Shown one piece after another: positions 1 to 64,000 of a stretch of 64,000 nt of DNA. Position 1 is the first letter of the stretch. The number at the start of each line of letters is the position of its first letter. The stretch is from Candidatus Woesearchaeota archaeon (GTDB taxonomy: Archaea; Nanobdellota; Nanobdellia; UBA10117; JABICX01): assembly GCA_018692915.1 (NCBI GenBank), contig JABHLG010000006.1, forward strand, positions 5,627 to 69,626, in the 5' to 3' direction. Under the pieces are notes generated by a model that saw nothing but the letters and a program-made list of their open reading frames with translations, had not been told where the DNA came from and ran no database searches. Both the position numbers and the translations under genes were made by a program.

Positions 1-2
1 AA

Positions 3-470
3 AGTAAGAAGTTTGTTTCTGGATTAGCAGACCACTCTGAGCAAGTTATTAAGTATCATACTGCAAATCACTTGCTTTTAGCAGCTCTGCAAAAGGTTTT
101 AGGGCCAAAAGTTACTCAAAAAGGAAGCAATTTGACTGCTGAAAGACTTAGGTTCGACTTTAATTGGCCAGAAAAGATGACACCCGAGCAGCTAAAAAAG
201 ACAGAAGATTGGGTAAATAAATGGATTAAACAAGATACAAAAGTCACAATGTGCGAGATGTCAGTTGCAGATGCTAAGAAATCAGGTGCAACAGGTGCTT
301 TTGAGCATAAATATGGTGCAAAAGTTAAAGTTTATACTATTGGAGCAGTCTCAAAAGAGATGTGTTTAGGGCCTCATGTAGCTAATACAAGCACATTAGG
401 TCATCTAAGAATTATTAAGGAAAAATCAAGTTCTGCAGGAGTTCGTAGGATTAAAGCTGTTCTAGATTAG
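3..470 (+). CDS. alaS: Alanyl-tRNA synthetase, C-terminal editing (second additional) domain; 5' end lies outside the window
   Basis: Frame open from the window edge. HTANHLL and CLGPH zinc motifs (HxxxH / CxxxH) and GVRRIKAV are collinear with the AlaRS/AlaX editing domain. Confidence 0.8.
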   Translation, partial: SKKFVSGLADHSEQVIKYHTANHLLLAALQKVLGPKVTQKGSNLTAERLRFDFNWPEKMTPEQLKKTEDWVNKWIKQDTKVTMCEMSVADAKKSGATGAFEHKYGAKVKVYTIGAVSKEMCLGPHVANTSTLGHLRIIKEKSSSAGVRRIKAVLD

Positions 471-1328
471 TTATTTATGCATAGCTTCTCTTTGTAGGAG
501 AAGAATATCTTCTGTTGTAAGTTTCTTTTTGCTTTTAAGTTTCTCTTTAACTGCTTCTGTTTTTTTATGTATTAATTCATAGCCTTTTCTAGCAGTTCTT
601 AATACAACTTTGTCTGCTAATCCAGACCAGTCTTTGAGTATCTTACTTAATTTATGATTCATGTGACCAATTTGAACTTTAATGTTCTTTAGAATTAATT
701 GAACTGTATTTCTTTTTGCTTTGATGTCAGCAATGTCCTTTGATAATTTAGTTAATTCTTCAAATATTTGAGAGCTTTCAGTTGCTAATTTTTGGATTTC
801 TGCATGCATTTTATCTGCTTTGATTTTAAGGTCTTTAGCATTTCTATAATCAGAATCAGAGCCTCTTAAACTCTCTTCGTAAGCAATACTTTTCTTTAAT
901 TCAGATTTTACTCTTTTAATTTGGTCCATAGCTTGTTTTTCTTTTTTAAAGCTTAGAACTTCAATCTGCATGTTGTATTCCATATCTTTAATCTGCTTTC
1001 TTAGGTTGCTAGATGGTGTAATATTCTCTCTGCTTGTCTTTCTGTCTTTTTTTGTTTTTCTTACATTTGCAAGAGTCTCATTGTATAATTTATTAGCATC
1101 TTCACGTTCAGATTTAAGTTTGTGTATATTTTTATCTACGTCATGTTTTTTATCTTTAAGTTCTTTAGCTTTGCTAATTAAAGAATTAAGTTGTTTGTCT
1201 AGACTGTTTTTCTGCTTGTAATGTTCTTCTTTTTGTCCACCAAATTCTTTAAGTTTAGAACTAATTATTTGAATTTCTCTTTTTAGTGATTCAACTTTTT
1301 GTTCTATTTCCACATTACTTTCTTTCAC
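471..1328 (-). CDS. Coiled-coil protein (archaeal COG1340-like)
   Basis: 285-aa ORF with a GTG start. K/E/L-rich heptad-like sequence throughout. Position and composition resemble the conserved archaeal coiled-coil protein family. Confidence 0.5.
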   Translation of the reverse strand: MKESNVEIEQKVESLKREIQIISSKLKEFGGQKEEHYKQKNSLDKQLNSLISKAKELKDKKHDVDKNIHKLKSEREDANKLYNETLANVRKTKKDRKTSRENITPSSNLRKQIKDMEYNMQIEVLSFKKEKQAMDQIKRVKSELKKSIAYEESLRGSDSDYRNAKDLKIKADKMHAEIQKLATESSQIFEELTKLSKDIADIKAKRNTVQLILKNIKVQIGHMNHKLSKILKDWSGLADKVVLRTARKGYELIHKKTEAVKEKLKSKKKLTTEDILLLQREAMHK

Positions 1329-1356
1329 TTTTGCATCTCCCTTGTTGTTGGAGTAT

Positions 1357-1440
1357 TGCGAGGTTTCCCTCGCAAAACACTAATTTTTATTCTCTATTGA
1401 AAATCAAAGATTTTCAATTCCGCAAATTGTATAACAATTA
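1357..1440. repeat. Two-hairpin intergenic element related to the hairpin-element family
   Basis: Hairpin tgcgagg-tttc-cctcgca (1357..1374) and hairpin attgaaaatc-aaa-gattttcaat (1396..1418). The second shares gaaaatcaaagattttc with 51133..51149. The tail gcaaattgtataacaatt resembles the right arm of the other copies. Confidence 0.4.
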
Positions 1441-1443
1441 GCG

Positions 1444-1746
1444 TTATCCGAATAAAGCACCTAATCCAGCAGCAGCTTCTTCATTGTTTTCTTCTTTCTT
1501 TTCTTCCTTTGGTTCTTCAGCTGGAGCTTCACTTGATGGTGCAGCAGCGCCGGCAGCAGGAGCAGCAGCAATAGTTGTTTCAGCTAGGACTTTTTCTATG
1601 TCAACGTCCTTTAATGCTGTTACAGTTGCTTTCACTCTTGCATCGTCAACTTTAACGCCTGCAGCAGTTAGTGTCTTTTTTAAGTTCTCGTCATTTATTG
1701 TCTGCCCTGCTTTGTGCAGTAACAGAGCACCGTATAGATATTCCAT
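1444..1746 (-). CDS. rpl12: Ribosomal stalk protein P1 (L12e)
   Basis: MEYLYGALLLH N-terminus, Ala/Glu-rich hinge, and the conserved C-terminal peptide AAAGLGALFG. Confidence 0.9.
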   Translation of the reverse strand: MEYLYGALLLHKAGQTINDENLKKTLTAAGVKVDDARVKATVTALKDVDIEKVLAETTIAAAPAAGAAAPSSEAPAEEPKEEKKEENNEEAAAGLGALFG

Positions 1747-1748
1747 TT

Positions 1749-2717
1749 CTATTGGCCTCCTTGATTGTCATCTTTTGTCTCCGCAGGAGTTTCCTCTTTT
1801 GGAGCTGATTCAACTTCATTATCTGAAGTTTCAGATGATTCTGATTGTTCCTCTTTAACTAGTGCGTCAGGAACTTTTTCTTTTAATGTAGCAGCTTGAG
1901 ATTCTGCTTTCTTAAGTAAATGCTCTTTTGTTTCATCACATAAAATATCTGCACCAAATGCTAATTTCTTTGCATCAGTGTGAGCTTCTTGTAATTTGAT
2001 TGTAACTGTTTCTGGTGTAAGAATGTTTGCACCAAGAGCTAGTTTCTTAGCATTTAAGATTGCTTGTTTAAGATTATCTGTGTATTCATCAATATCGATA
2101 TTAAGAACACTGCGCTTGTATACTTCACCATTTTCTACAGCAACAACTAAGTTTAGACCAATTTTCATTGGTTTAATATCTAAACGTGCTAATATTGCAG
2201 CAGCAGCAGCAGGTACTGGTTCACCTTCTTTAACAACTAATGAGTCTTTTTTAACTACAACTTTTCCACCATCGATTCCAGCAACAATATTTGCTGCACC
2301 TAAATCTCCAATAATTGGTCCTGGTGCAAATGGTGTTGGACCTGCTTTAACCCAAATATCTTCCGGCGCAATTTGTCCAGTTTTTGCTGGAGCATCAGTC
2401 ATGTTATCTTTAAGAATTTTAAATAATTCAAATGCATTTTTATTTGTTAAAATAAGTGCAGGCATTCCTTGAATATATTCTCTGATTTGTTTTAGTTCTT
2501 CTTTTCCACATTTGTCTAAAGCTAATTTAATTAATCTTTTTCTTGTTACAATTATTTCAGCATGCTCTTTAATTTTAGAGCGTATAACTTGACTTTGTCT
2601 ACTAGGGAGATTTTCTAAATTAATAACTGCAATCGTTTTGTATTTTGGAAGTTCCTTGATAATATTATTTACCATATCTTTCTTCCAAGGTTGAACATGT
2701 GCTGTGTGCTCTGCCAT
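1749..2717 (-). CDS. rpl10: Ribosomal stalk protein P0 (uL10)
   Basis: 322 aa with typical P0 N-terminal and insertion domains. Sits in the L1-P0-P1 operon order. Acidic tail is present. Confidence 0.9.
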   Translation of the reverse strand: MAEHTAHVQPWKKDMVNNIIKELPKYKTIAVINLENLPSRQSQVIRSKIKEHAEIIVTRKRLIKLALDKCGKEELKQIREYIQGMPALILTNKNAFELFKILKDNMTDAPAKTGQIAPEDIWVKAGPTPFAPGPIIGDLGAANIVAGIDGGKVVVKKDSLVVKEGEPVPAAAAAILARLDIKPMKIGLNLVVAVENGEVYKRSVLNIDIDEYTDNLKQAILNAKKLALGANILTPETVTIKLQEAHTDAKKLAFGADILCDETKEHLLKKAESQAATLKEKVPDALVKEEQSESSETSDNEVESAPKEETPAETKDDNQGGQ

Positions 2718-3364
2718 TATATTTTAATTGGAGCCCCCATAGTTGTTTTGATTAGAATGTTTTTGATATTAGCGTTTTTTCTTGGAAGTGAGTTTTCAAT
2801 TTGGTCTATTGCAAATAATATATTTTCTGCAAGTTTTTCATCATCCATTTTTTCATCACCTATTCTGCAACTTGCGATAGGCATTTTTGATATCATGATT
2901 TTTGAAGTATTTTTTAATTTCTTAACAATTGGGTCTAAGTTTAAGTTTGGAGGAACGATTTGTCCACCTTTTGGATTTGGCATTTTACCAATTGGACCAA
3001 AATACTTACCAAAAACCTGTGCGATTTGAGGCATTATGTTTGCTTGACCAATAAAGAAATCATATTTTCTAGCTAATTTTCTAACTTTTCTTGCGTCTTT
3101 GTATTCTGGAAAATTATCTGTGAAAACAACATTATCGCATGCAGATACATTTGTCTTCATTTCTTGACCAACTAAAGCACATACTGTTGCGTCTTTTCCT
3201 CGGCCATGTGGTAATGTAATAAAGTCATCTATTTTTGCTTCTTTTTTAATATCAAATTCTTTTAGATTTATAATTAAGTCAAATGATTGAGAAAACTTTC
3301 GTTCTTTTGATTTTTCTCTAGCTAGTTTTATCGCTTCAAGGATTTTTTGTTTATTTGCTGCCAT
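2717..3364 (-). CDS. rpl1: Ribosomal protein uL1
   Basis: MAANKQKILEAIKLAREKSKERKFSQSFDLIINLK... is a typical L1 N-terminus. I prefer the internal ATG at 3364 over the ORF-track start at 3394. Confidence 0.9.
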   Translation of the reverse strand: MAANKQKILEAIKLAREKSKERKFSQSFDLIINLKEFDIKKEAKIDDFITLPHGRGKDATVCALVGQEMKTNVSACDNVVFTDNFPEYKDARKVRKLARKYDFFIGQANIMPQIAQVFGKYFGPIGKMPNPKGGQIVPPNLNLDPIVKKLKNTSKIMISKMPIASCRIGDEKMDDEKLAENILFAIDQIENSLPRKNANIKNILIKTTMGAPIKI

Positions 3365-3462
3365 TTTAAGATTGCCATAATAGAAGGTCAACAATTCAAT
3401 TGTCGGCTGACGCCTTCTGCTAAAGCAGTGATTGAAACTTCCAATATGCTTTTATAAATGTT

Positions 3463-3930
3463 GTGGTATCTGTATTTATGCCTACAAAGACGCTGAATTA
3501 CAAGCCATTTTTAGGATTTGTATTATCATATTCTTTACTTTTTTATTTCTTAGGACATCTTGACGCTATGCATAATGTTGAGGTAGTAGATGATTTTTAT
3601 TTTGGCTTTCTTACATTAATAGGATTATTTGTATTTCTAAGTATGATATCTACATATAAGCTTTTTGAGAGTAAATTCTTGAATTTTAATGAATTTGTGT
3701 TATTCTCAGGATTTGGAACATTAATTTTACCTATTTCAGTTTGGGGTTTGGCATGGATTAGCTGGTTTTCAATGAAGACAGGTAATTTGACTTTATGGAA
3801 AATTGGTATTATAAAAATAAGTATTCCATGGGCTTGGTTTATTCCATTTCATATATTTATGACCTTACTATTTGTAATTGTAACTTCGCTTATCGTGTAT
3901 AAAAAATTACATCTTAAGAGAGTAAGTTAA
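3463..3930 (+). CDS. Hypothetical multi-pass membrane protein
   Basis: 155-aa ORF with 4-5 hydrophobic segments. No recognisable motif. Confidence 0.4.
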   Translation: MVSVFMPTKTLNYKPFLGFVLSYSLLFYFLGHLDAMHNVEVVDDFYFGFLTLIGLFVFLSMISTYKLFESKFLNFNEFVLFSGFGTLILPISVWGLAWISWFSMKTGNLTLWKIGIIKISIPWAWFIPFHIFMTLLFVIVTSLIVYKKLHLKRVS

Positions 3931-6009
3931 ACTATCTAATATTTTTTCTTCTTCATCTGTTTCAACTTTAAAGAAAGGTAGCCAGCAATCTTTCTTAGAA
4001 TTGATTTTTATACCAAATGCGTTTAGGAAACTTTGTATTTGAGAATATTTTACTTTAGAAGCCATTTTTTCAGCAACAGGCAAATCCATATATTTTGGCT
4101 TTTGAGTAAAAGATATTTTCTGAAAGTTTGCCAGCATAGAGGTATTACTTGTCACTTTATTACCTGAAATGTTTAATATTTTCATTCTAGCTAAAGAACT
4201 TACTATACCTGAAACTTCATTAAAACCAAGACCTGTTTTTACAAAAAGGTCTGAGACTGTTGTTTGAGATGTTTCATTAATTATATCTAATACTTTTTTT
4301 TGTATTGGCGATAAGTTAGCCACATTTGTAGGTAGTCGTATTGTTGATAATTTATTTGTTAAGGAGAATATTTGAAAATTATTCATGTCAAATAATATAT
4401 CAAAATTATTTTTGGCAGAAGAGCAGCTTGCTAAAAGACACGGACGTAAAATTACAGATATGTTTTTTATTTTAGATTTCTCAAGAGTTTCAATTTCTTT
4501 TATACCGATTTTAGGCTCTAATATGTACGCTGATTTCTTAGCAATACTTTTCTTAGCAATTGGTTTAGAAATATTGGAGGACTCTACAGATTTACTTGGT
4601 TTGTAATCCTTTACTGATTTCTTTAAATCAAATGTTTTTGCTCGACCTCCATGCTGGCTTCGTCTAACTCTTATGTCAACAAAAATTGGATAATCTGTTG
4701 CTCCAATTAATAATGCTTTACCAACAGGAAGGTTTCGTATTTCTCTTTCAGTTTCACCAGTTATACCTTCAAATGAATTTGAAATTGCTTTTAAGTCCCC
4801 CGGATTTGATACTTGCATTGCAATTTGACTTGTGCACTGGCTTAAAACCGATTTGTCAACTCTAGCAGGTCTTTGAGATATAACACATAATCCAAGACCG
4901 AATTTTCTTCCTTCTGCAGCAATTGTTCGAATAATTGAAGAAGATTTAGCTTCACCATATCCTCTTTCTGGACAAAAGTTGTGCGCTTCTTCTATGATTA
5001 AAAAAAATGGAGGAATTTCATCACGTTTACGTTTTTCAAAAAGTTCTGTTAATAATGATTTTACCGCAATCTGCTGAAGCTCGGGAGGTGAACCTTTAAG
5101 ATTTACAATTGAAAGTCTATTTGGTCGTATAAATTCTGAAACAGCTGTTGGGCTAAATGAAAATAAATTTGTTTTCATTAATTGTTGAAGTCCAGATATT
5201 ATGTTCCATTTTGCATTTGATTCAATAATATTTAATTCATCAACAATATCTTGAAATCCTATTTTTGATTTACTTTCCTCAAGTATATTTATCGTATTAT
5301 GAATTAATCCAGTTTGACCAGAGGATATTTTGAATGGCATAGCTTGAATTATACCATAAGCATCTTGCGGAACTTCAAGTTTTAATTGTGATGCTTCAGG
5401 ATTTACCTCTGTATTAATTGTAAACTCTTTTACAATATCTGCAAAACCTTTTGGTGTAACTCTATAATTTTTGAAATATTTTACATCATCTTTACTTGTA
5501 TTTGGATATTTAATATCTGAATATTCTCCGTGTGGGTCAATAACAACACAAGGCACACCATAGCTAGCAAGTTCTTCTAGTAAAACACCAATTGTATAAG
5601 ATTTACCACCACCACTTTTTGCTAAGACTGCTAAGTGTTTTGTAATAATTTTCTTTGGGTCAATAAATGCTTTTAGATTGTCTTTACCTTCTAAAAAACC
5701 CAGATATAATCCTTCTTTTTTAATTCCAATTATATTTGAAATGTAATAATCATTTGCAGTAAAAATTTGCGTTCCAGGTGCTAAAGGTGTTCTTGGTTTT
5801 CTAAGTAAACCTCTATCGTTTCGATAACCAACAATTGCACAAATAGCCGTTGTGTGCTGACCTGCTTCAATTTCAAGAACTTGAGATAAAACAGGACCAA
5901 TCTCTGCATGGTTTGCTACGATATAGTCCCATTTCTTGACAGGATTTTCTACTTTAAATCTAAAATCGTGAGTAGTAGTTCTACCGTAAATAACTCCAAG
6001 TGGTTTCAT
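3907..6009 (-). CDS. herA: HerA-like (DUF87/FtsK-HerA superfamily) ATPase with a C-terminal extension of about 230 aa
   Basis: N-terminal HAS-barrel-like region. Walker A is LAKSGGGKSYT and Walker B is FFLIIEEAHNF. The extra C-terminal region contains a wHTH-like segment (LSPIQKKVLDIINETSQTTVSDL...SSLARMKIL). Confidence 0.75.
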   Translation of the reverse strand: MKPLGVIYGRTTTHDFRFKVENPVKKWDYIVANHAEIGPVLSQVLEIEAGQHTTAICAIVGYRNDRGLLRKPRTPLAPGTQIFTANDYYISNIIGIKKEGLYLGFLEGKDNLKAFIDPKKIITKHLAVLAKSGGGKSYTIGVLLEELASYGVPCVVIDPHGEYSDIKYPNTSKDDVKYFKNYRVTPKGFADIVKEFTINTEVNPEASQLKLEVPQDAYGIIQAMPFKISSGQTGLIHNTINILEESKSKIGFQDIVDELNIIESNAKWNIISGLQQLMKTNLFSFSPTAVSEFIRPNRLSIVNLKGSPPELQQIAVKSLLTELFEKRKRDEIPPFFLIIEEAHNFCPERGYGEAKSSSIIRTIAAEGRKFGLGLCVISQRPARVDKSVLSQCTSQIAMQVSNPGDLKAISNSFEGITGETEREIRNLPVGKALLIGATDYPIFVDIRVRRSQHGGRAKTFDLKKSVKDYKPSKSVESSNISKPIAKKSIAKKSAYILEPKIGIKEIETLEKSKIKNISVILRPCLLASCSSAKNNFDILFDMNNFQIFSLTNKLSTIRLPTNVANLSPIQKKVLDIINETSQTTVSDLFVKTGLGFNEVSGIVSSLARMKILNISGNKVTSNTSMLANFQKISFTQKPKYMDLPVAEKMASKVKYSQIQSFLNAFGIKINSKKDCWLPFFKVETDEEEKILDSLTYSLKM

Positions 6010-6063
6010 AATATAATATCTACTGCGAATTGTTTTTAAGAAGTTATAGCTTGTTGTATATAA

Positions 6064-6621
6064 TTAGGCTCGGATTATTTTTCCGTCTTTGATGATGCGA
6101 GATGGCTTTCTTTTATGTAACAGACCTGCATCTAGAACAATATCAACCTTACCTGAAAATATTTTATATGCTTCTCTTGAAGAATATATTTCAGGATTTC
6201 TAGCGATGTTTGCAGAAGTTGATATTATTGGTTCTTCAAATTTCTTTAGTAATTTTCGAGCAATAGGATTTGATGTAATTCTAAAAGCAAAATCTGGACC
6301 AATCCATTCTGGCCAGATTTCTTTTCGTTTAGATATTATTGTTGTTGGCTCTCTTGAGCGAGTTAGTTCTCTTTCTTCTTTAGTTACATTTCCATATTTT
6401 TCAGCTTGTCTGATGTTAGAACACAGAACTAAATATCCCGTTGCATTTACTCGTTTTTTGATTTTAGTTATTTTTTCAACAGACTCTTTATTAAATGGAT
6501 TACATCCAATTCCATAGCAAGTTTCAGTTGGATATATAACTAAGCCGCCTTGTTTCAGAACTTCTGCAGCTTTCTTAATATTAGTTAGGTTGGGTTTTAG
6601 TAATTCAGTTTTCATAGCCAT
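6064..6621 (-). CDS. tsaC: L-threonylcarbamoyladenylate synthase (Sua5/YrdC/TsaC family)
   Basis: VIYPTETCYGIGCNP and ISTSANI motifs. Overlaps kae1 by 10 nt, giving an operon for t6A synthesis. Confidence 0.85.
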   Translation of the reverse strand: MAMKTELLKPNLTNIKKAAEVLKQGGLVIYPTETCYGIGCNPFNKESVEKITKIKKRVNATGYLVLCSNIRQAEKYGNVTKEERELTRSREPTTIISKRKEIWPEWIGPDFAFRITSNPIARKLLKKFEEPIISTSANIARNPEIYSSREAYKIFSGKVDIVLDAGLLHKRKPSRIIKDGKIIRA

Positions 6622-7589
6622 GTAACGTCAACATCATCTGTTCTCCAGTGTTGATTAATTGCAGTGTCTTTCATTTTATAATTAGCTTTTTGTTCTAGAA
6701 TTCCTTGCCAAGCAATCATTGCACCATTATCTCCTGCAAGAGCCATTGGAACAACCGCGAATTTTACACCACGCTCTTTTGACATGATTTTTAACATTTC
6801 TTGAAGTCGAGAGTTTGCAGCAACTCCACCAGTTAGAAGAATTTCGTTTTTGTTAATGTGTGCAATTGCTCGTTCTGTTGCTTCTGTTAGCTCTGCAAAA
6901 ACAGTTTCTTGCGCAGAGAAACATAAATCTTCTGTCTTGTGTTTTCCAGTTTGAACTAATTGATTAATTTTAGTTTGAATTCCTGAAAAAGCAAAATCCA
7001 TTCCTTTGATTGTGTAAGGCAATTCGATGTAGTTCTTACCCTTTTTTGCAAGTTTATCTATTGTTGGACCTGCAGGAAATCCCATTCCCATTGACCTGCC
7101 AATTACATCAATGAAATTTCCAACACCGATGTCGAGAGTTTCGCCAAAAACCCTGTATCTGCCAGACGCAAGAGCAAGAATTTGTGTGTTTGCTCCAGAT
7201 ACATAAAGCGTAATTGGGTCTTTAAATCCAGAAGTTAGTTTTCCAATTTCAATATGTGCAATACAATGATTTACTCCAATTAGTGGAACTTTCAAAAGGC
7301 TTGCAAGTGAGCGAGCAGCAACTGCTCCAACTCTCAAACATGCGCCAAGTCCAGGACCTTGTGCAAATGCAACTATATCAATATCTTTTGGTTTAATTTT
7401 AGCAGTTTTCAAAGCTCTGTCAAGGACAAACTGATACATAAGAACATGATGTTGGGCAGCTTTGCTTGGATGAATTCCACCTTTTTCAGTTGTAAAATTA
7501 GATTTCTCATTAGCTAACACTTTTCCTTTCTCATTAACTATTCCAATTCCAAGTGTATGTGCTGTTGATTCTATTCCCAGACATATCAT
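6612..7589 (-). CDS. kae1: tRNA N6-adenosine threonylcarbamoyltransferase Kae1
   Basis: MICLGIESTAHTLGIGIV, NHCIAHIE and GGVAANSRL motifs of Kae1/TsaD. No Bud32 fusion. Confidence 0.9.
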   Translation of the reverse strand: MICLGIESTAHTLGIGIVNEKGKVLANEKSNFTTEKGGIHPSKAAQHHVLMYQFVLDRALKTAKIKPKDIDIVAFAQGPGLGACLRVGAVAARSLASLLKVPLIGVNHCIAHIEIGKLTSGFKDPITLYVSGANTQILALASGRYRVFGETLDIGVGNFIDVIGRSMGMGFPAGPTIDKLAKKGKNYIELPYTIKGMDFAFSGIQTKINQLVQTGKHKTEDLCFSAQETVFAELTEATERAIAHINKNEILLTGGVAANSRLQEMLKIMSKERGVKFAVVPMALAGDNGAMIAWQGILEQKANYKMKDTAINQHWRTDDVDVTWL

Positions 7590-7590
7590 A

Positions 7591-8511
7591 TTAAAAATTA
7601 ACTAAAAGAGGTAATAAAACTGTTGCGTCTCCTTCGATTGTGATATGTTTTGCTTTTTCTGTAATTTTTCCCCAAGAGATTGCTTCTTTTGTTCTTGCGC
7701 CACTAAGAGAGCCATCTGATTCTGGAGCTGTTGTGATTTGAACTGCATAATCAAGTCCACCACGGAATTGATTCCACCATATAACATGATGCTTTGAGAT
7801 TCCACCACCAAGCATTAATGCTCCGCTCTTTTTTGCTTCGAAAACAAGGTTTGCTAGCTCTTGCTCATCTTCAAATAAGTTGATTTTAAAATCTCTATGG
7901 TTTTGCCAGAACATCCATAACTGACTGCCCCATGAACCATCCATTGGTCCTGGAATGAAAACTGGAATTTTGTTTTTCCAAGCCCAGTAAAGTATGCTTT
8001 CTTCTTTGTTTTTGTGTTTTGAAATTGCTTCGCCAAAGGCCCAAACTAAATCACGAGTTGACCATTCTTTTTTTTGCTTGTATAGTTTTTCTAAAATTGG
8101 CAAAACATTATTTTCAAGAACTTCACCATAACATTCATTTGGAACAAAGACATTTCCTAGTCTGTTGATTCCTTGTTTGTGTAGTTCTTTATCATCTGCA
8201 TCAAATCTACCTTGACAATAGAACTTCCAAAGTCTTGCTAAATCATGGTCTAAAGTTCCACAAGTTGTAATCAGAACATCAACTTGTTTGTTCTTGACCA
8301 TGTCTTTGATTATTCCACGAGTTCCAGTTGCACAAATGCATGCAGGAAATGAAAAGAATACTTTGCAGTCTTTATCTTTCTGCATATCTTGCCATATTCC
8401 AGCGCCATCACCAAGCTTCTTTGCTGTAAATCCACCTGCTTGTGAGAATTGTTTGATAAGTTCTGCTATCTTTGTGTTCTTATTTATGCTCAAGTCTTTT
8501 ACTTTCTTCAT
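7591..8511 (-). CDS. dys: Deoxyhypusine synthase
   Basis: 306 aa. LGGGISKHHV and TAPESDGSLSGA blocks are typical of DHS. Confidence 0.9.
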   Translation of the reverse strand: MKKVKDLSINKNTKIAELIKQFSQAGGFTAKKLGDGAGIWQDMQKDKDCKVFFSFPACICATGTRGIIKDMVKNKQVDVLITTCGTLDHDLARLWKFYCQGRFDADDKELHKQGINRLGNVFVPNECYGEVLENNVLPILEKLYKQKKEWSTRDLVWAFGEAISKHKNKEESILYWAWKNKIPVFIPGPMDGSWGSQLWMFWQNHRDFKINLFEDEQELANLVFEAKKSGALMLGGGISKHHVIWWNQFRGGLDYAVQITTAPESDGSLSGARTKEAISWGKITEKAKHITIEGDATVLLPLLVNF

Positions 8512-8558
8512 ATAATATGCTGTAGAATTCGTTTTAAAGGTTAACTGTTTATCATTTT

Positions 8559-8897
8559 ATGTTAGAACATGAATCTCTTGATAAACGAGTTGAACAATAT
8601 GAACAAAGAAGTATTGAACAAGTTGAGCAATATGAACAAACAAGTATTGCAAGTCATGAAGAAAATCAGCGTGATATTAAAGTAGCCGGTATCGAGACAA
8701 AAAGTAAGTTAGAAGCAATTGCAGATAATACAGGTGCTTGTGCAAAAGGTTTTAATTTAATGGAAAAGCAAACAGGACAATGGGCCGATTCTCAGCAAGA
8801 TATTAATAATTTATTAAAAACAGCTATTGCTGGCGGAGTTGTTATTTTAGGTATTGGATTATATGTTAATCTAAAATTATATGGAATTATTCCTTAA
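8559..8897 (+). CDS. Hypothetical protein with a C-terminal TM anchor
   Basis: 112-aa ORF. Contains the tandem peptide repeat VEQYEQ(R/T)SI. C-terminal hydrophobic helix [12 protein letters not shown]. Confidence 0.3.
8589..8654 (+). repeat. Tandem 33-nt repeat (2 copies) inside a CDS
   Basis: gttgaacaatatgaacaaagaagtattgaacaa followed by gttgagcaatatgaacaaacaagtattgcaagt. Confidence 0.8.
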
Positions 8898-9097
8898 GCT
8901 TGTTTCTTGAATTCAGTAAATCCACATTTACCGCAATGGAATCTGTCTTTGTGTTCAGCCATGAAAATAGCTAATCCACATTTTGGACATTCTCTTTTAT
9001 TCTTTTTTCCATTTACATAGTAGTGTGCTTTGATTGTTGATTTTGAAGGTTTTCTTTGTTTCTTACCCTTTACATTCGATTTTTTTACATTTCCCAT
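8894..9097 (-). CDS. rps27ae: Ribosomal protein S27ae (eS31)
   Basis: Zinc ribbon CPKCG...CGKCG in a small basic protein, adjacent to S24e as in most archaea. Confidence 0.85.
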
Positions 9098-9159
9098 AAA
9101 ACTTTTACAAAAGTTTCATCAAAAACTTGTTTGCTATGCAAACAAAGCCTTCGGCAAAA

Positions 9160-9567
9160 CTATTGGTTACCTCCTTCTTGCTCTTCAGCAGACACCTCAG
9201 CTTTTGGTTCTTCCTTTTTCTCTTCAGCTGGTTTTTCTTCTGGCTTAGCTTCAGCAACAGGTGCTGGAGCAGCTTCCGTTTCTTTCTTTGGTTTTGGAGT
9301 GTTTCGTTTAACAATATATTTTGGTTCTTTTCTTTCTAATTCTTCTTTTGATTTGTAAACATGTGCTAATCCTCTAATTGAATCTTTACCAAATTCAGAA
9401 TCTATGCTAATGATTGCGATTGTTTCAGCTTTGTGCCCGATTTTTGCAGCGATTAAGTCACTAGTTTCTTGTCGTGTTGGGGTTGCGCCAGTTCCAGTTG
9501 CTTTGAATGTGATATCTTCTCTATCAAAAAGTGCGTTTTTATTCTGTTTTATAATTTTAAAATCCAT
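9160..9567 (-). CDS. rps24e: Ribosomal protein S24e with a K/E/P/A-rich C-terminal tail
   Basis: MDFKIIKQNKNALFDREDITF...GLAHVYKSKEEL core. An extra low-complexity tail of about 35 aa follows. Confidence 0.85.
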   Translation of the reverse strand: MDFKIIKQNKNALFDREDITFKATGTGATPTRQETSDLIAAKIGHKAETIAIISIDSEFGKDSIRGLAHVYKSKEELERKEPKYIVKRNTPKPKKETEAAPAPVAEAKPEEKPAEEKKEEPKAEVSAEEQEGGNQ

Positions 9568-9571
9568 GTTC

Positions 9572-9751
9572 TTACCTCAGTGCATATTCTCCAGCAGTAT
9601 CTAATTTCATTTTCTTTGCGATTTCTGATTTATCTGCATCAATGATTATAACTCTACCTTTCCAGCTTTCATTTAATTTGTCAGTTTGGCAAATAGGGCA
9701 CTTGTCTCCTATTACAAGTCTTTTACATTGCTTGCACATCTTCTTTGCCAT
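9572..9751 (-). CDS. spt4: Transcription elongation factor Spt4 (RpoE'')
   Basis: Not in the ORF track (59 aa). Translation is MAKKMCKQCKRLVIGDKCPICQTDKLNESWKGRVIIIDADKSEIAKKMKLDTAGEYALR, with a CxxC...CxxC zinc ribbon. Its start overlaps the rpo7 stop (TAATG). Confidence 0.8.
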   Translation of the reverse strand: MAKKMCKQCKRLVIGDKCPICQTDKLNESWKGRVIIIDADKSEIAKKMKLDTAGEYALR

Positions 9752-10332
9752 TATTTTTTACCTGCCTTTGCTAATTTGGCAGTCTCCTTTGATTCTTTTT
9801 TGATTTGTTCTGCAATCCATTCAATCTTACCTAAGTATTCTTGTCTCATTGTAAGTCCAATCTTTGGCTCATTTGTGTCTTTTATGCTTACAGCAACTAT
9901 TCTTGCTCGAACTTTATCGCCTTTCTTAAGCACTTTCTTTGAGTCTTTTCCTTGTAGAGTTCCTTCTTTGTTTACAGAAACAAAATCGTCCATTGTTTGT
10001 GATACATGCACCATTCCTTCGAATGGTCCAAAATCAATAAATGCACCGAACTTTGCAATATCTCGGATTTCTCCTTCAACAAGTTCATTTATTTCAGGTT
10101 TGAAATGAATTACTTTGAATGTTACTCTATAAAATGCAGCACCATCGCCAGGAACAATTATTCCTTCACCGATTTTCAGAACTTCAATAATTTTGATTAT
10201 GCGTCCAATGTCATTATTAACTTGACCCACATAGGTTGCTTTTAGCTGACTTGCTATTGCTTCATTTAGGTCAGAGCTAAATAACTTTGGTTCTACTCGA
10301 ACAACACCCTCAACTTCTGATAATGCATACAT
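9751..10332 (-). CDS. rpo7: RNA polymerase subunit Rpo7 (E')
   Basis: MYALSEVEGVVRVEP N-terminus and a C-terminal S1 domain (GEIRDIAKFGAFIDFG). The start at 10332 is preferred over the 32-codon upstream extension. Confidence 0.85.
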   Translation of the reverse strand: MYALSEVEGVVRVEPKLFSSDLNEAIASQLKATYVGQVNNDIGRIIKIIEVLKIGEGIIVPGDGAAFYRVTFKVIHFKPEINELVEGEIRDIAKFGAFIDFGPFEGMVHVSQTMDDFVSVNKEGTLQGKDSKKVLKKGDKVRARIVAVSIKDTNEPKIGLTMRQEYLGKIEWIAEQIKKESKETAKLAKAGKK

Positions 10333-10360
10333 GTTGATTATACAGGGAAGAAGACCTTTT

Positions 10361-10675
10361 TTAAAGCTTGTGTTCAGCTTTAAGCAATTTATCAAAAGTG
10401 TATATATCACAACTGTGTTCCTTTGCATATTTTAATATCATTTTGTCAGTATGACCTGCTTCTAGTTTAATAATTTTCCACTTTTTGTGCTTAATTAGCT
10501 GAAGTGCTAGCTTAGCAGCAGCTTTATCTGCTCCTTTTCTAGCCGTCTTTGTTAGTTTTTCTAGCTCAGCAATAACTAAATTTGGAATGAGAATCTGCCT
10601 ATCAATAACTGTAGCTAAATCTTGCTTTTTCTTAGCAGCATAGATTAATGCGTTTGTATCAATAATTACTTTCAT
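10361..10675 (-). CDS. PIN-domain protein (Fcf1/COG1412-like)
   Basis: MKVIIDTNALIYAA ... IYTFDKLL. It has the conserved archaeal position upstream of rpo7. Confidence 0.7.
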   Translation of the reverse strand: MKVIIDTNALIYAAKKKQDLATVIDRQILIPNLVIAELEKLTKTARKGADKAAAKLALQLIKHKKWKIIKLEAGHTDKMILKYAKEHSCDIYTFDKLLKAEHKL

Positions 10676-10697
10676 ATATAATAAACCTTAAAATTGT

Positions 10698-11231
10698 ATG
10701 TTTAAAACTCTATTTATGGCTAAACCTGATGATTACAATAAGACTGCGAAGATTTACAATAATCGTTATAGAGAAACTCAATTTGAGAAATATCGAATAA
10801 TGCTATCAGGTCTTAAACTAAATGGGCAAATTTTAGATCACGGTTGTGGCACAGGACTTTTAGGTGAATTTTTAGCTTCTTGGGGGAGCGAAGCGGGGGA
10901 AGTTGGTAAGAGGGCATGGCTCTTACATGGATGTGATAGTTCTAAAGAGATGCTTAAAATTCGAGGAGCTGGAGATTTGTGTAATGTAGAAAAATTGCCT
11001 TACAAAAACACAGAGTTTGACTTTGTGTTAAGTTTCTCTATGTTGATGAATTGTAAAAATCCTGAAAAAGTAATCAAAGAAATCAAGCGAGTTCTTAAGC
11101 TAAATGGAACTTTTGTATGTACTTTTCTAAAATCCTTTGAATCTAAATTAAAACCTCTTCTTGAAAAACATTTTAAAATTCAATTAGAAACAAATTGCGG
11201 AGAAGATGTAGGATTCTTGTTTAGACTCTAA
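10698..11231 (+). CDS. Class I SAM-dependent methyltransferase
   Basis: Motif I is ILDHGCGTGLL, with an acidic motif II region. Contains a GC-rich in-frame insertion (10878..10926). Confidence 0.75.
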   Translation: MFKTLFMAKPDDYNKTAKIYNNRYRETQFEKYRIMLSGLKLNGQILDHGCGTGLLGEFLASWGSEAGEVGKRAWLLHGCDSSKEMLKIRGAGDLCNVEKLPYKNTEFDFVLSFSMLMNCKNPEKVIKEIKRVLKLNGTFVCTFLKSFESKLKPLLEKHFKIQLETNCGEDVGFLFRL

Positions 11232-11259
11232 CAAATAACTTGAATCTATCTTTCTCTTC
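11221..11259 (-). pseudogene. Displaced duplicate of the last 13 codons (including stop) of the DUF655 gene
   Basis: Encodes EEKDRFKLFVRV*, identical to the functional end at 11355..11317. 7 of 39 nt differ and all are synonymous. It overlaps the methyltransferase stop convergently. Confidence 0.85.
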
Positions 11260-11316
11260 GAAACTTTTCAAAAAATTTTCACTAAAACGTCTAATTGTAA
11301 CAGAATACCGACAGAA
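11260..11316. repeat. Hairpin element, short form (family copy)
   Basis: gaaacttttcaaaaaattttc (compare gaaactttttcagaaaaagtttc at 51077) followed by aaaacgtct...cgacagaa (compare aaaacgttgct...cgcaacaataa). Abuts the DUF655 stop codon. Confidence 0.7.
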
Positions 11317-11871
11317 TTAAACACGAACAAACAGCTTGAATCTGTCTTTTTCTTCTAGCTCATCCATTATTCTTTGTATAACTAATTTCTTTGGGTTTGA
11401 GACAGAGCTAACTCTAGTTTTAATATCTTCAAAACTAACAAATGGTCGAACTTCTCTTTCTTCTAATAGCTCTTTTGCATGTCGCTTTCCAATGCCTGGA
11501 AGTAGCTCAAGAGTGTGTGCTCTAAGTGAGATTGGTCCAGAATAGTTAAAGAAATTAACAAATTTCTCTTCTCTTTTATCAACAAGACTTTCAATTATGA
11601 ATTTTAACTCGCTTTTAGCTGTCTGAGTTAGTTTTTCATTTGGTAGAATTCCTCTAATCCATGCAATCTGATCTCGTTCACCTTCACCAATGTAGACCTC
11701 ATCATGTGCTTTTAGAGCTATATCTGGTTTAGGAACTAATTCAAAAAGTGTAAAATGGTCACGACCTAGTGCCTGAACAACAGGTTCTTTCTGATGTAAT
11801 GGTCTAGAGTCCTCTGGATAGCCGTTCTTCAAAAAATCTAATACGATTGCATATTCTTCTTTCGCTCTCAT
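11317..11871 (-). CDS. DUF655 / COG1491 predicted RNA-binding protein
   Basis: MRAKEEYAIVLDFLKNGYP N-terminus and a C-terminal HhH-like region. Has the conserved archaeal neighbourhood with rpo4. Confidence 0.75.
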   Translation of the reverse strand: MRAKEEYAIVLDFLKNGYPEDSRPLHQKEPVVQALGRDHFTLFELVPKPDIALKAHDEVYIGEGERDQIAWIRGILPNEKLTQTAKSELKFIIESLVDKREEKFVNFFNYSGPISLRAHTLELLPGIGKRHAKELLEEREVRPFVSFEDIKTRVSSVSNPKKLVIQRIMDELEEKDRFKLFVRV

Positions 11872-11891
11872 TTTTTTTTCCTTTAGCTATC

Positions 11892-12236
11892 TTACTTTTC
11901 ATATTTGTTGACTGTTTTTTGTATATTATTTAAGTTCTCTGGAGCAATTGTTGTTTTTGTGCCAGCGAAAATTGTCTTTAGTTCGCTTATGGCTCGCGGT
12001 ATTAAGTTAATTATTGTAGCGATGTGTTCTTCAGTCATACGAGGAACTTCGAGTGCTCTTAATTCCTCAATTAACTTAAGCTCTTGAGATTTATTAAGTT
12101 TGCTGAACTTGATTGAATGATCCATAGCTTTTTGCTGTATTGGCTCTAGCTCATCTTTTTTAGTTTTAGGTTTAATAGTTTCAGCTATTTCTCCTAATCC
12201 CATTATTCTTGATTTGATTATTTTAAGTTCTGGCAT
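11892..12236 (-). CDS. rpo4: RNA polymerase subunit Rpo4 (F)
   Basis: 114 aa. Size, helical HRDC-like C-terminal half and the position between L21e and DUF655 match archaeal rpoF. Confidence 0.7.
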   Translation of the reverse strand: MPELKIIKSRIMGLGEIAETIKPKTKKDELEPIQQKAMDHSIKFSKLNKSQELKLIEELRALEVPRMTEEHIATIINLIPRAISELKTIFAGTKTTIAPENLNNIQKTVNKYEK

Positions 12237-12260
12237 AATGTTATAGAAAAAATGGGCTTT

Positions 12261-12551
12261 TTAAAGTTTCCTTAAATGGACTGCTTTAGCTAAAACATGT
12301 TTAATCTTTTTGAAATCTTTAAGTTGAATTAAATAGGCCATACCTTGTTTCTTTTTGATTGTGCCTACAGAGTTTTTGAATCGAGGATGTGGCATTGCGC
12401 TGTGCTGACCTGATTCTTGTAAAATTCTAACTTTTTCACCAATATTGAAAGTTCTAAGAATCTTATTAATAGGAAGTTTTCCTCTATCTCTAGCTTTCTT
12501 TTGGAGCTTGTTTCTTGTCTTGTATCTTGATCCACCTGTTCTTTGTGTCAT
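12261..12551 (-). CDS. rpl21e: Ribosomal protein L21e
   Basis: MTQRTGGSRYKTRNKLQKKARDRGK...FNIGEKV...PHPRFKNSVG. Confidence 0.9.
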   Translation of the reverse strand: MTQRTGGSRYKTRNKLQKKARDRGKLPINKILRTFNIGEKVRILQESGQHSAMPHPRFKNSVGTIKKKQGMAYLIQLKDFKKIKHVLAKAVHLRKL

Positions 12552-12589
12552 AGTTTTAACCTCATTTTAGGGTTTTTAAAGTTTTGTGT

Positions 12590-12943
12590 TTAATCCTTAT
12601 TGTATTTTATTTTAAATTGAGCAAAAATATTATCAAACGGAGGTAATCCTGGATCAACAGGAATAAGACCTTTTGCTTCTAGTCTATCTCCAATATCTTT
12701 TAGACTTTTACCATTGTCATCTACATAAATATAATAATAATTATTAGTTGGTCCATCTGGCAATAGTTTAAATTTTTCACTAGATTTCATTGGGCGAGGA
12801 TATACTATAAAACCCATATCATTTATTGAATCAGGTTGTGCGACTAATGCACCACTCTCATTAATTATTTCTCGTAGATCGTTCTCATCTAGTGTAAGTG
12901 TATAAATTGTTTTACCATTTTCTTTAGATATTTTTTTTTCCAT
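12590..12943 (-). CDS. Hypothetical protein, tightly coupled downstream of srp54
   Basis: 117-aa ORF starting 2 nt after the srp54 stop. No recognised motif. Confidence 0.4.
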   Translation of the reverse strand: MEKKISKENGKTIYTLTLDENDLREIINESGALVAQPDSINDMGFIVYPRPMKSSEKFKLLPDGPTNNYYYIYVDDNGKSLKDIGDRLEAKGLIPVDPGLPPFDNIFAQFKIKYNKD

Positions 12944-12944
12944 T

Positions 12945-14312
12945 TTACATTCCAGGTAGTTTCATACCACCGGGTAAGCCACCTTTGCCACCCATCATTT
13001 TAGCTAATTGCTTCATCTTTTGAGGGCTGCCCATTGACTTCATCATTTTCTGCATCTGCTTGTATTGCTTAAGTAATCCGCGCACTTCTTTTTCATCAGT
13101 GCCCGAGCCATTAGCGATTCTGTTGATTCTAGAAGCATTCATAACATCAGGATTTTCCTTTTCTGTTGGAGTCATAGATTGCATAATAAATTTCCATGTT
13201 TTCATTTTGCTTTCTTGACCTTTAAGCGCATCTTTTGGAACTGCTCCACCCATTCCAGGTATCATACCCATAATTTGTGAGAGCGGACCCATTTTTTGCA
13301 TTGCTTCCATTTGATCATATAAATCTTGAAGTGAAAGTCCTTGACCTTTTGTAACTTTCTTAGCTAATTTCTCAGCTTTATCTTTGTCAATTGCACCTTC
13401 TGCTTTTTTTAGAAGAGTTTCTAAATCTCCCATTCCAAGAATTCGAGATACAAAGTTCTTTGGCTTGAACTCTTCAATTGCATCCATTTTTTCTCCAACT
13501 CCAATAAACATAACTTTTGCTCCAGTAGTTGCGCAAGCTGTTAATGCACCTCCACCTTTTGCAGTTCCATCTAGTTTTGTAATTACAACACCTGTAACTC
13601 CAACGTTTTTGTGGAAAGATTCAGCTTGAGATTGTGCACCTTGACCAATGTCTCCAGAAAGAACTAGAAGTGCTTCATCAGGATTTACTGCTTTATTTAA
13701 CACCTTGATTTCATCTGTTAGCTCTTTGTTTAGAGAATCTCGTCCAGCTGTATCAATTATAACAACATCATATTTTTTGAATTCCTTTTCAAATTCTTTG
13801 ATTATATCTTCAGGTTTTTTAGCAGATGAATTTCCATAAAAATCAACTTTCATTGCTCTAGCTAGCTGCTGTAGCTGTGCATATGCAGCAGGTCGCCATG
13901 TGTCTGTTTGAACAACTGCAACTTTTTTACCTTGTTTTTTATAGTATCGTCCAAGTTTTCCTGCAGTTGTTGTCTTTCCAGACCCAAATAGACCAACTAG
14001 CATTATCTTAGTTGGCTTTTTCTTAAATTCAATCTCTTTGAACTCTTTTCCAAGGAAGTTAGTTAGTTCTTCAAAAACAATATTTACAACATGCTCGCGA
14101 GTTGTTAGACCTTTTGGAGGAGTTTCATTTGTTCCTCTGTCTCTGATTTTCTGAGCAATTTCTTTAGCTAAAGTAATATTAACATCAGCTGCTATCAATG
14201 CTTTTTTGATATCAGAAGATAATTCAATAACTGCTTTTTTATCAACTAGCCCTATATTAGTTATTTTCTTCAAACTTTCCTTTAGTCTATCTGATAATGA
14301 GTCTAATACCAT
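12945..14312 (-). CDS. srp54: Signal recognition particle protein SRP54
   Basis: N domain, G domain (GLFGSGKTTT, DTAGR, TKLDG) and a Met-rich M domain. Confidence 0.95.
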   Translation of the reverse strand: MVLDSLSDRLKESLKKITNIGLVDKKAVIELSSDIKKALIAADVNITLAKEIAQKIRDRGTNETPPKGLTTREHVVNIVFEELTNFLGKEFKEIEFKKKPTKIMLVGLFGSGKTTTAGKLGRYYKKQGKKVAVVQTDTWRPAAYAQLQQLARAMKVDFYGNSSAKKPEDIIKEFEKEFKKYDVVIIDTAGRDSLNKELTDEIKVLNKAVNPDEALLVLSGDIGQGAQSQAESFHKNVGVTGVVITKLDGTAKGGGALTACATTGAKVMFIGVGEKMDAIEEFKPKNFVSRILGMGDLETLLKKAEGAIDKDKAEKLAKKVTKGQGLSLQDLYDQMEAMQKMGPLSQIMGMIPGMGGAVPKDALKGQESKMKTWKFIMQSMTPTEKENPDVMNASRINRIANGSGTDEKEVRGLLKQYKQMQKMMKSMGSPQKMKQLAKMMGGKGGLPGGMKLPGM

Positions 14313-14329
14313 ACTTTTTAGCAGAAATG

Positions 14330-14350
14330 GAGGTTTTTAAGTGCTTTGAT
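14330..14350 (-). promoter_or_regulatory. Promoter block shared by srp54 and ftsY (TATA-like TTAAAAAC)
   Basis: gaggtttttaagtgctttgat begins 18 nt upstream of the srp54 ATG. 20 of 21 nt match 18928..18948, which sits at the same spacing from the ftsY ATG. Confidence 0.55.
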
Positions 14351-14406
14351 TAGAAGATTATAACCGTTAATCTTATAAACTAGTCATTACACAGTAGCAC
14401 TATAGT

Positions 14407-16410
14407 ATGACACTTTCAGAAGTAAAAAATTCGGTTCAAGAAACTATATTTCTTAAAGACCGTATCAAAACAAGTCTAGAAAAAATAATTAAGTTAAATA
14501 AAGAGATAGATCCTGGTGATGACGGATATAAACGATTTGTTAATGCTAAGTCTGATGATATAATGCCATATGTTCAATCTAACTGGACTGATCTTGATGA
14601 GGCTTCGCTGGTTAATGATAGTCAAGTGATTTTATTTGGAGATACCAATCATGCAAAAACAGGTAATATTGGCGGTATGGCAAAGTATATACCTCTTTTG
14701 AAGAAAGCAGGAATTACTGATGTAGCTATTGAGTTTCCAAGAGATGAGAAGAATCTCGAAGCAGTTACTCAGTTTAATGAGACTGGAGACTTGTCTCTGA
14801 TACGACCTATTGCAAATCAGACAAGAACACCTGTACGAATTGTTAGATTTTTTAGAAACGCACATCAAGAAGGAATGAATGTATCTTTAATAGATATGCC
14901 TGAAAAATCTCGGGATTCAAAATGGAGCACTACCCAACTTAACTATCAAAGAGGAATATATATGGGCCAAGTTCTTTCTGAGTTAGCTGAAGATTCTAAT
15001 GTTAAAATTGCGGCTTTTTGTGGTGCGGGACATTTTAGAGAAAAAGAAATACCGAAACAACTAACTGATGATAATATTGCATTTAAGAAATTTGCAGTTG
15101 TTACTCAAGGACAACCTATGTCGTTTATACTTCCAGATAATCAATATGAGATCGGCCCAGCAAATGCAGTAAATAGATGTGATTTATCTAATCGTAGTGG
15201 GTTTGTTGATTTAAATAATAATTACGATTTAGATGGATTTATATATTTTACAAAATCTAGTCTTATTGAGGATCAGAAATCTGCTAAATTAATTCTTGAT
15301 GATATTTCTAGTATTATCCCTTCTGTAGATGCACCAAAAGAAAACGCATTAGCACATTTAACTGGAAGCACAGCAATTCAAACAATTTCACAGCATTTTG
15401 GAAATCGTGTGGATCCATCATTATATACCTGGGAAGGCACAAATACTGAAAAGATTTATGATTTTGTAAATAATATTGACAGTCTAAATAATGGACAGAA
15501 ACTTCATCTATCAATTATGCTGGAGAATTATGTTCGTACTACTCTGCGTCATGGTGGAGGTTCTATACTTAGAATGGAATTTGATTCAGATGCAAACGCA
15601 TTTGGTATAGATACTATTGATACTTTTGGAAAGAAATTTGATGCAGAAGAGTATGCTGCTGCACGTGGAAAACACAGAGAAGTTACGTTAGATATGTTAC
15701 TTTCACAATATAATTTTGAAGACATAATGATTAAAGACGTAAGTCAAATACCTGAGACAGATATTTTACCTAATCCAGAAAATCTAGAAAGTGCACATAA
15801 GGTTATGATATTAATGTCTGCGTATGCGACGCACCCAGAACGGATTACGTGGGCAAATGATCGAAGTACACCTATGATTGGAGTTTATCGGGAAGGAAAT
15901 CATAATGATGATTATATTACTCGACTTGGTATTGAAGATTTTCTATTAACTGATATGGAGAGCAAGCTAGTTGATTTTGAAAAAAAGAATTCCGAGTACA
16001 CTCATAATATGGATAAGTTAAATACATTATTCTATTCATTTAGTAAAGATAAAGCTCTTTCTTTTAGTTATCGTAAAAAAGTGAAAAATTATAGCAGTGA
16101 GTTCATAGCCATATTTAGTGATATTATTTATGCAAGCAATAATGTAACGCGTAAGATAATTAATGCTCGATCTGAGCTACAGTATCTTAGTAACGATTCC
16201 GCAGAAACGCTGATTGAAAATGCTTATAACAAATTAGAAACATATAACGCAGTTATTAATAATGTGGCAGATGTTATGGATAAGAAAAATGTCTATCGAG
16301 GCAAATTTTTTGAAAATGATCTTGACTTTAAGCAGATTATTCAGGATAATCGCGAAATGGTTAAAGATTTAAGAAGTAATCTTAATGACATCAGAACATC
16401 GCTTAATTAA
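14407..16410 (+). CDS. Hypothetical 667-aa protein (cassette X1); N-terminal region has ChaN/Tiki-like motifs
   Basis: ILFGDTNHAKTG ... VAIEFPRDE ... AAFCGAGHFRE resemble the GExH / GxGH pattern of the ChaN (haem-binding uptake)/Tiki/erythromycin-esterase fold. The rest is orphan. Unverified. Confidence 0.45.
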   Translation: MTLSEVKNSVQETIFLKDRIKTSLEKIIKLNKEIDPGDDGYKRFVNAKSDDIMPYVQSNWTDLDEASLVNDSQVILFGDTNHAKTGNIGGMAKYIPLLKKAGITDVAIEFPRDEKNLEAVTQFNETGDLSLIRPIANQTRTPVRIVRFFRNAHQEGMNVSLIDMPEKSRDSKWSTTQLNYQRGIYMGQVLSELAEDSNVKIAAFCGAGHFREKEIPKQLTDDNIAFKKFAVVTQGQPMSFILPDNQYEIGPANAVNRCDLSNRSGFVDLNNNYDLDGFIYFTKSSLIEDQKSAKLILDDISSIIPSVDAPKENALAHLTGSTAIQTISQHFGNRVDPSLYTWEGTNTEKIYDFVNNIDSLNNGQKLHLSIMLENYVRTTLRHGGGSILRMEFDSDANAFGIDTIDTFGKKFDAEEYAAARGKHREVTLDMLLSQYNFEDIMIKDVSQIPETDILPNPENLESAHKVMILMSAYATHPERITWANDRSTPMIGVYREGNHNDDYITRLGIEDFLLTDMESKLVDFEKKNSEYTHNMDKLNTLFYSFSKDKALSFSYRKKVKNYSSEFIAIFSDIIYASNNVTRKIINARSELQYLSNDSAETLIENAYNKLETYNAVINNVADVMDKKNVYRGKFFENDLDFKQIIQDNREMVKDLRSNLNDIRTSLN

Positions 16411-16656
16411 TTAAAGCATTTTCTTTAATAATTTTTTAGGGTTAAATATTTCTAAATCTTTGTATTCTTGCCCTGTTCCACAGTCTCTAATTTTCTGAGC
16501 AATTTCTTTAGCTAAAGTAATATTAACATCAGCTGCTATCAATGCTTTTTTGATATCAGAAGATAATTCAATAACTGCTTTCTTATCAACTAGACCAATA
16601 TTTGTTATTTTCTTCAAACTTTCTTTTAGTCTGTCTGATAATGAGTCTAATACCAT
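16411..16656 (-). pseudogene. In-frame chimera: first 58 codons of srp54 fused to the last about 22 codons of ftsY
   Basis: 16484..16656 matches 14140..14312 (7 of 173 mismatches, all synonymous). 16411..16479 matches 17849..17917 (4 of 69 mismatches). The junction lies at a tgttcc microhomology. Confidence 0.85.
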
Positions 16657-16681
16657 TAAAATAAAGTAAATTTTAGTTTTA

Positions 16682-16700
16682 TAAAGAAGACGAATTGAAG
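16682..16700. repeat. 19-bp perfect direct repeat, copy 1
   Basis: taaagaagacgaattgaag, identical to 17423..17441. Confidence 0.8.
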
Positions 16701-16702
16701 TA

Positions 16703-16975
16703 TTAATGTAAATATTTCAATAGACCTTTTGCACTATTTAATAATGTATTAAATCTAAAATCTTTGAATTCATCAGATATTGAGTCACAATCATTAATTA
16801 ATTCTGTCAATTCAGATTTAGTATTTAGATCGTTGACTTTTTCTATGGCTGACGAATTAATTGTACCATCTTGATTTGTTCCATGTTCGATATAAGATAA
16901 GTTATATGTAGCGAAAGCTAATCTTCCATATATTTCTAAAACTTTTTTCACCTCATCAGATGAATATTTTTTCAT
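16703..16975 (-). CDS. Hypothetical protein (cassette X2)
   Basis: 90-aa ORF, no motif recognised. Confidence 0.3.
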   Translation of the reverse strand: MKKYSSDEVKKVLEIYGRLAFATYNLSYIEHGTNQDGTINSSAIEKVNDLNTKSELTELINDCDSISDEFKDFRFNTLLNSAKGLLKYLH

Positions 16976-17008
16976 TTAACTGTACTAAATAACACTTTTT
17001 AAAGTCTT

Positions 17009-17425
17009 TTGATGTGTGATTTTATGGGAATAGAAATTCTTATGAAAAATGATTTGGAAAAAGGTGCAGAGATTCTCGAATTTTTTATGAGAAAAAGATA
17101 TTCTGAAGAAATGGATTATGATGTTGATAGAGCTTCTTTTGCGAGTACATATATAATAATGGGTTTAAAACACTCAAAAAATGAAGAGTTAGTTGATAGA
17201 ACTAAAGAAATATTGCGTCGTATAATGAATAATTATATGTTTGATGTAGATAAAGATCAGAGTTATTTATATGAATTGACAACAGTATCAACATTTTACC
17301 GGATTCCAGAAACAACTAATTTTTTAGAAAAAATAAAACAAAGTAATGACTATATAAAATTGAATGATAATTTGAAAGATAGAGTTGAACGATGTGTTTT
17401 TACTTTCGAGCAAGAAAAAAATTAA
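17009..17425 (+). CDS. Hypothetical protein (cassette X2)
   Basis: 138-aa ORF, helical composition, no motif recognised. Confidence 0.3.
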   Translation: MMCDFMGIEILMKNDLEKGAEILEFFMRKRYSEEMDYDVDRASFASTYIIMGLKHSKNEELVDRTKEILRRIMNNYMFDVDKDQSYLYELTTVSTFYRIPETTNFLEKIKQSNDYIKLNDNLKDRVERCVFTFEQEKN

Positions 17426-17441
17426 AGAAGACGAATTGAAG
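17423..17441. repeat. 19-bp perfect direct repeat, copy 2
   Basis: taaagaagacgaattgaag, identical to 16682..16700. The pair brackets the two divergent ORFs 16703..17425. Confidence 0.8.
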
Positions 17442-17462
17442 ATATCGAACTGTTTTTAAAAT

Positions 17463-17852
17463 TTGCCACTGATATTTAATATGTCAGAAATTGTTGATAA
17501 TATTTGGGAAAAAACTCGCAAGATTGCGTTAGAATTAACTATTGAAGATGCTAAAGAGATTGCAAGTGCATTTAAGTTTTTTAATGAAGCAGTTGGTACT
17601 AAGCGAATTAATGATGGAGATTATTTCTTGCATACATTTCTTGCAAATGTAGCTCGTTATCAGACTAAATTTACTGATGCGGAAAAAGATTTCTTGCTAA
17701 ATGATGCTAAAACAGGTAGAGGTCAGACAGAAACAGTTATTTTATGTATATTGAATGAGAATAGTTCTAAACATTTAGAAACCTTGGAAGAAAAGAGAGC
17801 ATATCCAATATATAATGTATTTAGTGATGCGATTAATGCTGCATATCCTTAG
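17463..17852 (+). CDS. Hypothetical protein (cassette X2)
   Basis: 129-aa ORF (non-ATG start in the track). Its stop overlaps the ftsY stop convergently. Confidence 0.3.
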   Translation: MPLIFNMSEIVDNIWEKTRKIALELTIEDAKEIASAFKFFNEAVGTKRINDGDYFLHTFLANVARYQTKFTDAEKDFLLNDAKTGRGQTETVILCILNENSSKHLETLEEKRAYPIYNVFSDAINAAYP

Positions 17853-18910
17853 AGCATTTTCTTTAATAATTTTTTAGCATTAAATAGTTCTAAATCTTTG
17901 TATTCTTGCCCTGTTCCGATGAAAAGAATTGGTTTTCCAGTTTCATAGCCCGCAGAGATTATTGCTCCACCACGCTCATCTGCATCAGTTTTTGCTACAA
18001 TTGTTCCATCAATGTTAATCATCTGAGAAAAGTATCTTGCTTGCTCAACTGCATCGTTTCCAGTTAAAGCATCTACAACTAATATTGTGAAATCAGGATG
18101 AATTACTCTTTTGATTTTCTTAAGTTCGTTCATTAAATCTTCAGAAGCGTGCTGTCTTCCAGCAGTGTCAATCATTACAATATCCAAATTTTTTGCTTTT
18201 GCATGCTCCATTGCATCATAAGCAACAGCTGCAGGGTCTGCACCATATTTGTGCTTAACCATTTTGATTTTTAGATTGTCTGCATGATGTTGTAGCTGCT
18301 CAATTGCAGCAGCCCTGAATGTATCGCCCGCTGCAAATACAACAGATTTTTTATGGTCTTGGAAATATTTTCCCAATTTAGCTAAATTAGTTGTTTTTCC
18401 AACACCATTTACACCTACAAAAAGAATTGTTAATGGCTTCTTGTTCTTTGATTCTGCTAACAAATCAATTTGTTTGGGTTTTGTAAGAACTTCTGTTAAA
18501 ATTTCCTTAAGTTTTTCAGAAATAATTTCTGCACTTGGTTTTTGTTTGTTTTCTAAAAGCTCTCTTTTAACTTCTTCAAGAATTCTTTCAGTAATATCAT
18601 AAGCAATATTATTCTGAATTAATGCATCCCCAAAATCTTCAAGAGCAGATTCTATTTTATCTTCTGAGCGCTTTGCAAAGAAACCTTTTTTCTCTTCTGA
18701 AGGGCCTGTGCCCCCTTCGACCTCCCCCGACTTCTGCGAAGTCTCCTCCAAAGGTTTATCTTCTCGGTGAAATCTTGCTGCTATTCTTTCCTTGAGGCTC
18801 TTTTTTTCTTCCTCAACAGGTTTTTCTTCTTTAATTTCTTCCTTAGGTTCCTCTACTTCTTCAACATCTTTCTTAAATTTTGAAAACGCTTCTTTTAATC
18901 GACCGAACAT
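17849..18910 (-). CDS. ftsY: SRP receptor FtsY
   Basis: K/E-rich A domain, N domain and G domain (GVNGVGKTT, DTAGR, AKTDAD). Confidence 0.95.
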   Translation of the reverse strand: MFGRLKEAFSKFKKDVEEVEEPKEEIKEEKPVEEEKKSLKERIAARFHREDKPLEETSQKSGEVEGGTGPSEEKKGFFAKRSEDKIESALEDFGDALIQNNIAYDITERILEEVKRELLENKQKPSAEIISEKLKEILTEVLTKPKQIDLLAESKNKKPLTILFVGVNGVGKTTNLAKLGKYFQDHKKSVVFAAGDTFRAAAIEQLQHHADNLKIKMVKHKYGADPAAVAYDAMEHAKAKNLDIVMIDTAGRQHASEDLMNELKKIKRVIHPDFTILVVDALTGNDAVEQARYFSQMINIDGTIVAKTDADERGGAIISAGYETGKPILFIGTGQEYKDLELFNAKKLLKKML

Positions 18911-18927
18911 AAGACTTAGATAGAATT

Positions 18928-18948
18928 GAGGTTTTTAAGTTCTTTGAT
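18928..18948 (-). promoter_or_regulatory. Promoter block shared by ftsY and srp54
   Basis: gaggtttttaagttctttgat begins 18 nt upstream of the ftsY ATG (see 14330..14350). Confidence 0.55.
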
Positions 18949-18962
18949 ATAAGACAATATGA

Positions 18963-19391
18963 TTACATACCAAGACTTTTTTGCATTTCAGCTTGGATGA
19001 TTTGAGCTTGCATGTTAAGCATTTGCATATTTTGTTGCAGCTGAACTTCTGCTTTTTCAAGCTCTGCGCTTTGGGTGTTTAGAAGTGCTTGAACTTCTCT
19101 TAGTGATTTTTTAACATATGTGTTTGCACCAACATTTATCATAAATTCTTTTGTGTTAGTTAGTTTTGTTTCTGCAAATATACCTGCGCCAACATTAGAG
19201 AATGAATTTGAATTTGCCTTTGAGTCATTTATTTTTTCAAGGTCTTCTGATAGTTTTAAGAATTCTACTCTTTTTTGTTCAATTAATCTTAATTCTTTAT
19301 CAATTTCAGAAATCTGTGCATCTATTTGTTGTAACTGCATATACATCTGTTGAAGTTCTTGCTCATTCTGTGGTTTTGGTTGTTTTGTCAT
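18963..19391 (-). CDS. pfdA: Prefoldin alpha subunit
   Basis: 142 aa with two long coiled-coil arms flanking a beta-hairpin core. Has the conserved archaeal neighbourhood (LX, aIF6). Confidence 0.8.
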   Translation of the reverse strand: MTKQPKPQNEQELQQMYMQLQQIDAQISEIDKELRLIEQKRVEFLKLSEDLEKINDSKANSNSFSNVGAGIFAETKLTNTKEFMINVGANTYVKKSLREVQALLNTQSAELEKAEVQLQQNMQMLNMQAQIIQAEMQKSLGM

Positions 19392-19650
19392 TACTCTTTG
19401 GAGCCTGTAAAACAGTGCTCTGTCCTACTGCAGATTTATCTTCTGCAGTCTCGTTAACGGTAACTGTTCCCGATGTATCTGAAACCGCTAGAAGGTTTAT
19501 AAACCTTCTGGGTAGCTTGTGTTTTGAGCCAAATCTAGCAAAAAGAAGTTCTTTAGCGTGATTTTCATCATTTGCAGCAATGTCTTTTGAGAATTTGTTC
19601 CATCTTGAACCAAGTCTTAGTTCTCCTGTAAGATTGAAAGTCTTTTTCAT
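19363..19650 (-). CDS. rplX: Ribosomal protein LX (L18Ae/L20A) with a C-terminal tail
   Basis: MKKTFNLTGELRLGSRWNKFSKDIAANDENHAKELLFARFGSKHKLPRRFI matches the LX pattern. Overlaps pfdA by 29 nt. Confidence 0.75.
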   Translation of the reverse strand: MKKTFNLTGELRLGSRWNKFSKDIAANDENHAKELLFARFGSKHKLPRRFINLLAVSDTSGTVTVNETAEDKSAVGQSTVLQAPKSNDKTTKTTE

Positions 19651-19713
19651 GGAGAGGATTTAGACTTTGCTTAAATAAGGTTTGTGTAATTACTTTATAG
19701 AAATACTTTAAAA

Positions 19714-20379
19714 TCAAATAAGTCGAAGAGATTCATCAATTCGCATAATCTCATGACCGGAAGTTAATTTTCCTATAATAAAACCCTTTGAGTTAGCCAT
19801 TAATCCTGTGCTGACAAAGTTGTTTCCAAGGTTGCTTGTTCCTAATCCTACTTCCTTGCCTAATTCTTTCTCGATTTTCTTAACTTCGTCATCTGAAGCA
19901 AGCGGATTAAATATTGCACCTTTGTTTGTTAGAACTCCGCAAGAGCCAGGTAGACTTGTTTCAGCAATATCTATTTGAACAACTTTTACGCCAAGTGCGT
20001 CTTTGATTTGTTTAACTTCTTCTTTTGTGTATTCTTTGCTAACAAAAGCAATTTCATCATTACATAGAATAGTATTGTTTAATGCAGTTTTTTCTGTTTT
20101 GAATGTGACAAATTTAATTGGTAATTTTTTTAGTGCTTCCATTTCAGATTCAAATATAATATCTGGAATTAAAACACACTTTGAATTACCTACAGCGAAA
20201 ATACCTACCAAATCTGTGCCATAAAGTTTGGCTTGGTAAACTGGAACTTTAAGCGTGTCTTCAATTTTCTTAAGATATTTCTTTGGAACAGTTGTTCCTA
20301 ATAGACAGAACTTGTCAGTAGCTATCCCATATAATCCAATATTTGGGTCCCCATTTACATCAAATTTTATCGCTTTCAT
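19714..20379 (-). CDS. eif6: Translation initiation factor 6 (aIF6)
   Basis: 221 aa. Pentein repeats and an N-terminus FDVNGDPNIGLYGIATDKF typical of IF6. Confidence 0.9.
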   Translation of the reverse strand: MKAIKFDVNGDPNIGLYGIATDKFCLLGTTVPKKYLKKIEDTLKVPVYQAKLYGTDLVGIFAVGNSKCVLIPDIIFESEMEALKKLPIKFVTFKTEKTALNNTILCNDEIAFVSKEYTKEEVKQIKDALGVKVVQIDIAETSLPGSCGVLTNKGAIFNPLASDDEVKKIEKELGKEVGLGTSNLGNNFVSTGLMANSKGFIIGKLTSGHEIMRIDESLRLI

Positions 20380-20428
20380 GATACTATATTCTTTAGAAGT
20401 GGTTTTTAAGGGTTGCTAATCTGAGAAA

Positions 20429-21031
20429 TTACTTATGCATATTTGCTTCTTGGCCTTTTGTTGGTTTAGCTTGTTTCTTCGCTTCTTCTTTTTGTTTATC
20501 TTCTGCTGTGTGTAATTCAGCTGCTAAATCTTTAGCTGACTTTTTCTTTTCAGCGGGAGCTTCTTTTTTCTTAGCAGTTAGTTTTTCTTTAAGGCTCTTT
20601 GCAAGCTCTTTTGGGTCTTTACCTGTAATCTGTGGCATTGCTTCTGCTTTTGGCTTTGCATCTAATTTGAGTTTTTTATCTCTTTCTTCTTTCTTTTTAG
20701 TTAATCTTTCAACTCTCTTTGGAAGTGTTGCTAATTCAGCAACGGCAAATGGAACATCAATATCTTTCTTTGTTTTCTTATCTTGAACTTTTCGGTTTTC
20801 AATCTTAACTTCAATCTCAACCTTTGCAGGAGGGTTTTTTCCACCATGTTTCCAAATTGCTTCGTTTAACCAATTAGAAATCTTTACGTTTTCTGTTTTT
20901 GTGTGTTTTTCTAAATATGAATGTAATGCATCAACTGCTCTCTTTGACCGTCTCCATCTAGGAACTTTTAGCCATTCTCTTCTAAGTGGAACAGTAAATT
21001 TTCTTTTTTCACCAACTTTTATTCTTACCAT
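20429..21031 (-). CDS. rpl31e: Ribosomal protein L31e with a K/E/A-rich C-terminal tail of about 110 aa
   Basis: MVRIKVGEKRKFTVPLRREWLKVPRWRRSKRAV core. ATG at 21031 is preferred over the TTG at 21070. Confidence 0.85.
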   Translation of the reverse strand: MVRIKVGEKRKFTVPLRREWLKVPRWRRSKRAVDALHSYLEKHTKTENVKISNWLNEAIWKHGGKNPPAKVEIEVKIENRKVQDKKTKKDIDVPFAVAELATLPKRVERLTKKKEERDKKLKLDAKPKAEAMPQITGKDPKELAKSLKEKLTAKKKEAPAEKKKSAKDLAAELHTAEDKQKEEAKKQAKPTKGQEANMHK

Positions 21032-21042
21032 TTTTGTTAAAA

Positions 21043-21216
21043 TTATGCTCTTACGCGATTTCGTCTCCAATTACGTTTTTTTCTTGTTAATCTAGAAGGA
21101 TGAACTTTTCTACCTACGCCAAAAACCTTAGGGATTAACCAGAATGGTGCCCACTTAGTTTGTTTTTGTGCTTTTATCAGTCTTATCTTCTTTCCCGATG
21201 TTTTCCTTGATGACAT
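21043..21216 (-). CDS. rpl39e: Ribosomal protein L39e
   Basis: Not in the ORF track (57 aa). Translation is MSSRKTSGKKIRLIKAQKQTKWAPFWLIPKVFGVGRKVHPSRLTRKKRNWRRNRVRA, with the KRNWRR signature. Its first 62 nt overlap the rps19e tail in another frame. Confidence 0.8.
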   Translation of the reverse strand: MSSRKTSGKKIRLIKAQKQTKWAPFWLIPKVFGVGRKVHPSRLTRKKRNWRRNRVRA

Positions 21217-21742
21217 TTTTGTTTTCCTCTTCTTTTACTGGTTCTTTAATTTCTTCTACCTTTTTTTCTTCTTTTGGTTTTTCAACCTTTGTTTCTTTTT
21301 TAGCAGGTTTAGTTTTATTTGCACCTGCGATTTGATTAGAAATATTATCTAAGAATGCTTGACCTTGTGGAGTAATTATTCTACCTTTTGAACCTTTTTT
21401 CGCTTGCTGAACAAGACCTATTTTTTCAAGTTGCTGTAACATTGTTCGAATTATTTTTCCACCAGCTTTTTGAAATCGATGAGGCTTTAATCCTCGATTT
21501 CTTCGTCCACCATATTTAGTTCTAAGTTTTGAAACACCTACAGGTCCGTCTTTGTATATAGTTCTTAAAAGTGCAGCAGCTCTAATTTGCCACCAATCTT
21601 CTTGTGCAGGTGGTCTTTCTACATGTGCTCCAGATTTAACAAATTCAGCCCATTCAGGCTTTGACATGTCTGGATTTTTAGAAAATTCTTTAGCTGCAGA
21701 TTCTATAACTTTGATTGCTTCTACATCATGTATTGATGCCAT
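21155..21742 (-). CDS. rps19e: Ribosomal protein S19e with a K/E-rich C-terminal tail
   Basis: MASIHDVEA...WWQIRAAALLRTIY...GGRRNRG core, plus a tail of about 45 aa. Confidence 0.9.
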   Translation of the reverse strand: MASIHDVEAIKVIESAAKEFSKNPDMSKPEWAEFVKSGAHVERPPAQEDWWQIRAAALLRTIYKDGPVGVSKLRTKYGGRRNRGLKPHRFQKAGGKIIRTMLQQLEKIGLVQQAKKGSKGRIITPQGQAFLDNISNQIAGANKTKPAKKETKVEKPKEEKKVEEIKEPVKEEENKNVIKENIGKEDKTDKSTKTN

Positions 21743-21764
21743 TCAGAAAGTCGTTTTTAGGTAT

Positions 21765-22145
21765 TTAAAAGGATTGCGCTAAGAAGTAAGCTGCGAGAAA
21801 TACGCCAATATGGATTATGAAGAACATAACCTGATGTTTAGGTTTTTTATTGACGCTATATAAGCTAGAAAATAAAATAGATATTATAAATAATAATATT
21901 ATATTAATTTCGTAGCTAAATTGTAGAATACTTGGAGCAAAAATTGATGCACTAAGAATTGCAGAAAATATTAGCATTTGATTGAAAGATATTTTAAATT
22001 TATTTGCCCAAGGATTAATTTCTTCTTTAGTCCAGTTGTATAATGGAATTCCAATTAGCCATCCACTTCCTGCGAATATTCCTGCTAAAATTTCATTAAG
22101 CATAACGCCTTTAAACCCAATTACATATAAAGATTTATGGCACAA
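21765..22145 (-). CDS. Hypothetical membrane protein
   Basis: 126-aa ORF with 3-4 hydrophobic helices. Confidence 0.35.
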   Translation of the reverse strand: MCHKSLYVIGFKGVMLNEILAGIFAGSGWLIGIPLYNWTKEEINPWANKFKISFNQMLIFSAILSASIFAPSILQFSYEINIILLFIISILFSSLYSVNKKPKHQVMFFIIHIGVFLAAYFLAQSF

Positions 22146-22194
22146 ATCAAAGAGTTGCTAATTCTAATTACTACGCAAAAGGAGAGCAATTAGA

Positions 22195-22758
22195 ATGGAA
22201 CTAAACGTCAAAGAATCTGTTTATGAGCCAATGGAAGATTCAAAGCTAATGCAAAAAGCGGTGCAGCTGCGAGCTAAAGGAAAAAGTATTCTTGATGTAG
22301 GAACTGGCTCTGGAATTCAAGCAATATCTGCTTCTCTAGCAGGAGCAAAAGAAGTTTGGGCTTGCGATATTAATCCAGAAGCAGTTAAATGTGCAAAAGC
22401 AAATGCTACGTCTAACAAAGTAGAAGTTAATGTTATTCAGTCTAATTTGTTTGAGAATGTTCCAAAGAAAAAGTTCGATTTGATTGTTTTTAATCCACCT
22501 TATTTGCCAAGTGATGGCAAGCACGATGATATTAGATGGTCGGGTGGATATGAAGGAATTGAAGTAATTTTAGATTTCTTTGAGCAAGTAAAGCCTTTTT
22601 TAGCAGAGAAAGGAGAAATTTTATTTATATTTAGTTCTCATGCAAAGCAAGATAAAATGAAGAAAGTGCTTAAGCAAGTCGGTTTTAATTTGAATGTGAT
22701 TGGAAAAAAGAGAATTTTCTTTGAAGAGATTTATTTAGGATTAGCAATTCTTGTTTAG
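22195..22758 (+). CDS. HemK/PrmC-Mtq2-like N5-glutamine (NPPY) methyltransferase
   Basis: ILDVGTGSGIQA (motif I) and IVFNPPYLPS (motif IV). Confidence 0.8.
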   Translation: MELNVKESVYEPMEDSKLMQKAVQLRAKGKSILDVGTGSGIQAISASLAGAKEVWACDINPEAVKCAKANATSNKVEVNVIQSNLFENVPKKKFDLIVFNPPYLPSDGKHDDIRWSGGYEGIEVILDFFEQVKPFLAEKGEILFIFSSHAKQDKMKKVLKQVGFNLNVIGKKRIFFEEIYLGLAILV

Positions 22759-22799
22759 TCCAAACCATTATATTTTATGAGTGTTTTGTAAATATGTAT

Positions 22800-23150
22800 A
22801 ACTTTGGATTTAGCCAAAGGTGGGCAAATTGAGTGGGCTATTTGGTTATGAAGTCGCATCCGCGATAGACCATTAGCTGTGAGTTGAGGGCAACTGTTGG
22901 TTACTCAAAAGCACTCTGCGAGGAACAATAGGCTATAAAGCCTCGTGAGTAGCTTCCCTGTGATTAGCATCTCTTAACTTTCGGAAAGGCTTTGAAACAT
23001 AAAGTTTGAGTTACTGAAAGGGTATGGGGACTTTATGTGAGGAGAATTTCCCATTCGAGCCTATAAGTAATCCCTTTCTTGTAAGAAAGGTTTTACAATC
23101 CTAAAGAACATTTTGTAAAAGAGGTCTTTTAACCCCAGAAAACATTTAGC
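22800..23150. ncRNA. Candidate structured RNA (RNase P RNA / SRP RNA size class; identity unresolved)
   Basis: About 430 bp without an ORF between two genes, visibly more G+C than the flanks. Clear stems: tcgc-atcc-gcga (22854..22865), aggct-ataa-agcct (22930..22943), cataaagt...actttatg (22998..23005 / 23030..23037), cctttctt-gt-aagaaagg (23073..23090). GAGGAA (22920) and CAGAAAAC (23136) are only loosely RNase P CR-I/CR-V-like. Confidence 0.4.
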
Positions 23151-23197
23151 AGAGAAACTATTTTTAGGAAAACATATTATTATTGCGAAAGTTAGAA

Positions 23198-23767
23198 TTA
23201 TTTCTTTTTAGATTTGGCTTTGATTGTGATTTGTTCTTTCATAACTGTGGAATTTGGTATGATTATTTTATTTCCATTATCTAAAAGAGTTGTTTCAGTT
23301 AGTGAAATTTCAGAGACTTTTCCAGAAACATCACCTATTTTGATTTGGTCACCTTTTTTTAGCTTGTTTATAGAAATCAAATGTATTCCAGAAATTACAT
23401 TTGGGACAAAGTCTTTTAGGCTAAGGAAAAGTGTTAAAATTACAACAATTAGAATTCCTACAAAAATTATGTTTAGAATAACTGGAGTAATACCTAGATA
23501 ATTTAGCGCAACTATGAAAGTTCCCAAGTAACCGAGATACTTGACCACATTTTCAGCCATCGTCTCTGGATTAAATCGAATTCCAGCTTTCTTGAACTGT
23601 TTTTTTAGTTCAATTGATTGAATAATATGCTTAGCAGCTTTTCCCATTCCTTTTGATAGGAAAAAACCAATTACACCAATTAAAATTGCTCCAAATAATT
23701 TGATTAAAATTCCCCAAAGAGGAAGTAATATTCCATTGTTTTGGCTGAACACCAATGACCAGTCCAT
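23198..23767 (-). CDS. Small-conductance mechanosensitive channel (MscS family)
   Basis: Three TM helices followed by KKGDQIKIGDVSGKVSEISLTETTLLDNGNKIIIPNS, the MscS beta-domain signature. Confidence 0.75.
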   Translation of the reverse strand: MDWSLVFSQNNGILLPLWGILIKLFGAILIGVIGFFLSKGMGKAAKHIIQSIELKKQFKKAGIRFNPETMAENVVKYLGYLGTFIVALNYLGITPVILNIIFVGILIVVILTLFLSLKDFVPNVISGIHLISINKLKKGDQIKIGDVSGKVSEISLTETTLLDNGNKIIIPNSTVMKEQITIKAKSKKK

Positions 23768-23796
23768 TTCAGAGGTCGAAAAGTTAATATTTAAGC

Positions 23797-24123
23797 TTAT
23801 TGTTTTAGCATTTGTCCATTTCTTATTTTAGTCGGAGCCAAATCTTCATAAGGTAGTTCAAAAGTAATTTCTGGAAAATCTCTACTGATTTCTTCGATAA
23901 TATCTGAGTCAATCCGTCTTTCTTTCCATTTAAATCCGAGGAATGATTTTTGTTTTTTAAGAGCTTCATCATTAATCTTTGCTTCAAAAGTTAATGTATT
24001 ATTTTCATATTTGTATTCTTTTTCCCAGCATTGACCTAAAGGAGAGCGTTCAATAGCCTTACGAATAGCTTTAGCTTGTTTGTCGTTTTTTACTTTTATG
24101 ACTATATTGGTGTGGACACTCAT
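23797..24123 (-). CDS. Hypothetical protein
   Basis: 108-aa ORF, no motif recognised. Confidence 0.35.
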   Translation of the reverse strand: MSVHTNIVIKVKNDKQAKAIRKAIERSPLGQCWEKEYKYENNTLTFEAKINDEALKKQKSFLGFKWKERRIDSDIIEEISRDFPEITFELPYEDLAPTKIRNGQMLKQ

Positions 24124-24170
24124 TTTAGGGTATTTAATAATGCTTTTTAAGTCTTATCTATATGTATTGA

Positions 24171-25055
24171 ATGCCAATAAATGCAGATTATAAATATATA
24201 GCTGCTGAGATTGAGTTTCAAAAAGCTGAAACAGGTGCTCAGAAGATGAAGGCACTTAGGAACATGCTTTCTACTGCTCCAACACACAAAGGTGCAGAAA
24301 GATTACGTGCAGATATTAAAAGAAGAATTGCTCAGCTTAAAGATGAGATTGTCAAGACAAAAAAACAAGGAAAGGGACGCAGTTTCGCTATTAAACGAGA
24401 AGGTGCTGCACAAATAGTTTTTATTGGTCTGCCAAATTCAGGCAAATCAACACTTCTTTCAAAGCTTTCAAGTAAGAAAATCAAAGTTGCAGATTATGAA
24501 TTTACAACAACTAAACCTGAAGTTGCTTCTATCAAGTTTGAAAATATTTGGCTACAAGCTATTGAAGTTCCGGCGGTTCATGAAGGTTATGCAGAACATA
24601 AGCAAGGAAGACAGTTTTTAGCTATAGTTCGTAGTGCAGATTTTGTTGTAGTTGTTGTTAAGGAATTTAGAGATATTGCTAAAATTCAAGCAGAGTTAAA
24701 GAAAGCAAATATTTTGTTGCGTAAAACAAAAGAAATGATTCGCTTTGAACAACATATGCCACACATGGTTATTACTTGGAAAGATTTCAATAAAAAAAAT
24801 TTAGTTAGGGAATTATGGAAAGCACAACATAAAATTAGAGTTCAGACAAGAGCAGGACATAAAATTGCTCCAAAGCCAATTGTTTTGCAAGAGGGAGCAA
24901 CTGTTGAAACTGTTGCAAAAACAATCCATAAAGATATGATTCGTAAGTTTAGATTTGCAAAGGTTCGCGGTCCATCAGCTGCTTTCAAAGACCAGCAAGT
25001 TGGTTTAGAGCACGTTCTCAAAGACACAGATATAGTTGAAGTTTTTATGAAGTAG
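24171..25055 (+). CDS. DRG/Obg-family GTPase with a C-terminal TGS domain
   Basis: G1 motif is GLPNSGKSTLLS, with TTTKPEV in the G2 region. The C-terminal TGS-like block is GATVETVAKTIHKDM...VRG.... Confidence 0.85.
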   Translation: MPINADYKYIAAEIEFQKAETGAQKMKALRNMLSTAPTHKGAERLRADIKRRIAQLKDEIVKTKKQGKGRSFAIKREGAAQIVFIGLPNSGKSTLLSKLSSKKIKVADYEFTTTKPEVASIKFENIWLQAIEVPAVHEGYAEHKQGRQFLAIVRSADFVVVVVKEFRDIAKIQAELKKANILLRKTKEMIRFEQHMPHMVITWKDFNKKNLVRELWKAQHKIRVQTRAGHKIAPKPIVLQEGATVETVAKTIHKDMIRKFRFAKVRGPSAAFKDQQVGLEHVLKDTDIVEVFMK

Positions 25056-25079
25056 AATATCTTTTAAGTTTTACTGTGT

Positions 25080-25373
25080 ATGAGTAATATGGCAATGACT
25101 CTAAGAGAAGTATATGTTATTACTTTAGCTAATAGAAGTTACGATAATATTTCATGTAAAATTAAAGAACAGGAAATTGATACTTTTTCTGGTATAGAGA
25201 GTAAATTAGAGCAAGATCTTAAAACACTTATTAGTAAAAAAACACATAATTATTTTGGTAAGGACAAACAGTTGTTTGTTACTACTATTTTAGCTAATCT
25301 TAAAGCAGATAATTTTGATACTCTTTGTATGAAGATGTCTATGTCATATGGTTTTCAAGAAGTAATGAAATAG
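25080..25373 (+). CDS. Hypothetical protein
   Basis: 97-aa ORF, no motif recognised. Confidence 0.3.
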   Translation: MSNMAMTLREVYVITLANRSYDNISCKIKEQEIDTFSGIESKLEQDLKTLISKKTHNYFGKDKQLFVTTILANLKADNFDTLCMKMSMSYGFQEVMK

Positions 25374-25407
25374 CAACTTATTTATTCTTTTAATTATTTA
25401 ATGTTAA

Positions 25408-34460: not shown

Positions 34461-35222
34461 TTATAATTTATGATATGTTACAACTGGTTGATCTTCACCA
34501 ACTGGCTCAGCGTCAATCACTGCAAAATTATTATCAAATAGAGCACCAGGATTTATAGTATGCTGTCTATGTTTGAATAGTCTAAACGAATTTGAATCTA
34601 CAAAAGGAACGTAGCTAACAATACCTTTTGCAGGGTCCTTATATGTATATGCTGGCTCATGGTCGTGGCCTCTAATCATAACTTGATAGCCCTGTCTGTT
34701 TCTCTTGCTTGCCATAACTGCGAAGTTTGCAGCATGATCTGCTGAATTTGAAAGACGGTTCCAAAGCATTTGAACAGCAGGCGAATTTCCAGAACTACTA
34801 TGCTGGTCTCCAGCATAAGCTCCATGTATAACAATTATTTTCTGTTCTGGAGTTAAGTCTGTAGAAACTCTCTTGCCAAGTATACCGCTATTACCAAAAT
34901 ATCCCCGTTCGAATCCAGTTCTTATAAAATTAGTAGCTTCAGGATCATTTGCCCATTCTTTCCACATCTGAGGCGAATTAATACTTTGCTTGCGCATAGT
35001 GCCAGAGTATATAGTTTCACCATTAATATGCGAATAATCATGATTTCCAACAACCGCAATAGTGTCTTCAGTATCTAAAATATCCATTAATTCATGAGCT
35101 AAATGTGCTCGGTCTAAATCACCTAGAACAACTAGTTTATCAAAATTAGTTTCATCTTTAATTTCGTCTACTTTTCTTGCTAATGGAGCGCCATGTACGT
35201 CTCCTACGATTGCTATTTTCAT
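34461..35222 (-). CDS. Calcineurin-like metallophosphoesterase
   Basis: IAIVGDVHG, VLGDL, VVGNHD and IRGHDHE motifs. Confidence 0.8.
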   Translation of the reverse strand: MKIAIVGDVHGAPLARKVDEIKDETNFDKLVVLGDLDRAHLAHELMDILDTEDTIAVVGNHDYSHINGETIYSGTMRKQSINSPQMWKEWANDPEATNFIRTGFERGYFGNSGILGKRVSTDLTPEQKIIVIHGAYAGDQHSSSGNSPAVQMLWNRLSNSADHAANFAVMASKRNRQGYQVMIRGHDHEPAYTYKDPAKGIVSYVPFVDSNSFRLFKHRQHTINPGALFDNNFAVIDAEPVGEDQPVVTYHKL

Positions 35223-35281
35223 AGTATTACTTATAAGTGGAATAGTTTATTTAAAAAGCTTATCATTTTGTATTTTTGTGT

Positions 35282-35349
35282 AAAAAGTCAAGAGTCTGTG
35301 TAATAAGTCTAGCTAAAATACTACTTTATACACAAAGCCCAATATATAG
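35282..35349. repeat. Right copy of the imperfect inverted repeat bracketing the accessory island
   Basis: tttatacacaaagcc (35325..35339) is the reverse complement of 26732..26746, with extended patchy similarity. Confidence 0.4.
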
Positions 35350-35412
35350 AAACATTTATAAATTAAATAATTTACTTTATAGTAGTAATGAGAATTAACC
35401 TTAATAGACACA

Positions 35413-36378
35413 ATGATGGAAACTAATTATTATTGGCGATTGGGACTAGAGAATGGAGCATCTATAGAAGATGTTAAGTCTGCGTTTAGAAAAAGAGCTA
35501 TGAAATTGCACCCTGATGCACATCAAGATGAAGATATTAAGGAAAGAGCCGAATGGGGTTTTAATTATATGAATGAAGCATATGAAATATTGGGAGATCC
35601 TGATAAGAAAAGAGAATATGATAAAAAATTAGAAAATTTAATCCCTGAAACAGACCATTCCAACAGTCATTTTGAAAATAATAATACTGAAGTGAATATG
35701 CAGAATGAAATTAATAAAGAATATGCTCGAAGTATGAAAGATTTTAATGAACGTAGGGATGCTTTTTGGAAAAATAGACCTTCATATAGATTTAGTGGAA
35801 GAAGATCTGAAAATGCTGCACAGAGCAGAGAACAACAACATGGTAAACGTTTTTCAGAAAATTTTGAGCTAGAAGATGGAGCAACAGTTGAAATTAATGG
35901 TAGCAATTTTTTGAGATTTGATATTTTTACAAATAGTACTACTGCAGAATTCAAAGGATACAAAAAATCACCAATTTTATATAAAAAAGAACATGTAATT
36001 TTATCACAATTTAGTGGAATAGTTACTTTACCACGGAATGTGGATTTGGAATTAAGTATTAAAATGAATGATAATCCTTCCGCTCTTGTTGATGGTACAA
36101 TTGTCCATGCTGGAGATTTATCTATCTTGAATGGTAATATTGATATTAATCTTGATGGAGACATTGGCGTTTTACTTAAATCCACTAAACCTATTGTAGA
36201 TAGCTATGACATCAAAGGTATGAAACATAGAAAAGGACAATCTAGTCTATTTGGACAAAAATATACTACATCTAGGAAAGATCCTGCAAGAATGCTTAAT
36301 ATTAGACCTGATGTAAGTGGTGTAAAAATTAGTCATAATAATCCTACAGGTTTTATGGATAGATTCTATAAAAAATAG
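35413..36378 (+). CDS. J-domain (DnaJ-like) protein with an orphan C-terminal beta-rich domain
   Basis: YYWRLGLENGASIEDVKSAFRKRAMKLHPDAHQ contains the HPD tripeptide. The C-terminal half has repetitive beta-strand-like segments (DUF4097/adhesin-like impression only). Confidence 0.7.
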   Translation: MMETNYYWRLGLENGASIEDVKSAFRKRAMKLHPDAHQDEDIKERAEWGFNYMNEAYEILGDPDKKREYDKKLENLIPETDHSNSHFENNNTEVNMQNEINKEYARSMKDFNERRDAFWKNRPSYRFSGRRSENAAQSREQQHGKRFSENFELEDGATVEINGSNFLRFDIFTNSTTAEFKGYKKSPILYKKEHVILSQFSGIVTLPRNVDLELSIKMNDNPSALVDGTIVHAGDLSILNGNIDINLDGDIGVLLKSTKPIVDSYDIKGMKHRKGQSSLFGQKYTTSRKDPARMLNIRPDVSGVKISHNNPTGFMDRFYKK

Positions 36379-36448
36379 TTCCAAGGGAACTCACCTATTG
36401 TTTAAAGTAAACAATAAATTGTTTTTAATTAATTCAGATCTTGTCTGA

Positions 36449-36811
36449 ATGAAAGAGAGTATTGGTGTTGTTGTGAGATTGTATTTAGATGTTGAAAATA
36501 AAAAAGATAATCATCCAACAAAAAAAATGCAAATAATCAGACCTTATTTAAATTCTAAATTTTCTGAAACTGCAAAAGATTGTGTAACTGATTTAGAATA
36601 TTTTTTAGCACGTAGAGGAAGATATACTTCTTGTGGAGATCAAAATATTAGAATTAATGGAGAAGAACATAGAGCAATTGTTACAACTTATTCTTTAAAA
36701 TACTTTGATTCTAAAGATATTGATAAAATTATAAGTTATACTTATAAGAAAAATATAGATTTATATTTATCTTTTCCAGATGTTGTTAAAGAACATATCG
36801 AAAATAGCTAA
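36449..36811 (+). CDS. Hypothetical protein
   Basis: 120-aa ORF, no motif recognised. Confidence 0.3.
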   Translation: MKESIGVVVRLYLDVENKKDNHPTKKMQIIRPYLNSKFSETAKDCVTDLEYFLARRGRYTSCGDQNIRINGEEHRAIVTTYSLKYFDSKDIDKIISYTYKKNIDLYLSFPDVVKEHIENS

Positions 36812-36841
36812 CTATTTATTTCTAGACAGATTTTAATTAAT

Positions 36842-37252
36842 GTGAAACAAAAAGGTAGTGCAGCTGAGAGAGAATTAGTAGCAATGTTCTGGGGAACAGG
36901 TAACTGGAGCTCATTAAGAATTGCAGGAAGTGGAAGAATGAATTTTCCAAGTCCTGATGTTTTGGCAGGTAATGGTTCACAGATTTTTGCAATTGAAGTA
37001 AAAAGCACAAAACACAAGAGCCAATATATTGATGCAGATCAGATTCAGCAATTGAGAGACTTTGCAGAAAAGTTTGGAGCAACACCTTTGGTTGCAGTTA
37101 AGTTCTCAACAAAATGGCACTTTTGTAGCCCAGATGACATGAAGAAAACCACTTCTGGAAAGCACGTTCTACATAAAGAAAAGCATAAAGATATTGTAAA
37201 GCAGTTTGAAGAAGTTATTTCACGACGACCAGACCAAATAGCTGAGGAGTGA
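36842..37252 (+). CDS. hjc: Holliday junction resolvase Hjc (C-terminus remodelled by an insertion)
   Basis: GSAAERELV...GSG....PDVLA...IFAIEVKS (E...PD...ExK of Hjc), with a GTG start. The last 12 codons read into inserted sequence. Confidence 0.8.
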   Translation: MKQKGSAAERELVAMFWGTGNWSSLRIAGSGRMNFPSPDVLAGNGSQIFAIEVKSTKHKSQYIDADQIQQLRDFAEKFGATPLVAVKFSTKWHFCSPDDMKKTTSGKHVLHKEKHKDIVKQFEEVISRRPDQIAEE

Positions 37253-37288
37253 AGCGATGTGAACTGTCGCAGTCAGTTCACTGGAGAG
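37217..37288. repeat. 72-bp GC-richer insertion with an 8-bp-stem hairpin between duplicated hjc 3' segments
   Basis: Hairpin gtgaactg (37259..37266) / cagttcac (37274..37281). Supplies the current hjc stop TGA (37250..37252). Confidence 0.6.
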
Positions 37289-37354
37289 CAAGTGTTACAT
37301 AAAGAAAAACATGCTCATATAGTTAAACAATTTGAAGAAGTTCTAAATTTGTAA
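37289..37354 (+). pseudogene. Displaced copy of the hjc 3' end (22 codons including the native-looking stop)
   Basis: Encodes QVLHKEKHAHIVKQFEEVLNL*, against HVLHKEKHKDIVKQFEEV in the gene (37163..37216). 12 of 54 nt differ, 8 at third positions. Same reading frame as hjc. Confidence 0.8.
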
Positions 37355-37624
37355 TTATAAACTTTTACCACTAGTTGGAAAGCGTTTAGCAATTTCTTCA
37401 ACAGGTAATTTCTTAACTAAACTATTCCCATTAGTAAGACTATCGGGATTTAATGGATCAGATAATCCCTCGCCATTATCTAAACCATTTCTATCAGTTA
37501 ATAAATATGGAGTTTGGCTAATTCCCTCTGGAGGAAATTGTTTTGAATACGTTGCTTTTACTTTTGGTCTGCGTGCTTCATCTCCTTGTGGGATATCTTC
37601 ATATCTTCTTTGAAATACTTCCAT
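37355..37624 (-). CDS. Hypothetical protein
   Basis: 89-aa ORF, no motif recognised. Confidence 0.3.
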   Translation of the reverse strand: MEVFQRRYEDIPQGDEARRPKVKATYSKQFPPEGISQTPYLLTDRNGLDNGEGLSDPLNPDSLTNGNSLVKKLPVEEIAKRFPTSGKSL

Positions 37625-37653
37625 AAAAATATTAGAAGCTAAAAATATAAAAA

Positions 37654-37899
37654 CTATTCGCTAACTAACTGATTAATTGTTTCGTCTTTGCCTAGCACAA
37701 CAATCAGAATGAATAAAACTAAGCATACAAACAGAGGGACTGCGAGGATATATGTTACATAAATTAAAGAAGTTCCTGTAGATCGTTGATAAACATAATA
37801 AGTCATGTAGCTGAAAATTGCAATTACGCTAAGGCACATAACAACAAGTAAACTATATAATTTTCCACCTTGTTCACCTAAAAATCTCGCATCAACCAT
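37654..37899 (-). CDS. Hypothetical small membrane protein
   Basis: 81 aa with two hydrophobic helices. Overlaps the upstream transporter gene by 8 nt. Confidence 0.35.
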   Translation of the reverse strand: MVDARFLGEQGGKLYSLLVVMCLSVIAIFSYMTYYVYQRSTGTSLIYVTYILAVPLFVCLVLFILIVVLGKDETINQLVSE

Positions 37900-38839
37900 T
37901 GTTTATCTTTAACTCCTTAAATAATGCAATTGCAATTGATAAAATTATCGGCCCAATTACTATTCCAATGAAACCCATTACTTTCATACCACCGAAAATT
38001 CCTAAAAACATTACAAGAGGATGCATTCTAACTTTCTTTCCATAAAAGAAAGGTCTAATTAAATAATCCATTATACTTCCAAGAGATAATCCATAAATTA
38101 TAATTCCTAATGCTGTTGTAAGTCCATACGATGCATAAGCAAAAATTCCAACAGGGATATAAATAACATACGGCCCAATTATTGGTAAAATAGATGCTAT
38201 ACCTGCTGCAAAACCTGCAAGAATTGGATAAGGTATACCAAATATCCAAAACCCTATTGCTGCTAGAATACCTTGAACAATTCCAATAACTATCTGAACA
38301 TGTACGAATGTATCGAGATGTAATTTAATATTCTTCACAATTCTATTACGTGATTTAATTTCAAATGGAAGAATTTTCGAGATTTTTTCATATATTATAT
38401 CTCCTTCTTTTAAGAAATAAAATAGTGATATAAAGAAGACAACACTTGCAGCTATTATATTAATTATTGTAAGTATGTGTTCGGAAAGTGTGCTAATAAA
38501 TTTTGTAGTTATAGAACGAGCAAATTCTTGTGTTGTGGGACTTATGTAAGGTATATTTAATTTTGATAAAAATAAGTAAAAATTAGCAGATTCTTCTAGT
38601 AAAAGATTAATTCCATAATATATTGACCCAATTACAATAATTACTGTCGTAAGAGTTAGTATTAGAGAAGAAGGTGTTTCTCCAATGTATTTCATGATTC
38701 TTTTGTGCAAAGGCCAAAGTAAGTAAGCAACAATTGCACCTAAGATTACAGTTATTAGAAATGGTTCGATAATATATAATGCGAGAGCTAATATTGCTAA
38801 AATTAAGAACAGCCTAACTTGCCCTATTTTCAAATCCAT
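37892..38839 (-). CDS. AI-2E family transporter (PerM/UPF0118)
   Basis: 315 aa with about 8 TM helices and a conserved C-terminal region (PILAGFAAGIASILPIIGPYV...LVMFLGIFGG). Confidence 0.75.
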   Translation of the reverse strand: MDLKIGQVRLFLILAILALALYIIEPFLITVILGAIVAYLLWPLHKRIMKYIGETPSSLILTLTTVIIVIGSIYYGINLLLEESANFYLFLSKLNIPYISPTTQEFARSITTKFISTLSEHILTIINIIAASVVFFISLFYFLKEGDIIYEKISKILPFEIKSRNRIVKNIKLHLDTFVHVQIVIGIVQGILAAIGFWIFGIPYPILAGFAAGIASILPIIGPYVIYIPVGIFAYASYGLTTALGIIIYGLSLGSIMDYLIRPFFYGKKVRMHPLVMFLGIFGGMKVMGFIGIVIGPIILSIAIALFKELKINNG

Positions 38840-38890
38840 TTTAAATCTGTTTGCTATAACTTATATATTTTGTTATCTACTTTGCAAGAA

Positions 38891-39292
38891 TTATAATTTA
38901 CTTTCTAAAATTGAGCGATATTTTAGTGCTGTGCTATACAGTGCAGCTGCGTGTTCAGTATCATCAATATTATGATCTATAAATATTACTGTTGAATCTA
39001 AACCATCATTTAGTTCATCAGTTAGATCATCTGAAAGTATTGCAAGACTACATGTATCTCCTGGATAAACTTCAATATATGTTAAGCCAAAATTAGGATC
39101 CCAGGAAAGTTTAATATATTCAATATTTGATCGTTCTGCTTCACATAATGATTTAGCATATTTTTCAATAAATAATTTATCTAAATCAGTTAATTTTTTG
39201 GTAGCTTTTGTCCAACCTTTTGGTAATTCTACATTAACATTCCATTCTTCATTATGTTCAGTATATTCAAATGCATCTTGTGAATATTCCAT
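38891..39292 (-). CDS. Hypothetical acidic protein
   Basis: 133-aa ORF, no motif recognised. Confidence 0.3.
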   Translation of the reverse strand: MEYSQDAFEYTEHNEEWNVNVELPKGWTKATKKLTDLDKLFIEKYAKSLCEAERSNIEYIKLSWDPNFGLTYIEVYPGDTCSLAILSDDLTDELNDGLDSTVIFIDHNIDDTEHAAALYSTALKYRSILESKL

Positions 39293-39321
39293 AAAGAAGG
39301 TTATACTAAAGTCTTAAAAAA

Positions 39322-39963
39322 CTATTTAATCAAAATATCTGGTAGGATTGCAACCGAAGAAGCAAGGATATCTGGAGAGGCTTTCATTAGCTGTTCCATG
39401 TTGTGGACACCTGTAAGAACTCCTATGGTTTTGCAGTTAGCTTTCTTTCCAGCTTTTATATCATATATTGTGTCTCCGACCATATATTTTGCATTTGCTT
39501 TTGTTAGTTTCTCAGCAAGCAGAATTTCTTTTGGAGATGGCTTTGCAGCAGCATCGTCTTCACCAACAATTACATCAAATAGCTTGTGTGGTATCTGTGC
39601 ATACTCAAGAATTTCCATAATTGCTTCATGATGATTGTTTGATACAATTCCAATCTTGAAGTGTGGTTTTAGTTTTACAAGCGCTTCAACAACATAAGGT
39701 AATTGTTTGATTAAGTTCTTTGATTTCTCATGTGCTTCTAAGAGGTCTTGCACAACTTTCTCTAACTTGCGCTTAGAGATTTTTGGATACAATTTTGTAA
39801 TTATTTCTTCAGCACCAAGACCAAAAAGACTAAGCAATTTCTTTTTTGTTGGTAGCTTGAGATTGTTTTCTTTAAACGCAGTCATGTATGATTTTTCATG
39901 CGCTTCAATAGAACTAACTAATGTTCCATCTAAATCAAAACAAATCAAATCTTTCTTAACCAT
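39322..39963 (-). CDS. HAD-superfamily hydrolase (phosphoglycolate phosphatase-like)
   Basis: Motif I is ICFDLDGTLV, motif II is VSNN, motif III/IV is K...GDTIYD. Confidence 0.8.
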   Translation of the reverse strand: MVKKDLICFDLDGTLVSSIEAHEKSYMTAFKENNLKLPTKKKLLSLFGLGAEEIITKLYPKISKRKLEKVVQDLLEAHEKSKNLIKQLPYVVEALVKLKPHFKIGIVSNNHHEAIMEILEYAQIPHKLFDVIVGEDDAAAKPSPKEILLAEKLTKANAKYMVGDTIYDIKAGKKANCKTIGVLTGVHNMEQLMKASPDILASSVAILPDILIK

Positions 39964-39992
39964 TTCAAATTTACTGGTTGAACTTTAAAAAG

Positions 39993-40322
39993 TTAAAGAA
40001 ATGATTTAACAACCTTAGAATTGAGTATTTCTCCCATAGGTTTAGAATTAGTTTTATCACATAAAGTTCTTATTACTTGTTTATCTTTTTCAGGTAATTT
40101 TCCCCCAGGCATAACTTCATCTGTGCGATATATCCAACTAAATTCATTATCAGAGTTTATAGTAAATATAATTTCTTTTTTATGAATATTATTAATTCTA
40201 AATTCTATGCTATCTTGACCGCACTCTCCATCTTTTGTAAACTTATTTTCTGTTAGATATGTATCTATATCATTGCACATTTCCGCAGATAAATGTGTAT
40301 TTGAATGATATGCCGTTATCAT
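39993..40322 (-). CDS. Hypothetical protein
   Basis: 109-aa ORF, no motif recognised. Confidence 0.3.
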   Translation of the reverse strand: MITAYHSNTHLSAEMCNDIDTYLTENKFTKDGECGQDSIEFRINNIHKKEIIFTINSDNEFSWIYRTDEVMPGGKLPEKDKQVIRTLCDKTNSKPMGEILNSKVVKSFL

Positions 40323-40353
40323 ACGCTTGTTTTAATTATTGTTTTAAAAAGAT

Positions 40354-41385
40354 TTAGATTTTGAATTTTAGAATAGCTGCTATGCCTGAGAGTCCAAGTA
40401 GTTTTTTTCCTGCATCAGATTTTTTGTCAAGAATATGAATAGAACCCTTTGCTTGTTCAACTTGCTTAATTAGTTTCTCTAGTTCTTCTCTTTTAGATGG
40501 AAATAGTTTTTCAGAAATTAGTAAGTCTTTAACTGCACTGCTTTGTGCTGCTTGCTCAACTTGCTCAAATCCATATGTTGCAAGACTTTCTTTAGCAATT
40601 TCTTCAAGCAGTTTGTTCATAATTTTTTCATGTCTTGATATTTCTGCATTTTTAATTATGTTATCAACTGCACCTGTTGATAGTAACTCAAGCAAGCCTT
40701 TTTCTGAACCTGTGCTAACATTTCCCATTAAAACTTTTTTAGCAATTGCTGGATTAATATCTTTTATTGCTTTGAAAACAAGTTCTTTCCAAAATAAAGG
40801 ACTAGCAACAATTATTTGCATATCTCCTGCTTTTTCTAATATCTCCTGTGCAACTTTTTTAATTTCATCTTTCTTTTTTTCTTCAATGCGTTTTTTTGTA
40901 AGTCTTAAATTTATTTTTCCAAGATACTTAATACCTGAACTACTTAAGTGTCCGAAACTAGCTTGTTCATCATCAAGAACGCACAAGAACGCCTTGGGTA
41001 TTTGAGAAGAAGTCTCTGCATTTTTTAATTGTTCGATTTGATAATTGAGCCACTCTTTTTTCTTTAGTTTAAATTCAGAGCCTTCAGTTAGTTCTATTGT
41101 GTGCGCAGAATTAATAGGTATATCTTCAGTTGGTTTTGTAACTTGCCCATTAACTCTAAGAACACTTTCTTCAAAAATAATTTTGATAACTTTAATTTCT
41201 AGAGTTATTGTTTTTCTAATTGATTTTTGTCGCCCATCTTCCCCACCCAGTTTTATTTTTCTTTCAGTTTTGCCAATTATAATATCTCCTTGTTGAATTA
41301 TTTTTGACAGTGGAACAAGATCTTCTTTGTTCTGGACTAGCAGTTTTGATTCTCCATATTTTAAATCTAATTTTAAGATTTTCAT
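40354..41385 (-). CDS. pelA: Pelota (Dom34) ribosome-rescue / mRNA surveillance factor
   Basis: MKILKLDLKYGESKLLVQNKEDLVPLSKIIQQGDII N-terminus and an eRF1-like central and C-terminal architecture. ATG at 41385 is preferred. Confidence 0.85.
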   Translation of the reverse strand: MKILKLDLKYGESKLLVQNKEDLVPLSKIIQQGDIIIGKTERKIKLGGEDGRQKSIRKTITLEIKVIKIIFEESVLRVNGQVTKPTEDIPINSAHTIELTEGSEFKLKKKEWLNYQIEQLKNAETSSQIPKAFLCVLDDEQASFGHLSSSGIKYLGKINLRLTKKRIEEKKKDEIKKVAQEILEKAGDMQIIVASPLFWKELVFKAIKDINPAIAKKVLMGNVSTGSEKGLLELLSTGAVDNIIKNAEISRHEKIMNKLLEEIAKESLATYGFEQVEQAAQSSAVKDLLISEKLFPSKREELEKLIKQVEQAKGSIHILDKKSDAGKKLLGLSGIAAILKFKI

Positions 41386-41430
41386 TGTATTGTATCGTAA
41401 ACTAAATAAATGATTGTTATATAAAATATT

Positions 41431-42603
41431 ATGGCTAAATATGATTTGATTCATTCGAGCGCAGTTTTTGTTATTCTTATTGCTATGTTTGCAGGTATTA
41501 TGGTTTTTATTTATACTGTTGAACCTTCAGTTCGGGAAGAAATTTTACCACCATATGTTGTTGAATATGAAAATACTGTTTTTGATGTTGCACCTGGTGA
41601 ATTAAATTCAGGAACTACTATTGAAGGTGTAAAAAGGATACCTCTTAATGATATTGTTGTTGATAATACACTTAGAAAGGCTGAGATTGATGTTGCACGT
41701 GACGCTGTTTTTTCTTCAAGTATATTTACAAATGATGTTTATGAATTTGGATTTAGTGTAGATTTAGAAAATGTTGATTCTGCAGGTCTGACTTTTATTG
41801 TTTATGACATAGCGGGCGATGCAAATATTAAAATTTACTTGAATGGTAAAACTGTTCTTTCTAGAGATGCAGTTATTGGTGGACAAATTACGGTTGATTT
41901 CCCAAAAACTTATCTTGAAGATGGCGCAAATTATATTGAGATAACAACTGATTCTCCAATAATCCAATTTTGGCAAAAGAATTCAGTTACTGTTCTTGAT
42001 TTAGAATTATTTACTTATGAATATAATGATAAAGATTCGCAAGTTAATCAGATATTTTCATTATCTTCATCTGAAGTTGCAAATGCTCGCGAAGTTACAT
42101 TAAAGGCATACATAATATCTGAAGGTGAGCAATCTAATTTAGATATTAAGTTAAATGGGAAGCGATTGATAAAAGCAATTCCTTCGCAAGATTTAGAGTT
42201 TTCAATTCCAGTAACTGCTTTGAAAGAAGGCGCTAATATAATTGATTGGAATGTTGATAAAGATGGTAAATATAATGTTCGCTTTTCAAATATTTTAATT
42301 GATACAATAAAATCTTCAGGTAGATCTACAACATACTTTTTCTCAATTAATAGTGGAGATTATAGGAAGATTCAGAGAGTTGGTGATTATGAATGTATTC
42401 TTAATTTAAGAAAAGATACAGGAGATGATTCTATTGCTGTTGAAATAAATTCTCGGATTGAGAAATATGATTTTACAAATTCTGAAGTTGAGATTGATAT
42501 TTGCGAAGATTTATTAGAAGGCAGAAATGAAATAAAATTTTCTGCTGAAGATGAGCTTGATCTAAGACAAGCTTCACTTATAATTCAAAATGTAGAAAAT
42601 TAA
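41431..42603 (+). CDS. Membrane-anchored surface protein with three jelly-roll-like repeats
   Basis: N-terminal TM helix AVFVILIAMFAGIMVFIYTV. Three repeats follow the pattern (I/L)xLNGKxh...LxEGxNxIxh (41.8, 42.1 and 42.4 kb), reminiscent of carbohydrate-binding jelly rolls. Confidence 0.4.
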   Translation: MAKYDLIHSSAVFVILIAMFAGIMVFIYTVEPSVREEILPPYVVEYENTVFDVAPGELNSGTTIEGVKRIPLNDIVVDNTLRKAEIDVARDAVFSSSIFTNDVYEFGFSVDLENVDSAGLTFIVYDIAGDANIKIYLNGKTVLSRDAVIGGQITVDFPKTYLEDGANYIEITTDSPIIQFWQKNSVTVLDLELFTYEYNDKDSQVNQIFSLSSSEVANAREVTLKAYIISEGEQSNLDIKLNGKRLIKAIPSQDLEFSIPVTALKEGANIIDWNVDKDGKYNVRFSNILIDTIKSSGRSTTYFFSINSGDYRKIQRVGDYECILNLRKDTGDDSIAVEINSRIEKYDFTNSEVEIDICEDLLEGRNEIKFSAEDELDLRQASLIIQNVEN

Positions 42604-42604
42604 G

Positions 42605-44296
42605 ATGGTAGACTGGGATGATATTTTAGATAAAATCAGGGGGGAAGATGATGAAGATGATATTCCTGAAAATGAAACTTTATCTCAAAGAAAAGAAAGA
42701 CGTAAGAAAGAATTAGCTAAGAAAAAAGAGAGTTATAAAAATAAATGGGGTTTATTTAAAGGCAAAGATTATCGTAAGAAGCGAAAAGCTGATTTTAAGA
42801 GTTCATTAAAAGAACAAAGATTTGATCTTAGAAACGCTAGAAAAGAAAAAAAATTTAGTTATAGAGCTGGTAAAAAAGAAGAGCGTCTACAGAAAAGATT
42901 AGAGAAATCTTGGGGACTTAAATTATTATTGTCAATTGGTGCGATTATTAGTCTTTTTGTTATGAATTATTTACCTAGTACTTTTTCATTAGTTCTTTTG
43001 GTGGCAATTATCGCTATAATACTTTTTATATCTTATACAAAATTTGCATTTGCTTTTGGACTTGTGCTTGTTGTTTTACTAATATTTGCTTACTGGATGT
43101 TTTTCTTTACACCATATGGCACAGATTTAGTATCTGAATTTGAAAAGTCAAATGTTGTTGGAGAAACAGAAGAAGCTTTAGAAGAAAGTGGTGTAGAACA
43201 TCAATTTAATATTATTGGAAAAATACTTTCTGGTGATTTTGAGCCAGAGGAGCTCTGGACTTCAGAAGCTGTAGAATCTGAATATGCAGTTCAAGAAGAA
43301 TTTGATATTGTTTTAAAGAATATTGAACCACGTAAAGAGTATTTCAAAAATAGTGAAGCAATATATTTAACTGGAAATATAAATTTAATTAGTGGATTTG
43401 ATAAGACCACAATAGTTACAATTACTACGGAACCTGATGATTTCTGTGCAGAAAATTCTCAAGAGGAATGGGATGAATTTTTAGAAAAAGTATCATTAGG
43501 ACGAATTAGTGATGATGAAAAACCAAAAGGATGTTCTGATGGTTCTGATTGGGAATGTTATATTTCTGGTTCTGATGAAGTAAATACTTTCCACATGGAG
43601 CGAATATATAATCGACAATTATATTGTAATCATACAGGTGTTAGGGTTGATGAAGAAGAAATAATATCTAACTTGAAAGTAAATTGGGAATATGCAACAA
43701 CTGCTGTTGCAGGAAAACAGATTTATGCATTTGATTCTGAAATTGTTAGTAGTTATGATGGTAATCCTTTAGATAAGTATGAAATTGCTAAGGATAGTTA
43801 CACTTCTTGGTATATTGGTGATAGACAAATTAATTTAGGATTAGGATTAACTGGCTCAGAGGATTATGTGCGTGGAGAAGATAAAGATGATTCATTTAGA
43901 GAAGTTACTGATTTAGTAATAACTGTTCAAAATACAGGAAGTGGAAAAATTAGTGATATTGAATCTCTTTCAATTAGTTTCCCAAATACAGAGATGATTC
44001 AAGTTGGTAATGAAATCGAAGATGCACTTGATTCAAATGTATTATTTACTGGACCAACAACAGAAATTATTGCAATCCGTGGTGAGGATATTATAACGCG
44101 GAAATTTACATTATCAGATGAAGGCAAAAGAGAATTTGAAACAATAGAACCTGCAGACCATATGAATTTTTACATACCGTTTGTTGTAACTGAAGAATAT
44201 ATTGGGAATTCTGCATTCCAGAGTTTCTTAGTTAAAGCAGAAGTCAGTTATAAATATCGAGATCATGAAACAACTGCTGTCACAATTAAACCTTAG
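42605..44296 (+). CDS. Membrane protein with a K/R-rich cytoplasmic N-terminus, 3 TM helices and a large external domain
   Basis: 563-aa ORF starting 2 nt after the previous stop. Orphan sequence. Confidence 0.4.
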   Translation: MVDWDDILDKIRGEDDEDDIPENETLSQRKERRKKELAKKKESYKNKWGLFKGKDYRKKRKADFKSSLKEQRFDLRNARKEKKFSYRAGKKEERLQKRLEKSWGLKLLLSIGAIISLFVMNYLPSTFSLVLLVAIIAIILFISYTKFAFAFGLVLVVLLIFAYWMFFFTPYGTDLVSEFEKSNVVGETEEALEESGVEHQFNIIGKILSGDFEPEELWTSEAVESEYAVQEEFDIVLKNIEPRKEYFKNSEAIYLTGNINLISGFDKTTIVTITTEPDDFCAENSQEEWDEFLEKVSLGRISDDEKPKGCSDGSDWECYISGSDEVNTFHMERIYNRQLYCNHTGVRVDEEEIISNLKVNWEYATTAVAGKQIYAFDSEIVSSYDGNPLDKYEIAKDSYTSWYIGDRQINLGLGLTGSEDYVRGEDKDDSFREVTDLVITVQNTGSGKISDIESLSISFPNTEMIQVGNEIEDALDSNVLFTGPTTEIIAIRGEDIITRKFTLSDEGKREFETIEPADHMNFYIPFVVTEEYIGNSAFQSFLVKAEVSYKYRDHETTAVTIKP

Positions 44297-44577
44297 TCTC
44301 TTGTTATTTCCCAATGAGATGGATTTTTATCTTCTTTAGATACCCACAGGTTTATGCGATCAATTATATCTTCGTGTGTTAGTGTGGTAATTGAACCTGC
44401 AGTTGATGTAGTTAATAATGCATATCCTTTATGTATATTGGCTAAATCTTCAATGTTGCAGTAAGTAAATGCTGCTAGAGAAACATATGTTGCTGCAAGA
44501 GCTGCTTTGTGGTACCAGGGTTGTCCAATTCCTAGTAATGTTTTTAATGTATACTTCGCGTTTTCTTTAAAATTCAT
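44293..44577 (-). CDS. Hypothetical protein
   Basis: 94-aa ORF, convergent with the surface cluster. Confidence 0.3.
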   Translation of the reverse strand: MNFKENAKYTLKTLLGIGQPWYHKAALAATYVSLAAFTYCNIEDLANIHKGYALLTTSTAGSITTLTHEDIIDRINLWVSKEDKNPSHWEITRD

Positions 44578-44678
44578 ATTTTAATAAATAAATTAAGTTT
44601 TTAATAATTTGTATTTTGAATTGTTACCTCTACCATACAATGAACAAACTATAAAAGTAATAAGCTATTAAAAACTGG

Positions 44679-45680
44679 ATGAGTACAAAAGTATTATCTG
44701 TCCTGTCCGTATTTTTACTTATATTTGCATTTAGTGGTTGTACTGGAAACGATGAAGAGACAGCAACTGTTTCAGATTCAAGCGGCATTAATGTTGAATT
44801 TATGCCTGGCGCACCACCACAACAAATAAGTGAAGATGATACTTCTTTTGACATTGGTATAAAATTAGATAATCGTGGAGAATATGATTTATCTGCAGCA
44901 GAGGGTACAGATGGTGCTATTTCAGTTTTCTTACTTGGTGTAAATCCTATGACTATTGGTTTATGTGAAGCAGGCGAAGAATGTAGCACAGAACTAATTT
45001 ATGATCAAGGTTTAGGTGGAGCTCATTATGTAAATAGTGAATTAATTCCAGGAGAAATCGCATATGTTAATTGGCAAGCAGTAGATGGTTCATTACCTTC
45101 TTATGATTTATCAATTTCATCAGATCAAACTCTGAATTTTGTTGCACAAGCTTGTTACGGATATAAGACAATGACTACAGCAGAAGGTTGCTTTAGTGAT
45201 AATGCTTATGCACAAGCAACAGGTGCTGAAACATGTACAATTTCAGGAGAAAAAGATGCATCAAATACAATTGCACCAATTCAAATTACAAATGTTGTTG
45301 AAAATCCTGCAGGAAAGAACAAAGAAACTAGCGAAAACAAATATGCATTTACATTTACAATAGAAAATATTGGAGATGGTATTGCATTCCCAATAACAAA
45401 GTCAGTAAGTAATTGTACAAAATTAGGTGTAGCTGACTTAAACTCAAATCAAATAACAATTGATAGTGTAAAAGTTGGCGGTGTTGAAAAAGTGGAATGT
45501 TTGAGAAAAGGAGCAAAACCAACAATTACATTAGTTGATAACAAAGGTTCGTACACATGTACATTTTCACAGCCTTCAATATCTGGAGATTATTCAGAGC
45601 TAGTTGAGATTACTCTTTCATATAATTATTACACACAAACAACTAAGCAAGTTGTAGTTAAGAATAGCATTGACTTTTAA
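44679..45680 (+). CDS. Lipobox-bearing secreted protein, paralogue of 45756..47516
   Basis: Signal peptide ending FAFSGCTG. The blocks DIGIKLDNRGEYDL and ACYGYKTMTTAEGCF align with the downstream gene. Confidence 0.45.
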   Translation: MSTKVLSVLSVFLLIFAFSGCTGNDEETATVSDSSGINVEFMPGAPPQQISEDDTSFDIGIKLDNRGEYDLSAAEGTDGAISVFLLGVNPMTIGLCEAGEECSTELIYDQGLGGAHYVNSELIPGEIAYVNWQAVDGSLPSYDLSISSDQTLNFVAQACYGYKTMTTAEGCFSDNAYAQATGAETCTISGEKDASNTIAPIQITNVVENPAGKNKETSENKYAFTFTIENIGDGIAFPITKSVSNCTKLGVADLNSNQITIDSVKVGGVEKVECLRKGAKPTITLVDNKGSYTCTFSQPSISGDYSELVEITLSYNYYTQTTKQVVVKNSIDF

Positions 45681-45755
45681 TTAAGGAAGATATTTTAGTT
45701 TAGATTTAATTATATTATAGAGTAAAGTTTATTATATAGTATAGCATCTAATTGT

Positions 45756-47516
45756 ATGAAGACGGTTTATGTAGCTCTGATATTTAGTCTTGTATTATTA
45801 GTTAGTGGATGTGTTGATTATTTACCTTCAATTGGTGGAGGAACAGATAATGTCGGAGTTGTAGGTTTTGTAGGTGGAGATAATGGTGTAGTTGTTTCAT
45901 TTGTTGGAAATAATCCTCCTGCACGAGTTTTCCAAAATAATAATTTTAATGTTGTTCTTCAATTAGAAAATAAAGGTGAAAATGATATTGATGCAGGAGA
46001 TATACGCGTTTTAATTAGTAATATGCAGAACTTTGGACTTGAAGATAATATTGTTAAATATAATGAAAATCTTATACCTAAGAGAATAAAAACAGAGGCA
46101 GGTTTTATTCCTGGCGGCATTGATTATATTAGTTTTGATGATGTTGCTTACTCAGGACCTGCTATGATTACAGAAGATTCTCCGATTTCTATTGCAGTAG
46201 ATGTTTGTTATCCTTACAAAACCACTGCTGTTGCAGATATATGTATAACAAGAGAGCGCGATGAAACTGTATGTGATCCATTTGGAAAGCCAAGTGTTCA
46301 GACAAGTAGTAGTCCAATTTTAATTACAGGGATTACTCAAATGTCAAACGGTTTAATTAGAACAGACAGTGATGATGTTTTGTTAGATATACGAATTGAT
46401 TTCGAAATGGTTGGTGATGGAGAAATTTATAATTCAGATTCAACATGTTCAGAATTAGTTATTGATGATATTAATGTTATTACAATTGATCAAATTACTC
46501 TTGGTGCAGATATTTATAATAATGATAACGTTACTAAACTTTGTGGATATAATGATAATAAAATTGGATTAGATGAAGATGGAAATGGTTTTGTGATATG
46601 TTCAATTATGGTTCCAAACGTTCCTTTTGATTTTGAAGATAGGTTTACAATTACTACAAGTTATATGCATACTCAACTTTTAACTCAGAAAATTGCAGTA
46701 ATGCCTGTTCTTGAATCAATGAGAACTTGCACAATCTCAACAGATTGCGAGGTTAATGAATATTGTGAGCAACCAGGTTTCTGTAGAGCTAAAATTGCAA
46801 CTAAACAAACTTGTGGATTGCCTGTAGAACTTTTAACTGGCGAGAATTCAGATGTATCTTGCATGAGTGGTTTTTGTGGAAGTGGTTATTGCACAGGAAT
46901 TGCAGATAATTCTGAAGTATATCGGAGTTTAATTTGTGAAGAAGGACTTGTTATTGTAGAATATGATTTTGAAAAAGACCCCGGTCATAATAATTTAGAA
47001 TATTATGGTTGGACACCATATTTAACTGAAGATACAACTTTTATTGGTAGTTATTGTTCAGGTGAATCTGAATGGGTAATGTCTGCAGATTTAGGCTATC
47101 AATCAGGGCATGGATTATATACCATAGCAAAATTAAATGATAGTGAAATTAATTATTGTGTGAATTCTGAGAAAATACTTGTTCCAAAAGATGCTAACTT
47201 GAAAGTTAGTTTTATGTCTAATTTCCAATTAGATGGAGGTAGTGAAGATAGTGTAAGTGTTCTATGTGCTACTTCAGATAATTACAAACATTTAGGGAAA
47301 TTCCCTGGTATAATTGGCGAAGGCGATAATACTAAACGTTCTAGTGTATGGCCTGGAAATGAAGATGGTTGGGTTAAATTTGAATATGATATCCCAGAAG
47401 AATGTATTGTAAATGATAGAACAGAATTGTTATTTTCAGCAGAAATCGACTCAGAGAATCTTAATGATCCCGTTGCAATCGATGATATTAAAGTTCAAGT
47501 AGATAGTTGTAATTAA
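45756..47516 (+). CDS. Lipobox-bearing secreted protein with a Cys-rich module and a MAM/ConA-like C-terminal domain
   Basis: Signal peptide ending LLVSGCVD. The paralogous N-terminal domain has NVVLQLENKGENDI and VCYPYKTTAVADICI. Cys-rich region is CTISTDCEVNEYCEQPGFC...CMSGFCGSGYC. The C-terminus ...DPVAIDDIKVQVDSCN is MAM-like. Confidence 0.45.
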   Translation: MKTVYVALIFSLVLLVSGCVDYLPSIGGGTDNVGVVGFVGGDNGVVVSFVGNNPPARVFQNNNFNVVLQLENKGENDIDAGDIRVLISNMQNFGLEDNIVKYNENLIPKRIKTEAGFIPGGIDYISFDDVAYSGPAMITEDSPISIAVDVCYPYKTTAVADICITRERDETVCDPFGKPSVQTSSSPILITGITQMSNGLIRTDSDDVLLDIRIDFEMVGDGEIYNSDSTCSELVIDDINVITIDQITLGADIYNNDNVTKLCGYNDNKIGLDEDGNGFVICSIMVPNVPFDFEDRFTITTSYMHTQLLTQKIAVMPVLESMRTCTISTDCEVNEYCEQPGFCRAKIATKQTCGLPVELLTGENSDVSCMSGFCGSGYCTGIADNSEVYRSLICEEGLVIVEYDFEKDPGHNNLEYYGWTPYLTEDTTFIGSYCSGESEWVMSADLGYQSGHGLYTIAKLNDSEINYCVNSEKILVPKDANLKVSFMSNFQLDGGSEDSVSVLCATSDNYKHLGKFPGIIGEGDNTKRSSVWPGNEDGWVKFEYDIPEECIVNDRTELLFSAEIDSENLNDPVAIDDIKVQVDSCN

Positions 47517-47556
47517 GAATAATATTGTTTTTAACTTAGAGATTTATTATAGTATT

Positions 47557-47610
47557 ATGCAATACATATCTGATTTACATCTTCATAGCAGATTTTCTAG
47601 AGCTACATCC
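47557..47610 (+). pseudogene. Displaced duplicate of the first 18 codons (including ATG) of the PHP-domain gene
   Basis: Encodes MQYISDLHLHSRFSRATS, against MKYIADLHLHSRFSRATS at 47688..47741. 10 of 54 nt differ, 7 at third positions, giving 2 aa changes. Confidence 0.85.
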
Positions 47611-47687
47611 AAACTTTTTCAGAAAAAGTTTGACCAAAAACGCTGCTCATATATAATTTGTATTAAATCGCAGCAGGAGATATATGT
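47611..47687. repeat. Hairpin element, short form (family copy), abutting the ATG of the PHP gene
   Basis: aaactttttcagaaaaagttt (identical to 51078..51098) followed by aaaacgctgctcatatataatttgtattaaatcgcagcagg (compare 51155..51196). Confidence 0.8.
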
Positions 47688-48980
47688 ATGAAATATATTG
47701 CTGACTTGCACTTACATAGCAGATTTTCTAGAGCTACATCTAACAAGCTAGACCTACCTAATCTTGAGAAATATGGTAAGATAAAGGGACTTAATTTGCT
47801 TGGAACGGGAGATTTTATGCATCCACAATGGCAGAAAGAGCTAAAGTCTGAACTAACTACAGATGGTTCTGGAATTTACAAAACAAAGTCAAGATATCCT
47901 TTTGTTCTTTCAAATGAGATTTCTTTAATGTATCGTCAGGGCGATAAAGGTCGTAGAGCACACGTTGTTCTTCTTGCGCCAAATATGGATGTTGTGGACC
48001 AAATTACAGATTACTTCAAAAAATTTGGTAGAGTTGATTATGATGGTCGACCAATATTCGGTAAGAGTATAATTGAAGTTACAGAAGGGCTAAATAATAT
48101 ATCTAATGATATTGAAATAATACCTGCACACATATGGACACCTTGGTTTGGTTTGCTTGGTTCAAAATCAGGTTTTGATTCATTTAAAGAAGCACTTGGT
48201 GACCAAATAAAGCATATTCATTCATTTGAAACAGGACTTAGTTCTGACCCTGAGATGAATTGGCGAGTTTCTGAACTAGATAAATTTACAGCTCTGTCTT
48301 TTTCAGATGCACATAGCCATTGGCCTTGGAGAATTGGTAGGGAAGCAACTTTGTTTGACTTGAAAAATCTAACTTACAAAGATTTAATTAACGCAATTCG
48401 AACACGAGACGGCTATGAAGGAACAATTGAAGTTGACCCTGGTTATGGACGGTATCATCATGATGGACACAGAAATTGTGGAGTTAGTTTCATTCCACAG
48501 ATTTCTAAAAAGTATAATGATATTTGCCCAGTTTGTAAAAAGCCACTTACAATTGGAGTTATGTATCGAGTTGAAGAATTAGCAGATAGGCCAGAAGGAT
48601 ATACACCAAAAAATGCAGCAAAAGTATACAAATTACTACCTTTATCTGATTTGATTTCTGGAGTAGTTGGAACAGGAGTAGCAACGCAAAAGGTTTGGGA
48701 AATTTTCAACAAACTAATTGATAATTTTGGTTCAGAATACAATGTTCTTCTAAATGTTTCTGCAGATGATTTGCAAAAAGTTGTGGATGAAAATATAGTT
48801 CAGTTTATCTTAAAGAATCGTGCAGGTCAGATTGAAGTTAAGCCAGGTTATGATGGTGTTTATGGCGAAGCAATCTTTGGAGAGAAACCACAACCTAAAC
48901 CATTTGTATCTGAACGCCCGGCTAGTATGGAACAACAAAAACAAATAGAAAAACCCCAAAAGAGTTTAACTGATTTCTAA
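47688..48980 (+). CDS. PHP-domain phosphoesterase with an internal zinc ribbon (COG1379-like)
   Basis: ADLHLHSRFSRATS (PHP motif I), HIWTPW, FSDAHS, CPVCKKPLT. The architecture matches the archaeal COG1379 family. Confidence 0.7.
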   Translation: MKYIADLHLHSRFSRATSNKLDLPNLEKYGKIKGLNLLGTGDFMHPQWQKELKSELTTDGSGIYKTKSRYPFVLSNEISLMYRQGDKGRRAHVVLLAPNMDVVDQITDYFKKFGRVDYDGRPIFGKSIIEVTEGLNNISNDIEIIPAHIWTPWFGLLGSKSGFDSFKEALGDQIKHIHSFETGLSSDPEMNWRVSELDKFTALSFSDAHSHWPWRIGREATLFDLKNLTYKDLINAIRTRDGYEGTIEVDPGYGRYHHDGHRNCGVSFIPQISKKYNDICPVCKKPLTIGVMYRVEELADRPEGYTPKNAAKVYKLLPLSDLISGVVGTGVATQKVWEIFNKLIDNFGSEYNVLLNVSADDLQKVVDENIVQFILKNRAGQIEVKPGYDGVYGEAIFGEKPQPKPFVSERPASMEQQKQIEKPQKSLTDF

Positions 48981-49017
48981 TTCGAACTGTTTTTAAGTTT
49001 TTACTATCTTTCAAAGT

Positions 49018-49395
49018 ATGGTAATTGCAGCACAAGCGCATGAAATAGATAATGACGAAAAAGATAATATAATCGTAAAACCTGATCCGAATATTTGTTC
49101 AGTAGAAAGAATTAGAATCGAGTTCGCAGATAATTATGATTTGCAATTAAGTGGCAACGAGATTTTTAAGAAAACTTTGATAATAAAATATGAACGAGTT
49201 AATAATGGTTATTATGCAATACATGCTGATTTTACAGATAAGAATGGTGAACTTGAGAAAGATATTCGGAAGTTTAAAGCTGGAGAGAAAGGAATACCCC
49301 CAAAAATTTCAGAGCTAGAGTCAGATGTACTTGCTGCATTAAAAGCCGAACCTGAACTAGCTGAGATAGTTGATTTTATGAATCGCTTTGAATAA
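49018..49395 (+). CDS. Hypothetical protein
   Basis: 125-aa ORF, no motif recognised. Confidence 0.3.
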   Translation: MVIAAQAHEIDNDEKDNIIVKPDPNICSVERIRIEFADNYDLQLSGNEIFKKTLIIKYERVNNGYYAIHADFTDKNGELEKDIRKFKAGEKGIPPKISELESDVLAALKAEPELAEIVDFMNRFE

Positions 49396-49397
49396 TC

Positions 49398-50207
49398 TTA
49401 TCCAATATAGCTCGTATCACTACTTGCATCACCTGAAAGTCTCTTAAGTTTTTTCATTAAAACTCCTTCATGAGATTCTTTAGCTTTTTCAGAGTGATCG
49501 ATTTCTTCTTTCTTAATTTCTTTCTCAATCTTGTTTAAATCAACTTTTAATCCAAGTGGTTTTTTTAGAATTTTAAGAACTTGTGTTGCTTCTCTAAGTC
49601 CTAAGTGATATGGATGTCCTACTGTTTCGCAAAGTAAGGATATTCCATTTAAATTCTTTAGCTTTCCAAGTCCTAAAAGCAATCCCGTTGCTCCAACAAT
49701 TGTAGCTGCTTTATTATCTTTGAATTTAATTGATTTACTTAATTTTGTCCATTTTAGTTTGGTTTTTTTGTCTGTTACAACACCATAGACATCAGGATGT
49801 TTTTGTTCTCCAGGCAGACCAATTCCACCAATAGTTATTACTTCGGTGCAACCTATGTGTTTTGCTAAATCAAGTATTTTATTGCAGAATTCATAACTTG
49901 CTTGTTCTTCCATTGGTTGAACATCTCCCGTTAGGAAAATTAAATCCTTAGTGTTTTTAGCACCAGCTTTTAGAAAATGAAGACTAACTGTTGGTAATTC
50001 AAGTAAACTATCCTCACCAATGAACACAGAGTGTGGGAATAATGTGGAATTTATTCGATATAATTCTTTAGCTTTTAATTCATCTACAAGAAAATCTGCA
50101 GTGATTTTTCCAACGTTACCAATTCCTGGCAAGCCTGCAATTAAAATAGCATTTTTTAGCTTTGGGACTTTCCCTTCCTCTTTAATCATCCATACATCGT
50201 TTTTCAT
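49398..50207 (-). CDS. PAC2-family (proteasome assembly chaperone-like, COG1938) protein
   Basis: LKNAILIAGLPGIGNVGKITADFLVDELKA is the typical N-terminal block. Has the conserved archaeal position next to aIF2alpha. Confidence 0.7.
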   Translation of the reverse strand: MKNDVWMIKEEGKVPKLKNAILIAGLPGIGNVGKITADFLVDELKAKELYRINSTLFPHSVFIGEDSLLELPTVSLHFLKAGAKNTKDLIFLTGDVQPMEEQASYEFCNKILDLAKHIGCTEVITIGGIGLPGEQKHPDVYGVVTDKKTKLKWTKLSKSIKFKDNKAATIVGATGLLLGLGKLKNLNGISLLCETVGHPYHLGLREATQVLKILKKPLGLKVDLNKIEKEIKKEEIDHSEKAKESHEGVLMKKLKRLSGDASSDTSYIG

Positions 50208-50211
50208 ATTA

Positions 50212-51003
50212 TTAACTCCGGTTCTTTACGAACTCAACATTTGATTTTCCACCAAGTAAAGATTGTAATCTTGATACAATCTCCTCAGATGCTTGGTCTG
50301 CTCGTTTTTTGTTTTCAGCAGATATTTTTAGCTGGTATTTTGGAGCACCAATATAATTAATGCTTATATCATAATCTTTCTTTTTTGCAGTTTCTATTAT
50401 ATCTTCTACAGCGTTCTTAATTGCATTGACTCCATCACCTTTTGTTGAGTGCATATGGAGCTCTCCGTTTATCTCTGATTTGGGTATTTTTATCCTTTGC
50501 TTTATTAGAGCAAACAGTTCATGTGCTTGTTTGCTTTGAATTTTAAGTTCTTTAAGCGTATCTTCTCCTAATTGTGTAACTTCTAACATAAATGGATATA
50601 ATCCTTCATAGTTTGATATGATGTTTTCATCAAACTTTTTGTATATTTCTTCAATTTCTAATTTATTTTTTTTAGCAAAGAACTGTAGCAAGTCATCTGC
50701 TCGCTTTTCATTTTTCCATTTCTGCATTTTACTTCTTCGCTGACCTTCACCAACTCTTCTAATTGATAGATTAATCTGATTTCTTTCTTTATCTACATCC
50801 ATAACTTTACAAACTAACTGGCGTCCAATTTTTAGGTAGACTTTCATATTACGGACCCAGCGTCTATCCATTTCAGAAGTATGAATCATGCCTTCTTTTT
50901 TGCTATACTCATCTAATGTTGCAAATACAGAATGAGGTAAAACTTTGGCAATTGTGCAAATAATGAATTCTCCTTCTTCAGGATACCCTTTTTTAGTATA
51001 CAT
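50212..51003 (-). CDS. eif2a: Translation initiation factor 2 alpha subunit (aIF2alpha)
   Basis: S1 domain GEFIICTIAKVLPHSVFATLDEY...GMIHTSEM, followed by helical and alpha-beta domains. Confidence 0.9.
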   Translation of the reverse strand: MYTKKGYPEEGEFIICTIAKVLPHSVFATLDEYSKKEGMIHTSEMDRRWVRNMKVYLKIGRQLVCKVMDVDKERNQINLSIRRVGEGQRRSKMQKWKNEKRADDLLQFFAKKNKLEIEEIYKKFDENIISNYEGLYPFMLEVTQLGEDTLKELKIQSKQAHELFALIKQRIKIPKSEINGELHMHSTKGDGVNAIKNAVEDIIETAKKKDYDISINYIGAPKYQLKISAENKKRADQASEEIVSRLQSLLGGKSNVEFVKNRS

Positions 51004-51038
51004 AATAAATTCTAAAATAACAGCTTTATAAAACTTCT

Positions 51039-51077
51039 TAGTTCAAGACTTCAGTAACCTTAGCTTTTATGTCTGCG
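51039..51077 (-). pseudogene. Displaced duplicate of the last 13 codons (including stop) of rps27e
   Basis: Encodes ADIKAKVTEVLN*, against ADIKSKVTEVLN* at 51235..51197. 5 of 39 nt differ, 4 of them synonymous third-position changes. Confidence 0.85.
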
Positions 51078-51196
51078 AAACTTTTTCAGAAAAAGTTTCA
51101 TCACCAAGCTGAACTTTGTTCAGCGAGGCCAAGAAAATCAAAGATTTTCTCTGGAAAACGTTGCTCATATGTGTTGGTGTTCAATCGCAACAATAA
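51078..51196. repeat. Hairpin element, long (composite) form, abutting the rps27e stop codon
   Basis: Left hairpin at 51078..51098. Inner two-hairpin module catcaccaagc-tgaactttgttca-gcgaggccaagaaaatcaaagattttctctgg at 51099..51154. Right arm at 51155..51196. Confidence 0.8.
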
Positions 51197-51409
51197 TTAA
51201 TTTAATACTTCAGTAACCTTAGATTTTATATCTGCTTTTCCGCCTTTTGATTTAGCTAAAAGTTCATCACAAACAAGGCATTTTACATCGCTTGCAGCTT
51301 TTTCGAAAATAATTTGAATATTTTTACATTTAGCACATTTTACTTTTATAAAACTTGAACTTGGACCTTTATCTTTTACCATTTTAGTTGTTCTCCTTTT
51401 GTTTTGCAA
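51197..51409 (-). CDS. rps27e: Ribosomal protein S27e
   Basis: Zinc ribbon VKCAKCKN...VKCLVCDE. The true start may be the internal MVKDKG. Confidence 0.85.
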   Translation of the reverse strand: MQNKRRTTKMVKDKGPSSSFIKVKCAKCKNIQIIFEKAASDVKCLVCDELLAKSKGGKADIKSKVTEVLN

Positions 51410-51445
51410 CTGAAATTTGCAAATTTTTAATTTGTATCATTTTAT

Positions 51446-51733
51446 TTATACCTGACTGAATTTCTTCATTCTATTAAAACTTCGAACATGAGATTTTTTA
51501 CACTTTTCACAAGTGTATTTCAAAACAATGTGTTGACTTTGTTTTGATTTATTAACTTTAGAACGTGGCATTCCACCAAAACCAGCATTAACTCTAAAAT
51601 ACTGTCGGATTCCCCATTTTAATGAGTGCTTTTTTGGCTTTGGTCTAGGTTTTGTCTTTGCTTGAGTAACCTTATGTTTAAATCTAGCTTTACACATCGG
51701 ACAATATCTCATTACTGATTTTGGGAATTTCAT
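51446..51733 (-). CDS. rpl44e: Ribosomal protein L44e
   Basis: MKFPKSVMRYCPMCKARFKHKV...YTCEKCKKSH zinc ribbon. ATG at 51733 is preferred. Confidence 0.85.
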   Translation of the reverse strand: MKFPKSVMRYCPMCKARFKHKVTQAKTKPRPKPKKHSLKWGIRQYFRVNAGFGGMPRSKVNKSKQSQHIVLKYTCEKCKKSHVRSFNRMKKFSQV

Positions 51734-51765
51734 TATATAGAACCTAATTTTACCCATTAAAAAGC

Positions 51766-52449
51766 TTACTGTTTTCGTTCTACTTTCTTTTGTTTTTCTA
51801 GAATTGAGAATAGTTGTTCAGGTAGCTTACTTTCAGTACCTACTTCAAAAGGACCGTATTTTTCTAAGTCTTCACCAAAAACCTCGGGACATTCTTCAAT
51901 AAATTTTACATCAATAAATTTTACAGGACAATCTTCTTTTTCTACATGTGCTGGAGTTTCACTTTCTTCAGGGTCTTCATAAGTAGGGTTTTCTTTAACT
52001 GGCTTGTTTTTAGAAATCTTAATATTCTTTTCTTCAATTTCAGAAGCTTTCTCAAGAGTCTTAAAGAAAATCTTTTTTTGGTCACTTAAAATAGTAAGTA
52101 GCTGTTCATATAATTCAATTTCATTTTCAAGCATATTTGTCGTGTCTTTAAATTCAGAACCAGTTCTTGCATTGTATAACGCACGATTTATTATTTTTCG
52201 TTCTCGAATTTCATATAAATCTTTGAGCGCTCTTAGTGCATTGTTTATTTCTTGCTGAATCTTGATTTTCTTTTGAGAACTTAAAATTGAAACCGCGCTT
52301 TCTTGTTTGCTAAGTAGTTCTTCTTTTGCTTTGAGATAAGCTTGAATTCTTGCTAATGCTGTGGATTTTATTTCTTCAAGGTCTGTTGCAAATTTTTCTA
52401 CTCTAAGTAATTCATAAATATCTTCATAAGTAAAAGCTTCAATTGGCAT
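51766..52449 (-). CDS. Probable GINS subunit (Gins51/Gins15-like)
   Basis: N-terminus FTYEDIYELLRVEKFATDLEEI and C-terminal B-domain-like FGEDLEKYGPFEVGTESKLPEQLFSILEKQ. The position between primase and L44e is as in many archaea. Confidence 0.5.
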   Translation of the reverse strand: MPIEAFTYEDIYELLRVEKFATDLEEIKSTALARIQAYLKAKEELLSKQESAVSILSSQKKIKIQQEINNALRALKDLYEIRERKIINRALYNARTGSEFKDTTNMLENEIELYEQLLTILSDQKKIFFKTLEKASEIEEKNIKISKNKPVKENPTYEDPEESETPAHVEKEDCPVKFIDVKFIEECPEVFGEDLEKYGPFEVGTESKLPEQLFSILEKQKKVERKQ

Positions 52450-52495
52450 ATCAAAATATTAGATTTCGCCTTTAAGATATTTTGTTAGGTTAAAA

Positions 52496-53743
52496 CTATA
52501 GTTTCTTTCGTTTGACATAGCTTAAAGGGTTCTTGATTGATTTGCAGATATTATCTGGCTGACAAATTCCGATTTCAACATAGTATTCTTTGCAGTTTGA
52601 TGGTGGAACTTTCTTTGGATTTCTTCTGTGCCAGTTTAGTTGCGAAATAATATAACCTTCTTTTAGTGGCTCAGCATTTTTATCATTCCATGCTTTTATG
52701 GTCTGTTCAATTTCTTGCCAGCTCCAATTACAACATTTAAGAAAGTTTAGAAGTGCAAATAAACCTCGTTTTCTACCATCGGTTAATCCATTAAGAATAA
52801 GTTTCATACATGGAGGAAATTTGTTTTCATGAACTTTACCTTCAATTTCAGTTATTTGCGTGACTTCTCCTGTGCTAGATTTTTCTAATTCTCTCTGTCT
52901 TTGTTCTATTCTTGCAGAGCCAAGTAATTCTAATGCAGAGCCACGCTTGACTTTTTCTGGATTAAGAAATGAGTCATTTATTTCTTTGATGTTTTCAGGT
53001 TTAGCCCAATCTCTATCAAATTTTTTAATATCTTTTGGATCGATTGTGATGCTTACAAGTCCGGTTTTTTCATGTAAAGAGTATGGTGCTCGAATTAAGT
53101 GTCTTGGCTTACCTAGAGCCAGGTCTAGACCAATGTATTTACTTATATCTTCACTAGTTGGTTTCTTGCCAATTCGCTCAACAACTTTTCTTAAGTCACC
53201 TTCTTTTTCTTTAATTTTAACCCAAAGTTGTTTGTTGATTATATTACGTAAGTAAAGAAGAATTGCTTCACTTGCTTCTCCATACATATCTTTAGTTTTC
53301 TTTTTTCCAACTTTATCTGGAAATGCTTCAAATGGAATTGCAATATGCCATCCACGATTTCCTGAGAATTTAATTTGCGGTTCAACACCTTCAACATCTA
53401 GTGCTTCAAGAATTGTTTCAGCAGCAAGAGTTGAGTAATCAAAATGTGGACAATCAATATCAACAATTAAATCCCAACCTTTTCGTAAAGCATCTATTTC
53501 TCTTTTTGTAGATTCTGATGAAAGATGCATTGGGTCAAACCAACGCTCTTGCGAAATATGAAAACTAGTTGCACCTTTGCGTGCAAGTGCTTCAATTTCT
53601 TTTGGATATTGAATAATATCTGGTCGCTTTCCAAAAAAGCCACCTTGCATTACAATTCCAACTTCTCGGTCTTGACTAACTCTCGCTAGTTCTTTCATAA
53701 CTTCTGGATTTGAATAATGTTCTATCGCTATACTTTGTTTCAT
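52496..53743 (-). CDS. priS: DNA primase: PriS catalytic domain fused to a PriL-CTD-like (Fe-S) domain
   Basis: LIVDIDCPH and FSGNRGWHIAIPF (AEP catalytic motifs). The C-terminal region FPPCMKLILNGLTDGRKRGLFALLNFL ... C..C cysteines is PriL-CTD-like. ATG at 53743 is preferred. The track ORF extends through the upstream repeat. Confidence 0.8.
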   Translation of the reverse strand: MKQSIAIEHYSNPEVMKELARVSQDREVGIVMQGGFFGKRPDIIQYPKEIEALARKGATSFHISQERWFDPMHLSSESTKREIDALRKGWDLIVDIDCPHFDYSTLAAETILEALDVEGVEPQIKFSGNRGWHIAIPFEAFPDKVGKKKTKDMYGEASEAILLYLRNIINKQLWVKIKEKEGDLRKVVERIGKKPTSEDISKYIGLDLALGKPRHLIRAPYSLHEKTGLVSITIDPKDIKKFDRDWAKPENIKEINDSFLNPEKVKRGSALELLGSARIEQRQRELEKSSTGEVTQITEIEGKVHENKFPPCMKLILNGLTDGRKRGLFALLNFLKCCNWSWQEIEQTIKAWNDKNAEPLKEGYIISQLNWHRRNPKKVPPSNCKEYYVEIGICQPDNICKSIKNPLSYVKRKKL

Positions 53744-53752
53744 CTTAATCCG

Positions 53753-53867
53753 AACCTTGTGAGGTTTAAGAGACATCACCGAGCAAAACCTTAGCTTTGC
53801 GTGGCCAAGAAAACGCAAAGCGTTTTCTCTGGAATTGCATAGCAATTTGATGTATAATAAATTTGCA
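53753..53867. repeat. Hairpin element, long (composite) form, diverged copy, immediately upstream of the primase start
   Basis: Left hairpin aacct-tgtg-aggtt (53753..53766). Inner module catcaccgagc-aaaaccttagctttgc-gtggccaagaaaacgcaaagcgttttctctgg (53774..53832). Right arm aattgcatagcaatttgatgtataataaatttgc. Confidence 0.7.
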
Positions 53868-53900
53868 AAATTGAGAATATAAGATTTTGTTTACTATGTT

Positions 53901-54578
53901 TTATGCAATAGCAATGTTATGTATTTCATTAGCATCAGAGATATAATTAGTTGAACACCAATGGCTGAACTGAATAATTCTTCCTTGATTTTGCTTTCTC
54001 ATGTTTTTACTTATCTTAACTTTATTTGGTGTTTTTGGATTAAAAAAACTCATGCTCCAATTAAGTTTTTTCATACGCGTAGTTAAACTTTCTAAGTTTG
54101 ATGTTACAAATAAAATTCCTTTATGATGCTCTTCTGTAGTTTGTTCGGGTTGATCTAATATATTCGTATAAAATGTGCGGCTACCTTCTTTAGGTACTTC
54201 TTTTATATTTGGTCTGCTATTAAATAATCGTAATTCTCTATCATATTCTGAGGATAATGTAATTCCAATCGATCCAATATCTTTATCATTAATTAGACCT
54301 ACTTCTGGCTGGTCTGCTAATCTTCTAGCTAACATATATTGTTTAAATCCAATATGTGGTTTTTTCAATTCTTCTTTTGATAAATAAGGATCCCAAATAG
54401 CATAAAACCAGTCACGATTATTCTCATTATCTTTTAGATGATTATTTATTCTAGCTATTTTTTTAGTTAGAGTTAATTCTTCTTTAAAGCCAGGATGTTT
54501 TACACGAATAGCTTCATTAACTATATTTCCTAAGCCTATTTCATAATAATAATAATATTTAGGTGCTTTATTATCCAT
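53901..54578 (-). CDS. Hypothetical protein
   Basis: 225-aa ORF, no motif recognised. Confidence 0.35.
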   Translation of the reverse strand: MDNKAPKYYYYYEIGLGNIVNEAIRVKHPGFKEELTLTKKIARINNHLKDNENNRDWFYAIWDPYLSKEELKKPHIGFKQYMLARRLADQPEVGLINDKDIGSIGITLSSEYDRELRLFNSRPNIKEVPKEGSRTFYTNILDQPEQTTEEHHKGILFVTSNLESLTTRMKKLNWSMSFFNPKTPNKVKISKNMRKQNQGRIIQFSHWCSTNYISDANEIHNIAIA

Positions 54579-54612
54579 TTATTAAATTCCAGTAGTTTGT
54601 TTTTAAGTTTAA

Positions 54613-55584
54613 CTATTCATTAGAAAATGCAGCTCTGGATTTTTCTGGTTTGATATATGGTAAACCTAACTTTTTGAAAATATCTTTTTCAGTTTTACCT
54701 GCAATTAGCTTGTTTGTCTTGCGGTCAAAAAGTCCGTATTCAGAAAGTTTGTAACCTTTTTTGATTGCGATTTTTCTTGTTTTGATGTTAAAGTTTTTTG
54801 GTCCTGTAAAATATTGTAATGCTGCACCATAACAAGAATCATCAACAACACGCACATCTACTTCAAAATTATTATTCATCCAGACTGCTGCTTTTGTTGA
54901 ACCATGTGCAATTACTTTCTTAACTTGCCGTAGTTTGACAAACTTTGCAGTTACTTCGGGAGGGTTTTTGGAACTTACAATTATATCGATATCACCAATT
55001 GTTGGTTCTTTCCGTCTAATTGAACCTGCAAGTTCTGCGCGTGTAACTTCTGGCCAGCTTTGAACTTTTTTTAGTATCTTTTCTGCAATTGGAAATATTT
55101 TATCATAAGGTTGGCGAACTTTTTGCTTAAGTCCCAAGCTAATTCCTTCTAAAATTTCTTTTTCAGATTTCTCACCAAAACCATCAAGTTCACGAATCTT
55201 ACCCTCTTGCGCAGCTTTTTTCAATTCCTCAATTGTTTTAATTTTAAGTTTTTCATATAGAATTTTACCTTTTTTTGGACCCATTCCTGGAAGCCCCATA
55301 ATTTCAATAAGTTGCTTTGGTATGTCTTGAGTTAATTCAGCAATTTTTTTTATTTCACCAATTTCAATGAATTCAATAATTTTGCTAGCAATTGCTTCTC
55401 CAACACTTGGAATCTTTTTCAGACCTTCAACACCTTCTCGCGTGTATATCTTGCGAACATCTTCAATACCATCAATTGCAAATGCTGCCCTTCGATATGC
55501 TTGCGGCTTCCAAGCAACGCCTTTCATATCTAAAGCATCTGCTAACTTAAAGAACTCTTTTGCTAGCTCTGAATTAAATGTCAT
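54613..55584 (-). CDS. polX: Family X DNA polymerase core (Pol beta-like), no PHP domain
   Basis: HhH motifs (IPSVGEAIASKI, LPGMGPKKGKIL) and nucleotidyltransferase motif GSIRRKEPTIGDIDIIV. 323 aa only. Confidence 0.8.
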   Translation of the reverse strand: MTFNSELAKEFFKLADALDMKGVAWKPQAYRRAAFAIDGIEDVRKIYTREGVEGLKKIPSVGEAIASKIIEFIEIGEIKKIAELTQDIPKQLIEIMGLPGMGPKKGKILYEKLKIKTIEELKKAAQEGKIRELDGFGEKSEKEILEGISLGLKQKVRQPYDKIFPIAEKILKKVQSWPEVTRAELAGSIRRKEPTIGDIDIIVSSKNPPEVTAKFVKLRQVKKVIAHGSTKAAVWMNNNFEVDVRVVDDSCYGAALQYFTGPKNFNIKTRKIAIKKGYKLSEYGLFDRKTNKLIAGKTEKDIFKKLGLPYIKPEKSRAAFSNE

Positions 55585-55626
55585 TATATATAATACAAAA
55601 TATAATTTATGTAGTTTTTGATTATA

Positions 55627-56358
55627 TTATTTTACTCTTAATGTGGCATTAAAAATATCCACAGTACATGCAGAATGAGATTCAAGAGTCAAGCCAATTT
55701 GTTTATATATTTCTAAGTGGAAAGGTCTATTAAGACCACCTCTGTTTCTTACATAGCTTTGCACTATCAATAATCCTTGTGGTTTGATAATATTTTTTAA
55801 TAATGTATATTTTTGTTTAAATTCTTTTATATTATTATAATATATTGAATTTCCTGCAAAAACAATATCTTGTGGTTGTATAAGTTCAGCAGCTTTTTCA
55901 TGATCTGAAATATGGAAAGTAATATTATCTAAATTAGTTTTCCTTGCTCTGCGTGCAGCCATAATTATTCTTTCAGGTTTTGGGTCATAGCCACTTATAT
56001 TTACAGAATCTTTGTACATCCATCCTAAGGCACAACTTTCTATACCAACACCACATCCAGCATCAGCAATATATATTTGTTCAATATCTTTGCCTACTAA
56101 ATTATCTATCTCATTTGTTAATGTAGAAAGTAGTTTAGTTCTTATATCTATTTCAAAATCTAAACTATGAAATAAATCAATTATTTCAGGAAATTGATAT
56201 ATAACATTCCATTGCATTTTTTTAGCTTCAGAAATTATTACATCAGCAATATTTGTATCATGTTCTTTTTGTATAATTCTAGAAAATTCTTCTATATTAA
56301 TCTGGTTGATTCCTACAGCATTAAATGCTTTTTCAATTTCTGTAAATGTTTTAGTCAT
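55627..56358 (-). CDS. Class I SAM-dependent methyltransferase
   Basis: Motif I is IADAGCGVGIES. Typical Rossmann spacing. Confidence 0.7.
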   Translation of the reverse strand: MTKTFTEIEKAFNAVGINQINIEEFSRIIQKEHDTNIADVIISEAKKMQWNVIYQFPEIIDLFHSLDFEIDIRTKLLSTLTNEIDNLVGKDIEQIYIADAGCGVGIESCALGWMYKDSVNISGYDPKPERIIMAARRARKTNLDNITFHISDHEKAAELIQPQDIVFAGNSIYYNNIKEFKQKYTLLKNIIKPQGLLIVQSYVRNRGGLNRPFHLEIYKQIGLTLESHSACTVDIFNATLRVK

Positions 56359-56439
56359 GTTATTTATATTTAGAATAACTTAAAAATATTTAGTTTTTGA
56401 TTATAAAAGAGTTTAAGAGCTTTTGCGTGTATATTAAAT

Positions 56440-57255
56440 ATGTCAGAACAATCAAAGCAAGTTAAACATACATTAATCCATGATTCGGATACTGAAGAAT
56501 TTCATAAGAGTTTAGATACAGGATTTTTTAAAGATCAAGAACATCTTTTAAATTATATTTTAAATGAGATTCCATCTAATGTAAATAATATTTGTGAAAT
56601 TGGATGTGGCACAGGTATAGTTGGACGTTATATTAAACACAAACTTCAAAATGTTAATATAACTTTTGTTGATTGTAATGAACCTTTGTTAGATGCAATA
56701 CCTGATGAAGTTGGTGTCAAGGAATGTGTAGATTTATTACAATATAATCCAAAAAGTGATTTTGATTGTGTTGTTTCAAGGTTAATGACACATTATTTTC
56801 CAAAAGGAAAGCATCAAGAAATATTTAATAAAGCATATGAATTATTGTCTGATGATGGATGCTATATAGATGTTTCTGCTCTTGAAATAGATCATGATAC
56901 TCAAGCTGTAATAAGTGAATTTTGGTATAAAGAAGCTTGTTGGACGGCAGATAGGAAAGGTGAATCTCGAAGTGATATGATTAGACCATATGTATTAACT
57001 GTTAATGAAGTTATGGAGTTTGCTGATAAAGTAGGATTTAATGAGTTTACAATTAAAAGATTTAATGATTATAATTTAACACATACAATTCAAGACCTAG
57101 TTCCTAGATGTAAACTTACACCACCACAAGTTAAAGAACTTGAGGAATTTTTACTTGATCAACCACTACATGTAATTAATAATTTAGGCATTAAGGAAGT
57201 TGATGCAGGTGTTGAGATAACTCAACCTGTGTACATATTAAAAGCAACTAAGTAA
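56440..57255 (+). CDS. Class I SAM-dependent methyltransferase
   Basis: Motif I is ICEIGCGTGIVG and motif II is FVDCNEPLL. Confidence 0.7.
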   Translation: MSEQSKQVKHTLIHDSDTEEFHKSLDTGFFKDQEHLLNYILNEIPSNVNNICEIGCGTGIVGRYIKHKLQNVNITFVDCNEPLLDAIPDEVGVKECVDLLQYNPKSDFDCVVSRLMTHYFPKGKHQEIFNKAYELLSDDGCYIDVSALEIDHDTQAVISEFWYKEACWTADRKGESRSDMIRPYVLTVNEVMEFADKVGFNEFTIKRFNDYNLTHTIQDLVPRCKLTPPQVKELEEFLLDQPLHVINNLGIKEVDAGVEITQPVYILKATK

Positions 57256-57399
57256 TTATAACAGACCTTTTTCTTTTGCTATACCTGCTGAGCTTATAGC
57301 TTTTTGATATCCTAAATAATGATTATAGAATCCTTCTGCTATCTGGCTTCGCCCTACATTGGACGCACAAATAAATAACACTTCATATTTTTCTTCCAT
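57256..57399 (-). pseudogene. Truncated low-molecular-weight phosphotyrosine phosphatase / ArsC-like fragment (47 codons)
   Basis: Not in the ORF track. MEEKYEVLFICASNVGRSQIAEGFYNHY... carries the CX5R(S) P-loop. It stops after 47 aa, whereas family members are about 140-150 aa. Confidence 0.5.
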
Positions 57400-57400
57400 T

Positions 57401-58576
57401 CTACTTGTTCTCTATTAAAGATATGTAACAGTCTTTGCATTTAGTTAAATCATTAAGAGTTACATATTCGCCAGGTTCATGTGCGTGTTGGTTTGTTGGC
57501 CCAAATCCAATTACATTAAATCCTTTATTACATATGAAATTATCTTCAGCAAATCCAAATTCTCCACCAATTCCTTTAGCAAGAGGTATTTTCTCTGCAA
57601 TTGATTTAGCAAATTCAACAGGCATCTGATACGGTGGATAATTCATACCTAATATAGCTTCAAATTCATTACCTTGTGTAAATCCTGTTTGTTTGGATAT
57701 TGCTGCAATTAATTTTTCAGTTGCTTGTTCACCAGTTTCACCAGGTATTAATCTGCTTTCTAGATTAATGATGGTTTCATCAGGTACAGTATTAACTCGT
57801 GAACCTCCAGATATTTTTCCAATATTTATTGTCCTGTATCCTAATACTGGATCTTTAATCTGTTTTATTTCTTCTATATGATTTTCAATTGCTTCTATAA
57901 TTCTTCTTGCGCGATAAATTGAATTTATACCTTCTTCAGGTCTACTTCCATGAGCAGATTTTCCCTTTACGTATATATTTACAGTCATAGCACCTTTTCT
58001 TGAATATGTTACATTGAATGAACTTGCTTCCATATTTACAAAAAATTCAGGAGATATATTATTTCTTTTCATATAGTCTAATGTATTGTGTATTCCTGCA
58101 AATCCACTATAGTGACCCATTTCTTCATCAGTTGTTAAAATTATATGTGGACGTTTATTTGTTTCATATAATGATGCAAAAAGAGCACCAATCTGTGCTT
58201 TCATATCAATAGCACCACGTCCGAATAATACTTTTTCTTCATTTTTCTCAGTAATTTCACCTAACCAATTATATTCGCATTCTTTATCCCATTCATTTTT
58301 AGGAACAGTGTCTAAATGTCCTTGAAAAGCAATATTACAATTAGTTCCTTCAGCAAATATTGCTGCAATTCGATTGTTGTTTTTATGATCTTTTATTATA
58401 ATTGGTGTATAACCTAATTCAATTAAATGTCTTTTAGTTAATTCAATCACACTGTCGTCTATTTGTAATAATGTTATTTTTTCTTCATCATTTACTTGTT
58501 CTTTTAATATATTTACAGTAGTATCTATTTTTAATAATTCTAAAGCAATTTCATGTTCTAAATTTATATTATCCAT
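57401..58576 (-). CDS. M20-family metallopeptidase / deacylase (ArgE/DapE-like)
   Basis: AFQGHLDTVP, GRGAIDMK, TTDEEMG and a C-terminal HAHEPGEY block. Confidence 0.8.
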   Translation of the reverse strand: MDNINLEHEIALELLKIDTTVNILKEQVNDEEKITLLQIDDSVIELTKRHLIELGYTPIIIKDHKNNNRIAAIFAEGTNCNIAFQGHLDTVPKNEWDKECEYNWLGEITEKNEEKVLFGRGAIDMKAQIGALFASLYETNKRPHIILTTDEEMGHYSGFAGIHNTLDYMKRNNISPEFFVNMEASSFNVTYSRKGAMTVNIYVKGKSAHGSRPEEGINSIYRARRIIEAIENHIEEIKQIKDPVLGYRTINIGKISGGSRVNTVPDETIINLESRLIPGETGEQATEKLIAAISKQTGFTQGNEFEAILGMNYPPYQMPVEFAKSIAEKIPLAKGIGGEFGFAEDNFICNKGFNVIGFGPTNQHAHEPGEYVTLNDLTKCKDCYISLIENK

Positions 58577-59399
58577 TTTTTAGATCTTTTACTTTATCAG
58601 CACTTACTCTTTGTTTGAAAGATTTTAAATTAGTTTCTCCAAAGATATTAGAACCTTCTTTTAAAGATGTGCTTATAATAATACCATTTGCATATTTTAA
58701 TAGATATTTAATATTCTCTTTACATGCTCCGCTACCTATAAAAATTGGAAAATCTTTAGCAGTATCTCTAGCAATTTTAAGTTCTTCAATGTTTGGAGCA
58801 TCTCCAGTCCACTTACCTGTTATAATTATTGCATCACTTTTGTTAACTATTGCTTCTATAATTGATTCAGATAAAGGTCGCTCTTCTAACATTTCTGCAT
58901 GCTTAACTTGAACATCTGTAAACAATAATACATTCTCAGCGCCGATTTTCTTTCTATATTCTATAACTTTTTTAGGTTCAGCAATTACTGTTCCATATGC
59001 AGTTTTTACACTATCTACAAATGCTGGCACTCTAATAAATTTAGCACCACATACTCTTGCAATTGATAGTGCAGCTTTATAGTCATTCCAAAGAACACTT
59101 ACTCCAACAGGAAGCTTTGTTCTTTTCATTATCTCACTTGTTAAATAACTCATACATGCTACAGTTTCAGGTCCAACTTCTATTTTATGTGGAACATCAT
59201 AATTATTCTCTACAATAATTCCATTAACTCCACCTTTTTCAAAAGCTTCTAAATCTTTTATTGCAGCATCAAGAACTTTTTTTATGTTTTTAAAGTTAGG
59301 ATATCCTAGCAATGGAGTAAAGTGTAGAGATCCTATAATTGGTTTATCTGTTTTAAATATTTTATTTAACATTTTCACAACTATGTTTTGCAAAATCAT
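58569..59399 (-). CDS. BtpA/SgcQ-family TIM-barrel protein
   Basis: KPIIGSLHFTPLLGYP...GGVNGIIVENNYDVP is the family N-terminal signature. Confidence 0.7.
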   Translation of the reverse strand: MILQNIVVKMLNKIFKTDKPIIGSLHFTPLLGYPNFKNIKKVLDAAIKDLEAFEKGGVNGIIVENNYDVPHKIEVGPETVACMSYLTSEIMKRTKLPVGVSVLWNDYKAALSIARVCGAKFIRVPAFVDSVKTAYGTVIAEPKKVIEYRKKIGAENVLLFTDVQVKHAEMLEERPLSESIIEAIVNKSDAIIITGKWTGDAPNIEELKIARDTAKDFPIFIGSGACKENIKYLLKYANGIIISTSLKEGSNIFGETNLKSFKQRVSADKVKDLKNG

Positions 59400-60540
59400 C
59401 TATTGTTCTGACAGGTAATCCTGATTCAATAGCATTTCTCGCAATTTCAACACCCTCATCTAAATCTCTTCCTTGCAAATAAAATATTATAGCTGTATTT
59501 GCTAAGATTAAATCTCTTGGAGCACCTTGGACTTTACCTTCTAAGATACTTCTACTAAATTTTGCTTTACTTTTTGGAACTTGGAAATATTCTATTTCTT
59601 TCATTCCAAAATCTTCTGCATATAATTCATAATTTCCTATTTGTCCGTAATTAAGTTCAGATACAATTGTTCCACCTGGAAAAATAGATACTTCATCAAT
59701 TCCACCATTACGTTCTTTTCCAATAAATCCTCTTACAAATAATCCTTTTTGCAAGTTAGTTACACCTTTTTCATTTAGCACTTGATATGCTTCAGCAATT
59801 TTATCTGTTGTAATTAAATGATTTATACCTAAAATTCTTTTTGTCATTATTTCTGGATTAATTGGATTTGTTATTGGTCCAATAATATCATTCATATGTG
59901 CTAGTTGTGCTGACTTATGTGTTTGGACATGTATAAGTTTATATTTTGTATCAACTGCATCAGTATAACCATAATTGAATTTTTCAACACCTTTTTCTAC
60001 AACACCTTTTGGACTGAATAAATCAACACCACAATGTTTCATAAAATCACTACTACCTGTTGAGTCTGTGTTACCTGGTGAACCATGTTTGCAAAATGGA
60101 ATTCCTTGGCTTGCAGCAATTATTGCAGATATTGTGCTGACATTTGGAGTTCTGTATAGATCTCCACCCATTCCACAATTATCCATACAAAGTTCTACAT
60201 TTGGATTTAAGAAACTATTTTCTGATGGGAAAATATCATAGTCAAAAACAGCTGCAGATATTCCTGCGATCTGTTCTGCTGAACCTTCTTGTCTATAAAG
60301 AGCTTGGTTATGCAATGAACATAGCGCTGCTATTGATTGCTTTTCAGCTACATCTCTATTAATTTTAAATGTTCCTTCAAGTGCAGGATTATATCCATAA
60401 ATTGTAAAAACACCTAATAAGTATGCATCTTCAAAACTTAATGGCTTGTTTTGATATGCATGATGTTTTAATACATCGTTTACTTTGAAATCTCTTGCTT
60501 GTTCTTTTACTTCTTCTATATTTAATATAGGTTTATACAT
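59362..60540 (-). CDS. Glycosyltransferase family 3 protein, anthranilate phosphoribosyltransferase (TrpD)-like
   Basis: DNCGMGGDLYRTPNVSTISAIIAASQGIPFCKHGSPGNTDSTGSSDF parallels the TrpD block D.CGTGGDG..TFNISTA.A...A..G..V.KHGNR...S..GSAD. No other trp genes are nearby. Confidence 0.65.
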   Translation of the reverse strand: MYKPILNIEEVKEQARDFKVNDVLKHHAYQNKPLSFEDAYLLGVFTIYGYNPALEGTFKINRDVAEKQSIAALCSLHNQALYRQEGSAEQIAGISAAVFDYDIFPSENSFLNPNVELCMDNCGMGGDLYRTPNVSTISAIIAASQGIPFCKHGSPGNTDSTGSSDFMKHCGVDLFSPKGVVEKGVEKFNYGYTDAVDTKYKLIHVQTHKSAQLAHMNDIIGPITNPINPEIMTKRILGINHLITTDKIAEAYQVLNEKGVTNLQKGLFVRGFIGKERNGGIDEVSIFPGGTIVSELNYGQIGNYELYAEDFGMKEIEYFQVPKSKAKFSRSILEGKVQGAPRDLILANTAIIFYLQGRDLDEGVEIARNAIESGLPVRTIDDFAKHSCENVK

Positions 60541-60776
60541 TAGTCATCACCACATCATTACTAGTGATTGTATGATATATATTTCTAGATAAACTTAAAA
60601 GCTTATTGAGCGCGGAAAAATATCGTGAACTAGAAAGAAATACTAAAGGGCTAAGCCCAAAAACAACCACCGTTTATTCTAGTTTGCATTGCTAATAATA
60701 TTTATGAAGTATGTTTTATAAATCTTTCTATGGGCTAGCGAAATCCTTAAAACCTTTGTCCCTTTATATTAATATA

Positions 60777-62531
60777 ATGGCTGACTCGTCAAAGCAGACT
60801 GTAGATCCTTGGTCATCTGAGTTACCTGAGGATTATGATAAGAGGATTAAAGATTTTGGATTAACGCGTTTTGATAAAGATGGTAAAGATGATGATTTAA
60901 TAACTAAAATTAAAGATCCAGATTATACTATGCGCAGAGGTATTATGGTTGCACATAGAGATTTTGATACTATTGTTGATGTAATAAATAAAGGCGAACC
61001 TTTTATTATGATGACAGGTTTAATGCCAAGTGGTAAATTACATTTAGGTCATAAGTTAGTTGTTGATCAAATTAGATGGTATCAAGACCATGGTGCGAAA
61101 GTTGTTATTGCAATATCTGATACAGAAGCATGGGTAGCAAGAGGTATTTCCACAGAAGAATCTAGAAAAATTGCAACTGAAGAATATATTACAAATTATC
61201 TTGCACTTGGTTTAGATCCAGATAAAGTTGATGTTTATAGTCAGTGGCAGAGAGAAGATTTAATTAATTTAGCAATTGCATTCTCAGGTAAAAAAACTCT
61301 TGGAGAGATGAATAGTATTTATGGTTTTGTAAAATTAGATGAAGATAAAGATATTGAACAATTAATTAGAGAATCTATTGTTGCTTTAGATAAAGAGAGA
61401 AAAGAAAATCCCGATGCTGAGCTAAAAGATCCATTAAGTCATTATAATTGGAGCGTTCCTGCAGGAAAAGTTTTCTTTCCATTTATTCAAGTTTCAGATA
61501 TACTTCATCCACAACTGCCGCAATATGGTGGTCCAAGACCTACTATTGTTCCTGTTGGTCTTGATCAAGATCCACATCTGAGATTAACTCGTGCAATTGC
61601 AGAAGCATGGCGCCAATACAAAGTTGATTTTACACCAGAGCATGGAGAAGTTATGATTTATACTAAAGGTAAAGGAAAGGCGCTTAAAGATAAATTATCA
61701 ACTATTGAAGCTGAATTAATTGACTTGGGATATGAAAAATTTGACTTTGATTCAGAAGGTAATGAATATGAAGCAATTAGAAGAGTTCCAAATTCAGGTG
61801 CATTATTAGTTTCTTCTGCAGGACCATATGATATTGTAGATATTCAGAGTAATTTAGAAGGTGTAGTTGAAGATGTTTATGTTACAGATAATAGATTAGG
61901 AATATTTGTTGAACAAAATGAAAAAAGTCAAAGTTTACTAAGCAAAGCAGATAATATAATAAGAAACATGGGATATACTCAAGTGGAAGTTCTTCCTAAA
62001 TATGGTGCAATATTTATTTATGATAGAGAAAATGTAGATGAAAGAGCTATTGATAAAGAATTACTTCATTTAGAAGAAGAACTTGGAATGCCGGTGTTCT
62101 ATAAACCAGCAGCAACATATAATCAATTTGCTAGAGGTCTTACAGGTGGTAAAATGTCTAGTAGTGAACCTAATTCAGCTATTTTCCTTACAGATGAACC
62201 ATCTGATGTTGAAAAGAAAATTAAAGGTGCTGCAACAGGAGGAAAACAAAGCGCTGAAGAACAAAAAACATATGGTGGAGAACCAGATAATTGTATGATA
62301 TTTGAATTACAAAAGTTTAATCATCCAGATGATGAGTTTGTTGAGACTACATATAAAAAATGTATGTCTGGAGATAGACTTTGTGGAGAATGTAAACAAC
62401 TTACTGCAGATTATTTTAGTAGCTGGATGAAAGATTTCCAAGCTAAACGACAAGAACTTATTGAATCAGGTGCTGTTGATAAATTTGTTAAAGATCAAAA
62501 GATCTTCCGCACTGAAAACATTTTATGCTAA
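60777..62531 (+). CDS. trpS: Tryptophanyl-tRNA synthetase (archaeal/eukaryotic type) with a large internal insertion
   Basis: PSGKLHLGH (HIGH), DQDPHLRLTR and GGKMSSSEP (KMSKS). The start at 60777 is supported by tccTTAAAAcc about 27 nt upstream. Confidence 0.85.
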   Translation: MADSSKQTVDPWSSELPEDYDKRIKDFGLTRFDKDGKDDDLITKIKDPDYTMRRGIMVAHRDFDTIVDVINKGEPFIMMTGLMPSGKLHLGHKLVVDQIRWYQDHGAKVVIAISDTEAWVARGISTEESRKIATEEYITNYLALGLDPDKVDVYSQWQREDLINLAIAFSGKKTLGEMNSIYGFVKLDEDKDIEQLIRESIVALDKERKENPDAELKDPLSHYNWSVPAGKVFFPFIQVSDILHPQLPQYGGPRPTIVPVGLDQDPHLRLTRAIAEAWRQYKVDFTPEHGEVMIYTKGKGKALKDKLSTIEAELIDLGYEKFDFDSEGNEYEAIRRVPNSGALLVSSAGPYDIVDIQSNLEGVVEDVYVTDNRLGIFVEQNEKSQSLLSKADNIIRNMGYTQVEVLPKYGAIFIYDRENVDERAIDKELLHLEEELGMPVFYKPAATYNQFARGLTGGKMSSSEPNSAIFLTDEPSDVEKKIKGAATGGKQSAEEQKTYGGEPDNCMIFELQKFNHPDDEFVETTYKKCMSGDRLCGECKQLTADYFSSWMKDFQAKRQELIESGAVDKFVKDQKIFRTENILC

Positions 62532-62541
62532 GGTGATAATA

Positions 62542-64000
62542 ATGACAGAAACAAGAACAGATAAATTAGTAAGAGATTTCCCAAGAATAAGATATGCAAA
62601 AGTTCCTGAAAGAGGTATATCTAAACCAAAAATTGTTTTAGATAATGTTATAAGAAAGATAGAATTAGCTGCTGAAGAACTTTTAGATAGTAATGCTCTA
62701 AACCCTCATTATGATCCTTTAATTGGACAGATGGTGTCTGCACTTAGAAGAACTCCAGCAGATTATTATAATTCTGGTGAAGAAATGGCTAAGCCAGGAA
62801 CAGTAAATGATCAATATGCGTTACTTGGTTTTGTTTATGCTGCAGCTACATATAATCCAAATCTTGTTGATAGTCAAATGTTTGTAGGTCCATGGGAAAT
62901 GGCTCAAGAAGCTAAAACTATGACTGCAGATCTTTTAGGATTACATATTGAAACCGTTAAGGATTTGAAAAGTGAATGGGTTAATCATGAAAAACCACCT
63001 TATGTTGGTGGGTGGTTCTTAAATGGTGGAACTGAATCAATTATTCAAGCTACATGGGCATTTAGAAATAAATATTTTGCAGATCTAGTTGATGATAAAA
63101 TAGCACCTGGTGATTTTTCAGTTAGAAAAAACGGCGCATTTGATATAGGTAATTTACCTCGACCTGTAATTTTAGCACCAATTAATGCACATCTTGCTTT
63201 AGAAAAAGCTGCAGATATGACGGGTTTCGGTAGAGGAGATATGGGAGTTACAAAATATTATTTAACACCCGAAGGTAGACCTGATATGAATTCATTTAGA
63301 ACAGAACTTAATAATATACTTAATCCAGAAAATAAAATTGGTCTTTCTTACGTGTTTGTTACAGCAGGAGATACAGAAAGAGGTATTATATCAAATACAC
63401 AAGAGATTGGAAATATATTAAGACAAGAATGTGGTAAGATAGGAATTGATCCTCCACCAATATTAGTAGATTCTGCTGCACAGTATTTATTTGCTGAAGT
63501 TATGCGAGATAGCCCTAATTATACAGATTTAGAAGGTAATTTGAAAAAGTTGCCTATATGGGATTTTAGAGTTCCAGAAGTTAGTGCAATTGTTGTTGAT
63601 CCACACAAAAATCAGATTCCATATCCAGCTTCTCTGTTAATATATCGAAATCCTCAAATGATGAAGCTTACTGATATAAAACATAATTATCTTAGCACAG
63701 ATATGCATAGAAGTGACAGTCGTTTAACTGATGAAGAAAAAGAGAATTTACAGGTTATCGGTTCAATACCAACTTCAAGAGGTGGTTATAGTGCTGTTGC
63801 AACTTGGATGTATTATTTATCACATGGTTTGGAAGGAATACGGGCTAAAAAAGAAAAAGTATGGAATAATGTAAAGAAGGTTTGGTCTGCATTGGAACAA
63901 GGTGATTTAAATAAGAAATATGAATTAATGTCTATCCCTGAAACAGCAATAATTACATTAAGATTAAATCCTGAATGGGTTGCATCAAATCATGAATCTT
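62542..64000 (+). CDS. PLP-dependent (group II) decarboxylase-like enzyme; 3' end lies outside the window
   Basis: Not in the ORF track (no stop in the window). ATG at 62542 is preceded by GGTGAT. NGGTESIIQA, TAGDTERG and VVDPHKNQIPYPASL (PLP-lysine HK motif). Confidence 0.65.
   Translation, partial: MTETRTDKLVRDFPRIRYAKVPERGISKPKIVLDNVIRKIELAAEELLDSNALNPHYDPLIGQMVSALRRTPADYYNSGEEMAKPGTVNDQYALLGFVYAAATYNPNLVDSQMFVGPWEMAQEAKTMTADLLGLHIETVKDLKSEWVNHEKPPYVGGWFLNGGTESIIQATWAFRNKYFADLVDDKIAPGDFSVRKNGAFDIGNLPRPVILAPINAHLALEKAADMTGFGRGDMGVTKYYLTPEGRPDMNSFRTELNNILNPENKIGLSYVFVTAGDTERGIISNTQEIGNILRQECGKIGIDPPPILVDSAAQYLFAEVMRDSPNYTDLEGNLKKLPIWDFRVPEVSAIVVDPHKNQIPYPASLLIYRNPQMMKLTDIKHNYLSTDMHRSDSRLTDEEKENLQVIGSIPTSRGGYSAVATWMYYLSHGLEGIRAKKEKVWNNVKKVWSALEQGDLNKKYELMSIPETAIITLRLNPEWVASNHES

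Follow-up and report, generated by a model that had tools for sequence, protein, structure and literature searches.

In the 64-kb window analyzed here (the whole stretch of DNA, from a Woesearchaeota-like archaeon of the tiny, symbiotic type), the gene for ribosomal protein S27e (rps27e) appears to end with codons of foreign origin, and an intact second ending of the gene lies detached on the far side of a small hairpin element. We hold with moderate confidence that a gene end linked to the element was imported here from another lineage by recombination that was homologous on one side only, the joint at the end of the hairpin being non-homologous. The further loci described below, as judged by comparison of sequences, show that import events of this kind are recurrent.

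The rps27e locus and its two gene ends

The functional rps27e gene, recognized by its open reading frame and translation, occupies positions 51197..51382 on the minus strand, with its ATG at 51382 and its own stop codon at 51199-51197, so that the frame is complete ahead of the element; exactly the same protein on contig L057 was called as PF01667 Ribosomal_S27e. Its last 13 codons with the stop (51197..51235, minus strand; here F) are in use and constitute the putatively imported allele. They are followed by an insert of 120 nt containing hairpins (51077..51196) and then by D (51038..51076, minus strand), a displaced copy of the same 13 codons and stop, the resident one, which is intact and lies at a repeat offset of 159 from F. 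Beyond D come the native 34-nt spacer (51037-51004) and the eIF2-alpha gene (51003-50212), together spanning 50212..51037 on the minus strand; the identical gene in L057 carries the Pfam domains S1 and EIF_2_alpha. The initial annotation had described this layout of gene end, insert and intact second copy with a stop, but its coordinates need correction: the second copy, placed there at 51077..51039, lies one base lower at 51076..51038, and the element, given as 119 bp (51196..51078), is an insert of 120 nt (51196..51077).

Read on the minus strand (F from 51235 to 51197, D from 51076 to 51038), both copies consist of the codons gca, ata, aaa, aag, gtt, act, gaa and taa, in that order, with five differing codons at the second, fifth and tenth to twelfth places, where D has gac, gct, gtc, ttg and aac and F has gat, tct, gta, tta and aat. 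The changes from D to F are c>t, g>t, c>a, g>a and c>t, and direct reading of the sequence agrees with the earlier count of five differences in 39 nt, four of them synonymous at third positions and one exchanging S and A. The longest run identical in D and F measures 16 nt.

Within the insert, a single extra base (51077) separates D from HP1, a perfect hairpin with a 9-bp stem and a 3-nt loop (AAACTTTTTCAGAAAAAGTTT, 21 nt, 51078-51098, plus strand) that is the conserved core of the element family and whose outer foot forms the junction with D. It is followed by an inner module of 56 nt with two hairpins (51099..51154, plus strand) and by a right arm, AAAACGTTGCTCATAT...AATCGCAACAATAA (51155..51196, plus strand), in which a 5-bp stem GTTGC/GCAAC encloses a long loop and which abuts the stop codon of F. 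These three parts had been distinguished before, but the module is in fact a separate, nested second small element: it breaks an otherwise conserved order of hairpin, linker and arm, and it has a second copy of its own at 53774-53834 (79% identical, with compensatory changes in the stems). The 21-mer of HP1 recurs identically at 47611-47631, and the right arm has homologues upstream of endoQ in L060 and at 47637-47675, where the stem, GCTGC/GCAGC, shows a compensatory change. As DNA, the whole insert folds with -24.3 kcal/mol (z = -5.4, with 0/200 shuffles equally good) and HP1 alone with -5.3 kcal/mol. The hairpin inserts, which range from 29 to 120 nt, contain no ORF, and a search of the window region and related loci against Rfam returned no family for the element. 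Its T5 runs, present on both strands, would suit archaeal transcription termination. A candidate C/D-box small RNA on the minus strand (GTGATGA...CTGA, 51103-51085) was rejected because its spacing is too short and Rfam gave it no support; for the T5..A5..A5 core, the comparison with an intrastrand triplex is no more than a loose one.

Relatives allow the two copies to be polarized. In L059 (94%) the site between rps27e and eif2a is empty, the 34-nt spacer that follows D is identical to the spacer at this site, and D shares the state of L059 at 5/5 of the positions at which D and F differ; element-free rps27e-eif2a spacers in relatives measure 34-79 nt. D differs from L059 at 5/39 positions and F at 10/39, F being equidistant from L059 (0.256) and L058 (0.231), and outgroup polarization places all five differences on the F branch and 0 on that of D. 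From the five shared states and the identical spacer, this comparison shows D to be the resident end and F, together with the element, to be foreign; the comparison with element-free relatives that had been suggested as a check on the locus supports a resident D through the empty 34-nt site in L059. The gene body, D and eif2a each place the window as sister to L059, and a breakpoint between large blocks was rejected as the gene body and eif2a have the same relationship to L059 and L058. The imported tract apparently comprises F and the element only, about 160 nt, and the last 126 nt of the gene body look resident. A donor haplotype, with an F-like ending of rps27e and the element and without D, was not found among the sequences searched.

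The initial annotation had interpreted the copies as two coding alleles and not as a decaying target-site duplication, and both the third-position excess and the outgroup polarity agree with this. Across seven D/F pairs, 38/55 differences fall at third positions (p = 7e-8), and the amino acid is altered in 15 codons, where neutrality would give 39.6 on average. At the four loci that had been counted earlier (34 differences in 62 codons, 24 at third positions, 6 amino acid changes), the bias held but the exact figures did not, our recount giving 33 differences in 61 codons, 23 at third positions and 5 amino acid changes (binomial p = 2e-5). These alignments support the view that both copies evolved as coding alleles of one gene end, and the differences would be mostly synonymous because each copy served as a functional gene end while it evolved in a separate lineage.

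Duplicated gene ends and element copies at other loci

A second locus of this type lies at endoQ (47557..47741, plus strand). D, the start codon and 17 codons (47557-47610), is followed by HP1 (47611-47631), by linker, arm and tail (47632-47687) and by F (47688-47741), which is the true start of the gene (47688-48980), all on the plus strand. The element and layout had been reported to be the same as at rps27e, which the identical 21-mer and the homologous arm bear out, but it is the 5' end of the gene, its start, that is duplicated here and not its terminus. D (MQYISDLHLH) matches the element-free alleles of L117 and L061, and F (MKYIADLH..NKL) matches the class of L060 and L118; empty endoQ sites occur in L061, L062, L117, L118 and L119. 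The length of D is 54 nt in the window vs 30 nt in L060, the arm belongs to the same subfamily in both, and the locus appears to have undergone independent events. The junction between element and F is homologous in the window and L060 (same arm, similar tail), and the longest identical D/F run is 26 nt. The EndoQ protein of the window is 98.8% identical to that of P0161 over residues 1-246 and about 55% identical beyond, with an upstream spacer of 171 nt in both. At the level of aligned sequences this sharp breakpoint is direct evidence of exchange and shows that element-proximal gene segments move between lineages. Residues 1-30 of the window EndoQ group with L060 and most of the rest with L061, and therefore the imported tracts exceed the duplicated part. 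A TATA-like box in the endoQ arm could act as a promoter.

At the third locus (11221..11355, minus strand), D (11221-11259), an element (11260-11316) and F (11317-11355) are found at the end of a DUF655 gene (11317-11871, minus strand), with D overlapping the 3' end of a convergent methyltransferase gene by 11 nt. The same element had been reported at this place; the layout with a duplicated gene end is as described, but the element is a degenerate variant whose fold z is about 0. Both D and F encode EEKDRFKLFVRV followed by a stop, and they differ at 7 nt, all synonymous and including the codon swaps CGT/AGA and CTG/TTA; the longest identical run is 9 nt, and relative to L114 derived states lie on both copies. 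The gene end of hjc, which had been grouped with these loci, is duplicated as well, but its hairpin is unrelated to the rps27e family. A fourth family copy (9098..9159, plus strand) is a plain intergenic insertion in which an HP1 variant (9098-9117), a linker, a second hairpin and a 13-nt tail fill the spacer from the start of rps27ae (9097) to the stop of rps24e (9160-9162) with no duplication, at a place where the two genes overlap as TAATG in L114. By this comparison it is a clean insertion, in what would be a donor-type state.

The SRP54/FtsY locus holds a 2.1-kb insert without the element, with a junction on the 6-nt microhomology GGAACA. The spacer haplotypes of two lineages stand there in tandem, the order gene end-spacer-gene start occurring twice with a novel in-frame junction; the ancestral junction of 44 nt is present in L115 and L116, and L114 and the P0037 contig have other inserts. 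The duplicated SRP54 segment measures 183 nt and has derived synonymous states on both copies. With derived states thus found on each copy both here and at DUF655, either copy may be the resident one at these two loci. The SRP54/FtsY arrangement is probably the product of the same process without the element. ORF667 in this insert had no family match, apart from a weak one to an RTX-toxin domain, and was rejected as a mobilizing nuclease.

A survey for further copies flanked by duplicated gene ends, as had been proposed, found them in the window and in three other MAGs (L001, L031 and L060); the pair in L001 has an in-frame codon indel and the stops TGA vs TAA. The topology is constant at six loci (51 kb, 47.6 kb, 11 kb, L001, L031, L060), at which the interior end of D directly adjoins the foot of the hairpin and a complete start or stop codon of F adjoins the arm, with tails of variable length (5-35 nt) between the second hairpin and this codon. 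In all six cases the non-homologous joint lies within a base or two of the outer foot of the hairpin and shows no evident microhomology, and the joint on the gene side is seamless. D measures 24-59 nt around the element, and 24 to 183 nt with SRP54 included. A scan of other low-GC loci for further cases returned internal protein repeats only, with thresholds too strict for the known cases too.

The family core consists of the hairpin AAACTTTTTCWGAAAAAGTTT and NAWCAAAAA(C), and the second hairpin or arm that comes after it varies. This core of ~31 nt is widespread among DPANN archaea and Methanosarcina-like contigs; the hairpin 21-mer occurs at 56 reference-genome loci and the 30-nt core at 41 metagenome loci, family membership being shown for the archaeal part of these only. 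Four element copies lie within the window, several MAGs have core copies on at least 3 contigs each, and elements are often nested or in arrays (Methanosarcina-like contigs, L004, L013). The core adjoins at least 5 different genes, at gene starts as well as ends, its neighbors being rps27e, endoQ, DUF655 and rps24e/rps27ae, and other genes in other MAGs. In DPANN and in other archaea, family members are also true BHB introns, in tRNA-Pro (L053), a tRNA T-loop (L044), a tRNA of L089 and 16S rRNA (L065). The core forms their inner helix (outer/central/inner helices of 5/4/10 bp in L053, 5/3/4 in L044 and 8/4/9 in L065), removal of the introns restores tRNA or SSU rRNA in all four, and in tRNA and rRNA genes the core has precise intron boundaries and no flanking repeats. 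ARAGORN missed the interrupted tRNAs, which were analyzed by hand and with a purpose-written BHB scanner. Conservation of the core across archaeal phyla together with its use in introns is unusual for small palindromic repeats. The core was present in 0 viral contigs, and a viral origin was rejected on this ground; our literature search found no paper containing the element sequence.

Proposed import of gene ends and the competing readings

Under one-sided import, the element would have sat directly outside rps27e in a related lineage, as it does between rps24e and rps27ae at 9.1 kb, and donor DNA comprising the gene, its last codons F and the element up to the outer foot of the hairpin would have entered the resident chromosome. 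The join on the gene side would have been homologous, and hence in frame and seamless; that on the hairpin side would have been non-homologous, 39 nt inside the resident gene. As a result rps27e would now end with imported codons and stop, with the element next, and the resident ending D would have been left just beyond it, still joined to its native spacer and neighbor. We infer the order of these events, the part of the hairpin in fixing the joint (through a defined element end or by blocking copying) and the terminator and promoter functions of the element.

The precision with which the joint falls at the foot of the hairpin is a hint that the element has a defined end, and thereby points to a putative enzyme or copying block. 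The same precision counts against the import model, as generic homology-facilitated illegitimate recombination would not predict a joint at this place. At rps27e the imported tract seems to comprise only F and the element and would therefore have offered very little homology to anchor recombination, and copying outward from F would have had to traverse the inner module, with its two strong hairpins, on the way to HP1, unless the module was inserted later. A more active version of events, which we put forward tentatively and consider rather doubtful, is that the hairpin and the adjoining gene end form a mobile, gene-free 'homing cassette' whose coding part serves as an address into element-free alleles. 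A trans-acting activity would cut or end the DNA at the hairpin foot, and candidates would be a putative nuclease or machinery related to that which handles the core as a BHB intron. The address would be the attached 24-60 nt of host coding sequence and the targets the same gene in other lineages; since the cassette would bring a replacement start or stop along with its own promoter or terminator, its insertion would be harmless.

Archaeal splicing releases BHB introns as RNA circles, and in tRNA and rRNA contexts the BHB introns of this family would yield such circles. This bears on an unlikely alternative, a Campbell-type integration in which a small circle (DNA, or the cDNA of a circular RNA) of element and gene-end fragment underwent one crossover with the resident end. 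The exact order F-element-D would follow, with the hairpin foot as the closure junction of the circle, recombination between D and F could regenerate the circle and make it a self-propagating, homology-addressed integrative element, and the SRP54/FtsY structure is as expected from an integrated, circularized junction fragment. However, such a circle caps the donor sequence on the gene side at the length of D, yet the endoQ class reaches to about residue 30 (more than the 18 duplicated codons) and the P0161 exchange extends to residue 246. Duplex circles of 100-160 bp are also hard to form, no reverse transcriptase is present among the annotated genes (part of the window), and at rps27e the crossover would be forced into the first 5/39 nt.

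Still improbable is a two-step history in which the element transposed to a place 39 nt before the stop and split the gene, recombination with a foreign allele later restored F, and selection kept the rescued genes. Such a history accounts for the precise hairpin end at D, as the original insertion junction, for the 5-35 nt tails and for F always reaching the exact gene boundary, and the element does insert as a discrete unit elsewhere (cleanly at 9.1 kb, and with exact tRNA and 16S intron boundaries). It would, however, require that at least 6 times essential genes (rps27e, SRP54-type loci) were damaged by an insertion and then rescued by a rare event, and the homologous element-F junction in the window and L060 endoQ fits an inherited element-F unit better.

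Integrative elements that target the 3' ends of genes and supply a replacement end are classical, and the identical D/F runs (16 nt at rps27e, 26 nt at endoQ) could recall the attR/attL-like repeats of an integrase-bearing element of which the hairpin is the residue. We give this little credence. In the annotated part of the window no integrase was found among the genes, in or near the inserts; the sole transposase, an IS4-type gene at 33.5 kb (33487-34440), is unrelated, and no matching inverted repeats were found between it and the hairpin element. Nor does a single attachment specificity emerge: the core adjoins at least 5 genes, at starts and ends, D at endoQ measures 30 vs 54 nt, the longest identical run at DUF655 is 9 nt, and the copies in tRNA and rRNA genes without flanking repeats and the 0 viral contigs likewise speak against it.

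The true BHB introns of the family also raise a function at the RNA level, with the element and one gene-end copy forming an mRNA intron and both endings used, which would account for coding constraint on both copies. This is very improbable: the strict BHB scan, which strongly recovers the true introns, found nothing above background at the window loci (8.7 candidates per 370 nt) and no sense-strand BHB in the required F-to-D register (159 or 131 nt), F has its own stop codon, and D would be conserved simply because it was the resident end until recently. A BHB-like candidate on the plus strand of the inner module would excise 51095-51150.

The earlier caution that haplotypes might have been misjoined was answered by L057, an independent ENA contig from another sample with an identical F-element-D structure (99.88% identical, 4 SNPs/3258 nt). 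Although metagenome assemblies can misjoin strain variants and many transposons make direct repeats, an assembly artefact or a long, since decayed target-site duplication may practically be set aside, given this contig, the recovery of the 11-kb and SRP54 structures in ten independent assemblies of this species that come from several projects (NCBI GCA_018672575.1 among them), D lengths from 24 to 183 nt, the synonymous bias of the differences and their confinement at rps27e to the expressed copy, whereas neutral decay would affect the unused one. A diversity-generating retroelement was rejected as well, the changes not being confined to adenines and the annotated genes including no RT.

Parallels in known systems

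The initial annotation knew of no described archaeal element with this behavior; we likewise found none from archaea, but there is a close parallel in fungal mitochondria (PMC3630166). The mORF gene hybrids, in atp6 of Allomyces macrogynus and in atp6, atp9, cox2 and nad3 of Glomus, are read as horizontal transfer with one homologous side, driven by the cleavage activity of an endonuclease whose ORF constitutes the insert (PMC3630166). They share with the window the order of gene body, foreign in-frame C-terminal segment, mobile insert and displaced native end (PMC3630166), a native copy nearer to relatives than the inserted one (found here at rps27e and endoQ) and a protein sequence that is mostly kept. 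In contrast, the inserts in the window are hairpins of 29-120 nt without an ORF or identified cognate nuclease, they lie in archaeal chromosomes, and gene starts are replaced besides ends. By analogy, the rps27e case looks like a gene-free miniature of gene-end replacement in fungal mitochondria.

Displacement of the C-terminal ends of Rhs, CDI and T6SS effectors has been attributed to homology-facilitated illegitimate recombination (PMC5361080 and Rhs work cited there). There too the homology anchor lies in the conserved part of the gene, the new end is functional and the old end is orphaned downstream, and the illegitimate joint may use microhomology, as with GGAACA at SRP54/FtsY. Those systems, however, swap differing toxin tips under diversifying selection, whereas in the window the joint is tied to a specific hairpin and both ends encode the same housekeeping protein, so that the host gains nothing. 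In the lpl cluster of Staphylococcus aureus the evolutionary unit comprises the 3' end of a gene, the spacer and the 5' end of the next gene (PMC2568036). SRP54/FtsY resembles two such units with different spacer contents that arose by recombination inside genes, but lpl genes are tandem paralogues recombining at a conserved central region, whereas SRP54 and FtsY each exist as a single copy, and it is a different lineage that supplied the second unit.

The BHB introns of archaeal tRNA and rRNA genes, for which transposition has been among the proposals (PMC4090602, PMC4496867), have in common with the element the ~31-nt core, a small multi-copy family and non-homologous positions. The window copies differ in lying outside reading frames, in lacking the BHB motif and in being tied to duplication of gene ends at the DNA level, a behavior that has not been described for BHB introns. 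Prokaryotic MITEs and small palindromic repeats (REP/REPIN, PMC3116915; reviewed in PMC3184786), and structure-forming repeats that have been linked to rearrangement (PMC4666352), are likewise short, multi-copy, hairpin-forming, mostly intergenic and associated with local genome rearrangement, and dispersed copies within and between genomes were found for the element as well. It differs in that no terminal inverted repeats were seen (the palindrome HP1 marks a single end, opposite a variable arm), no fixed target-site duplication (the repeats are diverged, 24-59 nt long, and there are none at 9.1 kb) and no linked gene of the RAYT/TnpA type. As to features of IS200/IS605, the junctions have no conserved target motif, and neither tnpA nor tnpB is among the annotated genes in the 64 kb.

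Replacement of gene ends and gene starts by imported alleles is thereby documented in archaeal chromosomes, with an insert that has no gene. The pattern is familiar from fungal mitochondria and bacterial toxin loci, and the gene-free insert raises the questions of how the joint is defined and whether an enzyme acts in trans. One 31-nt core is used both in spliced introns of tRNA and 16S rRNA genes and in intergenic inserts at gene boundaries in DPANN archaea, with arrays in Methanosarcina, and such a defined sequence family makes the old question of BHB intron movement directly testable. Should the reading as a homing cassette be true, it would link intron-like elements of archaea to homology-addressed spreading at the DNA level. 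Five structures in 64 kb and the endoQ breakpoint show recombination between diverged lineages to be frequent in these small-genome archaea, and the displaced fragments are built-in records of donor and recipient alleles. These fragments also create short spurious ORFs and chimeras, such as an SRP54-FtsY fusion ORF, which annotators should recognize.

The duplicated end of rps27e

The host of the window is a Woesearchaeota-like DPANN archaeon, and the window is AT-rich (32% G+C). The SRP54 and EndoQ that it encodes show 100% identity to proteins assigned to 'Candidatus Woesearchaeota archaeon'. The last 13 codons of its rps27e gene (51382..51197, minus strand) and their stop (51235..51197, minus strand) are referred to here as copy F, the functional, gene-attached copy. 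This is followed by a three-part insert of 120 nt (51196..51077), comprising an arm (51155-51196), a two-hairpin module of 56 nt (51099-51154) and a perfect 21-nt hairpin (51078-51098), after which the 13 codons and stop are repeated as the displaced copy D (51076..51038, minus strand; repeat offset 159). D and F differ at 5 of 39 nt, with four synonymous third-position changes and one Ser/Ala replacement. The initial annotation had recorded both the duplicate ends and the five differences correctly, but placed the lower copy one base too high. The insert folds at -24.3 kcal/mol (z = -5.4), far better than shuffled controls. Since the rps27e structure is the same base for base in a metagenome contig assembled independently from a different sample (L057; identity 99.88%, 4 SNPs), and 10 further assemblies of the species hold related duplication structures, assembly error, which had been raised as a concern, is excluded for practical purposes.

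In relatives at 94%, 83%, 69% and 68% eIF2-alpha identity, the spacer between rps27e and eif2a is short (34-79 nt) and element-free. That of the closest relative at this locus (L059, 94%) is 34 nt long and identical to the window sequence beyond D. At all 5 positions that separate D from F, D carries the L059 state, and the distance to L059 is 5/39 for D and 10/39 for F. By segment distance, the window is sister to L059 in the rps27e body, in D and in eif2a alike (ratio ~0.45 relative to the distance between L059 and the more distant relative L058), and copy F is equidistant from L059 (0.256) and L058 (0.231), as would be the pattern of a third lineage. The spacer, the site states and the distances together indicate that D is the resident rps27e end, on its native spacer, and that F and the element are a short imported patch. 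All 5 changes fall on the copy that is expressed; the unused one has none. Had a target-site duplication been decaying neutrally, the opposite would be expected, and this origin was rejected for the locus, in line with the earlier view of the pair as two coding alleles.

The 56-nt inner module is an element in its own right, nested in the insert. It belongs to a second small family of two hairpins ending GGTGATG, with copies at 51099-51154 and 53774-53834 (minus strand), the latter ~40 nt upstream of the start of a primase-like gene. The copies differ by compensatory stem changes (ATC/GAT vs ACGC/GCGT; GCTGAAC/GTTCAGC vs GCAAAGC/GTTTTGC). On the minus strand at 51085-51103, the end of this module and the hairpin read GTGATGA-aacttttt-CTGA, resembling C and D boxes; a C/D small RNA was considered here and rejected, as the guide spacing is too short and Rfam gives no match.

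Displaced gene ends at other loci

At least five duplicated-end structures are present in the window (endoQ, DUF655, hjc, SRP54/FtsY and rps27e), which bears out the recurrence that had been proposed. Of the 55 differences counted across seven D/F pairs, 38 fall at third positions (p = 7e-8). The amino acid changes in only 15 codons, where random substitution would give 39.6 (lowest value in 2000 simulations, 30). A third-position excess had been reported over four loci; the excess holds, but recounting gives 33 differences, 61 codons, 23 third-position and 5 amino-acid changes in place of 34, 62, 24 and 6. Comparison with outgroups finds derived synonymous states on both copies of DUF655 and SRP54; D and F of each pair have therefore evolved as coding sequence in separate lineages. 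Together with the third-position bias, this argues for the two coding alleles of the initial annotation. The same layout and hairpin occur in two unrelated MAGs: in L001 the endings VCGIRKI (stop TGA) and MCDGIRKI (stop TAA) differ by an in-frame codon indel, and in L031 the repeat is 59 nt long.

The two end copies of the DUF655 gene (11317-11871, minus strand) encode EEKDRFKLFVRV and a stop, and lie around a degenerate variant of the element. Their 7 differences are all synonymous, CGT/AGA and CTG/TTA among them. D overlaps the 3' end of a convergent methyltransferase gene by 11 nt and must therefore belong with the left flank. The hjc gene (36884-37252) has its own gene-end duplication region (37166-37354, plus strand), in which the functional end, reading ..KQFEEVISRRPDQIAEE and a stop, is followed by an 8-bp hairpin unrelated to the element family (GTGAACTG..CAGTTCAC, 37259-37281). 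Beyond the hairpin the displaced end encodes ..VLHKEKHAHIVKQFEEVLNL (ending ..KQFEEVLNL and a stop), and the two endings are of unequal length past their shared part.

In endoQ (47688-48980, plus strand) it is the start codon and 17 codons that are duplicated. Copy D (47557-47610) is followed by a 21-nt hairpin identical to that at rps27e, then by an arm homologous to the one there, before the true start. Upstream of endoQ in the 69% lineage (L060) we found a displaced start of 30 nt (54 nt in the window), a T6/A7 hairpin, the same arm (AAAACGTTGCTCATATACAATACGCATTAAATCGCAACAA) and then the real start, and the site is empty in L061, L062, L117, L118 and L119. At this one locus the event has happened independently in the window and in L060. 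The window D (MQYISDLHLH) is that of element-free alleles, and F (MKYIADLH...NKL) is of the class that L060 has beside the element. In the window EndoQ, residues 1 to ~30 group with L060 and most of the remainder with L061. A related protein on a 34-kb contig of JGI 3300072015 (P0161) is 98.8% identical to the window EndoQ over residues 1-246 and ~55% identical thereafter, and the upstream spacer is 171 nt in both genomes. There is a sharp recombination breakpoint inside endoQ, after residue 246, and gene segments close to the element demonstrably pass from one lineage to another.

In the SRP54/FtsY structure (12945-18910), the order FtsY end, spacer, SRP54 start is present twice, one spacer containing three small ORFs and the other a 667-residue ORF (14407-16410, plus strand) that is fixed in 10/10 assemblies of the species. 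Searches of Pfam, NCBIfam and PADLOC gave nothing for this ORF; its sole match is a weak one to an RTX/MARTX toxin domain in a PDB sequence (E about 3e-4). The SRP54 start copy is 183 nt long and 95% identical, with 8 of 9 differences at third positions. In a chimera ORF (16411-16656, minus strand), the first 61 SRP54 codons run in frame into a duplicate of the final 20 FtsY codons, and the fusion point is a 6-nt microhomology, GGAACA. Sister lineages (L115 and L116) have ftsY-44 nt-SRP54, which is the ancestral junction; L114 and the contig of P0037, a related protein from JGI 3300072015, have different inserts, and the SRP54 F copy retains the ancestral promoter spacer. The structure thus combines in tandem the versions of two lineages, joined by microhomology, and shows the same process without the element.

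A fourth copy of the element (9098-9159) is a clean insertion that takes up the whole gap from the stop of rps24e to the start of rps27ae, where these genes overlap as TAATG in L114. It is in the simple state, free of duplication, that is expected of a donor haplotype. The four copies of the family in the window all point the same way, on the plus strand with the hairpin on the left.

The element family and its introns

The 21-mer occurs at 56 loci in the reference-genome collection (596 Gb), against a chance expectation that we estimate at <1, and the 30-nt core (hairpin plus NANCAAAAA) at 41 metagenome loci. In DPANN MAGs a variable second hairpin comes after the core. Tandem arrays of very similar units (AAAC-T4-5-N3-A4-5-GTTT then GATC) are found in Methanosarcina and related contigs (L010, L019, L022, L030, L033, L036, L037, L041, and L063-L103 with GC 0.40-0.45); some units match the 21-mer plus GATCAAAAAC exactly. 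The 21-mer with TAYCAAAAACG or GAGAAAAAC lies inside longer multi-copy repeats of two MAG lineages labelled bacterial, an Oscillospiraceae MAG from termite gut (WRAG01; L002, L035, L039, L046, L050) and a Rhodothermaceae MAG (JBGRQB01; L006, L015, L018, L026, L027, L054, L055). This may reflect a mobile element in common, convergence or an error of binning. Rfam has no family for the element, its sequence was not found in the literature searched, and no viral contigs carry the core.

Several copies lie within RNA genes: at the canonical 37/38 position of a tRNA-Pro (L053), in a tRNA T-loop (L044), in further tRNAs (L089, L091) and in the 3' domain of a full-length 16S rRNA gene (L065; SSU_rRNA_archaea, 1386 bits). 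Their junctions are textbook bulge-helix-bulge (BHB) motifs, exon joining restores the RNA, and the inner helix is the hairpin left arm paired with a distal complement. Real archaeal introns are therefore among the members of the family. For the window copies, a strict BHB scanner that recovers these introns gives nothing above background. The 16S rRNA gene of an Anstonellales MAG (L032 1481-2730, minus strand) matches Rfam model positions 876-1333 and 1345-1467 in two segments ~720 nt apart, and so has, in addition to the hairpin element, another and far larger insertion. In two DPANN-like metagenome contigs (L072, L096) an apparent start codon (MKPNTIYDKF.., MALFALRTAAN..) lies 1-2 nt from the outer foot of the hairpin; these starts may belong to real genes or be displaced fragments.

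Possible origin of the displaced ends

The topology is constant at 51 kb, 47.6 kb, 11 kb, hjc (with its own hairpin), L001, L031 and L060: the outer foot of the hairpin lies 0-2 nt from where D ends on its interior side, and the other end of the insert adjoins the complete start or stop codon of F. We somewhat favor the explanation that an element-bearing allele of another lineage was taken in by a one-sided homologous event. The gene-side join would be homologous and hence in frame, and the hairpin-end join non-homologous, landing a few tens of nt inside the resident gene and so displacing the resident end; we infer this order of events. The joint at the hairpin foot may reflect a defined element end cut by some enzyme, or a hairpin ending donor copying. 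The T5 runs of the element and the TATA-like box in its arm could serve adjoining genes as terminator and promoter, respectively. The weak points of the import model are that a donor haplotype for rps27e was not found, that the hairpin joints have no microhomology and that the imported rps27e tract is very short.

Among described systems, the mORF gene hybrid of fungal mitochondria comes closest, with its inserted foreign C-terminus, mobile endonuclease ORF and displaced native C*-terminus, the native copy being nearer to relatives than the inserted one (PMC3630166). A second parallel is the displacement of C-termini in Rhs, CDI and T6SS loci, which has been ascribed to homology-facilitated illegitimate recombination (PMC5361080). 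Both the layout and illegitimate recombination anchored by homology are already known. The initial annotation, which knew of no described archaeal element of this behavior, is right insofar as the literature searched contained neither the element family nor any displacement of gene ends in archaeal chromosomes. More tentatively, the element and its attached gene end might be an actively mobilised, gene-free homing cassette with the flanking codons as address, which, if true, would connect the intron-like elements of archaea with a mechanism of spread at the DNA level.

Integration, by a single crossover, of a small circle carrying the element and a gene end fits the order of the parts but is unlikely, as the donor sequence could then be no longer than D, a limit that the endoQ data exceed. 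Slightly less probable is insertion into the gene followed by rescue by a foreign end, which explains the precise hairpin end at the cost of repeated damaging intermediates. That these are remnant att sites of an integrase-bearing element is improbable, given the absence of an integrase among the annotated window genes, the many targets and the variation of D length at one locus. mRNA splicing between F and D can hardly be credited, as F carries its own stop codon and the strict scanner found no BHB in register on the sense strand at the window loci. An artefact or decayed target-site duplication is the least credible, because the structure recurs in one assembly after another and the changes have the wrong polarity.

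Elsewhere in the window, 27438-34440 is a probable mobile or defence island, containing a 336-residue ORF with a weak CARF-like match (27438-28448), a type IIG-like restriction-modification gene (28889-31618), a DUF2779/Cas4-like gene (31645-33129) and an IS4-type DDE transposase (33487-34440).

What the first reader, a model, noticed from the sequence alone, without database searches (positions are those of the whole stretch)
53744..53870. Diverged long-form element upstream of the primase shows compensatory changes in both inner hairpins, consistent with a structured RNA
Aligning the inner module of 51099..51154 with 53774..53832 shows conserved single-stranded blocks (catcacc[a/g]agc, ggccaagaaaa, ttttctctgg). 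The paired segments differ but stay complementary. Hairpin 1 is gctgaac-ttt-gttcagc against gcaaa-accttag-ctttgc. Hairpin 2 is gaaaatc-aaa-gattttc against gaaaacgc-aaa-gcgttttc. The left hairpin is also replaced by a different but still self-complementary sequence (aacct-tgtg-aggtt against aaacttttt-cag-aaaaagttt). Preservation of pairing with sequence change is the classic signature of selection on RNA (or DNA cruciform) structure. Here the element fills the 5' leader region of the primase gene in the opposite orientation relative to the downstream gene than at 47611, so it is not simply a 5'-UTR motif. The ORF-track extension of the primase (53744..53845) is just translation through this element.
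Basis: partly seen in the sequence, partly recalled or inferred. Interest (0 to 1): 0.7.

Follow-up and report, generated by a model that had tools for sequence, protein, structure and literature searches.

The report
DPANN two-hairpin palindromic insertion module
The stretch upstream of the primase gene holds one copy of a roughly 55-base, two-hairpin module that is scattered through many DPANN archaeal genomes, sometimes in-frame inside essential genes, so it is best read as a new family of small palindromic insertion elements and not as a primase-specific regulatory RNA.

Summary
The unit is smaller than proposed. It is a 54-nt two-hairpin module (53779-53832, minus strand, plus a 5-nt tail to 53774), shared only with 51104-51154.

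The "left hairpin" and the right flank of the primase copy are not homologous to the 47611/51078 element. The left hairpin lies between the primase TATA-like box and the ATG, and it persists in sister strains that lack the module.

A pattern scan found the module in 52 loci from 16 DPANN MAGs. On 41 non-redundant copies, 97% of cells pair and 140 cells show double changes against 40 in shuffles (0/500). Rfam and the literature searches gave nothing.

Several results point to a mobile element:
- Copies sit in tandem, convergent and divergent intergenic regions.
- Copies sit in-frame inside LeuRS and TruD genes.
- Near-identical strains differ in whether they carry it.
- There is no strand bias relative to flanking genes.
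- No target-site duplications and no neighbouring transposase were found.

Best reading (confidence about 0.55): a new REP/RPE-like palindromic insertion element of DPANN archaea that acts as folded single-stranded nucleic acid. A structured-RNA role is not excluded. A primase-leader role is unlikely.

The parts
53779..53832 (-). Two-hairpin module, primase-side copy (C). Hairpin a is 53832..53805: CCAGAGAAAACGC-UUU-GCGUUUUCUUGG, with a bulged G. Hairpin b is 53804..53779: CC-AC-GCAAAGC-UAAG-GUUUUGC-UC-GG.
   Evidence: The covariance model R1 scores it at 55 bits, E=3e-12. The fold is and the family structure.
53774..53778 (-). 5-nt tail UGAUG that follows the module in both window copies. It is specific to this lineage and absent from other DPANN copies. 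Its ATG (53776) is in frame with the primase.
51104..51154 (-). Two-hairpin module, copy B. Hairpin a is 51154..51129 and hairpin b (GCUGAAC-AAA-GUUCAGC) is 51128..51104. It is nested in the 51077-51196 element. The tail UGAUG is at 51103..51099.
   Evidence: R1 scores it at 49 bits, E=1e-10. It is identical in strain L011 and absent from L012.
53753..53766 (.). Small inverted repeat aacct-tgtg-aggtt. It is NOT part of the module. It lies between the primase TATA-like box (CTTAAAC, plus-strand 53764-53770) and the ATG at 53743.
   Evidence: It is conserved in L011/L012, which lack the module.
53833..53847 (.). Flanking hairpin AATTGC-ATA-GCAATT next to the module. It is strain-specific; L011 has CAAATC-GAAA-GATTTG in its place.
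51077..51196 (+). Composite 120-nt element B: left hairpin AAACTTTTTCAGAAAAAGTTT (51078-51098), then the module, then the right part AAAACGTTGCTCATAT..AATCGCAAC (51155-51196). It sits between two copies of the S27e C-terminal coding end (51038-51076 displaced, 51197-51235 in use).
   Evidence: repeat D19. The empty site in L012 shows a 159-bp insertion.
47611..47686 (+). Short element A: the same left hairpin and right part, without the module. It sits between two copies of the first 18 codons of the EndoQ-like gene (47556-47612 displaced, 47687-47743 in use).
   Evidence: (repeat D12). The site is empty in L012. The right parts of A and B are similar (p<0.0005).

Best explanation
What it is. 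The conserved object at 53774-53832 is one copy of a small (51-63 nt) palindromic insertion module found across DPANN archaea (Woesearchaeota, Pacearchaeota, Nanoarchaeota). It consists of two directly abutting hairpins, 5'-CC...GG|CC...GG-3'.
- The first hairpin has an invariant base, CCA(G)AGAAAA / UUUUCUUGG, with one bulged nucleotide, and a freely variable but always self-complementary top.
- The second hairpin takes one of two forms. It is either the mirror image of the first (palindromic subtype) or a GCYGAAC..GTTCRGC-type hairpin (the subtype in this window).

How I infer it works.
- It works as folded single-stranded nucleic acid. The two stacked hairpins form a dumbbell that brings the flanking DNA together.
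- The conserved bulged stem base is the part recognised by a trans-acting factor that has not been identified.
- The tops only need to pair. They would be kept perfect either by selection for folding or by intrastrand templated correction.
- It spreads as non-autonomous selfish DNA, like bacterial REP/REPIN and Rickettsia RPE elements. It lands mostly between genes and occasionally in-frame inside genes.

In this window. Both copies lie in lineage-specific insertions or recombination junctions: downstream of S27e, and between the 225-aa gene and the primase promoter. Neither is a conserved regulator of the neighbouring genes.

Shown and inferred.
- Shown: the family, its structure, its distribution, the strain polymorphism, and the in-frame copies.
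- Inferred: the ssDNA intermediate, the trans-acting enzyme, and the absence of a host function.
For: Family and taxonomic range:
- An exact-pattern scan of one genome per species returned 56 loci. 52 are from DPANN MAGs. The other 4 are three bacterial coding matches and one non-hairpin match in a contig labelled uncultured bacterium. Viral contigs gave 0 hits.
- Model R1 finds about 61 sites in 400 kb of these loci. It finds 2 weak hits in 830 kb of other contigs.

Structure:
- 97.2% of cells pair against 82.2% in shuffles.
- 140 cells show a change on both sides against 40 in shuffles.
- The covariation score is 0.357 against 0.092.
- All three results are 0/500 in shuffles. Sliding the partners drops pairing to 38-62%.
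- RNAalifold predicts the same two hairpins.
- In my own count, 373 of 433 top positions are Watson-Crick against 130 after shuffling.

Insertion behaviour:
- Module present in B, absent from A, in otherwise homologous elements.
- Present at site C in the window, absent in L011/L012, whose primase is 95% identical.
- More distant relatives have only 0-36 nt upstream of the primase.
- A 31-aa in-frame insertion in LeuRS of L039.
- An 18-aa in-frame insertion in TruD of L049 that exactly matches the 54-nt module, seen against PDB 1z2z.
- Near-identical copies at two loci of one genome, L027 and L043.

No tie to transcripts:
- Contexts are 19 tandem, 9 convergent and 5 divergent.
- Sense minus antisense folding energy averages +0.13 kcal/mol, with 6 sites favouring sense and 8 favouring antisense.

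Not a known RNA: nothing in Rfam.
Against: - No target-site duplication: 2 modules with flanking direct repeats of 5 nt or more, against 2.2 in controls.
- No transposase or integrase among the listed families of 150 neighbouring proteins. Only the top 25 of 111 families were shown.
- No clean filled-versus-empty pair exists for the module alone. Site C differs from L011 by a replacement of 14 nt by 71 nt at a recombination junction. Copy B arrived inside a 159-bp composite insertion.
- Tops differ greatly between copies of one genome. That is not what a recent transposition burst looks like.
- The stem base is conserved across a whole phylum-level group, which could equally reflect a host function.
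- The conservation of hairpin a's base is partly imposed by my search pattern.
- There are no expression data.
Confidence: 0.55

Rival explanations
1. The module is a host cis-acting structured RNA carried on transcripts. Its stable hairpins, each with an A-tract, a stem-loop and a U-tract, would act as bidirectional terminators, transcript-end protectors, or insulators between closely packed leaderless transcription units.
For: - Each hairpin has the form A4-6, stem-loop, T4-6.
- Several loops are UUCG, UACG or GNRA.
- In the window, both copies lie 43-69 nt downstream of a stop codon, upstream of the next promoter, and are co-oriented with the upstream gene.
- Of the asymmetric copies in tandem contexts, 6 of 8 are co-oriented with the flanking genes (my reading).
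- On the minus (gene-sense) strand, hairpin b of copy C gains a G.U pair.
Against: - The palindromic subtype sits in-frame inside LeuRS, and the other subtype inside TruD. An efficient terminator there would be lethal.
- 5 of 33 sites lie between divergent genes.
- Folding stability shows no sense-strand advantage.
- Many loops are triloops.
- The module is absent from orthologous sites in relatives.
- The window's tops are weak stems of 2-3 bp.
Confidence: 0.2
2. The module is a folded-DNA (cruciform or three-way junction) binding site for a host protein involved in nucleoid organisation, replication or recombination. Its position at recombination junctions would reflect that role.
For: - The architecture is strand-symmetric, and the conserved arms are brought together only in the folded form, whatever the length of the tops.
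- A subset has an outer stem that makes a T-shaped junction: 7 modules with flanking inverted repeats against 2.8 in controls.
- Both window copies sit at junctions between conserved and divergent DNA: primase 95% against the 225-aa gene at 55%.
Against: - No candidate protein has been identified.
- The intragenic in-frame copies and the very uneven copy number between related genomes fit selfish spread better. The window has 2 copies in 64 kb, relatives have 0 in about 90 kb, and groundwater MAGs have many.
Confidence: 0.12
3. The module is a regulatory structured RNA in the 5' leader of the primase mRNA.
For: It lies 31 nt upstream of the primase ATG. The region folds better than shuffles, z = -3.3 to -4.2.
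Against: - The module is upstream of the TATA-like box, which sits at the position typical for this genome.
- It is absent from strains with 95% identical primase and from all relatives at 68-93%.
- The same module occurs next to unrelated genes.
Confidence: 0.03
4. The resemblance between two AT-rich hairpin-containing intergenic stretches is due to chance.
For: The genome is AT-rich (32% GC), and generic A5/T5 hairpins are common.
Against: The pattern is expected 0 times in shuffles. The R1 E-values are 3e-12 and 1e-10. Dozens of related copies exist elsewhere.
Confidence: 0.01

Closest known systems
Rickettsia palindromic elements (RPEs)
   Same: Both are short palindromic repeats in reduced genomes of host-dependent organisms. 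Both lie in intergenic DNA and are also inserted in-frame in housekeeping genes, adding a peptide (RPE description in PMC10969869). Neither has a known transposase or an obvious target-site duplication.
   Different: RPEs are about 100-150 bp, bacterial, and fall into sequence-conserved families. This module is 51-63 nt, archaeal, and has an invariant stem base with hypervariable tops. No sequence relationship was tested or is expected.
REP / REPIN / BIME elements of bacteria (RAYT-associated)
   Same: Both are 26-34-nt imperfect palindromes with a conserved base. They are often paired in inverted orientation, mosaic with other hairpin types, mostly extragenic, multi-copy, and lack target-site duplications.
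   Different: There is no GTAG/CGTC head and no RAYT-like gene was seen near copies. The two hairpins abut directly as separate hairpins instead of pairing with each other. Some copies are intragenic. The hosts are archaeal.
MITEs (including archaeal MITEs of Sulfolobus and haloarchaea; PATEs of IS200/IS605)
   Same: Both are small, non-coding, multi-copy and polymorphic between strains. The palindromic subtype has 10-nt terminal inverted repeats, CCAGAGAAAA/TTTTCTCTGG. An automated census reported a MITE-rich Woesearchaeal genome (PMC11602168).
   Different: No target-site duplications. The window subtype has no real terminal inverted repeats. No parent insertion sequence has been identified. 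The internal sequence is hypervariable instead of family-conserved.
Bidirectional intrinsic terminators
   Same: Each hairpin has an A-tract, a stem-loop and a T-tract.
   Different: The stem base is conserved beyond the tracts. Copies occur in divergent intergenic regions and inside essential ORFs.

Membership tests
Any curated RNA family (Rfam 15) | Match to a covariance model at the gathering score | tested here: not met
   No match on the window or on 18 DPANN loci carrying modules. Nothing overlapping the module with a meaningful score at E<=10.
MITE | Terminal inverted repeats | tested here: inconclusive
   The palindromic subtype has CCAGAGAAAA...TTTTCTCTGG. The window copies end in ...YGG(TGATG) and share only CC/GG.
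MITE | Target-site duplications flanking each copy | tested here: not met
   2 of 60 copies have a flanking direct repeat of 5 nt or more, against a mean of 2.2 in permuted flanks.
MITE | A cognate autonomous element or transposase with matching ends | tested here: inconclusive
   No transposase among the listed families of 150 neighbouring proteins. Whole genomes were not searched.
REP/REPIN | Short imperfect palindromes, multi-copy, often as inverted doublets | tested here: met
REP/REPIN | Conserved GTAG or CGTC head, and a RAYT gene flanked by REPs | tested here: not met
   Copies start with CCAGAG. No Y1-transposase family among the listed neighbour families. The genome-wide RAYT search was not done.
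RPE-like selfish palindromes | In-frame insertion into conserved protein-coding genes with the ORF preserved | tested here: met
   LeuRS of L039: a 31-aa insertion relative to the L192 LeuRS, in one 1069-aa ORF. TruD of L049: an 18-aa insertion relative to 1z2z that coincides with the 54-nt module.
RPE-like selfish palindromes | Sequence or size membership in the Rickettsia RPE families (about 100-150 bp) | tested here: not met
   The module is 51-63 nt. The hosts are archaeal. Sequence comparison with RPEs was not done.
Intrinsic terminator | Located at 3' ends of transcription units only | tested here: not met
   5 of 33 sites lie between divergent genes. Copies occur inside LeuRS and TruD.
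Archaeal bulge-helix-bulge intron | BHB motif at the boundaries of the inserted segment | tested here: inconclusive
   The MFE fold of the LeuRS insertion shows no two 3-nt bulges around a 4-bp helix. Both validated insertions are multiples of 3 and free of stop codons, which fits read-through. Splicing itself cannot be tested here.
Integron attC site | R''/R' boxes at the outer ends of a long imperfect hairpin, arrays of gene cassettes, and a nearby integrase | tested here: not met
   The GAAC/GTTC motifs are next to the loop, not at the hairpin base. Copies are single, not spaced in cassette arrays. No integrase among the listed neighbour families.

The most novel reading that the evidence does not exclude
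A DPANN-wide, structure-defined mobile element of about 55 nt, built as a two-hairpin 'dumbbell'. It would be the first REPIN/RPE-like system described in Archaea. An as yet unknown enzyme that recognises a bulged hairpin base in single-stranded DNA would move it. It repeatedly seeds in-frame peptide insertions in essential genes, and it marks junctions where DNA from other strains has been integrated.
Probability: 0.4. Interest if true: 0.75.

Novelty: new variant of a known kind. Interest (0 to 1): 0.6.

Why it matters
- DPANN archaea have tiny, streamlined genomes, and little is known about their mobile DNA. A phylum-wide repeat defined by shape more than by sequence, tolerated even inside LeuRS and TruD, would parallel the Rickettsia RPEs in another lineage of host-dependent organisms with reduced genomes.
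- It would point to an unidentified hairpin-recognising enzyme.
- It gives a ready covariance model for masking or annotating these repeats. They break assemblies and create false ORF extensions such as the 449-aa 'primase'.
- It removes a candidate: this is not a primase riboregulator.

Tried and rejected
- Rfam, at gathering and E-value thresholds, gave nothing.
- A peptide-pattern search for close primase loci in GTDB species representatives found none.
- The viral contig scan gave 0 hits.
- The metagenome scan with the left hairpin AAACTTTTTCNGAAAAAGTTT returned mostly unrelated contigs, because this is a generic A5/T5 hairpin. It served only as a negative control for R1.
- The C/D-box or K-turn idea (GUGAUGA on the minus strand of copy B) was dropped. 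The box is not conserved in copy C or in other genomes, and the spacing is wrong.
- attC, origin-recognition-box and BHB-intron ideas were considered and not supported (see the membership table; the ORB resemblance was recalled from memory only).
- Conserved position next to specific genes: the recurring neighbours (EndoQ, PAC2, a 79%-identical gene pair L021/L045) reflect synteny plus high copy density. The flanks do not align.
- The sense-versus-antisense stability test showed no bias.
- The target-site duplication test was negative.
- Candidate intragenic copies in L034, L038 and L043 do not lie in convincing genes.
- The second TruD hit (6155-6208) partly aligns with native TruD residues and is not counted.
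- The supplement of the MITE census paper is not held, so I could not check whether this family is in its catalogue.

Full report
**Source and setting**

The window is from a marine Candidatus Woesearchaeota (DPANN) genome with about 32% GC. On the minus strand the gene order is:

PolX, a 225-aa gene (53901-54578), [site C], a fused primase (52496-53743), GINS, L44e, S27e (51197-51409), [site B], eIF2-alpha, PAC2.

On the plus strand, a 586-aa gene is followed by [site A] and an EndoQ-like gene (47688-48980).

**The observation**

- CATCACCRAGC...GGCCAAGAAAA occurs only at 51099 and 53774, with none expected in shuffles.
- The local alignment of the two inner modules scores 47 against 11.8 for shuffles.
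- Both inner hairpins differ in sequence and stay complementary.

Three details need correction.

First, the 'single-stranded' blocks are mostly paired. GGCCAAGAAAA and TTTTCTCTGG form the lower stem of hairpin 2 with one bulged base. The CC of CATCACC pairs with the GG that precedes GGCC and closes hairpin 1.

Second, the unit is smaller than 53744-53870. Outside 53774-53832, copy C has no detectable similarity to copy B (left flank p=0.50, right flank p=0.93). By contrast, the right parts of A and B are clearly related (p<0.0005).

Third, the 'replaced left hairpin' aacct-tgtg-aggtt is unchanged in strains L011 and L012. These strains have a 95% identical primase and lack the module.

**Position relative to the primase promoter**

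In this window a TATA-like motif starts 26-28 nt before the ATG in 21 of 48 long genes. This is the geometry of leaderless archaeal mRNAs (the interpretation rests on general knowledge of archaeal promoters). The primase has CTTAAAC at exactly that place.

It follows that the small hairpin lies between the TATA box and the ATG, and that the module lies upstream of the core promoter. It is not in a 5' leader.

The 449-aa ORF is read-through. All homologues and the called gene start at MKQSIAIEHY.

**The family**

A scan of one genome per species with CCAGAGAAAAN{5,15}TTTTCTTGGCC returned 56 loci. 52 come from 16 DPANN MAGs (Woesearchaeota, Pacearchaeota, Nanoarchaeota; groundwater and other habitats). 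Three are chance matches inside bacterial genes and one is a non-hairpin match in a contig labelled uncultured bacterium. Viral contigs gave none.

The common form is two abutting hairpins:

CCAGAGAAAA[top]TTTTCTTGG | CCAAGAAAA[top]TTTTCTCTGG

This is a quasi-palindrome that reads the same on both strands. In the second subtype, the one in this window, the second hairpin is CC-NN-GCYGAAC..GTTCRGC-NN-GG or a variant.

The tops are highly diverse, with about 65 distinct ones, yet they are nearly always perfect stems. 373 of 433 positions are Watson-Crick, against 130 after shuffling.

On 41 non-redundant modules:
- RNAalifold predicts both hairpins, and 10 of 20 pairs show double changes.
- For the full 24-pair structure, 97.2% of cells pair against 82.2% in shuffles.
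- 140 cells show a change on both sides against 40 in shuffles.
- The covariation score is 0.357 against 0.092.
- All three results are 0/500. Sliding the partners lowers pairing to 38-62%.

One caveat applies. The base of the first hairpin was fixed by the search pattern, so its invariance is not independent evidence.

A covariance model (R1) gave these results:
- Only the two copies in the window, at 55 and 49 bits. A third hit at 13410 lies inside the SRP54 gene and is chance.
- About 61 sites in 400 kb of the DPANN loci.
- Only two weak hits in 830 kb of other contigs.

Rfam has no such family. Seven full-text searches found no description. An automated MITE census mentions a Woesearchaeal genome with 105 MITEs/Mb without describing families (PMC11602168). 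Its supplement could not be read.

**What kind of thing it is**

Several results point away from a gene-specific RNA and towards an insertional palindromic element.

(i) Presence or absence.
- The module is present in element B and absent from the otherwise homologous element A.
- It is present at site C and absent from L011/L012.
- Relatives with 68-93% identical primase have 0-39 nt upstream of the primase, 34-94 nt between S27e and eIF2-alpha, and carry no module in 64 kb.

(ii) Context. There are 19 tandem, 9 convergent and 5 divergent intergenic sites. Folding energy shows no difference between the sense and antisense strands (mean +0.13 kcal/mol; 6 sites favour sense and 8 favour antisense).

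(iii) Copies inside genes.
- In L039 a palindromic module with a nested outer hairpin adds 31 residues in-frame to an intact 1069-aa LeuRS. Homology to a LeuRS without the insert continues on both sides.
- In L049 a 54-nt module adds 18 residues to TruD, exactly at a gap in the alignment to the solved M. mazei TruD structure 1z2z.

This is the behaviour described for Rickettsia palindromic elements (PMC10969869). It also argues against efficient termination by the module.

(iv) Near-identical modules occur at two loci of one genome (L027, L043). The same 'popular' tops recur in different genomes.

(v) Neighbouring genes are ordinary housekeeping genes. No transposase or integrase appears among the listed families.

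Against a classical MITE, there are no target-site duplications (2 against 2.2 expected). A subset has an outer inverted repeat that would make a T-shaped junction (7 against 2.8).

**Mechanism**

My best reading, at confidence about 0.55, is a REP/RPE-like non-autonomous element that acts as folded single-stranded nucleic acid. The conserved bulged stem base would be the recognition part and the tops only need to pair. The steps 'ssDNA intermediate' and 'trans-acting enzyme' are inference.

The main rival (0.2) is a transcript-borne hairpin pair that terminates or protects RNA. In its favour are the A-tract, stem and U-tract form and the positions in the window. Against it are the intragenic and divergent-context copies and the lack of strand bias. 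A folded-DNA host binding site (0.12) is not excluded. A primase leader RNA is unlikely (0.03).

**The 'short form' and 'long form'**

A and B share a left hairpin and a right part. They sit in insertions flanked by imperfect copies of a gene end.

At site B, strain L012 shows the empty site. The window has 159 extra bases, made up of a second copy of the last 12 codons of S27e plus the 120-nt element.

At site A, the first 18 codons of the EndoQ-like gene are duplicated. The differences are concentrated in the first 27 nt, where 10 differ. The last 30 nt match at 29 positions. This pattern fits integration of DNA from another strain with one homologous crossover and one illegitimate join. It does not fit a uniformly decayed target duplication. 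This is inference.

A larger example of the same layout lies between FtsY and SRP54 (see noticed in passing).

Site C itself sits where identity between the window and L011 drops from 95% (primase) to 55% (225/234-aa gene). So the module there may have arrived with recombined DNA and not by its own transposition.

**Verdict**

Structural constraint is strongly supported. 'Structured RNA' is unproven and is not the best fit. As far as these searches can tell, the object is a member of an undescribed DPANN-wide family of small two-hairpin palindromic insertion elements.

Noticed in passing
window 47556-47612 / 47687-47743 and 51038-51076 / 51197-51235: Elements A and B are each flanked by imperfect direct copies of a gene end: the first 18 codons of the EndoQ-like gene (82% identity) and the last 12 codons plus stop of S27e (87%). 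The differences are mostly synonymous. The copy next to the element's right part is the one in use. In both cases the non-homologous join is exactly at the outer edge of the hairpin AAACTTTTTCAGAAAAAGTTT. The empty sites are seen in strain L012.
   Followed up: partly
window 14130-14312 / 16474-16656 and 17849-17917 / 16411-16479: The 5' 183 nt of SRP54 and the 3' 69 nt of FtsY are each duplicated (95% and 94%). The two copies abut and form a chimeric 81-aa ORF (16411-16656). The layout is FtsY, cargo A, SRP54 5' copy, FtsY 3' copy, cargo B (a 667-aa ORF), SRP54. It looks like two alternative FtsY-to-SRP54 junctions joined head to tail, that is, additive integration of DNA from another strain.
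   Followed up: partly
L039 3740-3835 (LeuRS ORF 945-4154) and L049 6752-6805 (TruD ORF 5852-7099): Module copies are inserted in-frame in essential genes of a groundwater DPANN MAG. They add 31 and 18 residues without breaking the ORFs.
   Followed up: yes
window 47630-47657 and 47659-47667: The right part of element A contains the best sigma-70-like match of the region (TTGACC, 16 nt spacer, TATAAT; 11 of 12), although the host is an archaeon. It also has a TATA-like TATTAAAT ending 21 nt before the new EndoQ ATG, the usual promoter position in this window. The element may therefore supply the promoter for the rebuilt gene.
   Followed up: partly
L119, L123, L148, L151, L183, L186, L190 and about 30 other metagenome loci: The left hairpin together with the next 10 nt (AAACTTTTTCNGAAAAAGTTTGATCAAAAAC; element A has ...GTTTGACCAAAAAC) recurs in many unrelated metagenome contigs. 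It is often found among other A/T-run hairpins, and sometimes next to what look by eye like tRNA gene ends (not checked with a tRNA finder). The organisms were not identified.
   Followed up: no
window, 48 gene starts: TATA-like motifs start 26-28 nt before the ATG in 21 of 48 long genes, often as CTTAAAAAC. This indicates mostly leaderless transcripts in this organism.
   Followed up: partly
window 53743-53901 compared with L011 9886-10001 and the P0003 contig: The spacer between the 225/234-aa gene and the primase is 157, 114 or 39 nt in strains whose primases are 93-100% identical. The upstream gene is only 55% identical and PolX is 82% identical. This is a sharp recombination boundary at the site of the module.
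   Followed up: partly
L019 5030-5150, L052 5300-5420, L063 7600-7720: In some groundwater MAGs the module is embedded in a larger conserved frame: a variable hairpin, then CAAAGCGCCNGCCG-ATT-[module]-TTG-CGGCNGG. The outer stem gives a three-way junction.
   Followed up: partly
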